Positions 1 through 64,000 of a stretch of 64,000 nucleotides of DNA are shown piece after piece (the first letter of the stretch is position 1; every line of letters starts with the position of its first letter). Made by a program: the position numbers and the translations under genes. The DNA lies in assembly GCF_039654945.1 (NCBI RefSeq), contig NW_027361669.1, forward strand, positions 20,894,001 to 20,958,000. The letters are read 5' to 3'. The notes beneath the pieces were generated by a model, which made no database searches, was not told the DNA's origin, and saw only the letters and a program-made list of their open reading frames with translations. This DNA is from Dendrobates tinctorius (Eukaryota).

Positions 1-1049
1 GCTTAAATAAATTTAAAAAACAACTTTTGGTCTTCATTTTCCTAACCTGATGAGGGAAAGCCAACAGCTGGGGGCTGATGTTAATATTCTGGGAAGAGGC
101 CAATAGCCATAAAGCTTCCCAGTGTATTAATCACAGCTCACAGCTGTTTGCTTAGCCTTTACTGGTTATTATAGAGGAAACTCCCCAAAAAGGACGTGGG
201 GTTCCTCCATATTTACTAACCAGCAAAGGCTAAAGAGACAGCTGCATCCTGATATTAATAGGCTGGGATGGGGCCATGGATATATGATCCATTCATTAGA
301 TGTGCTAGTTCTGGTGCTTAGCCGCCAATCTTCCCACTTTCTCTGGTGCGGTGGCAATTGGGCTAACAGTTGTGGTGGGATGTCAGCTGTTTTATGTTCT
401 CTGACATCAAGCCCAGAGGTTAGTAATGGAGAGATGTCTATAAGACACTCCCATTGCTAACCCCATAGCATTATACAGCATTATAGAATGCTCTAGATAA
501 GCCCTGAAAGGCAGTGGCTGCAACTTATAACGTCCAAAACAGCTGACAGGTTCGCTTTAATTCAGCATTCGGCGCCTGAGAACAGCGTTATCCGTACAAC
601 TTTGTAATTGTACTGTTGTCATTTTTATTCACTGCAATCTCAAGATTTAAAATAATAAAGTAAAATGTACAAAACATGTACAGAACTTTCTCATTTTCAC
701 ATAAACTTCACTGTATTACTTATAGCTATTTAGTGTCTGTACGACTGTGTTCACGTGTAGCATAAATACTGTATTTTTTTGTTTTCTGCAGGTGTTGGCA
801 TTAAAATGCGCAATAACATTCTTCTCTGATTATTGCATCTTTGTGGATTTTCATTCTGCCTTCTGCCTCTTATTTGATGCGTTTTTGGTGCAGATGTGAA
901 GCAGAGTTTTTACGTGTTTTGTATAGTGCAGAAAAACTTTGATTCTGCACTTAAAAAGTAACATTAAGTTTTTAACATGCTTTTTTTAGGCTCCACATAG
1001 AAGACAAGATCGAAAAAAGCAACATAATTGCAGAGTTCAGCAGTGTCAA

Positions 1050-1680
1050 CTCAGGGGCTCTCCCAGTGTGTCATGGCACCAGCAAACCGTAAAATCTGAA
1101 CTATAGTATGGCGCTCCTTCTCTTCTGAAATTTGCACTGTTCTGAAAAATATTTCCCGATTACATGTTTGGTTTTGGCGCATTCAGTAAAAAATAGACCT
1201 CAGTTTGTTGTAAAAAAAAATCCTATTGGCCCTTAGAAAACTTAAAAACTTGGGGCTAAAACAACATTTATTGGTTAAAATGTAATTTATTCTTTCTTTG
1301 GGCACATGTGGTGTCAATATGATTATTGCACCCCTAGATGAATTAATTAGGGAGCGTGGTTTGAAAAATGAGTTCACATATGGGGATTTTTGTTATTCTG
1401 GCAACTCAGGGGCTCGGCCAATGTGACACGGCACTCTCAACCCATTCAAGCAAAATCTGAACTCCAATATTGAGCCTCTTCCCTTCTGAGTTTTGCACTG
1501 TGCTTCAAAAGTAGTATTCCCCCACATATGGGGTATCGACGTACTCAGGAGGAATTGCCTAACAAATTGTATGCTGCAATTTCTTCTGTTACCCTTATGA
1601 AAATGCTAAATTTTGGGCTAAAATAACATTTTTGTGAGGAAATTGTGATTTTTTTAAAATTTTCACAGCTCAATGAAGTG
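1050..1680 (-). repeat. Decayed fragments of the satellite-bearing TTAA (piggyBac-type) non-autonomous element also seen at 31695-36089
   Basis: Reverse-complement similarity to the ~360-bp subrepeats (e.g. cccccacatatggggtatcgacgtactcagga vs tcctgagtacgctgataccccatatgtggg); boundaries approximate. Confidence 0.65.
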
Positions 1681-1689
1681 CTACAAGGA

Positions 1690-3762
1690 TGTACATAAAC
1701 TTGTATAAATAAAGTGCCTAATCGTATTAAGTGGTTAATCACAATGATGTGCCGTACTGGTGGTTCCTGTTGTGTGTAAATGCCTGTGGAGACCAGTACA
1801 GAAGGAGATGCTATTTAGAAGAGGTTCCTCCAATGTGCTTACCTTGAAAAGCAAATGCCTACCCTTTATGTAGCATGTGCGTCGGTCCTTCCGAGACGCG
1901 GCATCCACCACTGGTTGTCGTAGGTGAAGCAGTAAGTGCTGATGTTTAAATCTCCTGTGGGTGGAGCCTGGCAGTGAGTGCGCAGCCTACGGGAGGCTGA
2001 CTGCTTGCCGGACATGACGTCACCGGATGTAAGGTGGGCGTGCGTTCCTGAAGTCTGTGGTGTATGCGTTCCACGGTAGTTCAGTATGTGCATGCCAGGA
2101 GTTAGGGATATATCTGTTCCAAGGACCAGAATTAAGTGTGTAAATAGGAAACCAGGCATACAGCCTCTGTACTGAAGGTGAAGTTGGATAGCACAGAACA
2201 GGGAAAGCAATAGGAACAATATGTCTAGCAGTCAAGTGGGTGGAGAAGGCAGGGGAGTCCGAGGGAGGAGATCATGGAGGCAGGGAATTCGTTGTGGTTC
2301 AATACAAGTGACTTTGTGAAAAGGATACAGAAAATTAGTGACATATAAAGACTGTCAAAAAACACCGATCAGGCATCATGTACAGATAGTACCAAAACAA
2401 TATGTAAAACATGACATAAGTTAATCACCCATGGAGGGACATCAGTACTATTAAACCCTAATTGACCCTACTGCATGAAAGATAACAGATCATATTCCCT
2501 GTTGAGACTTTTTGGGGATAATTTCTCTAATAGATGAATCCAGTAGGCTTTTCTTCGTTTTAAGATTCCAAAGCGGTTCCCACCCCGTCTAGGCGGTGGT
2601 ACCTGTTCGGTTACTTGGAATTTGAGTTGTGATATCCTATATCCAGAGGAAATGAAATGGTGCGGTATGGGTAGAGGGAGATTTTTGCATCTAGTTGTGG
2701 ACTTGTGTTTCAATATTCTATCCTTAATGGGTTGTGTGGTTTCACTCACATATATGAGACTACAGGGACACTTGATCAGATATACAAAGTGTTGGGTCAC
2801 ATGTAGAGAGAGTAGTCCTGAATTTTATATTTCTTACCTGATTGGGGATGATAGATAATATTACCTCTTAGGACGTTATTGCACTGGTTGCAATGGAGGC
2901 ATGGAAAAGTATCTGTTTTGGGATTCTGCAAAAACTGTTGTTGTGGTAAATGTCTATTTGTGCCTACATCCGCCTTAACTAGTGAATCTCTTAAGTTAGG
3001 TGCCCTCTTAAAACATGGTAAAATAGATTGATGGAACTCTGTAATCTCTGGATGTGCTGTTTGCAGTAGATGCCAGTGTTTCCTGATGGTTCTGTGCAGG
3101 ATATAGGCAAAGCGATAGAAAGAATGCACAAATGTGATACAGTTCATGACTCTAGGACATGTCGAAATAGTGGTTTTCATGGATCCATCTATTATGTGGG
3201 CTGGATAACCCCTATCACAGAATTTGGAACACATTTCTTCTAGTCTCTGTATACTTTGTGTTGCATTCAAGATAATTCCATTGACTCTGAAACTACGACT
3301 TAGGTATAGAGAGAGCTCTTCATTGATGTAGGATGAAGGCTCTTAAAATGCAGGAGAATGTTACGATCAGTGGTTTTGATGTATCAGTCTGTTGTTAGAA
3401 TTCCTTGTGTGTCTTTGATGACCAGTGTATCTAGAAAATTAATCTTATAAGGGTCATGTGACGTGGTGAAGCTTAGGCCCATCCAGGATGAATTAAGGAA
3501 TTCAAAACACTGATCTAAGGACTCCAAAGAGCTCCCCCAAATGCAAACAAAATCATCTATATACCTTTTCCATAGTTTGATATTGGCTTTGAACAGATGA
3601 TTAGTATAAATGGCAGTTTCCTCGTATTCTGCTATATAGCAGTTAGCGTAAGGGGGGCAACATTGGAGCCCATGGCCATTCCACAAATCTGTAGAAAAAT
3701 ATTGTCCTGGGACATAAAAATTTTTTTTAAGTTAGGACAAACGTGAGCAATTCAAGGCATAG
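1690..3762 (-). mobile_element. 5'-truncated Penelope-like retroelement (RT C-terminus, GIY-YIG endonuclease, 3' non-coding region)
   Basis: Frameshifted ORFs 3384-3686 (WKRYIDDFVCIW, INFLD), 2797-3270 (PCLHCNQC) and 2468-2800 (VYLIKCPCSLIYVSETT..RILKHKS, LNRE). Confidence 0.9.
2468..3762 (-). pseudogene. Penelope-like RT/GIY-YIG polyprotein, disrupted
   Basis: RT YIDD motif and GIY-YIG motifs in three different frames with stops. Confidence 0.88.
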
Positions 3763-3764
3763 GA

Positions 3765-6700
3765 TCACTTTGTCAGTGTCCATCCCGGATGTAGTGAGAA
3801 GCCAATTAACCAATTGTATGCCCTGTGAGTGTGGAATAGTATACAGGTCCTTGACATCATATGAGGCACGGAACTCCACTCTTGAAGCCAGACCAGTGTG
3901 AAAAGGTTACTGGATGTATAGCAGATAATGCTTCCAGTCACTTTTCCAGTACCATCCTGTTTTCCACACAGTCCTGTCTCAGTAGCCATGATTCTGGACC
4001 ACATAATCCTCACCCTGGTTCTCCTTTCTCCCACCATGCCTAGTGCCTGGAGACAAGTGATTCTACACTTGGACACTCCAAAGAGCTGTTCACATTTCCA
4101 TTTATAGAATCTGGCCTCTTGCACTGACCCTTTCAAGTAGGACATGAGAAGATTGCATTTAGCAATGCCCAAATATTTGAGCAGCCATGCTCATAAGAAG
4201 GTGACTGTGGCACAATGCAACTACTGTCACAAGTGGTGGATGATGATGAGACACAATTGCCACCAACTGAATGGTAAGTCAGCAAGTCAGGAGGAGGATC
4301 AGGATGCGGAAATAGAAGACGAGGTGAGGACGATGAAGTCACTGACCCAACCTGAAAAGAAAGGTGACATGCATAGCGAGGACAGCAGAGCAGAGAGGGA
4401 GGGATCCACATTATCACAACAGTCAGGAAGAAGCAGATTGCTGGCCAGAAACAAAAGGCATTCAAGTGTTCCCTACAGCACCAACACGGGTGATGTTGCC
4501 AGGTCAAGGTTTAGGTGTTCCCGAGTCTGGCACTTTTTTGAAGACAGTCTAGTTAACGCAAAAAAGGTATTAAATATCAGCCATGCCAGCATCAGCAGGG
4601 GCAGTACAACTATCAGCCTGATCACCACCAGCATGCTCAGTCACATGACAGCAAAGGACTCGACTAGTTGGGCAACCAGAAACAGTGTCTACAGGCGACA
4701 CCACTACCTTTTCCAATGTCCTATGTGCACTCAAATCCCCTATCCATGATGCAGACGCAGATGCCTCCCACCGAGCACTTGTCGTTGCACAATTATAACC
4801 ATCATCAACAAGACATTATCATCGCTGTCTCCGATGGGGCTTACAATCTAAATTCCATATCAGTATGTCTTTGGAATGTGAGAGGAAACCAGAGAACCCA
4901 GAGGAAACCCACGCAAACACAGAGAGAACATATAAACTCCTTGTAGGTGTTGTCCTTGGTGGGATTTGAACAGAGGACTCCAGTGCTACAAGGCTGCAGT
5001 GCTAACCACTGAGCCACCGTGCTGCCCATAACATCAGCTGTGCCCTGGCCAATGTTGTTACTGGGATGGAAGGTCCACTTAACAACGGAGAAGTGGACAT
5101 GTGCTTGTGGCCAGGGACGTGACACACTGGGTGAACATTGTGGAAGCCAGGACTCAGTCGGACCCTGGGACAGAACACGTGCTACCGACACCAAGGATTG
5201 CGGGCCCCGGTTCAATCATGGTTTTCCCTAGCTTTTTCAGCAGTTCGTGCACCTCCTCCTACTCACCCTGCATGTCCAAAATGTCAACATAAGGCACAAG
5301 CTGGAAGCACTGTGGTAACAGGCTCTGCTGAAGCTAATCTACTTAGGTGAGAAACTGCACACCGCCACAGATTTGTTGAAAGGTCTTACAGACCAGACTG
5401 ATCTGTGTCTCTTGCCCTTGATCCTACAACCAGGCATAGTCTTATGTGACAATGGCCCTAACTTGGTGGTGGCTCTGAAGCTTTTCAAATCGCACATGTA
5501 CCAAGTCTAGCCCACGTACTCAACTTAGAGGTTTAGCAGGTTCACAAAACCTACCCAGATCTGCCTGATTTACTTGTGAAACTACTTTGCGTGTGTGCCC
5601 ATTTCCGCAAATCAGCTACAACTGCCGCATACCTGGAAGTGCTACAGCAGCATTTGCAACTTTAAGCTCACCGACTGGTGTGAGATGTCACTACCCCTTG
5701 GAACTCAAAGTTACCTATGTTGGCAAGGTTCTGTGAGCAGCAGAGGGCAGTAGTTGAATACTAGCTACACCATGCCCTTCGGTATTCTGGCCAGTCTCCG
5801 CACATAAGAGCTGATGAGTGGGCATGGATGTCTGACATCTGTGTGGTTCTCCAAAACTTTGAGGATTCGACCAAGATGGTGAACGTCGATGATGCCATAA
5901 TCAGCATAATCATCTCGCTTCTCTGAAATGCTCGCTGTTGACGATTAAAAGGAGGATTTGCAGGTGGAGAGAGTTGAGATGGAGCAAGAAACTATAATGG
6001 GTGATGCCACACAGCCCAGCCACATCTCATCTTCTCAATGCAAATTGGGTGATTTTGAGGAGAAGTAGGAACAGAAGCTTGTTGCCTGCACTACAGACAG
6101 TACTACCCACACCACCTTCATCCTGTCGGTTCAGTGTGGATTGCCTGAAGACAAGGAGCAGAGAGAGGAGGACGAGGAGGAGGATGAGGAGGAGAAGATG
6201 TGCAGTCATCCTCTTGGTGGAGACAGGGAAATCTTGGCTGTTGGCAGTCTGGCACACATGTCTGAGTTTATGCTCTGCTGCCTTTCTGATGACCTTTGCA
6301 ATGTACACATTTTGGCCAACACTAATTACTTGTTGATCACCATTCAAGACCTACGCAACAAGGAGAAATTTATATCTCTCCTTCCCGTGGTGGAGAGTTC
6401 TAATAAAATATTGCAGTACCAGAATGCCCTAGTTGAAGAATTATTAAAAAAAAATCCAATCTGACAGCGTTGGCGGCAGAGGTCCCAGTTCCTTGGTCAA
6501 CCAAGAAGTAGACACGAGGGAGACACACACCAGCAGAAGCAGGGGAACACTATCAAGGGTCTGGGACAGTTTTCTCAGACCCTCCCATTGCCAAAGGCCC
6601 TGATGTGCAGGGTATTCTAACAAGGAGGGAAAAGTTTTGAAAGATGTTGAAGGAGTATCTTGCCGTACCAGTGTACTCCGTGATTCCTCTGTGCCCTACA

Positions 6701-6940
6701 TATATTGGTATCCAAGATAGACATGTGACAGAAATTGTCTCTCTACGCCTTGGAAGTCTTTGCCTGCCCTGCCACTAGCATTTTGTCAGAGCGGGTTTTT
6801 ATTGCCACCGGGGGTATTATAACCGATAAGCGCATCAGTCTGTCAACTGGAAATGGTGACAGGCTGACTCTTATCAAAATGCACAAGGGCTGAATTGTCC
6901 CAGACTTATCAACACCACCGAATGACAGCAGTGGAGCATA
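3765..6940 (+). pseudogene. Decayed hAT (BED-finger) transposase related to the intact copy at 42880-46413
   Basis: Motifs across frames: SRVWHFFEDS (BED), KVHLTTEKW, LCDNGPNLV, LAHVLNL, WNSKLPMLARFCEQQRAV, acidic tract, ACPATSILSERVF...KRISLS; many stops and frameshifts. Confidence 0.9.
4813..5027 (-). mobile_element. tRNA-derived V-SINE
   Basis: Minus strand starts gggcagcacggtggctcagtggttagc; A box 5006-5016, B box GTTCAAATCC 4962-4971; V-domain core ggagtttatatgttctctctgtgtttgcgtgggtttcctc...cacattccaaagaca. Confidence 0.88.
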
Positions 6941-7291
6941 AAGTCAAATAAAGTGTTTTTTATTTTTTTCTGGTCTATTCCCATGCACCCCTTCCCACCC
7001 AAACATGAGTATATGCTTCAGGATTTTGTCTTTTTTGTGTCATCCTCTTCCTTCTTCTACTCCTCCTCCACCACCATATCAACAGGATAATCATGCTACC
7101 CTCACTATAAATTTTTTAAGGGTGTTTATGATGCCCACATTAAGAATTTTGAGAGGCTGACCTCAATATTCTGTGATATATATTTATACACCCCAGGGGT
7201 AAATGTTTTTCAACCGATGTACTTAGTGCATGCGCATAAGCAGTCTATGATACTCACTCCTTAGTAATGGGAAAAATGCTTTTCTGAGGCT

Positions 7292-7500
7292 CCACCTTCT
7301 AGTCGATTGAACATTCTTGGAAAGAGCCAGTGAGCTCTGTTAGCATATGATCCAATGTCTTGCTGTGGGCTGTCAGGTGATCATCATATATGCGGAATTT
7401 CACAGCAGGGACAGGAGAGTTTGCACAGTAAGTACAGAATATCCTGGTCTCCTCCATATCAGACTGAGTAGATGCAAAACGCTCCACTATATTCCCCAGC
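7292..7500 (-). pseudogene. Fragment of a TRIM E3 ligase gene (TRIM25/finTRIM-like B-box region)
   Basis: ERFASTQSDMEETRIFCTYCANSPVPAVK...DDHLTAHSKTLDHMLTE matches the amphibian/fish TRIM B-box1 pattern (CxxC..PAVKSCLxCEASLCxxHLxxH) with the central SCLxCEASLC deleted, followed by a stop. Confidence 0.75.
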
Positions 7501-7724
7501 AGGTTTGATTAAATAACAGTCCTTGCTGCTGCTACGTTAAAATAATAGCTTTTTTTCAGGGCAAATTGAAATAGATTATATTCTCCAATAATACTGTTCT
7601 TATCTGCAATTCATGTAGGGTGAGCTTTCGCAGTAGGGATAGCGTATTACAGGCATCTAGTCAGGGATTATTGCCTTATAGACCTTGCTGCTGCAACCTA
7701 AAAAAAAATATCAAGCTGACATCT

Positions 7725-8999
7725 TCTAGGAACGGCGGAACGCACTAAATAAAAATAAATAATAAAGTGCGTTCGCCGCTCGGGGTCCACCGTGCAGTAG
7801 ATGTTATACCGCTGCTAGGTGATGACAGACAAGCAATATGGCGGTATAATGCGCATGGGTTAGACTTCACCCAAAGTGCACAAAGCGGGCTCTGTTCACA
7901 CACAGAGGCGCCGCAACAAAAACATACAAAAATACTGAGCCTGTTAGTATCACAGGCCTCAGGTAAATGCACACATGGTATCAGGTTACAGGAACACGAC
8001 CTAAGACAGAGGAGCTGTGTCCGTCTAGACCTACCATGTGTGCGGCGTCGCTACTGCGAGCGCCAAGAAGGGCTGCAACTGCAGCATGGCGTAGGACACT
8101 GCCGCAGGACGACACCACTACAAAGCAGGCGCAATGTTGGACGCTAGCGCAGAGGTGCGGTGTGCACAGTGGCCTAAGGCTTGCCACTGACTGGCGCTGA
8201 CTGCTGAACTAATTCCCTATCCACATGCGTAATATCAGAGGGAAGGGGTTTCTTAATAAGTCAGTCACCAGAATCATATATCCGTCACCATTTACACATA
8301 GCAAGTATAGTCTATACTAGCGCATGGCCGAAAGGTCATGCGCGCTTTTTATAGCCGTGCGGGACCTTCCAGATCTCCGAGATGGATCATTGAGATCTGG
8401 AGCAGGACCTGGGCACATGACTCCCAATCTCCAATGGGAGATCGTCTCATGAGTATGCCCAGTATGAGCACAAAGGAACTTAAGGTACTGTTACACTTAG
8501 CAATGTACCAGCGATCCCGACCAGCGATATGACGCGGTCAGGATCGCTGGTGCATCGCTAAGTGGTCGCTAGTGAGCTGCCACACAGGCAGATCTCACCA
8601 GCGACATCGCTGGGGACGGGGGTCGCTACTTACCTGTCACACTAGGCGATCCTGACGTCCTCCTGCCCGGCTCCACGCTCGTCGCTCGTCTCTCCACAGG
8701 AAGCGCCGCAGGAAACTGACGACGAGAAACAGTCCTGGACGTTCTCGCGCGATCAGTGATAACCAGCGGGGGAGCGGTCGGAGGTAAGTATCAGACACAG
8801 CGATGTCGCTAGCAATATCGCTATAACGTCACAAGATATAGCGATATTGCTAGCGATATCGCTTAGTGTGACAGTACCTTTAGTCTCTGGAGTGGTCTGC
8901 TGCAAAGTAATCTTCTCTGCAGTAGATAGACAGCAGGAGACAGCAGAATGTGATGCTCTGGATTCCTGCAAAGCAGTCGCAGAAACCTGACGCCTAACA
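7725..8999. mobile_element. Solo LTR with 5-bp TSD CATCT
   Basis: CATCT at 7720-7724 and 9000-9004; ends tctagg...cctaaca; the empty site is visible in the second repeat copy (gctaacatctattc near 9846-9860). Confidence 0.8.
8483..8879. mobile_element. PIF/Harbinger-type MITE nested in the solo LTR
   Basis: TIR aggtactgttacacttagc / gcttagtgtgacagtacct; TTA duplicated at 8480-8482 and 8880-8882. Confidence 0.88.
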
Positions 9000-9643
9000 C
9001 ATCTATTCTATTCCCTATGACTACCGCTGTTAGCTGCGTTTAGTGTAGGGATAGGTGCTAGATATCATTTGTTGGAGTTTTTATGCTGGTCACATACATG
9101 TCTTGCACAGTGCATAACTTGATTGCTTTTTTCCATGCATTTATTGACAGATTCATGTTTTTTACTGTGACCTGCACTCAGAAAATCATCAAAGCTTTTA
9201 ATATGAATTTATAATAAAAATAATGATTTTATTCTACATTTAATATAAAGATTTGATTGGCTTGGCTTGTAAGAACACAAACTGCATATTTCACAGGGTA
9301 GTCCAGCTGTAAGGCATCTGCTTTTCGTTTTACTATTGGTTCTTGTCCATTGGAGTGAAGATCGGGTTCATCTCTTTTTTTCCTCCTTTTTTTTGTAAGT
9401 TATAATCTAGATTTGGCACCTAGAATTGAAGAGATTATTAATGATATTAATAATTGTTGCTTATAAGAAAAATTTATTTTTTCATTTTACACATCTCTGT
9501 AATGCAACGTATTGGATCTGTTAACCCTGTGATGTCATTTGAACTTTGACATTGTGTCATCTGATCTCTTGGCGCTCATTTTTTGGGAATTCAGCATCCT
9601 CTCATAACTATATATTCTTGTGATGCCTGTACATCTGTGTGGT

Positions 9644-9687
9644 ATTTCCTGATAAAGGGGGCATGAGACCCCTGAAACGCGTTGAAT
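9644..9687 (+). ncRNA. Degenerate minimal hammerhead ribozyme motif (Penelope type)
   Basis: ttc CTGATAA agggg-gcatgaga-cccct GAAA cgcgtt gaa; G8->A breaks the C3-G8 pair. Confidence 0.6.
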
Positions 9688-12049
9688 AAAGCCACTGTGA
9701 ACTCAAGATTTCTTTCTCCTGGAATTTATCCCTGCGGCAGCGCGGAGTTATAACTACGTACAAATTCCCACTGAATACATGAAGGCATCTAGTCAGGGAT
9801 TATTGCCTTATAGTCCTTGCTGCTGCAACCTAAAAAAAGTATCAAGCTAACATCTATTCTATTCCCTATGACTACCGCTGTTAGCTGCGTTTAGTGTAGG
9901 GATAGGTGCTGGATATCATTTGCTGGAAATGAGTTTTTATGCTGGTCACATACATGTCTTCCACAGTCCATAACTTGATTGCTTTTTTCCATGCACTTAT
10001 TGACAGATTCATGTTTTTTACTGTGACCTGCACTCAGAAATTCATCAAAGCTGGCAGGGAAGCTTGCCTTCCTCCAGAGGTGTTGCTGCCATGTACAAAG
10101 AAAAATCTTTTCAGCGCCAATTCAAATCTCTTCTATATTCTGCAATAATACCTCTCTTATCTGCAATTCATCTAGGATGAGCTGTCACAGTAGAGATAGT
10201 GTACCCATGGCCCCTTACCTTTTTGGGAATACCAGCACCCAGCTGTCTGCTTTGGCTTGGCTGGTTGTCAAAAAAGAGGGGGACCCCATGCCATTTTTTA
10301 AAATTATTTATTTAAATATTTAATCATTAAAAAAAAAGACTTTGGGACCCCTCTATTCTTGATGACCAAAATTGCTAAAGTTGACAGCTGAGGGTTTCAG
10401 CCCATAGCTGTTAGTTTTGCCTGACTGATTATCAAAGATACATGGGAACCCACGCCAATCGTTTTTAAGTATTTATTTTGAGGGCAGGCTCCGGTTGCTG
10501 AATATTTTCATCAGTCGCCGCTTGCTCTCACTATTATCTGCAGCAGCAGGCATAGGCTGATGGGAATAGTAGCCCATCAGCCAACGCTGTGGGCTCACGC
10601 TGTCATCTGACACCATGACAACCGCAGCGCTCTGACCGGTGGTAATAATCTTACAGTTGATCAGATCAGACAGCGCAAGAAACACCTGGTGTTCAGGGTG
10701 TCAAACTCAAACAGTAGCATGAACTTCATGGTCAAGTCTATGTTCTGAGTCTGTGCCCAAAGAGTATGCGTTTTTGGTACAGACCCCCAAACTTTGCTGG
10801 TCGGGTTCGCCCATCTTTAATTGCAAGATTTCTATTTGTTATCTTTAGTACAGATTATCATATCAAAATAAAAGTTCCAAAAATTAAAAAAAGCTGAACA
10901 CGACAACGTTATTTAAACAATAGGTCATTTTCTGATGATCATTAATCGTAATCCCAGTCGGAGTACTTTAAGATTATCTCTGAAAAGTCAGACTTTGACA
11001 AGATACTAGGCCTTAATAATGCAGAGGAAAAAAAACATATACTGTAAGAAGCTCGCTTTGAAGCCAATCACTGCCTCTGTGTCTATTTTTAGTGACATAT
11101 TCCACACACACTTGACCTTTCTGATGATATGTGTTGTTTGACAGTTATAGAAATAAGGTTTATTTCAATTGGCATGTGATTTGTGTGCCTAGGCCTGTTC
11201 AACTCCAAGTGCAATTAAGTCAAGAGTTTTCGGGCTTGTTCACATGTTGTGTTTTTGCCATACAAAACCACAGCTCTCTACAGTACCAGCAAAGTGAAAG
11301 ATACTTCTGAAATTTTTTCCTTGCAAATTTGAACCATCAAAGTGTTTTTTTTTTGTTTTTTTTAAATCTGCAGCATGTCAATTCTAATAGAATTCTTGCA
11401 CTGTTTTTCACCTGTTATAAAAAATTGTAAAAATGCATAAAAAAAATGCACATAAAAGTGAGTAAAAAATGCATTTACAAATTTTTTTCCTTCCAATAAT
11501 TTGGTTTTCTTGCAGAAAAGTCTGCTGAAAATACTCAAAGTACTCAAAATTCAGCAATATTTTCCCATTCCGTACTAGTAGTCAATGATAAATCTAGAGA
11601 GCTGACAGCTACTCTGAATCACAGACTCCTCTTTAAGAACAAAAAGTAAGGACACACAACAAGACAGCTGAAGAAAAGAAAATTGGTTTATTTTGAGGAA
11701 AACAATTTTATTAATAAAATAATTAATGATAAGTGAGCATAAAATGCATTTTTGAAAGTGTCCAAACACAAAAATTAAACAACCAGAAATGACGCCATGA
11801 TAAGCCATCCTAAGGATAGGTGGGAGACACAGTCAGGCTCGGACTGGGGTGTCCGGAGCCCACAGGAGGAAATGACCTTAGGGCCTACCCTACAGCTATA
11901 TGCAAATACCTGTTAGCCATTATCCCCATTATAGTGGACCATGGACTGTAAAACACAGGAAGCACCTGCACATCTACTGTACGCACACCATACCTGGGAT
12001 GTACAATTAGGGTAGTTTGCATTAAAGGGCTTCTTTGGTTAAAAGACAT

Positions 12050-12319
12050 TATAATAATACCACATAAAAGGGAGAAATACTGCAACACCATGATTGGACT
12101 ACATAATCCACTACATAGTGACCAAATAATACTAAATTCAAGGGACAAATACCACCGCACCGTGACCAGACCACATATTGCTACCACATAGTGACCAAAT
12201 AATACCATATACAGAGGACAAATACTGTCACACCATGACCAGACCACATGTCACCACCACATAGAAACCAAATAATACCACAAGGAGCAAATACCACCAC
12301 ACCATGATCAGACCACATA
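12050..12319 (+). repeat. ~60-bp minisatellite (gaccacatattaccaccacatagtgaccaaataatac...), continues at 16110-16360 after the Tc1 insertion
   Basis: Visible tandem copies on both sides of the 12320-16107 insertion. Confidence 0.8.
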
Positions 12320-12954
12320 CAGTGAAGAGCAAAAGGGTAACAATTATCTACTTCTATTTAACAAAAAGCACCAGCGCGCTTGTTGAACAGAAGGAAGGAA
12401 ACCACAAAGGGTAAAGCAGCAGGCAAAACACAGGAATCTGTGTGTAAAAATCCAACCAAAGGCATGAAAACCAAAACAAATTGTTTGCTACGCCAAACCC
12501 TACCAATTCATAAGATAATACAAAATTAAACTGAATGAAAATAAAAATGAAAACAGAAGAAAATAAAAATCAGCATGGGCTGCCTTCAAATAACACTAGC
12601 TGAAAACGTTGGGTAAAGAACTATATAGTACAAGTGGGCACACACTCAGAATGAAAGTGTATCTCCAGTTAGAAAAGTAATAGAACATAACCATGTGTAC
12701 AATTCATACAGGAACTCCCCGTGGGATGAGTACCAGAGAGGTATAAGATAAAAAAAAAAAAAAGATCTTTAAAACACTGGATTCTGGAGTGATGTAGTAA
12801 AAAAGAGAAATAGTGCTCTATGATGGAAATACTCCAGATACTAAAGACACCAAACACCAGTTCACTCGAAGAGGCAAGAGAGATAAACCTGGATAACAAC
12901 TAACCTGTTGTGACTGTGTGTCCAATGACCTTAATCCATAGACAGTAATGCTGG

Positions 12955-13502
12955 AATAATAAGAGTCCTTAGGTTTTGATTTTTTTGACTATATATAAAA
13001 TCTGTGTACAGTATATTAGTGCCTGTCCACATTGGACCATAATATCGGTACAATAGGGTCTATAGGTTTTGACCTTTCAACTATATACAAAACCTGTGCA
13101 TACTAGTGCCTGTTCACATTGGCATTGGTCCATAATACCGATATAATAGGGTCCATAGGTTTTGACCTTGTGATTAGATAAAAAATCTGTGTATACCAGT
13201 GTCTGTTTACATTGGTCCAGAATACCGGTACAATAGGGACTATAGGTTTTGACCTTCTGACGGTATATAATACCTGTGTATACTAGTGCCTGTTTACATT
13301 GGACTGAATTATTGGTGTAATAGGGTCCTTAGGTTTTGATTGATTTTTTTGACTATATATAAAATCTGTGTATACCAGTGCCTGTTCACATTGGACCAAA
13401 GTACCGGTATAATAGGGTCTATAGGTTGAAATCTTGTGGATTAGATATATAAAATCTGGGTCCATGAGCGCCTGTTCACATTGGACCAAAATATCGGTAC
13501 AA
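12955..13502 (+). repeat. ~89-bp tandem repeat, ~6 diverged copies
   Basis: Recurring ...tagtgcctgttcacattggacc...ggtacaatagggtctataggttttgac... at ~87-94-bp spacing. Confidence 0.85.
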
Positions 13503-13944
13503 TTTTATTGACATGGGCTATGCAATGTTTAACCTCTTTATGATGCTTGGGTTTTGTGTGTTACCGTCCCACTATTTTAACAGGCATATTGATACAATCC
13601 TTTTTTTTTTTCTGGTGGTCATTAGATGTGTAGCTGTGTTTTAAGTGGAGACGCAGCAGAAAGACCTCTTTAAGTCTCTGAAATGAGCTGTGAATAGCGG
13701 TTATCCTGCGTAAGCGCAATGAGTCAGACAAATCTTAGATCTTATACCGTGCCAGTCACTTTCGGGGTACGAACGCTGGCACCTGTGCTTTGGATAGAAT
13801 TCAGCCCTGACAGGGGTTATACAATGTAATCATTGGCCGCTAGCCATCTATGTGTCCTACAGCCTCTTTGGTAGGTGTTAGCGCAGCTGCGCTCGATTAC
13901 TAATCTAATTGATGTATAAAAGACACAACTAACTAACAGTCAGT

Positions 13945-13985
13945 ACCCCTGACGAAGCCAAAACTGGTGGCGACACGCGTCGGGT
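13945..13985 (+). ncRNA. Minimal hammerhead ribozyme motif in Penelope-type pseudo-LTR DNA
   Basis: accc CTGACGA a gcca-aaactgg-tggc GACA cgcgTC gggt; stems I and II pair; GAAA mutated to GACA. Confidence 0.7.
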
Positions 13986-14826
13986 CTCAGGACGCTCAGG
14001 CTCCACTCCACCTCTGATTCGTAATTTTTATATAATCAATTTAAAGCTGAGCTCAGTATTCTTTGCAGGCGGCTATTGTTAGCCTGTGCTATCTAATTTC
14101 AGCATGCCTGATTAATCGTGACAATTTGAGTTATTCTTAGGGAAGCATGTATACCCCTTTAGGATGTTGCTAATATCATTGTATTAGGGGGCTACTCAAG
14201 CCGGATAGTGTTTTTGGGCTTGTTAGCATGTTTTTTACAGGTATATTATATTCTCTGCTACATGGTTTAAATCATTTTCATCTGTATGCACAATACATGC
14301 TGTCTTAGTGCTGTTTAACTCATTTGTGACCATTTGCCATCATTTGAACTAATGGTATGTGCATTCATTTGTTCTTATGAACTAGTCTTTATGCAAAGCC
14401 TTTATATCGTGGTATGCTATCTATATACACATTTGGTTCTCTATTGAGTTATTTCATGTGGAATGTGGAGCCATGAGGGTTTGGCTCTATTTTGAGCCTA
14501 GATTTTCATGTCACATGTGTGACCAATTTTAATTTTTTTAACGATTGGGTGTTTTGGTTTGTGTGTCTAAATAAAGATTGTTATATTTTTTGCTAAATCC
14601 TATGTTGGGTGATCCCCAATGTGTGGCCTATATCTTCTCTCGTCTTTGTAAATTGGAATAATAAGAGGCCAAGCGATCCAACTGATGTAGGGGACCGCGC
14701 AGAGCCAGGGAGGCCCGGCCGGTAGCCTCCGTGGTTGCGCTGCAAACAATGAAAATGGCCGACAGAGACTGGTTGGCGTGTGACATCACAGCTTAGTACG
14801 GGGTGCGTGAATGGCCAAAAGTGTAA

Positions 14827-14867
14827 CCAACGCGTTTCGGGGACTCTCGGTTCCCCTTCGTCAGGGG
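14827..14867 (-). ncRNA. Minimal hammerhead ribozyme motif, intact core
   Basis: Minus strand: cc CTGACGA a gggga-accgagag-tcccc GAAA cgcGTT gg; its 5' half is duplicated at ~14875-14900. Confidence 0.72.
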
Positions 14868-16109
14868 GTCTGTCTCTCGGTTCCCCTTCGTCAGGGTGTC
14901 AACTTCTGCTTTGAACTTGAGACTGAAATCATTTTATAGACAATCAACTTGACTACCTCATACTTAAATTTGAGTTGCAACTATTTTGCATATGATTAGC
15001 TATGCAGATTCTTATCATGTCAATGCATTGTTACTGTTTTGCTCCTAAAGATCTAAATTTTAATTTTTAGTGTTTTGCTAGTATTTTGTAAATCCACCTT
15101 TGATTTTCAACACTGCCTGAAACCTTCTGGGCATGCTCTCAGATTCAAACATGTCTCGACCGAAATCTGATCTTAGGTCTCTTCTACACGTTCCCAAAGT
15201 TGGTGCTTACTGGTCAACTCACTTGAGTATGTATAAAATTTTGTCTTTAATTCTACCCAAAAGTGTTTGATTGGGTTGAGGTCTGGGGACTGTGGGGGCC
15301 GTTCCAAAACCTCTACTTCATTGTCTTTATCAGAGCCTAGTCTCTTGTCTTTCATGTCATAGCTCCAAATCTCCCATTTCAAATCCTTAAATGTCCACTT
15401 TTCGTACTTGTTTGCAAACTTGCTTCTTCACCTTTTTTCATGCCACTTTTCCCGACTTGTGTAATGTGCGGGCACTTGGTGCTTGCATCGAAGTCTGTGA
15501 TCTCAATATTATGAAGCATACGAGTCACCTTCACTGCCGTGTTTTACGCTCCAGAAGTGATAACCCTTGGTATGAGTCGAATTGTTGACTCCAATATTTT
15601 TTGCCTGGATGTCCACCTTTTGGCTTCTGAATGGATGGACAAACGTCATCTCATATTCTTCACACTGTCATGACACTCACATGATGCAGTTTTGCAATTT
15701 TCTTGGCCAAAAGACCGCTATCGATGAGCTGTATGCTATTTCTCTTTTCTTGGGAAATCGTCTTCGTGGCTGTTTCTCAATTTGAACCAATGACCTTTCA
15801 GTTGGGAATCAACCTAATAAAACACTGAGCTATGAGGGAATGTGAGAACAGGTTATATTTTGTAGTAAAAGGAAAGAAAAAGATTTTTCCACCATCAGGA
15901 GCAAAACAGTAACAATGCAGTGACATGAAAGGAATCTGCATAACTAATCATATGCTAAATAGCTGCAAGTCAAATTTATGTATGAGATAGCCAATATGAT
16001 TGTCTATAAAACGATGGTAGTCTCACGATCAAAGCAGTAGTGGATGGTGAGATATTGAGCCTAAAAGTCAAAAGTTTAAAACATGGGTACTCTTTTGCTT
16101 TTCACTGTA

Positions 16110-16750
16110 TATTACCACTACATGATCAAATAATACTACATGCAAGGGACAAATACCGCCACACCGTGATCAGACCACATATTACCACCACATAGTGACT
16201 GAATAATACCACATACAGAGGATAAATACTGCCACACTGTGACCAGACCACATATTACCACCACATAGTAACCAAATAATACTACATACAAGGGAGAAAT
16301 ATCGCCACACAGTGACCAGACCACATATTACCACCAAATAGTGAACGAATACTGCAATGCTGATCATGAATAAAAACTACAATACTAATATTACCATAAG
16401 TGCCATTATACACAGAAGCTCTGTATATAGTGTCAGTGTACAGGTAATATAGAGATCACCAGTGACACTATACAGAGGAGCTCTGTATATAGTGTCAGTG
16501 TACTGTTAATACAGTGATCACCAGTGACATTATACACAGGAGCTCTGTGTATAGTGTACAGGTAATACAGTGATCACCGGTTACAATATACATAGGAGCT
16601 CTGTGCAAGGAATTACCGGTGACATTATACACATGAGCTCTGTATATAGTGTATAGTGTACAGGTAATACAGTGATCGCCAGTGACATTATACAGCTCTG
16701 TATAAAGTGTGCATGTACATGTGATACACTGACTCACCAGTGACATCTCT
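16110..16750 (+). repeat. Continuation of the ~60-bp minisatellite, then a ~55-bp minisatellite (cagtgatcaccagtgacattatacacaggagctctgtatatagtg)
   Basis: Visible tandem copies. Confidence 0.8.
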
Positions 16751-16952
16751 AGGTGAAGTTCTTCATCTTCACTTCTTGATCTGACAAAGACCATCATCAC
16801 TTCTTCCTGCCGGGTCTCGTCTCTGCAGAATATAATAGTCATTTTTAGCTGATCTTTTCTAGAGCACATTCCCCACTTTTTCCCTGACTTCTACACTAGA
16901 CTAGTCTCTTTCCATATTATCATGCCCCAGTGAGCGTGATAAAATAATTTAA

Positions 16953-17337
16953 AGGACTGTCGTCATTAACAGCCCCTGCAAATCTCAAGCACGCACGCCG
17001 CACATTTCAGCACTGCATTCCTGCAGCCGGGTGTACGCTTCTCGGCTTCAGAGGCGCACTGCGCATGTCCAGAAGCCATCATCTAAACTTCCAATTATGT
17101 GCAGTGCAGTTCTGAATCCCTTGATAACATGGAAAGAGGGCTGACTAGTCATGGACAACTAACGCACCATCCACTAGTCAAAGTACTCATTAGCATAGGA
17201 AACAGGGACAATATAAATGCTGTTTTATACCTCTTTTTACAGAAAAACGTTATACAGGGCTGGTTAGGCAGGGAATTTACTCATACATAAGTGCATGCTG
17301 CTGGGTTGGAGAGAATAGAGGACCTGACAGGCTCCCC
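16953..17337. mobile_element. TTAA-flanked T2/Kolobok-type MITE
   Basis: TTAA|aggactgtcgtca ... tgacaggctcccc|TTAA; TIR imperfect. Confidence 0.55.
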
Positions 17338-17384
17338 TTAAGTCTCTCATCCTGTCCACCTTAAATTAATAATGTGACCTATCC

Positions 17385-18495
17385 TGGCCCCTCCGTCCCT
17401 TGGCCATGCTCGTTAGGTCCCTTGGCTCTGGCTGTGCCCCCTAGGTTCCTTGGCCAGGGCCAAGAGGTCTAAGGGGCACAGTAAGGGACCAAGGGGACAC
17501 AGCCATGGATCAAGGGGGCACAGACATGGACTTGAATGGCTCAGTCAGAGACCTAAAGGGCACAGTTAGGGACCAAGGGGATACAGGTGTGGGGAAGGTG
17601 ACTTGACGGACAGACGTGACTGGTAGTAGGAGGGGACGGTTTGTGCACTAGAGACGGAGATTGACAGGATAGAAGGGTGACAGCTGGGAAAGGTGGATAG
17701 GAGAGTGCAGTACCTAGAAATGACCACAAGATGGCAGGGGGGAGTAGCTTAGGACTCAACATCAGTTTATGGCTTGAGAAACGCTTAGTCATGGGGGGCG
17801 GGGAGATAGGAACCCAGGAGGGGAATTCCCGGTGAGAGAGGGGATAAATAGAACAGGATAGGGTTCCAGGCAGGCTAGTCCCGGGAGGAGCTCGGTAGAA
17901 GACAGTGAAGAGGGAAGAGCTCAACCAGGGGACGGACAGCAAAGAGACAGTCAGGGGGGTGGCCCTGACCCGATGGACCGCAGGACAGACGAGGCCCCGG
18001 GGGTACCAATTGGATGACGACCTCGGGCAGGTGAAGCGCTGGCGGTAGATTGGTCTAGGACAGCCCCAGTGCAAGATCCGCGAGGGACGTTACTTCGACT
18101 GGAGCAAAGGTGCAGGTACCCGGGCCTGGAGGCAGAGAACTGTACGGAGGCTGCGGTGCGCGGTTGTGGTCGTCAGGAGGACGACGAATAAACCCGGAAC
18201 TGTTACTATTGAAATCTGTCTCCACCTCGTCTTTGCATCGCCTGGTGTCTGTGTCATCCAGACAGGGTAAGCAGTGGTCCACCCCCCAATCCCGGCCCCC
18301 TACCACATTGGCAGGGATCAAGGGGGCAAAGCCAGGGACTAAGGGAACACAACCAGGACCTGAGGGGCACAGCCAGGGGCTTAGAAGGCACAGCCAGGGG
18401 CTTAGGGGGTCACAGTCAGGGCCAAGGGATCTACGGGTCCTATGTCCCTTGGCCCTGGCTGTGCCCCATATGTCTCTTGGCCTGGTCCCAGTGTA
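17385..18495. repeat. ~21-bp GC-rich minisatellite (aaggggcacagccagggacc) in two blocks, 17385-17590 and ~18315-18495, separated by unidentified sequence
   Basis: Tandem and inverted copies of the 21-mer. Confidence 0.65.
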
Positions 18496-20064
18496 AGTGA
18501 GGGCCAGGACCATAGTTGTGACCTGTACTTTGGTGGCATCTGTGCACAGCCCTTCCCCTACATGAAACAATACTATGCTCCTCGGCATACCTGCGTCTCC
18601 AGATCTATCTTCACCCCGGCACTTCTCAGGTCATAACAGTCCCTCTTCTAGGCAATCCCCATCAATGGAGACACAGTCTGAGACAACTTCCACACTTGCT
18701 TTACTTAGAATTTCACACGTTACATCCACAGTTGGTACATCATAACATTTGCATGCTTCCTGTTCTTTCCCTTGCTTGCTGTCACTTCTGTGCAGTACAT
18801 GCCCAGACCGGACAGTACTAGACTGCTTCCCAGTTCCTTTCAGGTCTGACCTCACTACCATGACATTTCCTTCAGCCTGTTTTGCCCCAGACATGAATTC
18901 ATCAATCACTATGTTTGTTGACCCCCTGTGAAGCATCCGGCCCATCTGTACCGAACCTGTCGAAGTGCCAACTCCTTTCATGTCCTTAGTCCAGCCAACT
19001 TCTGCCCTAAAAGCATTGGCCCAGGCACTAAGACGCCATATCTTCCTTTTCCTGTTCTGACTCACTGCTAAGACCTGCAGTGGCCGTGGGTAACGTGGGC
19101 ATTAATGACTTAACGTTACATGACTGCCAAACTGTCCGGGACTATAGCCTATGTGGACTCTTGGGCGCCCTGGCCCCGTCTGACTAAACCACCCTTCTTC
19201 ACTTACCTTATTCTCGGCAGTCCCTCCTACAATTAAACCTCTTAGAACCTACTATCAGGCCCCATTAGTATACCCCCACCTAGTGGCCCGCAACATGATT
19301 ACAACTACCCAGTATATGGGGAAACTATATACTAAGAGTGCCCTCCTCTAATGTCCCAATAAAGGATGCACTAACTTTCCCTAACTGCACATACACAAGC
19401 GACACATAGTGTACATGCAATATTATCATACAAGAACATGAGGCAATATATACACTTATCCATACAATGGTAACACATTTAAGTGGCAATACCATACATA
19501 ATGAGCGGTAATATATAATTATACATGTACCAGTACTGCAGTAAATAATCATAAAAACACATTTGTAAACATTAAGATCTGGAAGACAATCAGAGGGAAG
19601 GGAGGCATAGGAGACATCATATCTTACACCCTTACACCAGCAACATGCTGCATCCACAGTGACAGAAGTAAAAAAAATCTCTCTTACCTGCCTGTGCTCC
19701 TGGCGCTGCGCGGTGTCCTCTTCTTAGATTCGGCGCTCATGTTAAAATGGCCGCCGACCTAGCAGAGGGCGGTGGCTAATGTTATTGCGCTCCTTGCGGC
19801 GCCGCATGACAGTGACGTTATACACTAGCGATGTCACTGTCATGCGTCGCCTGCAACAGCTGCGATGCACACAAGTCAGCTGCCGGCCTCTGCTAGGACG
19901 GTAGCCTATTGCGACAGCACAATGCATTTCAAATAAATGAGCGTCTGACGACATACAATCATTTGAAACCAGCATGGGTGCTCAGGGGCCCGTCAAGGCC
20001 CCAGGACCCACTGGCGAGTTCTCTAGTGTCCCGGTCATCCGGTGCGACGCTGGGCACAGTTTTA

Positions 20065-20409
20065 GGGTATGTGCACACGGTGCGGATTCTGCTGCGGATC
20101 CGCAGCGTTTCAGGCTCTGCAGGTCCGCAGCAGATTTAGGTGCATCGTACAGTACCATTGTTTTCAATGGTAAACTGGAAAACGCTGTACACATGCTGCA
20201 GATTTTTCTGCGCGGTTTTGCTGCTGTTTACAATCCGCAGCATGTCAATTCTTTTGTGCAGAAACGCTGCGGTTTCACACCTCATCCATTATGAGGTGTA
20301 AAACCGCAGGCAAAACCGCAGATAAACCGCAGGACTTTAGTCCTGCGGATTTATCTGCGGTTTTCACTACAAAATCCGCAGAGGCAAAAAACTCCGTGTG
20401 CACATAGCC
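20065..20409. mobile_element. PIF/Harbinger-type MITE
   Basis: TIR gggtatgtgcacacgg / ccgtgtgcacatagcc; tta/tca flanks; internal tgcgg/ccgca repeats. Confidence 0.8.
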
Positions 20410-20616
20410 TCAGGCTTCTCCAGTATTTTACATCACTATTTGTAAGCCAATTCCGTCACCAGGTTTTTTCTCTCCTCATATGAGAGCAACATGATGTAAA
20501 TGCAGATATCCTGATTCTAGCCATTTATCGCTTACTGGGCTTCTTGCTGTATGCTTGATAAAATCACTTTTTTTATCTGCTGTCGATCTACCAGTTCTCT
20601 GCTGACCATAGTATAA

Positions 20617-21125
20617 GGGTCCCGTTACACTAAATGCCGCACCAGAAATCCCGACAACGACACGACCTGGTCAGGATTGCTGGTGCATCGCTACATGATC
20701 GCTGGTGAGCTCTCAAACAGGCAGACTCACCAGCGATCAGGACCATCAAGGATGCTGGTAAGCAGGGTAAATAGCGGGTAACTAAGTGCACGCATCCCTT
20801 AGTTTCCCGCTGTGTTCCCTGGATACCAGCGAGCTCGCACAGGGAGCTGGTATCCAAGGTAAACAGCGGGTAACTAAGCGCATCTGCTTACAGCGCTGGG
20901 AGCTCGCTGATCATTGGTCTCCTGCTGCCACACGCAGCGATGCATGCTGGCCAGCGGTAGACCAACGATCAAAAAATGGCCCAGGACATTCCTGCACGAT
21001 CAGCGATACCCGGCGAGGGGGCCGGTCGCTAATGCGTGCCACACACAGCGAGATCGCTGAATCGTCACAAAATTCAGTGACCCATCAGCGATCTCATTAC
21101 TGATCTCACCTAGTGTGAAGTACCC
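20617..21125. mobile_element. PIF/Harbinger-type MITE (family of 8483-8879) nested in a TTAA-type MITE (~20445-21405)
   Basis: TAA|gggtcccgttacacta ... tagtgtgaagtaccc|TAA; host ends ctggtgacagactcctt|ttaa. Confidence 0.78.
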
Positions 21126-21409
21126 TAACTCTACCCACACCACTGATTGCCAGCTTTGTGTATACACTGTGCATAGGCAGAAAACTTCCCATTATTGATG
21201 AGGGTGAGGTTAAACAGAGCTCATGGATATGGAGGACTACATTGCAGCACGTTTATTAGCCCGCTAGTGATAATCTCCTGCTGATAAAACACTGATTTTA
21301 TCAAAGCTACAGAAAGCAGCCCAGTGAGGGACATCACTGGAATCAGAGTCTCTGTCTCTATTTTATGCTACTCTTAGAGCAGCAAAATCTGGTGACAGAC
21401 TCCTTTTAA

Positions 21410-21677
21410 GGGTTTGTGCACACATAAGCATTTTTACTGGCAAAAACGCTTAAAAACGCTTACAATTTAATGAATTCTGCACTTTTTGTGCATATTGATG
21501 CATTTTTTCAGCGGTAAAAAACGCAGCATGCTCATTAATTTCGCGGAAAAATCCGCATTTCTAACTATATTCTATGAGACTGGGGATGCTCCGGAAAACG
21601 TGCGGAAAAAAAGTGCGTTTCCTGGGAAGGAGTCCGGTTTTTAGTCAGGAATTTTCTGCATACGTGGGCACATAGCC
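21410..21677. mobile_element. PIF/Harbinger-type MITE
   Basis: TAA|gggtttgtgcacac ... gtgggcacatagcc|TAA. Confidence 0.75.
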
Positions 21678-21886
21678 TAAATCTCTCCTCTTCTTTGGTT
21701 AGCTTTTTACAACAGTAACATTTTGTAACAATTACAAGTGAAGTGGAAACATAACAGAGAAGGTAACATATATGCACCAGACAAAGTCTTATGTGAAGGG
21801 TTCCTCTTGCAGTGACATAAATTAAAAAAAACAGTAAATTATTGGTTATAGTTACTTCTGGTGAGAGGAAAACCCGACTAAGGGTA

Positions 21887-23514
<1,628 letters not shown>

Positions 23515-26500
23515 TATGTGCACACGTTGCGGAATCGTGTGCGGATCCGCAGCGGATTTGGCCCTGCGGATCCGCTGCAGATTCGCTTGTGATGTTCAGT
23601 ACCATGTTATCCTATGGAAAAAAAAAATGTTGTGCACATGCTGCGGAAAAATCCGTGCGGAAACGCAGCGGTTTATTTTCCACAGCATGTCAATTCTTTG
23701 TGCGGATTCCGCAGCGTTTTTACACCCATTCCATTATAGGAATCCGCAGGTGTAAAAACACAGGGGAAATCCGCACAAAATTCCCAATAAATCCACAGGA
23801 AATCCGCAGTAAAAATGCAGGTATTGTCACCTGCTGATTCTGCTGATTCCACGCCGAAATATCCGCACACAAATCCGCAACGTGTGCACATACCCTAATA
23901 CTGTGTTAGTTGGGAAAAGAAGAGAAGAGAAAAGGGAGAGAAAGCTAAACTATAGATGTTTAGAGAAATCAAGCAAAACAAGTTTGTAGAGATAAATTAT
24001 TATGCTTTTCAGAAAACAGGTGGGCATGAATTTATGACGCTTATCTCTTTGTTCAAGGATGTGGTCAGTTTATTCATTTTCCCTGAAGGTCGATACAGTC
24101 CCCGATTCATCAAAGCTTTTACACCAGAAAACTGGAGTGAAAAGATTTGAAGTTGTAAAATGTTTGCACAACTGAGGCTGTGCAAAAATTTTGCAACCTT
24201 TAGTGTTTTTACACTAATTGTGCCCATCTCCATCCAAAGTGGGCAGAGCTGTGGTGGGACAGGGATGGGACGGGATGAGGCGATCCCCGTCTGTGGAATA
24301 TATGACAAGCGGTGGCGTTTCTCTTGTAACAAATCTTACTCCAGTCACTGACTGGAATAACATTTGTGACATTGTTCCTCACATTGTAAGGCCCTGTTCA
24401 CTGTAAGACCATATCTAGGACAAACCACACCTCTTAGAGGTGTGATGGTGTGACTTATTTTTGGAAAGTTTGGAGCCAATAAAAAGGATAGTGTGAAGGA
24501 TTTGCCACTGTGCAGTGTGTCATGTATGTCCTGTTGGCATGTGTCTTTCTATAATACAATAATGGGTATACATTCAGCACAGTTGACCTTTATCCTGTAA
24601 GAATTGCTCTGGAACACTTTCCCATTGCATTTCTTACTTTGCTAAACTCATTAATAACATGAAAGTTTGAAGCCAACAGTAAACCAGTAAGCTTGGTACT
24701 TGATATATGTGAGACACAAACCTCATATCCAATTCACTGATGTATTCCAGTTTTTTTGTGACTACAGATTTTTATGAGTTTAAAACCGTACTTACATCTT
24801 TTACACCTTTCTAAACACAAACAGTGTATGTTAAAAAATAAAACATAAAAGATTTTTAAATATACTGCCTTAAGGCTCATGTGGACAATCATCCATGGAT
24901 TTTGGGCCGATCACAGACTACGACACATGGACTGGTCGTCCTCATACAGCACTGTACGAAGGCTTTCTTCTGTGCTTTCCAATACAACTTCTGTCAAACT
25001 ATGAGTGTATAGAGAGATGTCTCTATGGGGGAATAACTGTAGATACGCAGAGTCCGATGGGTCATGCCCAGCAGGATGAAAGCAGGCATATGGAGATACA
25101 AAAACGGCCCAGTGCCCCTCTGTGGCAGCCTTGTGTGCACACTTTGCAGAATTATTGCGGATACTCAGCATTTTTTTCCACTGCGGATCCACAATTAATC
25201 CGCAAGTGTGTGTCAAAACAATGTTAACCTATGCAAAAAAAAAAAATTGCTGTGCACATGCTGCGGAATTAAACGCGTGGAATCGCAGCATTTTTTTTCC
25301 CGCAGCATGTCAATTCCTTGTGCGGATCTGCAGCGTTTCTGTGCCCATTGACTTGCATTGAGTCAGGCACATCCGCAGCAAAACCGCAGATGTAAAAAAG
25401 ATCTGCGGTTTTGCTGCGGATGAAATACTGCAGATCGGGAGGAGGGAAGTGTGTGGGTAGAGTGTGGGCGGTGACTGTGTGCGTGTATAGTGTGTGCCGG
25501 GGTATGTGTGTGTGCATGAGGGGGGGTCTGCGGAGATGTCCAGGGGTTGCCGGGGCTGTCCGGGGGTCTGCCGGGCTATCCAGGGGGTCTGCGGGGGTTG
25601 CCAGGGCTGTGCAGGGGTTGCCGTGGCTATCCGGGGGTCTGCGGGGCTGTGTGGGGTCTGTGTGTGTGTATGCAGGCATCGTCCGATGGGACTATAAGTC
25701 CTGTCCGGCTATTCCTGCTACAGTGACAGTGAGTGACACATTAGCCAATAATGGGATGGTAGTAGTCCCATCATCCAGCTAATGTGTTGAATGTAAAAAA
25801 AAAAAAAAAACACATACAGAACATACAACATACAGAACATACAACATATAACATACAGAACATACACATAACATACAACACATAACATAGAATGCATACT
25901 TACCAATCATGTAGTCCCCGATGCCCTCGTCTCCTTTAATAAAAATAAAATAATAAACCAACCTATACATTACCTTTCCGATGCAGTCCAGTTATTAACG
26001 CGTGTCCCACGACGATCTCCCGTATAGAACACTGACATCAGGGCTCCAAGATACACTGACAGCGGAGGTAATCCTCTGTGGTGTATATCCCTCCGCAGCC
26101 GGGAGAGAGTGAGGTCACTTAAGTTCATTCTCTCACCGGCAATGCAGGGTGAGAAAATTCCCATGCAGCATTGCCGTAAAGTGAGAGAGTGAACTCAGGT
26201 AACCTCAGTGATGCACTGCAGGAGCCATTATCTCCTGTCAGTGCATCACTGGGAGGCCCTATAGAGCAGTGACATCACCTGATGTAACTGTTCCATAGGG
26301 GAAATCATCATGGGACACTCATTATTAATTGAACTGCGTTGAACAGGGAGTATACTATTGGTTTATTTTTTTACTTTTTATTACAGGAGAACGATGGCGT
26401 CGCATGGATTGGGCGCGCAATAAAGATGACAAACCGTGTTGTGTTTTATATAATTAAAATACTTTATTTTTATGTGTGTGTTTTTTTAACCCTTTGATAC

Positions 26501-27445
26501 TATAAGATTAATAATGGAGAGGCATCTTATTGACGCCTCTTCATTGTTAACCGGGCTTAATGTCACCTTACAATAGCAAGGTGACATTAACCCCTTATTA
26601 CCCCACTTGCAACAGCTGCACAGCAGTGAGAAGAGATGGGCTAAGTGCCGGAATTAGCACATCTTAGAAATGCGCTATTTCTGGGGTGGCTGCGGGCTTG
26701 AATTTGTTGCCAGAGGGGCCAATATCCATGGCCCCTTCCTAGGCTATGAATATCAGCCCACAGCTGTCTGCATAACCTTTTTGGCTATTAATTTTAGGGG
26801 GACCCCATGTCATTTTTTTGGGAGGCCCCCTATTTTAATAGCCAGTAAAGGCTGTGCTGACAGCTGCGGACTGATATTCATAGCCGGGGAAGGGGCTATG
26901 GGTATTACCCCCTTCCCAGGCTATAAACATCCGCCCCCAGTGGCTGGCTTTCCCTCTCTGGACTTGAAAATTGTGTGGGAGCCCAAGGAATTTTTTTTCC
27001 ATTTTTAAAAAAATTAAACATATTGCGTTTAAGGTGGGTCACACTTTACAAAAAACTCACACGAGTCTCGCACCTCAATACCCGCCACTGCTACCGGCAC
27101 TCAGGATCGGAGTGTGCGGCTGCATGTATTTCTATGCAGCTAAAAGCTCCGGTCCGAGTGCTGGTGGCAGTGCCGGGTATTGAGGTGCGAGGCTCATGGT
27201 AGTTTCTCGTAAGGCTGGGATCAGACATGAGAGGAATAAGGCCAAGTCTCGCATGTTAACACCTGGCACTGCCGCCGGCCTCAGGAGCGGAGCGTGCGGC
27301 CGCAAAGCAATACATGGAGCCGCACGCTCCGCTCCCAAGGCCATGAAGAGGAGGATGAATGAACTCATGGAGATCAACATCCGACACTGCGGAGACACCA
27401 TCACGTGTTTCTCAACGCAGTGATTCTAGAGCACTGCCCCCATCC

Positions 27446-27474
27446 CTTATGGGAAATATGCAAAACATGCAAAA
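27446..27474 (-). promoter_or_regulatory. Putative snRNA-type distal element (two octamer-like TTTTGCAT plus SPH/Staf-like ATTTCCCATAAG), present in each unit
   Basis: Minus strand ttttgcatgttttgcatatttcccataag; 7/8 match to ATTTGCAT. Confidence 0.4.
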
Positions 27475-27608
27475 CAGAAGCCGCGGAGACACCATCACGT
27501 GTTTCTCAACGCAAGCAATGACCAGCCAGGTCTTTGTCCGGGAAGGAACAACCACGGGAAGGGCAGTCTCCAATGAAGGAAACCACCTATGCCAAAACAT
27601 GGTATCCA

Positions 27609-27652
27609 TCCACATACAGCTGTTTCGGGGTATTGCCCCTCATCAGTGTGGA
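27609..27652 (-). ncRNA. Type I hammerhead ribozyme, array unit 1
   Basis: UCCACA CUGAUGA GGGG-CAAUA-CCCC GAAA CAGCU GUA^UGUGGA; perfect core, predicted cleavage at 27615/27614. Confidence 0.93.
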
Positions 27653-27960
27653 GTAGGAAACTGGCTGGTAGGAGCAATGCCTAGTAAAAAGACTATGAAG
27701 AGGAGGATGAATGAACTCATGGAGATCAACATCCGACACTGCGGAGACACCATCACGTGTTTCTCAACGCAGTGATTCTAGAGCACTGCCCCCATCCCTT
27801 ATGGGAAATATGCAAAACATGCAAAACAGAAGCCGCGGAGACACCATCACGTGTTTCTCAACGCAAGCAATGACCAGCCAGGTCTTTGTCCGGGAAGGAA
27901 CAACCACGGGAAGGGCAGTCTCCAATGAAGGAAACCACCTATGCCAAAACATGGTATCCA

Positions 27961-28004
27961 TCCACATACAGCTGTTTCGGGGTATTGCCCCTCATCAGTG
28001 TGGA
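27961..28004 (-). ncRNA. Type I hammerhead ribozyme, array unit 2
   Basis: Identical to unit 1. Confidence 0.93.
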
Positions 28005-28312
28005 GTAGGAAACTGGCTGGTAGGAGCAATGCCTAGTAAAAAGACTATGAAGAGGAGGATGAATGAACTCATGGAGATCAACATCCGACACTGCGGAGAC
28101 ACCATCACGTGTTTCTCAACGCAGTGATTCTAGAGCACTGCCCCCATCCCTTATGGGAAATATGCAAAACATGCAAAACAGAAGCCGCGGAGACACCATC
28201 ACGTGTTTCTCAACGCAAGCAATGACCAGCCAGGTCTTTGTCCGGGAAGGAACAACCACGGGAAGGGCAGTCTCCAATGAAGGAAACCACCTATGCCAAA
28301 ACATGATATCCA

Positions 28313-28356
28313 TCCACATACAGCTGTTTCGGGGTATTGCCCCTCATCAGTGTGGA
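28313..28356 (-). ncRNA. Type I hammerhead ribozyme, array unit 3
   Basis: Identical to unit 1. Confidence 0.93.
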
Positions 28357-28664
28357 GTAGGAAACTGGCTGGTAGGAGCAATGCCTAGTAAAAAGACTAT
28401 GAAGAGGAGGATGAATGAACTCATGGAGATCAACATCCGACACTGCGGAGACACCATCACGTGTTTCTCAACGCAGTGATTCTAGAGCACTGCCCCCATC
28501 CCTTATGGGAAATATGCAAAACATGCAAAACAGAAGCCGCGGAGACACCATCACGTGTTTCTCAACGCAAGCAATGACCAGCCAGGTCTTTGTCCGGGAA
28601 GGAACAACCACGGGAAGGGCAGTCTCCAATGAAGGAAACCACCTATGCCAAAACATGGTATCCA

Positions 28665-28708
28665 TCCACATACAGCTGTTTCGGGGTATTGCCCCTCATC
28701 AGTGTGGA
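28665..28708 (-). ncRNA. Type I hammerhead ribozyme, array unit 4
   Basis: Identical to unit 1. Confidence 0.93.
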
Positions 28709-29016
28709 GTAGGAAACTGGCTGGTAGGAGCAATGCCTAGTAAAAAGACTATGAAGAGGAGGATGAATGAACTCATGGAGATCAACATCCGACACTGCGG
28801 AGACACCATCACGTGTTTCTCAACGCAGTGATTCTAGAGCACTGCCCCCATCCCTTATGGGAAATATGCAAAACATGCAAAACAGAAGCCGCGGAGACAC
28901 CATCACGTGTTTCTCAACGCAAGCAATGACCAGCCAGGTCTTTGTCCGGGAAGGAACAACCACGGGAAGGGCAGTCTCCAATGAAGGAAACCACCTATGC
29001 CAAAACATGGTATCCA

Positions 29017-29060
29017 TCCACATACAGCTGTTTCGGGGTATTGCCCCTCATCAGTGTGGA
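29017..29060 (-). ncRNA. Type I hammerhead ribozyme, array unit 5
   Basis: Identical to unit 1. Confidence 0.93.
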
Positions 29061-29368
29061 GTAGGAAACTGGCTGGTAGGAGCAATGCCTAGTAAAAAGA
29101 CTATGAAGAGGAGGATGAATGAACTCATGGAGATCAACATCCGACACTGCGGAGACACCATCACGTGTTTCTCAACGCAGTGATTCTAGAGCACTGCCCC
29201 CATCCCTTATGGGAAATATGCAAAACATGCAAAACAGAAGCCGCGGAGACACCATCACGTGTTTCTCAACGCAAGCAATGACCAGCCAGGTCTTTGTCCG
29301 GGAAGGAACAACCACGGGAAGGGCAGTCTCCAATGAAGGAAACCACCTATGCCAAAACATGGTATCCA

Positions 29369-29412
29369 TCCACATACAGCTGTTTCGGGGTATTGCCCCT
29401 CATCAGTGTGGA
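29369..29412 (-). ncRNA. Type I hammerhead ribozyme, array unit 6
   Basis: Identical to unit 1. Confidence 0.93.
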
Positions 29413-29579
29413 GTAGGAAACTGGCTGGTAGGAGCAATGCCTAGTAAAAAGACTATGAAGAGGAGGATGAATGAACCCAAGGCCGGCGGTAGTGTCGGGT
29501 GTTAACATGCGAGACTCAGCCGTATTTCTTGCATGTCTGATCCCGGCCTAAAGTGTGACCCTGGCCTAACACAGATTTT

Positions 29580-29918
29580 TTCTATCAATAGATATATCTA
29601 TCTATCTATGCAGATATCTAACTATCGATAGATATATCTATCGATAGACAGATATATCTTTCAATAGATAGATCTATAGATAGATTGTTAGATTATATCT
29701 ATAGATAGTTAGATATGGGATAGATAGATAGATAGATAGATAGATATGGGATAGATAGATAGATAGATATGAGATAGATAGATTGATATGGTGGGATAGA
29801 TAGATAAATAGATAGATATGGGATAGATATATAGATCTATCTATAGATATAATCTAGCGATCTATCTATCTATCTGTCTATCTATCCCATAGCTATCTAT
29901 CTATCTATCTAAATATCT
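29580..29918. repeat. Degenerate (GATA)n/(TATC)n microsatellite
   Basis: Runs of gata and tatc. Confidence 0.9.
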
Positions 29919-30235
29919 GTGAGTGTAATGGAGTGTGGGTTGAACAAATGTAAAAGAGGAGATTGGACAGAAATGACATCACAAATTTTTTTTGTTAAAT
30001 AACATATCTTTATTTAGCTTACAAAAACGCATACAAATCCGCATGAAAAATCTCTTGAAAATCCGCATCAAAAGCGCATGAAAAACGAGCAGAATTTTAC
30101 CTGCGTTTTCTGCCAAGAGGTGCAGATTCTGTGCAGAAAATTCTGCATGCAAATCCGCAATGTGTGCACAGACCCTTAAGGTTCTATGGAAAACATGAGC
30201 AATTTTTCACACTGCTGAGCACAGACTGAGAAGTA

Positions 30236-31540
30236 GGCCGGAGTCACACTAGCGAGAAAATCGAACGGGTGCAATGCAATAAAAAATCGCATTGCACTCG
30301 TACCAATGTTAATCTGTGGGGCAGCTCCCATCATCTGAATTTTTCTCACCCATTTAAAACGGGCTGAAAAAAATCGCAGCATGCTGCGATTGTCACCGAT
30401 TCTCGGCCAAGACTCACCATTGCAAGTCTATGGGTGCGAGAAAAAATCGGATTACACACGAACCACAAGTGTGACTTGTGAGAAAATTGCAACCAGTGTC
30501 CTTTACCAAAAGCCGGCAATTCATTTTGCAATACAGTAAAATCACATTGTCACACTGACAGGTTTAATGAAGAAACGAAAGAATAGATATAGACACATAG
30601 GATACACATATATATATATTTTTTTTCATTCATACAGTTCTTCATAGTCGAATATCCGCTAAAATATTTGCCGACATAAAATGACACATGCTTTACATAC
30701 AGTAAACCATTTCATTTCATGTTTTTTTATATGTCTTTCACTAGTAATTAGATGACGGTTTCTGTGTAAAATTTGGGAGGTGTAGGTGTTAATTTAAGGG
30801 GTTAATTCGTTGTAAAATTTGCGTGGGCTCCCGCGGTAATTTGTCAACCAGAGAGGTAAAGCAGGTGAGTGAGGGCAGATTTTAATAGCCTTGAGAGGCA
30901 CCATTGTTTTTGCCCCCCCCCCCCGGCTACAAAAATCTGCCCCCAGACACCCCAGAAAAGGCGCATCTATAAGATGTGCCTTTTCTGGCACTTATCCTCT
31001 TTATTCCCATTGCCCTGTAGTGGTGGCGAATGGGTTAATAACAAAGGGTTTATGTCATCTTGCAATTGGAAGGTGTCATTAAGCCGATTAATAATGGAGA
31101 GGTGTCAGTAAGACACCGATCCATTATTAACCCTTGACTATGAAAGGGTTAAAAAACACACACAGACATGAATGAAAAATTCTTTTAATGAAATAGACAC
31201 CAAGTTTTTGACCAATTTTTATTACTCTGCTATTACAAAATTAAACCATGAACTGCAAAAAAATAACATAAAAAAGCAACAATATCCTTACCTCTCCGCC
31301 GTTCAGTCATGTCCCATGCTGTAATCCTTCACAAGGGGTTAAATAGTTTACAATGAGGACCGGTGCTAATGCGACAAGCCCCACCGTAAACTACTGCGGA
31401 ATGAATCAGTTCAGCTCTGCGCAGCCTCCCTGGCTGCCCGAAGATGAACTAATAAGCGTGGGAAAGTTTTTGACTTTTTTCCCATGCTCATCAATTCACC
31501 TCAAGTCAGCCGGGGAATCCCGCTTATGGTATTGCTGTAT
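30236..31540. mobile_element. Truncated Harbinger-type non-autonomous element
   Basis: Begins ggccggagtcacactagcgag (TIR resembles MITE A); internal blocks are inverted matches to 26450-27000; right end not found. Confidence 0.55.
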
Positions 31541-32329
31541 TACATTGTGGACCCTGGCAGACGTGCACCGGATATACATGATGGATCTGCTAATCCAGAG
31601 GTGGGTGAACTGGATACTGCCATGATTTTCTCCTATATGGTGGATGATGCAAAAAGGATTTTGTCTGGAGCCCAGACTGATATGTCGTTTTTAACCCCTT
31701 CACTACCAAGGGTGGTTTGCACGTTAACTACCGGGCCAATTTTTACAATTCTGACCACTGTACCTTTATGAGGTCATAACTCTGGAACGCTTCTATGGAT
31801 CCCGGTGATTCTGACATTGTTTTCTCGTGACATATTGTACTTCATGTTAGTGGTAAAATTGCATTCAAATAACTTGCGTTTATTTGTGAAAAAAACGGAA
31901 ATTTGGCGAAAATTTTGAAAATTTCGCAATTTTCCAACTTTGAATTTTTATGCCCTTAAATCACAGCGATACGGCACACAAAAAACTTAATACATAACAT
32001 TTCCCACATGTTTACTTTACATCAGCACAGTTTTGGAACCAAAATTTTTTTTTGTTAGGAAGTTATAAGGGTTAAAAATTGACCAGCGATTTCTCATTTT
32101 TGCAACACCATTTTATTTTTAGGGACCACTTCACATTTGAAGCCACTTTGAGGGGTCTATATGATAGAAAATACCCAAAAGTGACACCATTCTAAAAACT
32201 GCACCCCTTAAGGTGCTTAAAACCACATTCAAGAAGTTTATTAACCCTTTAGGTGCGTCACAGGAATTTTTTGAATATTAAAAAAAAAATGAACATTTAA
32301 CTTTTTTTCACAAAAAAAATACTTCAGGT

Positions 32330-34490
32330 TCAATTTTCTTTATTTTACCAAGGGTAACAGGAGAAATTGGACTGCAAGACTTATTGTGCAATTTGTCCTG
32401 AGTACGCTGATACCTGATATGTGGGGGGGAACCACTGTTTCGGCGCATGGCAGAGCTCAGAATGGAAGGAGCGCCGTTTGACTTTTTCAATGCAAAATTG
32501 GCTGGAATTCAGATCGGACGCCATGTCACGTTTGGCGAGCCCCTGATGTACCTAAACAGTGGAAACCCCCCCAAGTGACCCCATTTTGGAAACTAGACCC
32601 CCCAAGGAACTTATCTAGATATGTGGTGAGAACTTTGAACCCACAAGGGCTTCACAGAAGTTTATAACGTACAGCGGTACAATTAAAAAATCATATTTTT
32701 TCCACAAAAATGATCTTTTCACCCCCAATTTTTATTTTTCCAAGGGTAACAGGACCCTAAAAGTTATTGTGCAATTTGTCCTGAGTATGCTGATACCCCA
32801 TATGTGGGTGTAAATGACTATTTGGGCGCACAGCAGAGCTCGGAAGGGAAGCAGCGCCATTTGACGTTTTTGGCTAGAATTGAGATCGGACACCATGTCG
32901 CGATTGGAAAACCCCTGATGTACCAAAACAGTGGAAACCCCCCACAAATGACACCATTTTGGAATCTAGACCCCCCAAGGAACTTATCTAGATGTGTGGT
33001 GAGAACTTTGAACCCCCAAGGGCTTCACAGAAGTTTATAACGTACAGCAGTACAATTAAAAAATCATATTTTTTCCACAAAAATGATCTTTTCACCCTCA
33101 ATTCTTATTTTTCCAAAAGTAACAGGACCCTAAAAGATATTGTGCAATTTATCCTGAGTACGCTGATACCCGACATGTGGGGGTAAACCACTATTTGGGC
33201 GTATGGCAGAGCTCGGAAGGGAAGCAGCGCCATTTGACGTTTTTGGCTGGAATTGAGATCGGACACCATGTCGCGTTAGGAAAGCCCCTGATGTACCAAA
33301 ACAGTAGAAACCCCCCACAAATGACACCATTTTGGAAACTAGACCCCCCAAGGAACTTATCTAGATGTGTGGTGAGCACTTTGAACCCCCCAGTGCTTCA
33401 CTGAAGTTTATAACGTCCGGGCGTGAAAATAAAAAAATCGTATTTTTTCCACAAACATGATCTTTTAGTCCCCATTTTTTAATTTTCCCAAGGGTAACAG
33501 GAGAAATTGGACCCCAAAAGTTGTTGTCCAATTTGTCCTGAGTACGCTGATACCTCATATGTGGGAGAAAACTACTGTATGGGCACACGTCGGGGCTCGG
33601 AAGGGAAGTAGTGACGTTTTGGAATGCAGACTTTGATGGAATGGTCTGCGGGTGTCATGTTGCGTTTGGAGAGCCCCTGATGTACCTAAATAGTGGAAAC
33701 CCCCCACAAGTGACCCCATTTTGGAAACTAGACCCCCTAATGAACTTATCTAGATGTGTGGTGAGCACTTTGAACCCCCCAGTGCTTCACAGAAGTTTAT
33801 AACGACCGGGCGTGAAAATAAAAATATCGTATTTTTTCAACAAACATCATCTTTTAGTCCCCATTTTTTTTATTTTCCCAAGGGTAACAGGAGAAATTGG
33901 ACCCCAAAAGTTGTTGTCCAATTTGTCCTGAGTACGCTGATACCTCATATGTGGGAGAAAACTACTGTATGGGCACACGTCGGGGCTCGGAAGGGAAGTA
34001 GTGACGTTTTGGAATGCAGACTTTGATGGATTGGTATGCGGGTGTCATATGCGTTTGGAGAGCCCCTAATGTACCTAAACTATTGAAACTCCCCACAAGT
34101 GACCCCATTTTGGAAACTAGACCCCCCACCGAGCTTATCTAGATGTGTGGAGAGCACTTTGAACCCCCAAGTGCTTCACAGAAGTTTATAACGCCTGGGC
34201 GTGAAAATAAAAAAAACATTTTTTTCCGCAAAATTATATTTTTGCCCCCAATTTTTTATTTTCCTAAGGGTAACAGGAGAAATTGGACCCCAAAAGTTGT
34301 TTTGTAATTTGTCCTGAGTAGGCTGATACCCTACATGTGGGGGTAAAACACTGTTTGGGCACATGGCAGAGCTTGGAAGGGAAGGAGCACCATTTGACTT
34401 TTTCAACGCAGAATTGGCTGGAATTGAGATCAGACGCCATGTTGCCTTTGGAGAGCACCTGATGTGCCCAAACAGTGGAAACCCCCAATT
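32330..34490 (+). repeat. Internal ~360-390-bp tandem repeat, ~6 copies
   Basis: Recurring ...ccccattttggaaactagacccccc..aacttatctagatgtgtggtgag.actttgaacccc... near 32580, 32950, 33325, 33715 and 34100. Confidence 0.9.
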
Positions 34491-34517
34491 ATAACTCCAA
34501 CCCGAACCTCAACACAC

Positions 34518-34624
34518 CCCTAACCCTAATCTGAGCCCTAGCCCTAACCCTAGCCCTAACCCTAGCCCTAACCCTAACCCTAGCCCTAACCCTAGCCCTA
34601 ACCCTAACCCTAGCCCTAACCCTA
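34518..34624 (+). repeat. Telomere-like (CCCTAA/CCCTAG)n tract inside the piggyBac-type element
   Basis: ~17 hexamers mixing CCCTAA and CCCTAG. Confidence 0.9.
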
Positions 34625-36753
34625 CCGGGAAAATGGAAATAAATACATTTTCTTTTAGTTTTATTATTTTTCCCTAACTAAGGGGGTGATAACGGGGGGT
34701 TTGATTTACGATTTATGGCGGTTTTTATGTTTGGCGGCTGTCGCACGCTAAAAGACACTTTTTATTGTAAAAATAGTTTTTGCATCACCACATATTGTGA
34801 GCTATAATTTTTCCGTATTTTGACCCACCGAGTCATGTGAGGTCTTATTTTTTGCGGGACGAGTTGACGTTTTTATTGGTACCATTTTCGGGCACGTGAC
34901 ATTTTTTGATCGCTTTTTATTCCGATTTTTGGGACGCAGAATGAACAAAAACCAGCGTTTCATGAATTTCTTTTGGGGGGGTGCGTTTACACCGTTCCGC
35001 GTGCGGTAAAATTGATAAAGCGGTTTTATTCTTCGGGTCAGTACGGTTACAGCGATACCTCATTTAGGTCGTTTTTTTATGTTTTGTCGGTTTTTTGCAA
35101 TGAAAACTATTTTATATAAAAAATAATTATTTTTGTATCGCTTTATTCTGCGAGCTATAACTTTTTTATTTTTTAGCGGATGATGCTGTATGGTGGATCG
35201 TTTTTTGCGGGACAAGATGACGTTTTCAGCGGTACCATGCATATTTATATGCGTCTTTTTGATCGCGCGTTATTGCACTTTTTGTTCGGTGGTATGATAA
35301 TAAATCATTATTTTTTGCTTCGTTTTCTATTTTTATTTTTTAAGGGGTTCGCTAAAGGGGTTAACTAATGGGACAGTTTTATAGGGCAGGTCATTACGGA
35401 CGCGGCGATACCAAATATGTGTACTTTTATTGTTTTTGTTTTTTTTTATTTTGAAAAAATGGATTTATTGGGGAATATTTTTTTTTTTTTTACTGATTTA
35501 TTTAGCGATTTTTTTTTAATTATTTTTAACACTTTTTTTTTTTTTTTTTTTTTACTTTATTACCTTGTCCCAGGTGGGACATCACTGTCCTGTGACAGAT
35601 CGCTGATCTGTCACATCACAGATCACTGTGACAGATCAGCGATCTGTCACAGGCACTGCTGCAGACTTCCTCATGCCTGCGCTTTGCAGGCAGTGAGGAA
35701 GTCAGCTCCCTGCAGGCCCCCGTCACCATCTTGGATCCGGGGGCCTGTAGGGAAAGAGCCCTCCGCAGCAGCGCTGCACATTGCGCTGCCGTGGGGGGCT
35801 CAGGGAAGCACGGTGGGAGCCCCCTCCCTGCCGATGCTTCCCTTTAACCCCCGGTACACCGCGATCGCGTTTGATCGCAGTGTGCAAGGGGTTAACGTGT
35901 CGGAGGCGGTCCGTGACCGCCCCTGACACATTGTGCCGGGTGTCAGCTATGATAATTAGCTGACACTCGGCCGCGATCAGCGGCGCTCACCACGTGGGTG
36001 CCGCTGATCGCGATGACGTAATATTCCGTCCATGGTAATTAGGTCCATGGACACATGGACGGAATATTACGTCAATTGTAGGTAAGGGGTTAAATAAACC
36101 TACAGTTGATATGCTCAAGAAGAAATATGAGACGGAAAAAAGGACAATTCACAATTTTGCAACAGATTTGAATCTATTACAAATAAGTTTGCATTTGATT
36201 TAATGCTTCTGAGTGTTGAGTTTCTCCATTTAGAGATTGATTCGGTGAAGAAATCTATTCCTGATTTGGAACAACAGCTGACAGCTCAAATGACAGCACA
36301 GAAGGTTGATTCATTTAAGATTCAGTTGGAAGAAAAATTGGTGAAATATCGTGGTGATATAGAGAGAGAACAAAAAGAACAAAGTGGTTTCATGATGCTG
36401 ATGATTATAAATCAGGTAGCATTTTTTCATGGCAGACCGGTGTACAAAATACCCCTTATGTGAGGAGGGATCGGTTTATGCAAACACGGAGGAAGAAGAA
36501 AACAATGCCAAGGGAACAAAGATTTGGTTTTACTACAGCTGAGTCAGATTCTATGGATGACTCTACTATGGGTGCGGTTTCATCTTCTGTTTTTTTAGGA
36601 AAAGAAAAGGTGGACAATACAACAGGAAAAGGAGGACCCGTCGAGGTGGCAGAAAACACAGGAGAAAGAAGAATGAATCAACCACAGGGGCTGTCGCGCA
36701 ATGTTTCAATGCGGACCAGGAATATGGAGGTGAACAGGAGAGCCCAATAATAT

Positions 36754-39700
36754 ATGAGAATTTGGTGGTACATATCTCTTCTCATGAACTATCTGAAGTG
36801 GATTGTGTGGTATTATCTAAGGGACTATCTTTTCGCCCCACAAATTCCCGATTGGTTTGATATCGAGTGTGACTTGTTTTCTTTTTTTAGAAGGCTACGG
36901 TTGACTTCTTTCTTTTCTGATAAAAATGAATTACCACGTGAGTTGGATGATGATGGATCTACTGGTTTTACACTCCAGGGTGTGGGTCTGTACAGTAAGA
37001 GTAATTTTCAGCCTCCTGCTAGGAATAATTTTGTTGAATCATATATCCAGTTGGTGGAGAGGGATATTCTACAATTAAGAAGTGAATTTCGAAATTTGGG
37101 TACGGGGAACCTTACACATGTGGAAAAACAAGCGTTGAGTAGACTCTCTAACAACACTACCATCACAATCAAATCTGCCGATAAAGGCGGCGCGGTGGTA
37201 GTGATGGATACAGATAAATATAAAGCAGAGATTATGAGTCAATTATCTGATGTAGCGGTATATACTAAATTAACTAGTGATCCTACTTCTCGTTTTTCAA
37301 CTGAAATGCACCTTTTAATCGATGAGTCCCTTTCTAATGGACTCATTGATCAGAAGCTATCTGAATTTTTGTTGGTTGATGCTCCTCAGACACCAATATT
37401 GTATACGTTGCCAAAAATTCATAAGAATCTTGAAAATCCCCACGGACGCCCTATTGTGTCCGGGAGGGGTTCACTTTGTAACAAGGTCTCAATTTTCCTG
37501 GACAAGGTATTGCGTCGCTTTGCTATTTCGGCACGCTCTTATGTTTTTAATACAAATGATTTATTGGATAAGATTCATGATGTTAAGGTCACTCCCCATA
37601 TGGTGTTGGCGTCTTTTGACGTGGTTTCTCTATATACGTCCATAGAACACGATAGAGGTTTAGAGGCGTCGATGTGGTGCTATCGGGCTCTGACATGGCT
37701 CCTGAGTGTGCACAACTGGTCCTCGCACTGTTAGGTTTCATCCTCAGGAGGAATTTTTTCCTCTTTGGGGATGATTGCTACCTACAGTTGCGGGGTACCG
37801 CCATGGGGTCCAATGTGGCCCCCACTTATGCTAACATCTATATGGCGGTATTCGAGGACCAGCATGTGTACAGTTCCATCTATTGGAGCTATGTCAGGGC
37901 CTGGTGGCGCTACATCGACGATATTTTTTGTATTTGGGAAGGGAGTGTGGATGATCTCCTTGGTTTGCAAAATGAATTAAACAATGTGTTCCCTGAGCTA
38001 AAAGTTACATTGACCCATTCTTTGGACCAGGTCCAATTTTTGGACACACTGGTCTATAAGAAGGGGGAGTCTTTATGCACTGATCTCTTTGTTAAAGAGA
38101 CAGACAGAAATAGTCTTCTTGTGCATGATAGTAATCACCCAAGAAGGATGGTTGAGTCACTCCCATGGAGTCAGATACTGCAGGTATGAAGAATTGTTAA
38201 AGAAGAGGATAAGTTGGATAGGAGATTGGATCAAACGTGTACAAAATTTATCAATAGATGTTATCCAATTAATAGGGTTAAACAATATAAAAATAAGGCT
38301 TTGGATTTGCCAGTTGAGGATCTATGCCGTAAACGTGAAAAGGTATCTACTAGGCGTGTCCCTTGTGTTTCGACTTTCTGTCCGGTTAGTGGCAGGATTG
38401 GAGGAATTTTGAATAAGCATTGGAGTCTTTTACAGAAGGGTTTGCCACATGTAACTGAGTTTGTTGATAGACCCCTGCTGTCCTATAGATGAGGTGTCAT
38501 GATCCAAGGTGGATCTGACAGTTTAAATGCACAAAGTGAAATTTTTTCCTTTGGCTTGGTGCCAAAGTGGGTTGATTGCCCCCAGTGGCCATTAGAATTA
38601 TTACACGTGGTGTCGTTCATTCTAAGTTGCCCCGGTGGTGGTGAGTGGTAGTGCACTGTAGTTTCTTTGGCTTAATGTGCACTTAATTACAAATCAGGTG
38701 TTAGGCTCTATAAAAGGGAGCCAGGTGTGTTCAATCATGATTGGTGATATTGTGTTCGTCATTTGGGAAGCAGGCCTGGGAGATGAAGGAGCTGAACATG
38801 AGTTCTGCGCAGCCCAGCCAGAGGGGACGAGTGGCAGCTAGGTGGTCTGCAAGAAGGGCTGGCATGGCGTGGTGGAGTCACAGTTTATGGTGTCGGCAGG
38901 AAGTGCTTGCATGGCTTGGTGGAGTGACGACTATGGAGAGAGTTGCACTCAGCATGCGGGACTTGGTTGCTGAGAGCTGGACTCAAGCATGCTTGACTTT
39001 TTGGGCAGGAGCTGAACTAATCTTTGGGACTCTGTTACTGGACAGCTGCAACTGGTGGTGGACTCTGCTCCAAGGCTGCACTATGGTGAAGGATCCAGTT
39101 ATGGTGATGGATCCGGGTGGAGGAGAAGATGCACACAGGAGGTGGGCTCTGTTGCTAGGAGCGTGTGCGCAACAGAGCAAAGCTAAGTGGTGTTTCCCCT
39201 GTATTGTCATTTTCCCTCATGTGTGTTTAGTGCAGTGGTGTGATTAGTTTCCGCACCGACCAATTCCCTAGTGAGGGTTTAAGTTCAGGGCGAGCTAGGG
39301 TTTTTAGGTTCCTGTGCGTCGCTCTGTGCGGAACCGGCATAGGGAACGTTAGGAGTGCAGGGACACTGGCTCAGGGGAGTACAGGAGGTCTCCACTTCCC
39401 TATTCCCTATTGCAGGGCCCACCATTGTTAATGTTACCCAGGTTCCCCTTTATTATTTAAATTCGCCTTACTGGAGGCGGGGTTTCCAGACTACTGTAGG
39501 TATAACGTGTAATACCTAAATTCGCCAGTTGGAGGCAGCGTATCCAGCTGCACGTTTTATTATTTAAATTCGCCCCACTGGAGGCGCTGTATCCAGGGTC
39601 ACGTGTATCTTATGGGTTCGCCTTGTGGTACTCGCTGCGTCCAGACACACGTGACCGTGACACGAGGGTATAATTTAAAAGATAAATTGGTTAAATCTGA

Positions 39701-40175
39701 CGTTGGTCCTTCTAAAATATGCATACAGAGAACTTTGGTTCCACCCAAGATGGGTAATTTTCCATGCTTGGGATGTGCGTGCTGCGGTAATATGCTCAAA
39801 GGGGATAGCTTTAATCATCCTCGCACTGGAAAAAAAATTTTGATTAAGGAAAGATATACATGCTCTTCGAGTTATGTGGTTTATTTAATTTCGTGCCCGT
39901 GTGGATTGATGTACAAAGGCGAGACTACCATGGAAATTAGGGCACGTATAAGTAAACATAAGAGTACTATTAGGACTAAACTTTTGGAGTTGCCAACATC
40001 GAAGCATTTTATTGAGTGCAGACACTCTGTTAATCAGCTAAGGTTCAGGGTGATAGATGGGGTCCCTGTATTGAGACGAGGGGGGATAGGGTTAAAATGT
40101 TGAAAAAGAAGGCGTTGAGATGGATATCCATTTTAGATACATTACAACCGAAAGGTCTAACTTTAGACTATAATT
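36754..40175 (+). pseudogene. Penelope-like RT and GIY-YIG coding region, frameshifted and interrupted by a solo LTR
   Basis: ORFs 36754-37734, 37674-38189, 38214-38492 and 39663-40103 carry consecutive RT and GIY-YIG motifs. Confidence 0.92.
38495..39662 (+). mobile_element. Solo LTR (1168 bp) with 5-bp TSD
   Basis: TGTCATG...CGTGACA ends; tgagg (38490-38494) / cgagg (39663-39667); TATAAAA near 38708. Confidence 0.88.
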
Positions 40176-41951
40176 TACAAATACATATACAAAGAGAAGA
40201 GGAGGGGGCCTAGCACTGATCCTTGAGGAACCCCAACAGTAAGGGGAAGATGAGAGGAGGAGAAGCCAGCAAAAGATACAGTAAAGGAGCTGTCAGAGAG
40301 ATAGGAGGAGAACCAGGAGAGAACGGTGTCCTTGAGGCCAATGGAACGGAGCATAGTGAGGCGGAGCTGATGCTCCACAGTGTTGAATGCTGCAGAGAGA
40401 TCCAAGAGAATTAGCATGGAGTAATGACCATTTGATTTAGCTGTTAGTAGATCATTAGAGACTTTAGTGAGGGCAGTTTCAGTAGAATGTAAAGAGCGGA
40501 AACCGGATTGGAGAGGGTCGAGAAGAGAGTTTTCTGAGAGACAGCGGATAAGACGGGAGTGGACCAGGCGTTCCAGAAGTTTAGAGATGAAGGGAAGATT
40601 AGAAACAGGTCTATAGTTAGCGGCACAGTTTTGGTCGAGGGATGGTTTTTTAGGTAGTGGATGTATGATGGCATGCTTAAATGAGGAGGGAGAGATATCA
40701 GAAGAGAGAGAGAGAGGTTAAATATTTCAGTTAGCTGAGGGGGTGACAGCAGGGGAAAGGGTCTGGAGTAGATGTGACGGAAATGGGTCGCTGGTGTAAG
40801 TGGTGGGGCAGGAAGATGCAAGGAGCCTGCTTACTTCTTCTTCTGTGACTGGTTCAAAGTCAGAGAGTGAGCTAGATGCAAGTGGGGGAGGGAGGACAGT
40901 GCATGGTATGAGATGACTGGGAGATAATCTCCTGTCGGATCTGGTCAATTTTTTCTTTGAAGTAATTGGCCAGATGGTCAGTTCGAAGCTCCGTGGTAGG
41001 GGCCTGTACTCTTGGGTTGAGTAGAGAATGAAAAGTGTCAAAGAGACATTTAGGGTTATTGGACAGTGAAGTGATGAGGCTTTTGAAATAGGTTTGTTTT
41101 GAGTAGAGTTGAGCGACTTTTGGTTTTTTAGGGTCGCGTTTCGTTTCGTGAAACCCGACTTTTCCAAAAGTCGGGTCGAGCAAGATCGTCCGATTATAGG
41201 GAAAAGTCGGGGTCGTCCCGAAACACGGAACCCAATGTAAGTCAATGGGGAATAAAAGTCAGCAGTGAGAGGAGGACAGGAAACACACCTACAGTGCCCA
41301 TTTGAATGCCAAAAGCATCAATTCTTCTTACTTAAGCTTGTCAACCTTAATTAACTTCATAATACAAGTTACGCACTGAAAAATGGGGGTTATTTGGCTA
41401 AAGTTGTGGGGGGGGGAGGGCTGGCTGCAGGTTTTCATGTGCCCTGGGCGAAAGAGCGCCCCTTTAACACATACCACAACTCATCATGCTCCGATACGGC
41501 AGATAAATAGCGGTATAGTACAATGAAAAATACCTCACTTTTTACATCTCATGACGAGGCCGATCTATTTCTCCATACAGAATCATTGGTCCCATATAAT
41601 GTTTGAAACAGTATATGATGAGCTCCACATAATGCTACAGTATATGTTGGTCCCCATGGATGAAGCTCCACTGTCTTATGGGCCCAAATAATGCTCCAAA
41701 CATAATGGGCCCCATTTCTAATGCTCTAGTGTATAATGGGCCCTGTAAATGCTGCTCCAGTGTCTGATGTCCACCTTTGGAATGTTCCAGTGTATGGTGG
41801 GCCCCATCTATCATTCTCCAGAGTATAGTGCTCCCCAAAAATTGCTGTCCCAACATTGAAAACAATCAAATAAGTCTCCTCGCTAGGGAATCCCTGTACT
41901 TGTCTGGACAGGTGCTGTAGCTTGCTTAACAGCTCGCCAGCCGTTCTCACG

Positions 41952-42460
41952 CCCAGTATGGATTGCACGTGATTGCACAAAGGTTAGAAAGGGTACCGTA
42001 TCCCTGGATAACATGTATGGATAGCGTACACATTCAAAATATATGTCTCAGGAGGCAGGCTCAGACGGTGTCAGGCCCAGTATGGATTGCACGTAATTGC
42101 ACAAAGGTTAGAAAGGGTACCGTATCCCTGGATAACATGTATGGATAGCGTACACATTCAAAATATATGTCTCAGGAGGCAGGCTCAGACGGTGTCAGGC
42201 CCAGTATGGATTGCACGTGATTGCACAAAGGTTAGAAAGGGTACCGTATCCCTGGATAACATGTATGGATAGCGTACACATTCAAAATATATGTCTCAGG
42301 AGGCAGGCTCAGACGGTGTCAGGCACAGTATGGATTGCACGTGATTGCACAAAGGTTAGAAAGGGTACCGTATCCCCGGATAACATGTATGGATAGCGTA
42401 CACATTCAAAATATATGTCTCAGGAGGCAGGCTCAGACGGTGTCAGGCACAGTATGGATT
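41952..42460 (+). repeat. 124-bp tandem repeat (~4 copies) downstream of the hAT transposase
   Basis: Near-identical units at 124-bp period. Confidence 0.93.
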
Positions 42461-42879
42461 TGACGGCCCAGATTACACAGCGGAGGAGCAGGGAGAGGTA
42501 AAGATTGCAAATGCTGGGGCCCTGCCCAAGCAAGGGGGGCCCACTCGTGGGCGTCGGTACTGGCACTGGGGCCCTCATAGTACAGCGGTGTGTCTGACGG
42601 CGGGTGTGCACCACCACCGTCAGAGACACTTGATTGCACTATGAGGGACCCTGTGCCAGTGCCCGCGCCCAAGAGTCGGCCTACCCACCTGTCCAGGGCA
42701 ACGGCACTCGCACGGTGTCGTGCGGTAGGTGGTGACCCCGGCCATGGGGGGGGAGGCAGCACAGTTAGGGAGTTTTAGAAAGTGGCATATGTTGATGTTG
42801 GACATTCAGCTGATGCAAAAGGCGAAATAGGTGAAGTACCAGGAAGAGGTGGACCAAAGCAAGCCATTTTTCTGTCACC

Positions 42880-45800
42880 CTATGTGTCATCAGGGGAAGG
42901 TGGGACAAAATCCTTGGAAACCCATGCGTGGTTCATTTTAATGAAGGTTAGATCATCCACATTTTGGGTTGACAGACGGGTCCTTTTTTCTGTCAGGATT
43001 GATCCAGCTGCACTGAAGACTCTTTCCGATAGCACACTTGCAGCTGGGCAAGCGAGCTCCTGTAAGGCATATTGGGCCAATTCAGGCCAGGTGTCCAGTT
43101 TAGCGGCCCAATAGTCAAAGGGGAATGACCTGTGTGGGAGAACATCGATATGGGAGGAAAAGTAGTTTGTAACCATAGTTGACAACTGCTGTCTCCTGTC
43201 ACTTTCCATCGATGCAGTATTACCAGTTGTGTGAGCGGTATTTGAAAAATCAGTCCACAACATTGTCATGAAACCCCTGTCTCCAACGCCACTTCTGCTG
43301 TGTGCACCACGAACACCTCTGCCAAGCTGCCCCCGGCCCGTACGGCTCGTGTGAGAACCATCACCGCTGCTGTGTGCTGGGAATGCCTCAAGCAACCGAT
43401 TTACCAGAGTTGCTTGTTTATTAGCCAATATTAGGTCAAGGTTCTCCTGTGGCATGATGTTTTGTAATTTGCCTTTATAGCGTGGATCCAGGATGCTGGC
43501 CAACCAGCAGTCGTCATCGTTCATCATTTTGGCAATGCGGGGGTCCCTTTTTAGGATCCGCAAGGCATAATCTGACATGTGGGCCAATGTTCCCGGTGTC
43601 AATGATGCACTGCGAGTGCTGGGTGGAGGAGCACTTTCTGGCAAATCCACATCCCTCCAGTCACGCACAAACCCTGTACCAGACCTTGCCACGCCAACAT
43701 TTTCACTTGCCCCACGAGATGCATCCTCCTCCCCTAAGTAATCATCCCCATCATCCTCCTCCTCTTCTTCCTCCACCTCGTCCAGGAGAGGTCCCTGAGC
43801 AGACAATGGCTGAATGTCATCAAGGATTCCCTCCTCCTCTTCCTCCTCATCAACATTGGCTGCAGACGCCTGCTCCTTAAGGTGCGTCAAAGTTTGCATG
43901 AGCAGACGCATAAGTGGGATGCTCATGCTTAGGATGGCGTCGTCTGCGCTTACCAGCTGTGTGCATTCCTCAAAACACTGAAGGACTTTACAAAGGTGTT
44001 TCAGCTTCGACCACTGCACGCCTGTCAACTCCATGTCTGCTCTCAAAGTGCCTGGCCGTGTATCCTCCCACAAATGCATTATGGCCTGCCTCTGCTCGCA
44101 CAGCCGCTCCACCATATGCAGGGTGGAGTTCCATCTTGTTGCAATGTCGATAATGAGGCGGTGGTTGGGAAGGTGGAGCAATCGCTGCAGCTTCTGCATA
44201 CGAACGGAGTGTACAGGCGACCGGCGGATGTGCGCGCACAGTCTTCGCACCTTCTGGAGCAGGGCTGTTAACTCCGGATAATTTTTGAGGAAGCACTGCA
44301 CCACCAGGTTCAAGGTGTGAGCCAAGCAAGGTATGTGGCTGAGTTTTGAAAGGGCTATGGCTGCCACAAAATTACGGCCGTTATCACTAACTACCTTGCC
44401 TGCCTCAAGATGTACACTGCCCAGCCATGACTCAGTTTGTCGCTTCAAGTACTCGGCCAGCACCTCGGCGGTGTGTCTGTCGCCCAAACACATCATCTGC
44501 AACACAGCCTGCTGACGCTTTCCACTAGCTGCTCGATAGGGGGACACATCGTGTGCAACAGTGGCAGCTGCAGATGGAGTGCTCGTACGACTGCGCTCTG
44601 TGGACGAGCTTTCGCTTCTGGAGAAGGAGGAGGAGGAGGGTCGAACGCCTACAGCCAACTGTTTCCTATACCGTGGGCTAGGCAGCACTGTCCCACCACC
44701 GCTGTCCCCTGTGGACCCTGCATCCACCACATTAACCCAGTGCGAAGTGATGGACACGTAACGGCCCTGGCCATGCCGACTGGACCATGCATCAGTTGTG
44801 AGGTGCACCTTTCCGCTCACTGACTGCTTGAGTGCATGGACAATGCGGTCTTTCACATGATGGTGGAGGGCTGGGATGGCTTTGCGAGAGAAGAAGTGGC
44901 GACTGGGTAGGTCATAGCGTGGTACTGCATAGGCCATGAGTTCGCGGAAAGCTGTGCTTTCCACCAACCGAAAGGGCATCATCTCAAACGAGATTAGTTT
45001 GGCAATGTGGGCGTTCAAACCCAGTGTACGCGGATGAGAGACTGAGTACTTTCTTGACCTACTCATAGTGTCTGGGAGGGTGAGCTGGACTTGAGAGCTG
45101 CATATGGTGGAAGTAGCGGTGGACAGGGCGGACTGAGAGAGGGTTGATGATGGTGATGGAGTTGGTGTTCTTTCTGATGGCCTAGAATCAGTCTTTCGTT
45201 GATATAACAGTGGGATTCCCTGACTGCTGTGGTCTTGCAACGACACCTCAACATTTGCTGCTGTGCTAACCGGTGGGCTTACAGTGGGGGAAACAATGTA
45301 GCGTTGCTGACTACCTTCGTTGTGATCAGTTGCACATGTGGCACTTGAGGTTTGGTGTTGTGTCCACGCTTGCAAGTGCATGCTGGTAAAATGTCTAAGC
45401 ATGCAACTGGTATTCAAATTTTTCAGATTTTTCCCTCGGCTAAAGGTCTTTGCGCACTTCTTACAGATAACCTTGGCCTGATCATGAGGATTTTGTTCAA
45501 AAAAGTGCCATACTGCACTCTTCCTACTTTGGCAGACATTTTGCGGCTTAGCACGCTGTGATCTTTTGACCCTCTGGACAAGCTGTCCAGCAACTCTTTT
45601 GATGTTTGGAACCTGTCTTTGGAGTGCTCCGGGCCTGCCAGATAACAGCTGTTGCGATGTCGATGTCTGCTGTGGATGCTCCTCATCTGAGCTATTGGAA
45701 GCAGCACCCTCTTCCCCCAATGGATGCCATTCTGGGTCAACAACTGGGTCATCCATCACCTCCTCTTCTATGTCATGTGCACCTTTCTCTGTGTCACCGT

Positions 45801-46413
45801 GTATGGTGGTATAGTGTGCGGGAAGGGGCACCTGAGTCTCATCAGGGTCAAAATCTGGCTCTGTACACTGCGAGGACAATGTAGTGCTCTGAGTGAATGT
45901 ACCAGCAGAATCATCCATCAGCGGCAGTTCATCAGTGCACTCCATGTCAGATTCATCTTGGCCTGGGTAATTCACCATTTCACTTGATAATCCAGGCATG
46001 GTATGTGAAAACAGCTCCATGGAGTAATCAGTAGTATGGCCTGCGTCATCCTTCAATCTTGGTTGGGGTGAAGGACACAAGGAAAGGTGTGGTTCATGAA
46101 CATGAGCCTCCAATGACGACTCAGTGCTTTTACTTTTTACAACTGAAGAAGAGGAGGCGATAGAGCTGGAGGCTGAGTCAGCAATGTAAGACAAAACTTT
46201 TTCCTGATGCTCTGCCTTTAAAAGCGGTTTGCCAACTCCTAGAAAACTAAGCGTTCGAGGCCTTATGTAGCCAGACGATGACTCAGGGTCAGCACCTCCT
46301 GCATTCGGTCCTATTTTGCTCTTGCCACTACCATCAGATCCACCACCAACACCATCATTACCAGCTGCCAACCCCCGCCCAATTCCACGGCCTCTTCCAC
46401 CAGCCTTCCTCAT
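42880..46413 (-). CDS. hAT transposase with BED zinc finger (ZBED-like), 1177 aa from the first ATG
   Basis: Uninterrupted ORF: VWHFF..CKKC..HFTSMH (BED), LTTDAW, VSDNG, PCLAH, TRWNS, ACPAASVLSERVFS (DDE triad and dimerisation domain). Confidence 0.93.
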   Translation of the reverse strand: MRKAGGRGRGIGRGLAAGNDGVGGGSDGSGKSKIGPNAGGADPESSSGYIRPRTLSFLGVGKPLLKAEHQEKVLSYIADSASSSIASSSSVVKSKSTESSLEAHVHEPHLSLCPSPQPRLKDDAGHTTDYSMELFSHTMPGLSSEMVNYPGQDESDMECTDELPLMDDSAGTFTQSTTLSSQCTEPDFDPDETQVPLPAHYTTIHGDTEKGAHDIEEEVMDDPVVDPEWHPLGEEGAASNSSDEEHPQQTSTSQQLLSGRPGALQRQVPNIKRVAGQLVQRVKRSQRAKPQNVCQSRKSAVWHFFEQNPHDQAKVICKKCAKTFSRGKNLKNLNTSCMLRHFTSMHLQAWTQHQTSSATCATDHNEGSQQRYIVSPTVSPPVSTAANVEVSLQDHSSQGIPLLYQRKTDSRPSERTPTPSPSSTLSQSALSTATSTICSSQVQLTLPDTMSRSRKYSVSHPRTLGLNAHIAKLISFEMMPFRLVESTAFRELMAYAVPRYDLPSRHFFSRKAIPALHHHVKDRIVHALKQSVSGKVHLTTDAWSSRHGQGRYVSITSHWVNVVDAGSTGDSGGGTVLPSPRYRKQLAVGVRPSSSSFSRSESSSTERSRTSTPSAAATVAHDVSPYRAASGKRQQAVLQMMCLGDRHTAEVLAEYLKRQTESWLGSVHLEAGKVVSDNGRNFVAAIALSKLSHIPCLAHTLNLVVQCFLKNYPELTALLQKVRRLCAHIRRSPVHSVRMQKLQRLLHLPNHRLIIDIATRWNSTLHMVERLCEQRQAIMHLWEDTRPGTLRADMELTGVQWSKLKHLCKVLQCFEECTQLVSADDAILSMSIPLMRLLMQTLTHLKEQASAANVDEEEEEEGILDDIQPLSAQGPLLDEVEEEEEEDDGDDYLGEEDASRGASENVGVARSGTGFVRDWRDVDLPESAPPPSTRSASLTPGTLAHMSDYALRILKRDPRIAKMMNDDDCWLASILDPRYKGKLQNIMPQENLDLILANKQATLVNRLLEAFPAHSSGDGSHTSRTGRGQLGRGVRGAHSRSGVGDRGFMTMLWTDFSNTAHTTGNTASMESDRRQQLSTMVTNYFSSHIDVLPHRSFPFDYWAAKLDTWPELAQYALQELACPAASVLSERVFSAAGSILTEKRTRLSTQNVDDLTFIKMNHAWVSKDFVPPSPDDT

Positions 46414-46479
46414 TTTGGTAGAAATGTAGACAAAATCCAACAAACTATATAGTAATGTAAAACAAGGTACAAGGTGTCT

Positions 46480-47960
46480 ATAGGACAGGGGAGATTTAGA
46501 ATTTCTGCACACACTTGTAGACAGTGGACACTTTTGGATTGTGTGAGGCCCACTGATATCTGAGCGCTATGTGACAGGCTCGATGGCACAGCTGCCTGTG
46601 ACCAAAGTGACGAGAGGATAATGGAGATTTTGAATCTCTGCGCACACTTTTGGACACTGGACACTTGTGGATTGTGTGAGGCCCACTGATATCTGAGCGC
46701 TATGTGACACGCTCGATGACACAGCTGCCTGTGACCAAAGTGACGAGAGGATAATGGAGATTTTGAATCTCTGCGCACACTTTTGGACACTGGACACTTG
46801 TGGATTGTGTGAGGCCCACTGATATCTGAGCGCTATGTGACAGGCTCGATGGCACAGCGCTGCCTGTGACAAAAGTGATGAGAGGATAATGGAGATTTTG
46901 AATCTCTGCGCACACTTTTGGACACTGGACACTTGTGGATTGTGTGAGGCCCACTGATATCTAAGCGCTATGTGACACGCTCGATGGCACAGCTGCCTGT
47001 GACCAAAGTGACGAGAGGATAATGGAGATTTTGAATCTCTGCGCACACTTTTGGACACTGGACACTTGTGGATTGTGTGAGGCCCACTGATATCTGAGCG
47101 CTATGTGACAGGCTCGATGGCACAGCTGCCTGTGACCAAAGTGACGAGAGGATAATGGAGATTTTGAATCTCCGCGCACACTTTTGGACACTGGACAGTT
47201 GTGGATTGTGTGAGGCCCACTGATATCTGAGCGCTATGTGACACGCTCGATGGCACAGCTGCCTGTGACCAAAGTGACGAGAGGATAATGGAGATTTTGA
47301 ATCTCTGCGCACACTTTTGGACACTGGACACTTGTGGATTGTGTGAGGCCCACTGATATCTGAGCGCTATGTGACATGCTCGATGGCACAGCTGCCTGTG
47401 ACCAAAGTGACGAGAGGATAATGGAGATTTTGAATCTCTGCGCACACTTTTGGACACTGGACACTTGTGGATTGTGTGAGGCCCACTGATATCTGAGCGC
47501 TATGTGACACGCTCGATGGCACAGCTGCCTGTGACCAAAGTGACGAGAGGATAATGGATATTTTGAATCTCTGCGCACACTTTTGGACACTGGACACTTG
47601 TGGATTGTGTGAGGCCCACTGATATCTGAGCGCTATGTGACAGGCTCGATGGCACAGCTGCCTGTGACCAAAGTGACGAGAGGATAATGGAGATTTTGAA
47701 TCTCTGCGCACACTTTTGGACACTGGACACTTGTGGATTGTGTGAGGCCCACTGATATCTGAGCGCTATGTGACACGCTCGATGGCACAGCTGCCTGTGC
47801 CCAAAGTGACGAGAGGATAATGGAGATTTTGAATCTGCGCACACTTTTGGACACTGGACACTTGTGGATTGTGTGAGGCCCACTGATATCTGAGCGCTAT
47901 GTGACAGGCTCGATGGCACAGCTGTGACAAAAGTGACTAGAGGATAAGGGAGATTGGATT
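46480..47960 (+). repeat. 133-bp tandem repeat (~11 copies) immediately upstream of the hAT start codon
   Basis: ctatgtgaca recurs at 46567, 46700, 46833, 46968 ... 47897. Confidence 0.95.
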
Positions 47961-50453
47961 GCTTTTAAAAAAGCAGTTTGCGGAGCAGTGGGTAAACAGC
48001 AATGCCAGCGTGTCAGGAAGCCTTAAAAGGCAGCCCAACAACCAACACCACTGATACACCACAATATAGCCTCCCCTTGCACTGCACACACAGTGACTTG
48101 TGTGTTGTGCAGGCCAAATCGCTAGCAGCAGAAGCAGTTTTTTTGTCTTCTTCCCTGCCTAACGCTCTCCCTACAGAATCAGCAGCAACCTCTCCCTATA
48201 CTAAGATCGGCAGAAGTAAGATGGCGGTCGGCGTGCACGCCCTTTTATACCCTGTGACGCCCACCAAAGCAAGCCAATCACTTGCATGCCCTTCTGAAAG
48301 ATGGTGGTGACCCGTGCCTAGGTCATCACGTTGCCCACAGTGTCCGTGGATCCTGATTGGCTGAAAAAGAGCGCAAAACAAACTTTTGAAACGCGACTTT
48401 GGCGCGTAAGTCGCCGACCTCGTGGCCGACCTCATCCTAGGGTCGGGTTTCGTTTCATGAAACCCGACTTTGCCAAAAGTCGGCGACTTTTGAATTTTTT
48501 CGACCCGTTTCGCTCAACTCTAGTTTTGAGAGGTGAAGGGCAGTGTTGTATGTTCAAAGCATAAACTTATAATGGATGAAATCTTCGGGTAGGTTGGATT
48601 TCCTCCACAGACGTTCGGCGCACCTGGAGCACCGCTGCAGGAAACGTGTTTGCAGGCTGTGCCAGGGTTTTCGCCATCTGTGTTGTGGTGTTCTATGAAT
48701 AGGAGGAGCAAATTCATCCAGGGCACTTTGAAGTGTTACATTGTAATGCTTCAATACAGAATCAGGACATGAAAGGGAGGAGATAGGGGCCAATGAAGAC
48801 TGCAATTTCTTCATAAGTTTCTGGGTGTTAATGGCCTGTATGTTTCTATAAATAAGGACAGTGGGGGTGACCTGAGCAGCCTGGCAGTTCTTGATAGAGA
48901 ATGAAAGAAGGTTGTGGTCAGAGAGCCGGAGAGGGGAGTTTGCAAAATCATCCACTGCACAAAGCCGAGAGAAGACCAAGTCGAGGGAGTTCCCGTCTTC
49001 ATGCGTTCGAGAATTAGTAAGATGCAAAAGGCCAAATGAGGAGGTTAGAGATAAAAGGTGAGTAGCAGATGGGGAGAGGGGAAGAGCAATGGGGATGTTG
49101 AAATCGCCCATGATGAGGGTAGGGATGTCACAGGAGAGAAAATGTGGAAGCCAAGTGGCAAAATGATCCAGGAACTGATGGGAGGGGCCGGGATGACGAT
49201 ATACCACTGCCACTCGCATGGGAAAGGGGGTGTAGAGTCTGATGGCATGGACCTCAAAAGAAGGAAAGACAAGTGAGGGTACTTGAGGGATAACCTGAAA
49301 GGTATGTGTTACCTAATTCCTCGTCTCATAACATTATCCTTGTTATGGAGTTTGTGTGGTTTTTAATGGTGTATTTTGGTTTTAATTTTTTATTTTTGTT
49401 TCTTGTTCTTTTTTTATAGGTTTCCTTTGGCGGTCGGAGGACACGGGGACTGAACAGTCCCAAATCATGAAGATTATGCGACATGTATTTTGTTGTCGGT
49501 TATTCCCCGTGCCCTCCTCCTACTATATATGTCTTTGTTTTTTTGTAATTTGTATTTGTTGCCAACATTAAATGTTTCTCTGTTGTATATAATGATCTGA
49601 TTATGGTGGTCTATTCTTTGGACTAGGAAGTTACCTTGGATGTGGTTGCTGAATATATGCGATGTGTGAATGGCTCCCTTTTTAGGAGTCTTCTTTATTT
49701 TCACATATAACATTGCTTTTCTAAAGAAATACAAGAACCCCCTTTTTTCTGGGTGAGCTCGTGCCCTGTTTTGCTGCACAGGTGCTGTGTTCGCGACGGG
49801 CGCTATGGATGATTTTGTCCCTCTGACGGTACTGCGAGTGCGTGGTGTTTCCGACTAGCGCATCATGTGATTGCGCCCTTTGGGTGACACTGCGCAAGCG
49901 CGGTGTTATGCGACGGGCGCGTCACGTGATCACGCAATGTCTGGGATATGGCGCATGCACGGTGGCCGCGCTGGGCGCGTCATGCCATTGCGTGGGGTAT
50001 GCGACCCAGCACCAGCGTGTGTCGTCACTTTGTTGACGACTTCAAAGGGAGGAGAGGGAAGTCTCCGACTCTTGTGCAGGATAAGTAAATAAGAACAATT
50101 GGTTACTGGGGCTGGCGCCTAGAATAATAAGGGTGTTGATTGGCAGTTATGATCATGTGGAGACATATTTGTACCGTTGTTTCTGATTGGCTATTGCTAT
50201 GGTTATTTGGATGCATGACATCGATTGGTGGGCTCTCTTGGGGATTCTGTGTTTACATATGGATTAACTTTATTACATATATATTAATGATGCAATGTTC
50301 GTTAAAATTTTCATGATATTGCGTTGATTTGTATGTATAAGTATCTGATGGATGTATTTCTATGTATTTATTGTAATTATATGTAATGGGTGTTACCGGA
50401 GTGGTGATTGGCTGGGCCACACCATAAAAGGTCACCATTTAAACTACATGTTG

Positions 50454-50490
50454 TACTTGAAAAAGGCCACAATATGGCCAAAACAGTGTA
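50454..50490 (+). ncRNA. Degenerate hammerhead-like motif (U3-A8 variant) at the 3' end of the Penelope element
   Basis: tac TTGAAAA a ggcc-acaatat-ggcc AAAA cagt gta; G12 lost, probably by CpG decay. Confidence 0.45.
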
Positions 50491-50559
50491 TTTTTTCACT
50501 GGCAGAATAAATCTTTGACATGATTTTTCACCTGGATGGGATGCTGCTCTCTTTCTTTT

Positions 50560-51153
50560 TACCTCACAGCCATCAGTCATTTCCTCCATTCTTCTGGGCG
50601 CCACCTCCTCAGCGTTCAGTTATTTACCCGGCGTGTGTGCTGTAATCTTGTTTCTTGGGCATGCGTAGTTAGCTCTGCCCATCCACTGACATCACATGAT
50701 GTCTTCCTTCTCGCGCCTGCGTGGACGCGTGGCCCGAGATCCCGCCCCGCAGTCTCTTCTGATTTATTCACACTGCAGGGCGGGATCTCGGACTGCGCTT
50801 CCATGCAGGCACGAGAAGGAAGACATCATGTGATGTCAGTGGACGGGCAGCGCTAACTGTGCATGCCCAAGAAACAAGATTACAGCGCAGGCGCCAGGTA
50901 AATAACTGAACGTTGAGGAGGCTACGCCCAGAAGAATGGAGGATATGACTGATGGCGGTGAGGCATCTGTGTCTGGGGGGAAAGACCTGCCCCCCCAGAC
51001 AAACTAGAGGTATGAGTGACAAATTATAAAAACGATTCTTTCAGTGGTGGAAGGGACCCCAACTAAAAGAGCCACCTTGACAGAATGCTGCATTAGTGCT
51101 GCACAAGGTGGCTCTTATAGTTAAAAATGCCTGGGGGGGGTGACAGGTTCCCT
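50560..51153. mobile_element. Palindromic TTAA-type (T2/Kolobok-like) MITE, left end missing
   Basis: ~190-bp inverted arms (50561-50750 vs 50777-50963); right end tgacaggttccct|TTAA. Confidence 0.7.
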
Positions 51154-52179
51154 TTAAGATAAGTCCAAGTATGAAACTGAGGTTTCTGTTAGATCACACA
51201 TAGAAACACATCACCACTTCTGGATTTATCACCCACTACTGGTTTTGTCTTAAAAATACTGATGTAAAATACTGACCAAATTTTAAACATGTTAACTTTG
51301 CTTTACAGATAGAAGGGCAACAAAGGCGATAACCCAAGAATTCAGAGATCTGCTAAATTGAGTACTTTTGTCAAGTACTAAGGAGTAACATCTTTTTAAG
51401 CATTGTGCTGCTCTCTCAGTCATTCATTTGAAACCTGCCTAATGAAAAAACTGAAAATAAAATGTTTCTCGTTAGCCGATAACATGATCATTGCCATAAT
51501 ATTTCTGATTGGAAAAAAGGGTTGTTGTTTTTTTCTAAAAAACAAACAAACAAACAAACAGCACCACATCAGTCTGTAGGTTACTTCCAGTATTGCAGCT
51601 CATCCCCATTCTAGTGAATAGAGCTGAACTAATGTTTCAGACACAGGTTGTAGACAAAAATTAGTGTTGTTTTTGGAAAAAAACAGCCCTTTTTTCTAAT
51701 CTTAGAGAATGCATCCAATGGTGGTCCTAATAAGGTATCTCAGCAGTCTTAAGAAGTTAGAAATACTTTCTAATTGTACAGTTCCCCAGTTTAATATAAT
51801 TTGTCTTGGAGCAAGAAAGTGATTGTCAGAGCAAACATACCATTCAAGTTTTGTCTACAAAGTTTTACCTACTTCTCATATTATGCTTGACTCCTCCACA
51901 GTAAGGCATGTGGAATTTTCTTGCGTTTTTCAAGAGTAAAAAACGCTGCAGTATAAAGCACCAGTAAAATGCATAAGATTTCTTACTTTCACGGTGTGCA
52001 TTTTAACTATCTATGTTTGTTTTTTCACAACTGCAGCATGTTAATTCTCTCACCATATTTCATTCATTGAAATACATATAAAAAAGATTGATTCTTCTCA
52101 GCAGGAGAAACAATATATGGTAATCTTATAGTTATGATACCTTTTTAATGGCTAAAAAAAAAAAAAGTAATGTTACAAA

Positions 52180-52216
52180 GCAAGCTTTCTAGTCTACTCG
52201 GGTCTCTTCACCAGGC
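52180..52216 (-). ncRNA. Decayed minimal hammerhead motif (Penelope pseudo-LTR type)
   Basis: Minus strand gc CTGGTGA a gagac-ccgagta-gacta GAAA gctt gc. Confidence 0.45.
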
Positions 52217-52250
52217 ATGGTATAACAAAATATTCTAAGAGGTAAATAGC

Positions 52251-52792
52251 CTAAGGGGTAAAGTTTCTCTTTATGGAAAGTGACAAGCAGTCCTAACATG
52301 TCAGAGTGAGGAGATTTACGTATATGCAAATTGCCTATTCAGAGAGGAAGAGAACTAGAACTCTAATGCCACCTATTTGGAGTAGCAATCCTAAAAGTTA
52401 ATATCAACCCTTTAACGAGCTTTGCCACAGGATTTAGGATAAAAGCCATACCAGAATTTCAATTTGCAGACACGGTGCTTTGGGGTGTTGCCCCTCATCA
52501 GTGCAAACTATGATATTTGAATATTTAATTTCCCAGAGGAACATGCATGGCGTATAAGGCTTGTCATTCTCCACAAGGACAAACCTTACCTCTTAGATCC
52601 CAGTCTTAAGCCTCCTACTTTGCCAAATCAAATCTCATACTTTTCCATTCCAAAACACCGTGTCTGAAAATTGAAATTTGGCTTTTACTCTGTCATGTGA
52701 CAAAGATTCATACTGACTTTTAGGATTGCTAATTCCAATAGGTGGGACTAGAGTTCAAGGCCTCTTCCTCTCTGAAGAGGCAATTTGCATAT
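52251..52792. mobile_element. Decayed second retrozyme-like family: two inverted monomers
   Basis: 52251-52515 (minus) and 52521-52792 (plus) are inverted copies; hammerhead relic at 52463-52507; perfect octamer in both. Confidence 0.7.
52463..52507 (-). ncRNA. Mutated type I hammerhead ribozyme
   Basis: UUUGCA CUGAUGA GGGG-CAACA-CCCC AAAG CACCGU GUC UGCAAA; GAAA changed to AAAG. Confidence 0.75.
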
Positions 52793-52863
52793 ATAAAGTA
52801 TCTGATGAACCTCAAATACATACATAAAAAAGCAGATACTTGACATAATAAATGGGTGTTTAA

Positions 52864-53356
52864 GGCCTGTTTCACACTTCAGTTTTTTGTGTCAGTTAAA
52901 ATCCGCCAAAAAGGCGGAAAGTGGATCCGTTCCTAACTGATGTGAACGGATGCCACCAGATCCGTTTTTTTGACGGATCCACCGAATGAAGAATTTTAAA
53001 GGAACCGCTGCCCGGGAAGGGGAGAGAGAGAGAATTTTTTTTTCTCTGTCCGCCAGAAATGATTTCAGGGTTAAATTTCCTCCTGACTTCATTCCTCCGG
53101 GCATGCGCTCTATAAAAATGCAGATCCTGCAGAAGAAAAAAACGTTACATGGTCCGTCCAGGCATCTCGGCGGACGCTAAAAAATTGACGGATCCTCAAA
53201 AAAACGGATCCAACGGATGGCCATCCGTCAAGATCCGCCGGTAATGCAAGTCAATGGAGAAAAAAACGGATCCACCAAAAAAAAATGGCGGATCCGTTTT
53301 TTTGCAAAAACGGCAGATTTTGACTGATGGTCAAAAACGGAAGAGTGAAACAGGCC
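52864..53356. mobile_element. PIF/Harbinger-type MITE
   Basis: TAA|ggcctgtttcacactt ... aagagtgaaacaggcc|TAA; internal acggatcc repeats. Confidence 0.88.
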
Positions 53357-53371
53357 TAACCAGGCTGATTA

Positions 53372-55990
53372 TTTAATGACCATGCCAAATTCTTGAAATC
53401 TGACACCAGTGACACTTAAAGTGGAAATAACTCTGGAACTCTACAATGCATCCCAGTGATTCAGATATCGTTTTTTGTGACATATTGTACTTCATGATGG
53501 TGTTAAAATGTATTTGATGTGACTTGTGTATTTTTGCAAATATCTGAAATTTAGCAAACATTTTGAAAATTTCGCTATTTTCAAACTTTTAATTCTTATG
53601 CCATTAAAACCACAGGGTTATGTCACCCAAAATAGTTAATAAACATTTACCACATATCTACTTTACATCAGCATAATTTTTTAAACATAATTTTTTATTT
53701 GTTAGAAAGTTATAAGGGTTAAAAGTTGACCAGCAATGTCTCGTTTTTCCAATAAAATTTATAAAACCATTTTTTTAGGGACCTAAGTGACTTTGGGGGA
53801 CCTATATAGCAGGAAATACCCAAATGTCACACCATTCTAAAAACTGCACTGATAAAAGTCCTCATAACAGTTGAAACCCCCAACAAGTGACCCCATTTTG
53901 GAAAACAGACCCCTCAAGGAATGTATCTAGATGTGTGCTGATCACCTTGAACCCTCAGATGCTTCACAGAAGTTTATAATGTAGAGCCGTGAAAATAAAG
54001 AATAAAGATTTTGCCACAAAAATGTTCCTTTAGACCCAAATTTTTTTTTTTCACAAGTGTAACAGGAGAAAATTTCCCCAAAATTTGTTGTAAAATTTCT
54101 CCTAAGTACACCAACACCCCATATGGGGGGGAAATTACTGTATGGACACACGAAGGGGTCTGAAAGGAAGGAGTGATGTTTTGGATCGCAGACTTTGATG
54201 GACTCCTCCGTGGTTGTCATGTCGTTTTTGTAGAGCCTGTGATGTGCCTAAAGAGTGGAAACCCCCCATAAATGACCCCATTTTGGAACCCAAACCACTC
54301 AAAGAATGCATCTAGGTGTGTAGTGAGCATTTTTAACCTATAGGAGATTCACAAAACTTTTTAACATTTAGATGTGAGAACAATGCTTTAATTTTTTTCC
54401 ATTAAAATACTGATTTACCTGTAAATTTACAATTTACAAGAGGGTTAATGGGAGAATTTTAACCCCACAATTTGTTATGCAATTTCTCCTGAATGTGGCA
54501 ATAACCTATATGTGGTTGTACACTACTGTTTGAGCACACGGCATGGATCAGATGGGAAGAAGCGCTACTTGGCTTTCAGAATGCATATTTAGTTTGAATA
54601 GATTGTGGGCTCCATTAGCTGAGCCCCTGAGGTGCCAGAACAGCAAAACACCCCCCTCCCCCAGGTGACCCCATATTGGAAACTTCACTGCCTAAGGAAT
54701 TCATCTAGGGTTGTAGTGAGTATTTTGAATCCATAGATGATTCAGTTTTATAGCATTGAGGCATGGAAATATGACAATATAATGGTAAAAATGTAATTTT
54801 TGTATTTGCTGCAAATCTGTCAGGTACACAAGGGTTAATAGATGAATCTGGATCACATTTCTCAAGAATGCGGTGATGCCCCATATGTTGTCAGAAATTA
54901 CTGTTAGGCCACATGTCAGGGCTGAGAAGGAAGGAGAGCTATTTGGTTTTTGGGGCACAGATTTTTGTACCCAGCTTGTGCTTTTGGCAACACACACCCT
55001 GTAAAGTAAGTGTGGTTTAGACACAGTGGGACTCAGAAGGCGGGGGCATTTGGATTTTGGAGCTCAGAATTTACTGAATTTTATTTGAGGGGGCGAGAGC
55101 CATGTCGCTTTTCCAGAGTCTTTGTGCTGCCAGTAATGCTGGAACCCCATAACATTTTGAGGTGCATAACATTTTTTGATCACTTCCAGAATAAGGTTGG
55201 ATCACCTTCTTGTGTTCTACGCTGAGAATTTACGTTGGGGTTTCCGTGTAAATCCCACAAAAATATGATTCAGACAAAAACCCCTAAGAGAACCACTCAC
55301 TATAATGAAGCAGATGGTGTCACTTCATACTCTGCTCTGGTGGTAGCCATCTTTTTAGGCGTGCACAGATCTGTGGTCATCCACACTTGTGCGCTAAAAA
55401 GACGTCAAAAATAATGGGACACCAGAGGAACAGAGACCAGTCCAAATTGACTTCAACTGCCTCATAAGTGAGTGGTTCCGTCCAGGGATTTGTCTGAATC
55501 ACAGTTTTGGGGAATTAACACGGAAACCCTGACGTAAACGCTCAGTGGAGAGTGCAGGATAAATGTGAGCCAAGCCTTATTCTGATTTTTGGTAGGTAGT
55601 ATGAACAAACAGACAGCAGTACAAGAATAGTTGTTTTTTTTGTGCAGTTCACTGTGCAGTATAAGTGATAAAGAGAATTTATTCCTTGGGTTAGTGTGAT
55701 TACAGCTAAACCAGATTTATATCGTGTTTTTTTTTCTTTTTTTTTTCATTTTTGCTGCTATCACACAGTAAAAAAGGGTTTTTTTTATAAAATTTAGTTT
55801 TTTTTGCAGCCATATTCTGAGACCTATAACTTTTTTTTATTTTTTATTGAACAGAGCTGTATGAGGGCTTATTTTTTGTGGGATGAGTTGCAGATTATTT
55901 TGGTACCATTTTATGATACGTAATATTTTTTGAGCGCTTTTTATTCAAAATTTTCAGACACAGAATGAGCAAAATCCTGCAATTCAGTTA
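53372..55990 (+). mobile_element. Older diverged relative of the satellite-bearing piggyBac-type element
   Basis: Collinear similarity to 31730-35100 (aactctggaac..., gtgacatattgtacttcatg, subrepeats). Confidence 0.78.
55195..55576. mobile_element. Harbinger-type MITE
   Basis: taa|ggttggatcacc ... gtgagccaagcc|tta; imperfect TIR with inverted internal arms. Confidence 0.55.
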
Positions 55991-56197
55991 TTGTTTTTCG
56001 TAAATCAGGGTTTTATTGATTGTTTTACAGTCAAATTAGAATATTCATACAATTAAAGATGCAAAAGACAAAACATGGCATATCTTAAGTTCACTAATGT
56101 ACATAATAACACAGCTTTTTGTAAATGAGTTTGTAGATAATTAAATGATGCTTAAGTGAAGACATAAAGAAACTATCTGAAACACACATAGGTTATA

Positions 56198-57851
<1,654 letters not shown>

Positions 57852-59599
57852 TACAAGCATTCCAATGTGGCTTATAATGAGAAAGGTAGCGGAAAACGGA
57901 AGATGAGTAGCGTGCATATTAAAACAGGCTAGAGGCAGTTAAAAGTACGGTGGAGTAAAGAGAAAGAAGGAGATGGTGGAGGAGAGTAAGAGAGAGGAGT
58001 GGGAGAAAGGTCTGGTTACTGTATGATTTATTCTAGTTGTTATGATGACAGGTCAGGGTCAGGTAGTACCACATTAGGATAAGTAAGTAAATATGAGTTA
58101 TTTTGTGGTTGCTAGGTCACTTAGTTTAACCAGATAGTCAGTTCCTCAATCTCTCTGAACGCAATGCAAAGTGCCCAGGTGTTATATATCTTATCCGAAT
58201 TTCTGGTAGTTTGGCCTATCAATTGCTCCATTCTAAAGATATTATTAAGTTCTGTGACAAAATCAGTGTGTGATGGGGAATTTATTTGTTTCCAGAAGTG
58301 GGGAATTAGATTTCTTATAGCTGTTAAGAAATGTCTGAGTAAGCCTTTCTTAAATCTGGAGATAGAGATGTCACATAAAGATAGACTTTGAATAGGTGGG
58401 CATGACCACCATATGTATGAATACGAGCCCTTTTCCTTCCAACATCTCCAACATATGTTTGGAGTTGTAGGGAACATGGAATGAACATTGGTTGGGAATC
58501 TATACCACCGAGTTAATAACTTGTAACTTCTCTCTTGGGACACTGAGCAGAGAGAGAGAATCTGAATGTGAATAGGAGAATCCTAGAGCGGTCCTCAGGT
58601 GCTAGGGGTGTACCCAATTCACTCTCCCATCTTGAGAAGAATAAAGGGGGATCGTGCAATGTCATTTGATTCTCTTGGAATATCCCATATAGTAAAGAGA
58701 TGGTATGGTCCGGAGGGCTTTCCATTAGGCACTGAGATTCAAAAGAGGTAAGTGGCCTAAAATGTTGGTTTGCTTGGATATTGTGTTAATAAAGCTTTTA
58801 AGTTGTTCATGGAGGAACCATGAGCCAACTGGAGGTACGGTTTCAGGGAAAATTTCCTGTAATGTTTTCGTACTGGAGTGGTGTATGTAGTCATAAACAA
58901 TTGGGTATTTGTCTTTATGTTTGCTTAGAAAGATTGCTTTAATTTAAGCCTGCAGGAAAAGCTGGATTGTTGGAAATTGGAGTTAATGGGCCTGGTATGG
59001 ATGACATGTAGAGTTTTCTGTTGCCAAGTCTGATGAATGGGACCAAGTTCCTAGTGAGAAAGGGGAAGACGCCGCTCTGTTCATCTGCGCCCCTCGCTGA
59101 CCATAAAGTCGCCAGAGTATTATGTTGGGAAAGAGCTACCTCCAAGTCTACCCATTTATTGCTATTTTTTATGGTGGAATAGGTCTAGAATACAGGTTCC
59201 GAGTGATGCATAATTAGAGAGAGAAAAATCCGGAAGACCCAATCTCCCCGCCTGCTTTAATCTGCTTAATAAAAAGTAAGATATGTGTGGGCGCTTGTTG
59301 GACCACACAAATCTTGTTATTGCCTTTGAGTCTGGAAAAAAGGAAACTAGAAGAAACAGGGGGATCGGTAAAAGGTCCATTTTGATTGTATAAATCCTTC
59401 CAAATGAGGATAGGTGTAATTTATTCCATTTCTCTAGATCAAGTTCCATCTTATGTAGAGCTGTCTTAGGCTATGTGCCCATGTTGCTTGTTCAAACGCA
59501 CACCAAAAACCGGACTCCTTCCCAGAAATCGCGTGTTTTTTTCCACGCGATTTCACCGCGATTTTCGTGTGCGATATTCAAGCACTTTCCAAGCGATTT

Positions 59600-60800
59600 G
59601 AAGCACAGCATCAGCATCTGCGACCAGTACAGGTGTGAACGTCAGCAGTGGGCCAGGAGTGGTGATGCGGGCCACACAAAGCGCAAATATATATATTAAG
59701 ATCGCCTCTCCTTCCCTCTCCTATTCTGGATCTGAGACCGTAAGTGGATACCTCACACCACGTTACACAGATACTTTACAGGGACCAAAGTAATGTTTTT
59801 AATTTTGGCTATGTTCTATTTCATAACAGAACTCAGTCAAACCTTAGGGAAAGGGAAACTGGCTCAGATACAGAGCCCATCATCTATCCTGTGGGTGGAG
59901 GGGAAGAGGTGGCTGGCCCATCTTCTCCCCCTCCAAGAAGCATGGGTGATGTTTTCTCTCCTGAAAACCCAGCGCCTGCACCACAAACCCCACCATCAGG
60001 AGCACATCCACAAGCAGGACCGTCTGCTGCAGCACCATCTGCCATACAGGATGAGCAGGGCAACATCAGCAGCAGCCCAACTGCCCAGATACAGGGTTCC
60101 CCACAGCCTGCTGGACCATCCCGGTGAGGAAGAAGAAGGCGCCAGATCCCTGCCCAAGATACCCGTACCAATGTTGACACAGGGTACTGAACTATCTTGC
60201 TCAAGTCAATAATGATGATGGGGAGGAGGCATACTCACGCAGCCTGGCCCGTTATCTTCGGTCCCTTTCCCGTGAGGTGAGGCTACGTATTTGAGGAAGT
60301 TTTCAGATCCTGCTTGATGTAAGCACACACCCCAATACCCCATATGAGTTATTTGAATATCTGGAGCGGTGGTAGCTTTCCCTAAGGAATCTGATGCACC
60401 TTAGACACCCCACACACATGCTTGCTCAAGCAGGCTCTGAGGATCCTCAAACACGTGGGCCTACACCTCACCCCCTTCCTCCCCCTACCCAACCTTGCCC
60501 ACAGCAGCCACATATGTCTGCCTCTAGCCAACCTCACCAATATGGCCACTTGTTCCCACCCAGTGTTGGAGGCTGGTCCCAACCTGGTTGGGAATGACAT
60601 GGCTATTTTGGTGGGTATGAGCCACGGGCCTACCAACAAGAGGCCCCTCTACAATTTCAGTCAGCCCAGTACCCACCACAATCACAGGAGGCAGTACACT
60701 ACCCACATCATGTGCAACAGTATGACCCCACAGAGGGCGAGGGCCAAGTTAGTTTGGTCTTCCGCCTTCTCCTCCCCCGACCTACCAACATTTGTAATGT
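59600..60800 (+). pseudogene. Harbinger second gene (Myb/SANT/MADF-type partner), 5' part deleted; intron 59740-59829
   Basis: RSGDAGHTKRKYIY..PILDLRP|TQSNL, P/S-rich linker, NDDGEEAYSRSLARYLRSL; family assignment from position and general architecture. Confidence 0.65.
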
Positions 60801-61099
60801 AGGAACATTGGTCTTGCATAATTGTTTTCCTTTTTTTGGGTTCTGAAAATGTGTTGCTTGTAACTTTGCAAATCTGTAAAAAGGCCACTTTGGGCCATTG
60901 CCATATTTACCATATGGCAATAATAGGTGTTTAAAAAAAAAGGCAAAAGTAAAAATTTGTCTACAACATTTTATGTCTTTGTCTCAATTATGAAAAAAGT
61001 TATCAGCATACTAACGTACGCTTACCAAGGCAATCAAACAGTGAGAGTATCATAAGGGGCTGAAATATATATATATTTACACAGATAGAAATCAAAAAT

Positions 61100-62588
61100 T
61101 TATAACATAGACACAGCATGCTCTTGCCAAGAAGTTTCCCCATCAGGTGACATAAAATAATTTGTGAAAATATCACGCACTTTGAGACCAGAGAGCGGTC
61201 TACGTGGAGGGTTGATATGTGGTCTCGCCCTACGCACATTGTCTGACCCACGCAGACCACCAGCAGAGGAGGAACAATCATGTATTCTGGTGAAGTTATG
61301 AAGAACGACACATGCTTTGATAACTTCATTCACATTTTGTTCACTCAGCTGAATGGAGACTGGAGGACCCGCCATTTGGCACAAAGAATGCCAAAGGAAC
61401 ACTCCACCAGTCGCCGAACACGTGATAGGCGCAAGTAAAAATTTCTGCGCCGGTGGTCCAGGTTGCGCCGGGGATATGGTCTCATGACATTGCGCGTTAA
61501 CTGAAACGCCTCATCTGCCACAAGGACATAAGGGACTGATTGTTGAGTGGAGCCTGGTAGCTGGCGTTGTGGGGATAAATCCAACTGGTTGGTGCGTAGC
61601 CGCCGACCCATAATGGAACTATTGAAGACTCTAGAGTCTCCCGCCCTTCCGTAGGCCCCAATGTCGACAATTATAAACTTGTATACAACAGAAAAGTATT
61701 GCTTATAATTGAACAATTGGGAGCCAGAGTTCGGCGGCTTACACACCCGGATATCTTTGCCATCAAGGGCCCCAATACAATTAGGAAACTGGCATTCCTC
61801 CTCAAAGTCCCTTGAGATACTCAACCAGTCTTCCATCCTGGGCTCGGGCATGACGAGTTGATGTAGACTTGACCATATCTCACTACATGTCGACCTGACT
61901 ATGACAGAAATGGTAGATCTTCCAATGAGAAACTCATGGTGGAGGGCGGCATAAGACAGGTCAGTGGACAGGAAGCTGAAGAACAACAGAAATGGAACAG
62001 TTTAGAAGACAAAAATGATAAATAGACCAGCTACAGACATACCAAACCTTTTCTTGTTTCATATCTACTAACACACATATTTTTTCTAGCATAATGACTA
62101 CGTGATATTCAGTACATATTACACATAACATTCTGGTATGTGATTTTTAATATATGTGGACTAAAATGAGGGCAAAAAAATTATTCCAAAAACAAAAATA
62201 CACACACTTTGGGCAACACATCATGAACATACAGAATGTGGTTGTGTAGTACATACCGTAATGTGAGTAGAAGTCGCTCCTCTGCAGATATAGCTTTGTG
62301 CATCCTTGTGTCCTGAAAGGTTATCCCAGGGCGCACTGTCTCCAAGAGTAGATCAAATGTTGCAACGCTCATGCAACAGTATTGGAAAAAATTTTCCGGA
62401 TGATCCCACAGAGAATAGAGCCGGTGAAAATGACCTCTTGTGAGTCGTTGCCTCAAAAGTGGATGGACCCACATGCGTCTCCTCCTCCGCTGATCCACTA
62501 TCACTGGGTATGGGTGACCAAAGTGGCATGACAAAAGCCAGTTGAAGAGAACCTGCTCAGCTGTGTTGAAACTCAGACTGTCTGCCAT
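61100..62588 (-). pseudogene. Harbinger/HARBI1-like DDE transposase with intron 61976-62256
   Basis: WVHPL, ISAEERLLLTLR|FLSTD, FPNCIGALDGKDI, FNYKQYFS, VADEAF, MRPYP, RRLVECSFGIL, ACVVLHNF; frameshifts. Confidence 0.92.
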
Positions 62589-62884
62589 GTTGCACATACA
62601 ACACCAACACACCTAGTCAAGGCAAGGTCACAAATGGACAAAATGGAGGCAGCCATCTGTTCCAGAGCCAATAAATAGGGTGTAGGCTAATGATTTAAAT
62701 GGTTAGCAGGCCTCAAAACCGTTAAATGTCCATTTTGCAAGCCTGCATGTGAAAAATACGCGACCACACCTTGCTTACGGATGACATACGGAGCACTATT
62801 TAGAGGACATTTCTCCGTATTACGCATGTAAAATACGGACCTTATTTTGCATCGGTTAGTGTAACCCCAGCCTTTATTTCATTG

Positions 62885-63211
62885 CAGCCATCTGGTAAAT
62901 TCAAAAAAGTTCATTTCATTTTTTTTTCTCATTAATGCACACTCTGCACCCCATCTTGACTGAAAAAAACAGAAGTGTAGAAATTTTTGCAAGTGTATTG
63001 AAAATGAAAAACTGAAATATCACATGGTCATAAGTATTCAGACCCTTTGCTCAGACACTCATATTTAACTCACATGCTGTCCATTTCCTTGTGATCCTCC
63101 TTGAGATGGTTCTACTCCTTCATTGGAGTCCAGCTGTGTTTAATTAAACTGAAAGGACTCCATTTGCAATGGCACACATCTGTCTATATGACCTCACAGC
63201 TCACAGTGCAT
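62885..63211. mobile_element. Internally deleted fragment of another Tc1-family terminal region
   Basis: taagtattcagaccctttgc...cttgagatggttctactccttcattggagtccagctgtg resembles IR/DR Tc1 ends. Confidence 0.55.
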
Positions 63212-63659
63212 GACACAATCTCAAATACAGATATCATAATCAGAATTCGGGATCTAAATAACCCTAGTAAGGGTATAAACCCTGTGAAGCTCCCAAGCAA
63301 CATTCAAACACCAAAACATGGAGCAAACACACAAACAAAATAATTTTTTGAATAGAATAAAATGTCAAATTCTTTAATGGCATAATAAATAAAAAACAAT
63401 CACTGAATGAATAGTATATAAACAGAGCTATCCGAATAAGACCATAGATGCCAAGATGTACAACATGATACTACAAACAAGACACAATAATGGGGCAAGG
63501 TAATACATAATTAACAAAAAAATCCCTAATCAAATAATCCATTCAGAATAAAGTGCCAGTGCATACTCTCCAAAAGTTATAAGGACGGACAAATCCTAAA
63601 TGCCATATAGGTATTTTCATTTTTTAATTGTTCAATAACAATATAATTTTTAAGCTTAA

Positions 63660-64000
63660 CCACTTTTTCAGTGATAAGTTGTTTATTGACATTCTCTTCA
63701 ATGGATTTAAGTTAATTATCAAATTTGTCTAAAGAAATCTCATTGGATCTGATTAACAACTCCAAAAATGTTTTGGAACATTGAGAGGCTGCCCCTTCCC
63801 AAGCCTTAATGAAATCATCGTCCTTGATGGGGAAGGATGGGAAGACTTGGACTCTCAATCCACGTGGTATGAAACCGCATGCCACATCTTTTTCTAAAAA
63901 TGCCTTGTTCCACCAAAGGCGGGTACGTTTACTGAGCAGCTCTTTATATATCCTAGTAAGTTCAACCTCATCTCTGGACTGTTGATCACAAGGGACAACA
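63660..64000 (-). pseudogene. N-terminal coding region of another Penelope-like element (continues beyond the window)
   Basis: Minus frame YKELLSKRTRLWWNKAFLEKDVACGFIPRGLRVQVFPSF..AWEGAASQCS; the IPRGLR motif is typical of the vertebrate Penelope-like N-terminus. Confidence 0.6.

What the first reader, a model, noticed from the sequence alone, without database searches (positions are those of the whole stretch)
27343..29475. Very young hammerhead-ribozyme tandem array (retrozyme) inserted as one event with a TSD
Seen: six 352-bp units, each with a perfect type I hammerhead core on the minus strand (stem I UCCACA/UGUGGA, CUGAUGA, stem II GGGG/CCCC, GAAA, GUA cleavage triplet). I noticed one difference among units (28306). 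A 9-bp direct repeat CCCAAGGCC flanks the array, and removing the array restores the palindromic MITE B. Known: newt satellite 2 and metazoan non-LTR retrozymes are few-hundred-bp hammerhead repeats whose transcripts self-cleave and can circularise. Inference: a non-coding, recently mobile RNA element of a frog family that I cannot match to a named family, predicted to give 352-nt monomer/circular RNAs.
Basis: partly seen in the sequence, partly recalled or inferred. Interest (0 to 1): 0.93.

Follow-up and report, generated by a model that had tools for sequence, protein, structure and literature searches.

The report
Young hammerhead retrozyme array, Penelope-type insertion
This is a real, very recent insertion of six copies of a 352-bp self-cleaving-ribozyme repeat (a "retrozyme", a kind already known in amphibians), and its many sister copies in the genome carry the marks expected if one small circular RNA is copied round and round by a Penelope-type retroelement enzyme.

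Summary
Window 27343-29475 holds six 352-bp units plus 21 nt, with one difference among units (28306). Each unit carries a complete type I hammerhead on the minus strand. A 9-bp target duplication flanks the array (27334-27342 and 29476-29484), and one copy restores the host MITE.

It is one member of a large dispersed family: 2,888 identical GUA hammerheads, 7,638 GUC ones, and 15,471 within two mismatches.

Across 21 insertions:
- 16 have duplications of 9-16 bp.
- Outer ends fall at two fixed internal sites, A and B.
- The opposite ends are random.
- 14 are head-to-head inverted twins. Nine have both ends at A or B, and all nine pair one A with one B.
- Variants are either shared by every unit of an array, both arms included, or unique to one unit.

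This matches published Penelope-like element behaviour: both DNA strands primed, with internal start sites. It favours one monomer, probably a circular RNA, copied repeatedly.

Not shown here: transcription, self-cleavage, RNA circles, or the partner element.

The kind is known (amphibian non-LTR retrozymes), so this is a new member. The scan had already noted Penelope-type tandem-plus-flipped insertions and other hammerhead tandems elsewhere in this genome.

The parts
27334..27342 (.). Left copy of the 9-bp target-site duplication CCCAAGGCC
   Evidence: The shortest of the 16 duplications found in the family (median 14 bp).
27343..29475 (-). Retrozyme array of six 352-bp units plus 21 nt. The hammerhead-sense strand is the minus strand, so its 3' end lies at 27343 (fixed terminus B) and its 5' end at 29475 (unit position 21).
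27609..27652 (-). Hammerhead 1 (44 nt). Predicted cleavage after A at 27615, between 27615 and 27614.
   Evidence: Two such segments co-fold as a double hammerhead.
27961..28004 (-). Hammerhead 2
28313..28356 (-). Hammerhead 3. The only variant of the array (28306 G>A) lies 7 nt outside it.
28665..28708 (-). Hammerhead 4
29017..29060 (-). Hammerhead 5
29369..29412 (-). Hammerhead 6
27466..27470 (-). Site A in the first unit (unit positions 124-128, start of CATGCAAAACAG). This is the second recurrent outer terminus in sister arrays. It is internal and unused in this array.
27389..27419 (.). First copy of a 31-nt direct repeat inside the unit (unit positions 47-77). On the sense RNA it lies 5' of site B.
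27483..27513 (.). Second copy of the 31-nt internal repeat (unit positions 141-171). On the sense RNA it lies 5' of site A.
29476..29484 (.). Right copy of the target-site duplication CCCAAGGCC
27212..27342 (.). Left part of the interrupted palindromic host MITE
   Evidence: (inverted repeats I2 and I13)
29476..29549 (.). Right part of the interrupted host MITE
   Evidence: (inverted repeat I2, 86% complementary to 27212-27281)

Best explanation
The array is one insertion of a non-coding, non-LTR retrozyme.

Shown here:
- Six near-identical 352-bp units, each with an intact type I hammerhead whose helix III (ACAGCUGU) is a palindrome.
- A target duplication around the whole array.
- Membership of a dispersed family of several hundred to a few thousand insertions.

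Inferred mechanism:
1. Minus-strand transcripts cut themselves at GUA|U. Cutting probably needs two hammerheads paired as a double hammerhead, as in newt and axolotl.
2. The 352-nt monomers are closed into circles by a host RNA ligase.
3. A Penelope-like element (PLE) reverse transcriptase-endonuclease, supplied in trans, makes a staggered cut of 9-16 bp in the target.
4. It starts DNA synthesis at one of two fixed internal sites on the hammerhead-sense RNA. Site B gives a cDNA beginning ATGAAGAGG and is the one used in this window. Site A gives a cDNA beginning (C)ATGCAAAACAG.
5. The enzyme runs round the circle several times, here six turns plus 21 nt.
6. In two thirds of sister insertions the other DNA strand primes as well, giving a head-to-head inverted twin with A at one outer end and B at the other.

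My odds for the separate claims:
- Retrozyme inserted as a multimer in one event: about 0.9.
- Mobilised by PLE-type machinery: about 0.75.
- Template was a circular monomer rather than a linear multimer: about 0.6-0.7.
For: Array, hammerheads and duplication.

Family size: 2,888 exact GUA hammerheads, 7,638 exact GUC, and 15,471 within two mismatches. Reversed-pattern controls gave 0.

Architecture of 21 insertions (20 fetched loci plus the window):
- 16 of 21 have duplications of 9-16 bp.
- Outer ends cluster at unit position 1-3 (B) or 124-133 (A). Both are 3' ends of the hammerhead-sense strand.
- Inner ends are scattered over the unit and are not at the cleavage site.
- 14 of 21 are inverted twins. 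All 14, plus 3 GUC-subfamily twins seen by coordinates, have the sense 5' ends meeting in the middle.
- In the 9 twins where both ends are canonical, one end is A and the other B. None is A/A or B/B.
- Junction-specific genome scans found no B/B pair among all 69 B junctions, and no A/A pair with distinct flanks among the first 100 of 915 A-type hits.

Clonality: in 134 unit pieces, variants are either fixed in every unit of an array, both arms included (L035, L044 and L048 carry private ones), or seen in a single unit. Variants shared by only some units are rare.

Multi-unit at birth: near-zero-age arrays are already long (L044: 9.4 units, 0 singletons in 3,226 bp; window: 1 in 2,112 bp).

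Folding: two hammerhead segments co-fold as a double hammerhead with an 8-bp helix III (-46.5 against 2 x -20.3 kcal/mol). The monomer folds at -131.5 kcal/mol, z = -5.2.

PLE presence: the genome encodes intact PLE ORFs. There are 5,686 GIY-YIG candidates with open frames of 828-855 aa. L051 has an 839-aa frame with RVT_1 plus a C-terminal GIY-YIG domain.

Literature:
- The anole PLE protein cuts and extends both strands and starts at two internal, non-homologous RNA sites (PMC11167929).
- PLE insertions show 5' truncation, partial tandems, an inverted 5'-truncated copy, and a tail at one end only (PMC8557442).
- Amphibian retrozymes of about 330-353 nt have a weak helix III, cleave as dimers, and form circles via RtcB (PMC7229834).
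- The circle-to-multimeric-cDNA model and the PLE candidacy are published (PMC7761336; bioRxiv 10.64898/2026.07.22.740005).
Against: - No RNA evidence. The four runs laid are only guessed to be RNA and are held as contigs, which cannot show ends, strand or circles.
- Rfam's curated models do not reach threshold: no hit at gathering, and only Hammerhead_3 at 16 bits against a cut-off of 48.5.
- The one PLE fetched (L051) shares no sequence with the unit and showed no hammerhead in 4 kb, so no partner is identified.
- In the anole system unprocessed linear RNA was the main substrate, and start sites did not differ between strands. Both points differ from what I infer here.
- Sites A and B lie about 125 nt apart, not the 30-40 nt of published PLE tails.
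- The sample is 21 insertions, chosen through an exact hammerhead match on three contigs.
Confidence: 0.8

Rival explanations
1. PLE-type insertion, but the template was a linear multimeric (uncleaved) transcript of a source array rather than a circular monomer.
For: In vitro, hammerhead-dead and unprocessed RNA served the anole PLE equally well, and no reads ended at the cleavage site (PMC11167929). Inner ends of the arrays are not enriched at the hammerhead cleavage site. Young source arrays are themselves homogeneous, so their transcripts would also give homogeneous daughter arrays.
Against: Private variants are fixed in all 10-14 unit pieces of an array, including both arms (L035, L044, L048). 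That requires a single-unit bottleneck before each such insertion. Under 5' truncation of linear multimers, daughter arrays could only get shorter, yet derived sublineages include arrays of 8-13 units. Variants shared by only some units, which would be inherited from a source, are rare.
Confidence: 0.25
2. A monomer or dimer inserted, and the six units then arose in place by unequal crossing-over or replication slippage. This is the satellite-birth model discussed by Li et al. 2026.
For: Such growth would keep the duplication and both termini. A few older arrays (L031, L045, L048) have variants shared by 2-4 units, which suggests some local duplication. The model is proposed in bioRxiv 10.64898/2026.07.22.740005.
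Against: The youngest arrays are already long (L044: 9.4 units with no singleton; window: 6 units with one; L035: 13 units with four). Both arms of twins are multi-unit and share the same private variants. Arrays are short, dispersed and flanked by duplications, not a few long blocks.
Confidence: 0.08
3. The unit count is an assembly artefact, from collapse or expansion of a tandem repeat.
For: Not checked against raw long reads. The only DNA runs holding the full sequence come from the sample that may be the source of the assembly, and they are held only as contigs.
Against: The array is 2.1 kb in a 24-Mb contig of an 830-contig, 6.36-Gb assembly. That contiguity suggests long reads that would span the array easily (inference). 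One unit carries a private variant (28306), and both junctions are unique sequence.
Confidence: 0.03
4. A DNA-level mechanism with no RNA step, such as integration of extrachromosomal circular DNA or rolling-circle replication.
For: Tandem multimers could also arise from rolling-circle replication of a DNA circle.
Against: Fixed ends on one strand polarity only, random opposite ends, staggered-cut duplications of 9-16 bp, short filler or microhomology at junctions, and strictly head-to-head twins are the signature of target-primed reverse transcription from both strands. They are not the signature of DNA-circle integration.
Confidence: 0.03

Closest known systems
Amphibian non-LTR retrozymes: axolotl Rtz_353 / HHR_Amex2, Rtz_331, and newt satellite 2 (Cervera & de la Pena 2020, PMC7229834; Epstein & Gall 1987 as cited there)
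   Same: Tandem non-coding units of about 330-353 bp. One type I hammerhead per unit, with a weak helix III (2 bp plus a tetraloop here, as in HHR_Amex2). Dimer-dependent cleavage is expected. Duplications are longer than 4 bp when present.
   Different: Sequence relatedness to the salamander units was not tested. The family here is in short dispersed arrays of 0.5-13 units in the sample, and up to about 30 units in twin arrays seen by coordinates. RNA circles have not been shown here.
Xenopus non-LTR retrozyme families and their proposed origin from PLE pseudo-LTRs (Li, Clavereau & Pollet 2026, bioRxiv 10.64898/2026.07.22.740005)
   Same: Same class of element. PLEs co-occur in the genome. 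Most families have at most about seven units per array.
   Different: That work argues from phylogeny and co-occurrence and discusses local amplification by unequal crossover. It reports no duplications, termini or inverted arms. Here the link to PLEs rests on insertion architecture. Similarity of the unit to a PLE pseudo-LTR was not established.
Penelope-like elements (Poseidon of Anolis, PMC11167929; Naiad/Chlamys, PMC8557442)
   Same: Both target strands are cut and extended. Reverse transcription starts at two internal RNA sites that are not homologous to the target. Insertions show 5' truncation, partial tandems, an inverted 5'-truncated copy, an extension at one end only, and hammerheads that act as dimers.
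   Different: There is no ORF, so the element is non-autonomous. The two start sites are about 125 nt apart rather than 30-40 nt. Within a twin, the two sites are used one per strand. Arrays are whole-number multimers of a 352-nt unit.
Plant LTR retrozymes (PMC4918200)
   Same: Non-autonomous retroelements whose hammerhead-processed RNA accumulates as circles.
   Different: Plant elements have type III hammerheads, LTRs with a primer-binding site and polypurine tract, 4-bp duplications, and Gypsy-type mobilisation.
Avocado sunblotch viroid / newt double-hammerhead (Forster et al. 1988, as cited in PMC7761336)
   Same: A short helix III that becomes a long intermolecular helix when two motifs pair. 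Here that is an 8-bp ACAGCUGU duplex predicted by co-folding.
   Different: This element is encoded in the genome and spreads by retrotransposition. It is not an autonomously replicating RNA.

Membership tests
Hammerhead ribozyme, type I | Conserved core (CUGANGA, GAA, A15.1-U16.1, H17 not G), with helices I and II paired and helix I open | tested here: met
   All six units read UCCACA-CUGAUGA-GGGG(CAAUA)CCCC-GAAA-C(AGCU)G-UA|UGUGGA on the minus strand. Folds show helices I and II.
Hammerhead ribozyme, type I | Score at or above Rfam's gathering threshold for a hammerhead model | tested here: not met
   No hit at gathering thresholds. With permissive E-values, only Hammerhead_3 at 16 bits against a cut-off of 48.5, E = 2.6. 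That type III alignment lacks a helix I hairpin and is rejected. The very short helix III probably costs the score (inference).
Hammerhead ribozyme, type I | Self-cleavage at H17 | not testable with these tools
   Needs in vitro transcription. Co-folding predicts a double hammerhead.
Non-LTR retrozyme (Cervera & de la Pena 2020) | Tandem repeats of about 170-400 bp with a type I hammerhead in each unit | tested here: met
   352-bp period, with 6 of 6 units intact.
Non-LTR retrozyme (Cervera & de la Pena 2020) | Non-coding, with no LTR, primer-binding site or polypurine tract | tested here: met
   Every frame of the reiterated unit has stops on both strands. The array ends directly at the duplication with no terminal repeats.
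Non-LTR retrozyme (Cervera & de la Pena 2020) | Dispersed copies with target duplications longer than 4 bp | tested here: met
   16 of 21 insertions have duplications of 9-16 bp.
Non-LTR retrozyme (Cervera & de la Pena 2020) | Expressed as linear and circular monomer RNA | tested here: inconclusive
   Contigs of four runs guessed to be RNA, from two species labels, hold the unit. Run type is unconfirmed and contigs cannot show ends or circles.
PLE-mobilised non-autonomous element | Fixed 3' start sites internal to the RNA, variable 5' ends, and inverted 5'-truncated copies from priming on both strands | tested here: met
   Termini A and B, scattered inner ends, and 14 of 21 head-to-head twins. 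17 of 17 twins are in the same orientation.
PLE-mobilised non-autonomous element | Intact autonomous PLEs (RT plus GIY-YIG) in the same genome | tested here: met
   (L051: 839-aa frame with RVT_1 and GIY-YIG).
PLE-mobilised non-autonomous element | Sequence similarity of the unit to the pseudo-LTR or 5' region of a resident PLE | tested here: inconclusive
   One PLE was examined (L051) and shows no similarity.
Classical satellite DNA grown by unequal crossing-over | Long arrays at few loci, no target duplications, and variants shared by subsets of neighbouring units | tested here: not met
   Arrays are short, dispersed and flanked by duplications. Variants are either fixed across an array or seen in a single unit.

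The most novel reading that the evidence does not exclude
The insertion scars of this family may record how animal retrozymes move. One circular 352-nt RNA would be held by a two-subunit Penelope-type enzyme and copied by rolling-circle reverse transcription from two different internal start sites. Each of the two cut DNA strands would use one site, A or B. That would explain why twins are always head-to-head, always pair A with B, and are clonal in both arms. If so, tandem retrozyme 'satellites' are born as multimers in single events and do not grow by unequal crossing-over.
Probability: 0.35. Interest if true: 0.72.

Novelty: new member of a known kind. Interest (0 to 1): 0.5.

Why it matters
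Retrozymes and their circular RNAs are known. How the animal ones move is still a model: the published proposals are a circle copied into multimeric cDNA, and helper enzymes from Penelope-like elements. The latest survey itself says it has little evidence on the life cycle.

This family is large, very young and cleanly assembled, so its insertion sites can be read directly. They show duplications, two fixed internal start sites, head-to-head twin arrays with one start site per end, and arrays that are clonal copies of a single unit. This makes the mobilisation question testable, both in this genome and at the bench with the resident Penelope-type proteins.

The array in the window is by itself an ordinary member of a known class.

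Tried and rejected
- Rfam. At curated thresholds there was no hit. With permissive E-values there was only a 16-bit Hammerhead_3 alignment. I reject that type III reading because it has no helix I hairpin and its helix III is mismatched.
- BLAST-type DNA search of the own genome with the unit found nothing. The tool skips very common words, so this is not evidence of rarity. Pattern searches replaced it.
- Partner PLE. One intact PLE (L051) was fetched. It has no similarity to the unit and no CUGAUGA...GAAA motif in 4 kb.
They were shortened or replaced by plain letters.
- RNA evidence. All are contig sets, so no ends, strand or circle junctions could be read. As a result, empty-site alleles and copy number were not tested in other individuals.
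- Coding potential. No frame stays open around the unit on either strand.
- Other CUGAUGA...GAAA matches in the window (11121, 42843, 59030) number about what chance predicts and are not hammerheads.
- An apparent lack of duplication at L034 was resolved. Its two blocks are one twin insertion, split by a nested 5.4-kb LTR element.
Full report
**1. The observation**

Tandem Repeats Finder reports one array at 27343-29476 with period 352, 6.1 copies, 99% matches and no indels. Read directly, the array is 27343-29475, which is six units plus 21 nt.

On the minus strand each unit reads UCCACA-CUGAUGA-GGGG(CAAUA)CCCC-GAAA-C(AGCU)G-UA|UGUGGA. This is a complete hammerhead core with helix I open, so it is type I. 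Helix III has two base pairs plus a tetraloop, and the cleavage triplet is GUA. In the first unit the predicted cut lies between 27615 and 27614.

The 44-nt segment is identical in all six units. The only difference among units is G>A at 28306.

CCCAAGGCC stands at 27334-27342 and again at 29476-29484. When both copies are left in, alignment to the adjacent MITE paralogue and to the MITE's own other arm opens an 8-9 nt gap exactly at the second copy (inverted repeats I2 and I13). The duplication is therefore real, and a single copy restores the host element.

Rfam does not call the motif. There is nothing at gathering thresholds. Under permissive settings there is only a 16-bit Hammerhead_3 alignment, which I reject on structure.

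**2. A large, dispersed, young family**

The genome is 6.36 Gb in 830 contigs. Counts of the 44-nt hammerhead:

| Variant | Copies |
|---|---|
| Exact, GUA cleavage triplet (as in the window) | 2,888 |
| Exact, GUC cleavage triplet | 7,638 |
| Within two mismatches of the GUA form | 15,471 |

Reversed-pattern controls gave 0. The copies lie in many short arrays with periods of 351-354 bp.

I fetched 20 other loci and mapped the unit on them. Together with the window they give 21 insertions. L034 counts as one insertion, because its two blocks are a single twin split by a nested LTR element.

Sixteen of the 21 have target duplications of 9-16 bp (median 14). The window's 9 bp is the shortest.

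**3. Architecture of the insertions**

Unit coordinates run from window 27343 = position 1 on the plus strand, which is antisense to the hammerhead.

- *Fixed outer ends.* Outer ends fall at two places. Site B is at position 1-3, where the array starts ATGAAGAGG. Site A is at about 124-133, where it starts (C)ATGCAAAACAG. Both are 3' ends of the hammerhead-sense strand. Neither is the hammerhead cleavage site (273|272).
- *Random opposite ends.* The opposite ends are scattered over the whole unit. This is the pattern of target-primed reverse transcription with 5' truncation, and it names the hammerhead-sense RNA as the template.
- *Shared motif at the start sites.* On that RNA both sites read CAU followed within a few nucleotides by a run of U (...UCAU|AGUCUUUUU and ...GCAU|GUUUUG). 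Site B shows little or no homology to the target. Site A often shares 1-5 nt with an A-rich primer end.
- *Inverted twins.* Fourteen of the 21 insertions are inverted twins with the sense 5' ends meeting in the middle. They are joined by 1-9 nt of microhomology or 4-11 nt of filler. Three GUC-subfamily twins seen by coordinates have the same orientation, making 17 of 17.
- *One site per end.* In the nine twins where both ends are canonical, one end is A and the other B, never A/A or B/B (0.5^9 is about 0.002 if the ends were independent). Five other twins have one canonical and one odd end.
- *Genome-wide check.* A scan for B junctions found 69 places with no B/B pair. A scan for A junctions found 915 hits, which include internal variants. 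Among the first 100 there was no A/A pair with distinct flanks, but A/B pairs were recovered.

The window's array is of the single-arm type. Its sense 3' end is at B (27343) and its sense 5' end is at unit position 21 (29475).

**4. Arrays are clonal copies of one unit**

In 134 unit pieces, variants fall into two classes:
- fixed in every unit of an array, both arms of twins included;
- singletons, present in one unit only.

Examples of the first class: L035 has three variants fixed in all 14 pieces, L044 has three in all 10 including a private one, and L048 has three in all 13 including two private ones. Variants shared by only some units are rare and confined to older arrays.

Singleton divergence runs from 0% (L044, 3,226 bp) through 0.047% (the window) to 1.3%. 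Arrays with almost no mutations are already long. They are therefore multi-unit at birth, and each descends from one monomer sequence.

Singletons hit the hammerhead at the neutral rate (21 observed, 22 expected). The 11 propagated variants all lie in unit positions 6-214 and none in 215-352. Sampling through an exact hammerhead match biases the 44 nt themselves. With those excluded the chance value is about 0.02.

Taken together, this favours rolling-circle copying of a circular monomer. It argues against growth in place by unequal crossing-over and against copying of a linear multimer. The linear-multimer rival is not excluded.

**5. RNA-level predictions**

Two 63-nt hammerhead segments co-fold into a double hammerhead. 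The palindrome ACAGCUGU forms an 8-bp intermolecular helix III, at -46.5 kcal/mol against 2 x -20.3 for two single folds. This matches the dimer-dependent cleavage of newt and axolotl motifs (PMC7229834). The monomer is strongly structured, at -131.5 kcal/mol with z = -5.2 against mononucleotide shuffles. No reading frame stays open around the unit.

Public runs: full-word holders are DNA runs of the probable source sample. Sixteen further runs, under two species labels, hold part of the stretch.

I laid four runs that are guessed, not recorded, as RNA. All are contig sets.
- They hold the unit at high word depth.
- Their dominant variant has G at 27615, which makes the cleavage triplet GUC.
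- They carry a few other subfamily differences and are diverged around unit positions 337-12.
- Within the hammerhead, only H17 and one loop II base vary.

None of this proves transcription, and no ends or circle junctions can be read from contigs.

**6. Comparison with what is known**

The class is established. It includes newt satellite 2 and the axolotl Rtz_331 and Rtz_353 retrozymes, whose circular RNAs are made with RtcB (PMC7229834). The circle-to-multimeric-cDNA model, with PLEs as candidate helpers, is published (PMC7761336). So is a 2026 survey that places retrozymes in all seven amphibians sampled and relates Xenopus families to PLE pseudo-LTRs. That survey discusses local amplification by unequal crossover. 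It reports no duplications, termini or inverted arms, and it states that it has limited evidence on the life cycle.

The architecture seen here matches PLE behaviour:
- The anole enzyme cuts and extends both strands and starts at two internal, non-homologous RNA sites (PMC11167929).
- PLE insertions show 5' truncation, partial tandems, an inverted 5'-truncated copy, and an extension at one end only (PMC8557442).

Differences from the published PLE picture:
- The two sites are about 125 nt apart, not 30-40 nt.
- In twins they are used one per strand.
- My data favour a processed circular template, whereas the anole assay favoured unprocessed RNA.

The genome has intact PLE ORFs.

Earlier notes of this scan report Penelope-type tandem-plus-flipped insertions of a ribozyme-less 540-bp family, and other hammerhead tandems of 401 and 490 nt, in other windows of the same genome. 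They agree with this reading but are not independent proof.

**7. Verdict**

It is a new member of a known kind, not a new kind. The added value is the family-wide insertion footprint, which makes the mobilisation mechanism of animal retrozymes directly testable.

Age. One change in 2,112 bp suggests well under a million years at commonly assumed vertebrate neutral rates of about 1e-9 per site per year. That rate is my own background figure, and the Poisson error on a single event is very wide.

Still unverified: self-cleavage, transcripts and circles, the helper element, the unit count against raw long reads, and presence or absence of the insertion in other individuals.

Noticed in passing
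L034:3071-8484 (G000:C1:17562570-17567983): A 5,414-bp element with 608-bp terminal direct repeats, TG...CA ends and a 5-bp duplication (GTCGG) is nested inside an older twin retrozyme array. It looks like an LTR retrotransposon that arrived after the array.
   Followed up: partly
window 42880-46512 (-): An uninterrupted 1,210-aa ORF with a BED zinc finger and a hAT C-terminal dimerisation domain. It is an apparently intact hAT transposase gene.
   Followed up: partly
window 22197-23177 (-): A 326-aa ORF with Tc1/Sleeping Beauty-type HTH domains and a DDE_3 domain (Tc1/mariner transposase). A second 326-aa ORF at 36754-37734 (+) has no Pfam match.
   Followed up: partly
window 29581-29911: A compound (ATAG)n/(ATCT)n microsatellite with 16-36-bp higher-order periods starts about 30 bp to the right of the interrupted MITE. 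PLEs are reported to favour microsatellites, but this insertion sits in the MITE, not in the microsatellite.
   Followed up: no
G000:C3:16003691-16011512 (coordinates only): An array of about 22 units of a 354-bp-period subfamily, with one extra A in the site A region and GUC hammerheads. This is much longer than the GUA arrays sampled.
   Followed up: no
G000:C3:7803770-7813898 (coordinates only): A large GUC-subfamily twin of about 10 units on the minus strand followed by about 20 on the plus strand, with period 351. It has the same head-to-head orientation as all the other twins.
   Followed up: no
G000:C39:36.4-40.2 Mb and C345 (coordinates only): Dozens of near-identical GIY-YIG (PLE endonuclease) matches recur, often as closely spaced opposite-strand pairs a few to about 9 kb apart. 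PLE copies appear to be embedded in a large higher-order repeat.
   Followed up: no
L051 (G000:C83:10596800-10600800, minus strand): An intact 839-aa PLE ORF (RVT_1 plus C-terminal GIY-YIG), preceded by an overlapping 208-aa frame. It has no similarity to the 352-bp unit and no canonical hammerhead core in the 4 kb fetched.
   Followed up: partly
window 27406/27442 (table 5): Contigs of two runs from one study join 27406 to 27442 on opposite strands, at summed depths of 79 and 154. This inverted junction inside the unit recurs and was not explained. It may be a propagated twin junction.
   Followed up: no
window array, L038 and L040: Three of the seven single-arm arrays are a whole number of units plus 12-21 nt (window +21, L038 +12, L040 +12). 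The sense 5' end lies just past the start site more often than chance would give (about 0.01). This is unexplained. It may be the counterpart of the PLE 'tail'.
   Followed up: partly
window 27036-27212: A second, uninterrupted copy of the palindromic MITE lies directly to the left of the interrupted one. A 13-nt perfect inverted repeat (27036-27048 with 29549-29561) brackets both copies.
   Followed up: partly
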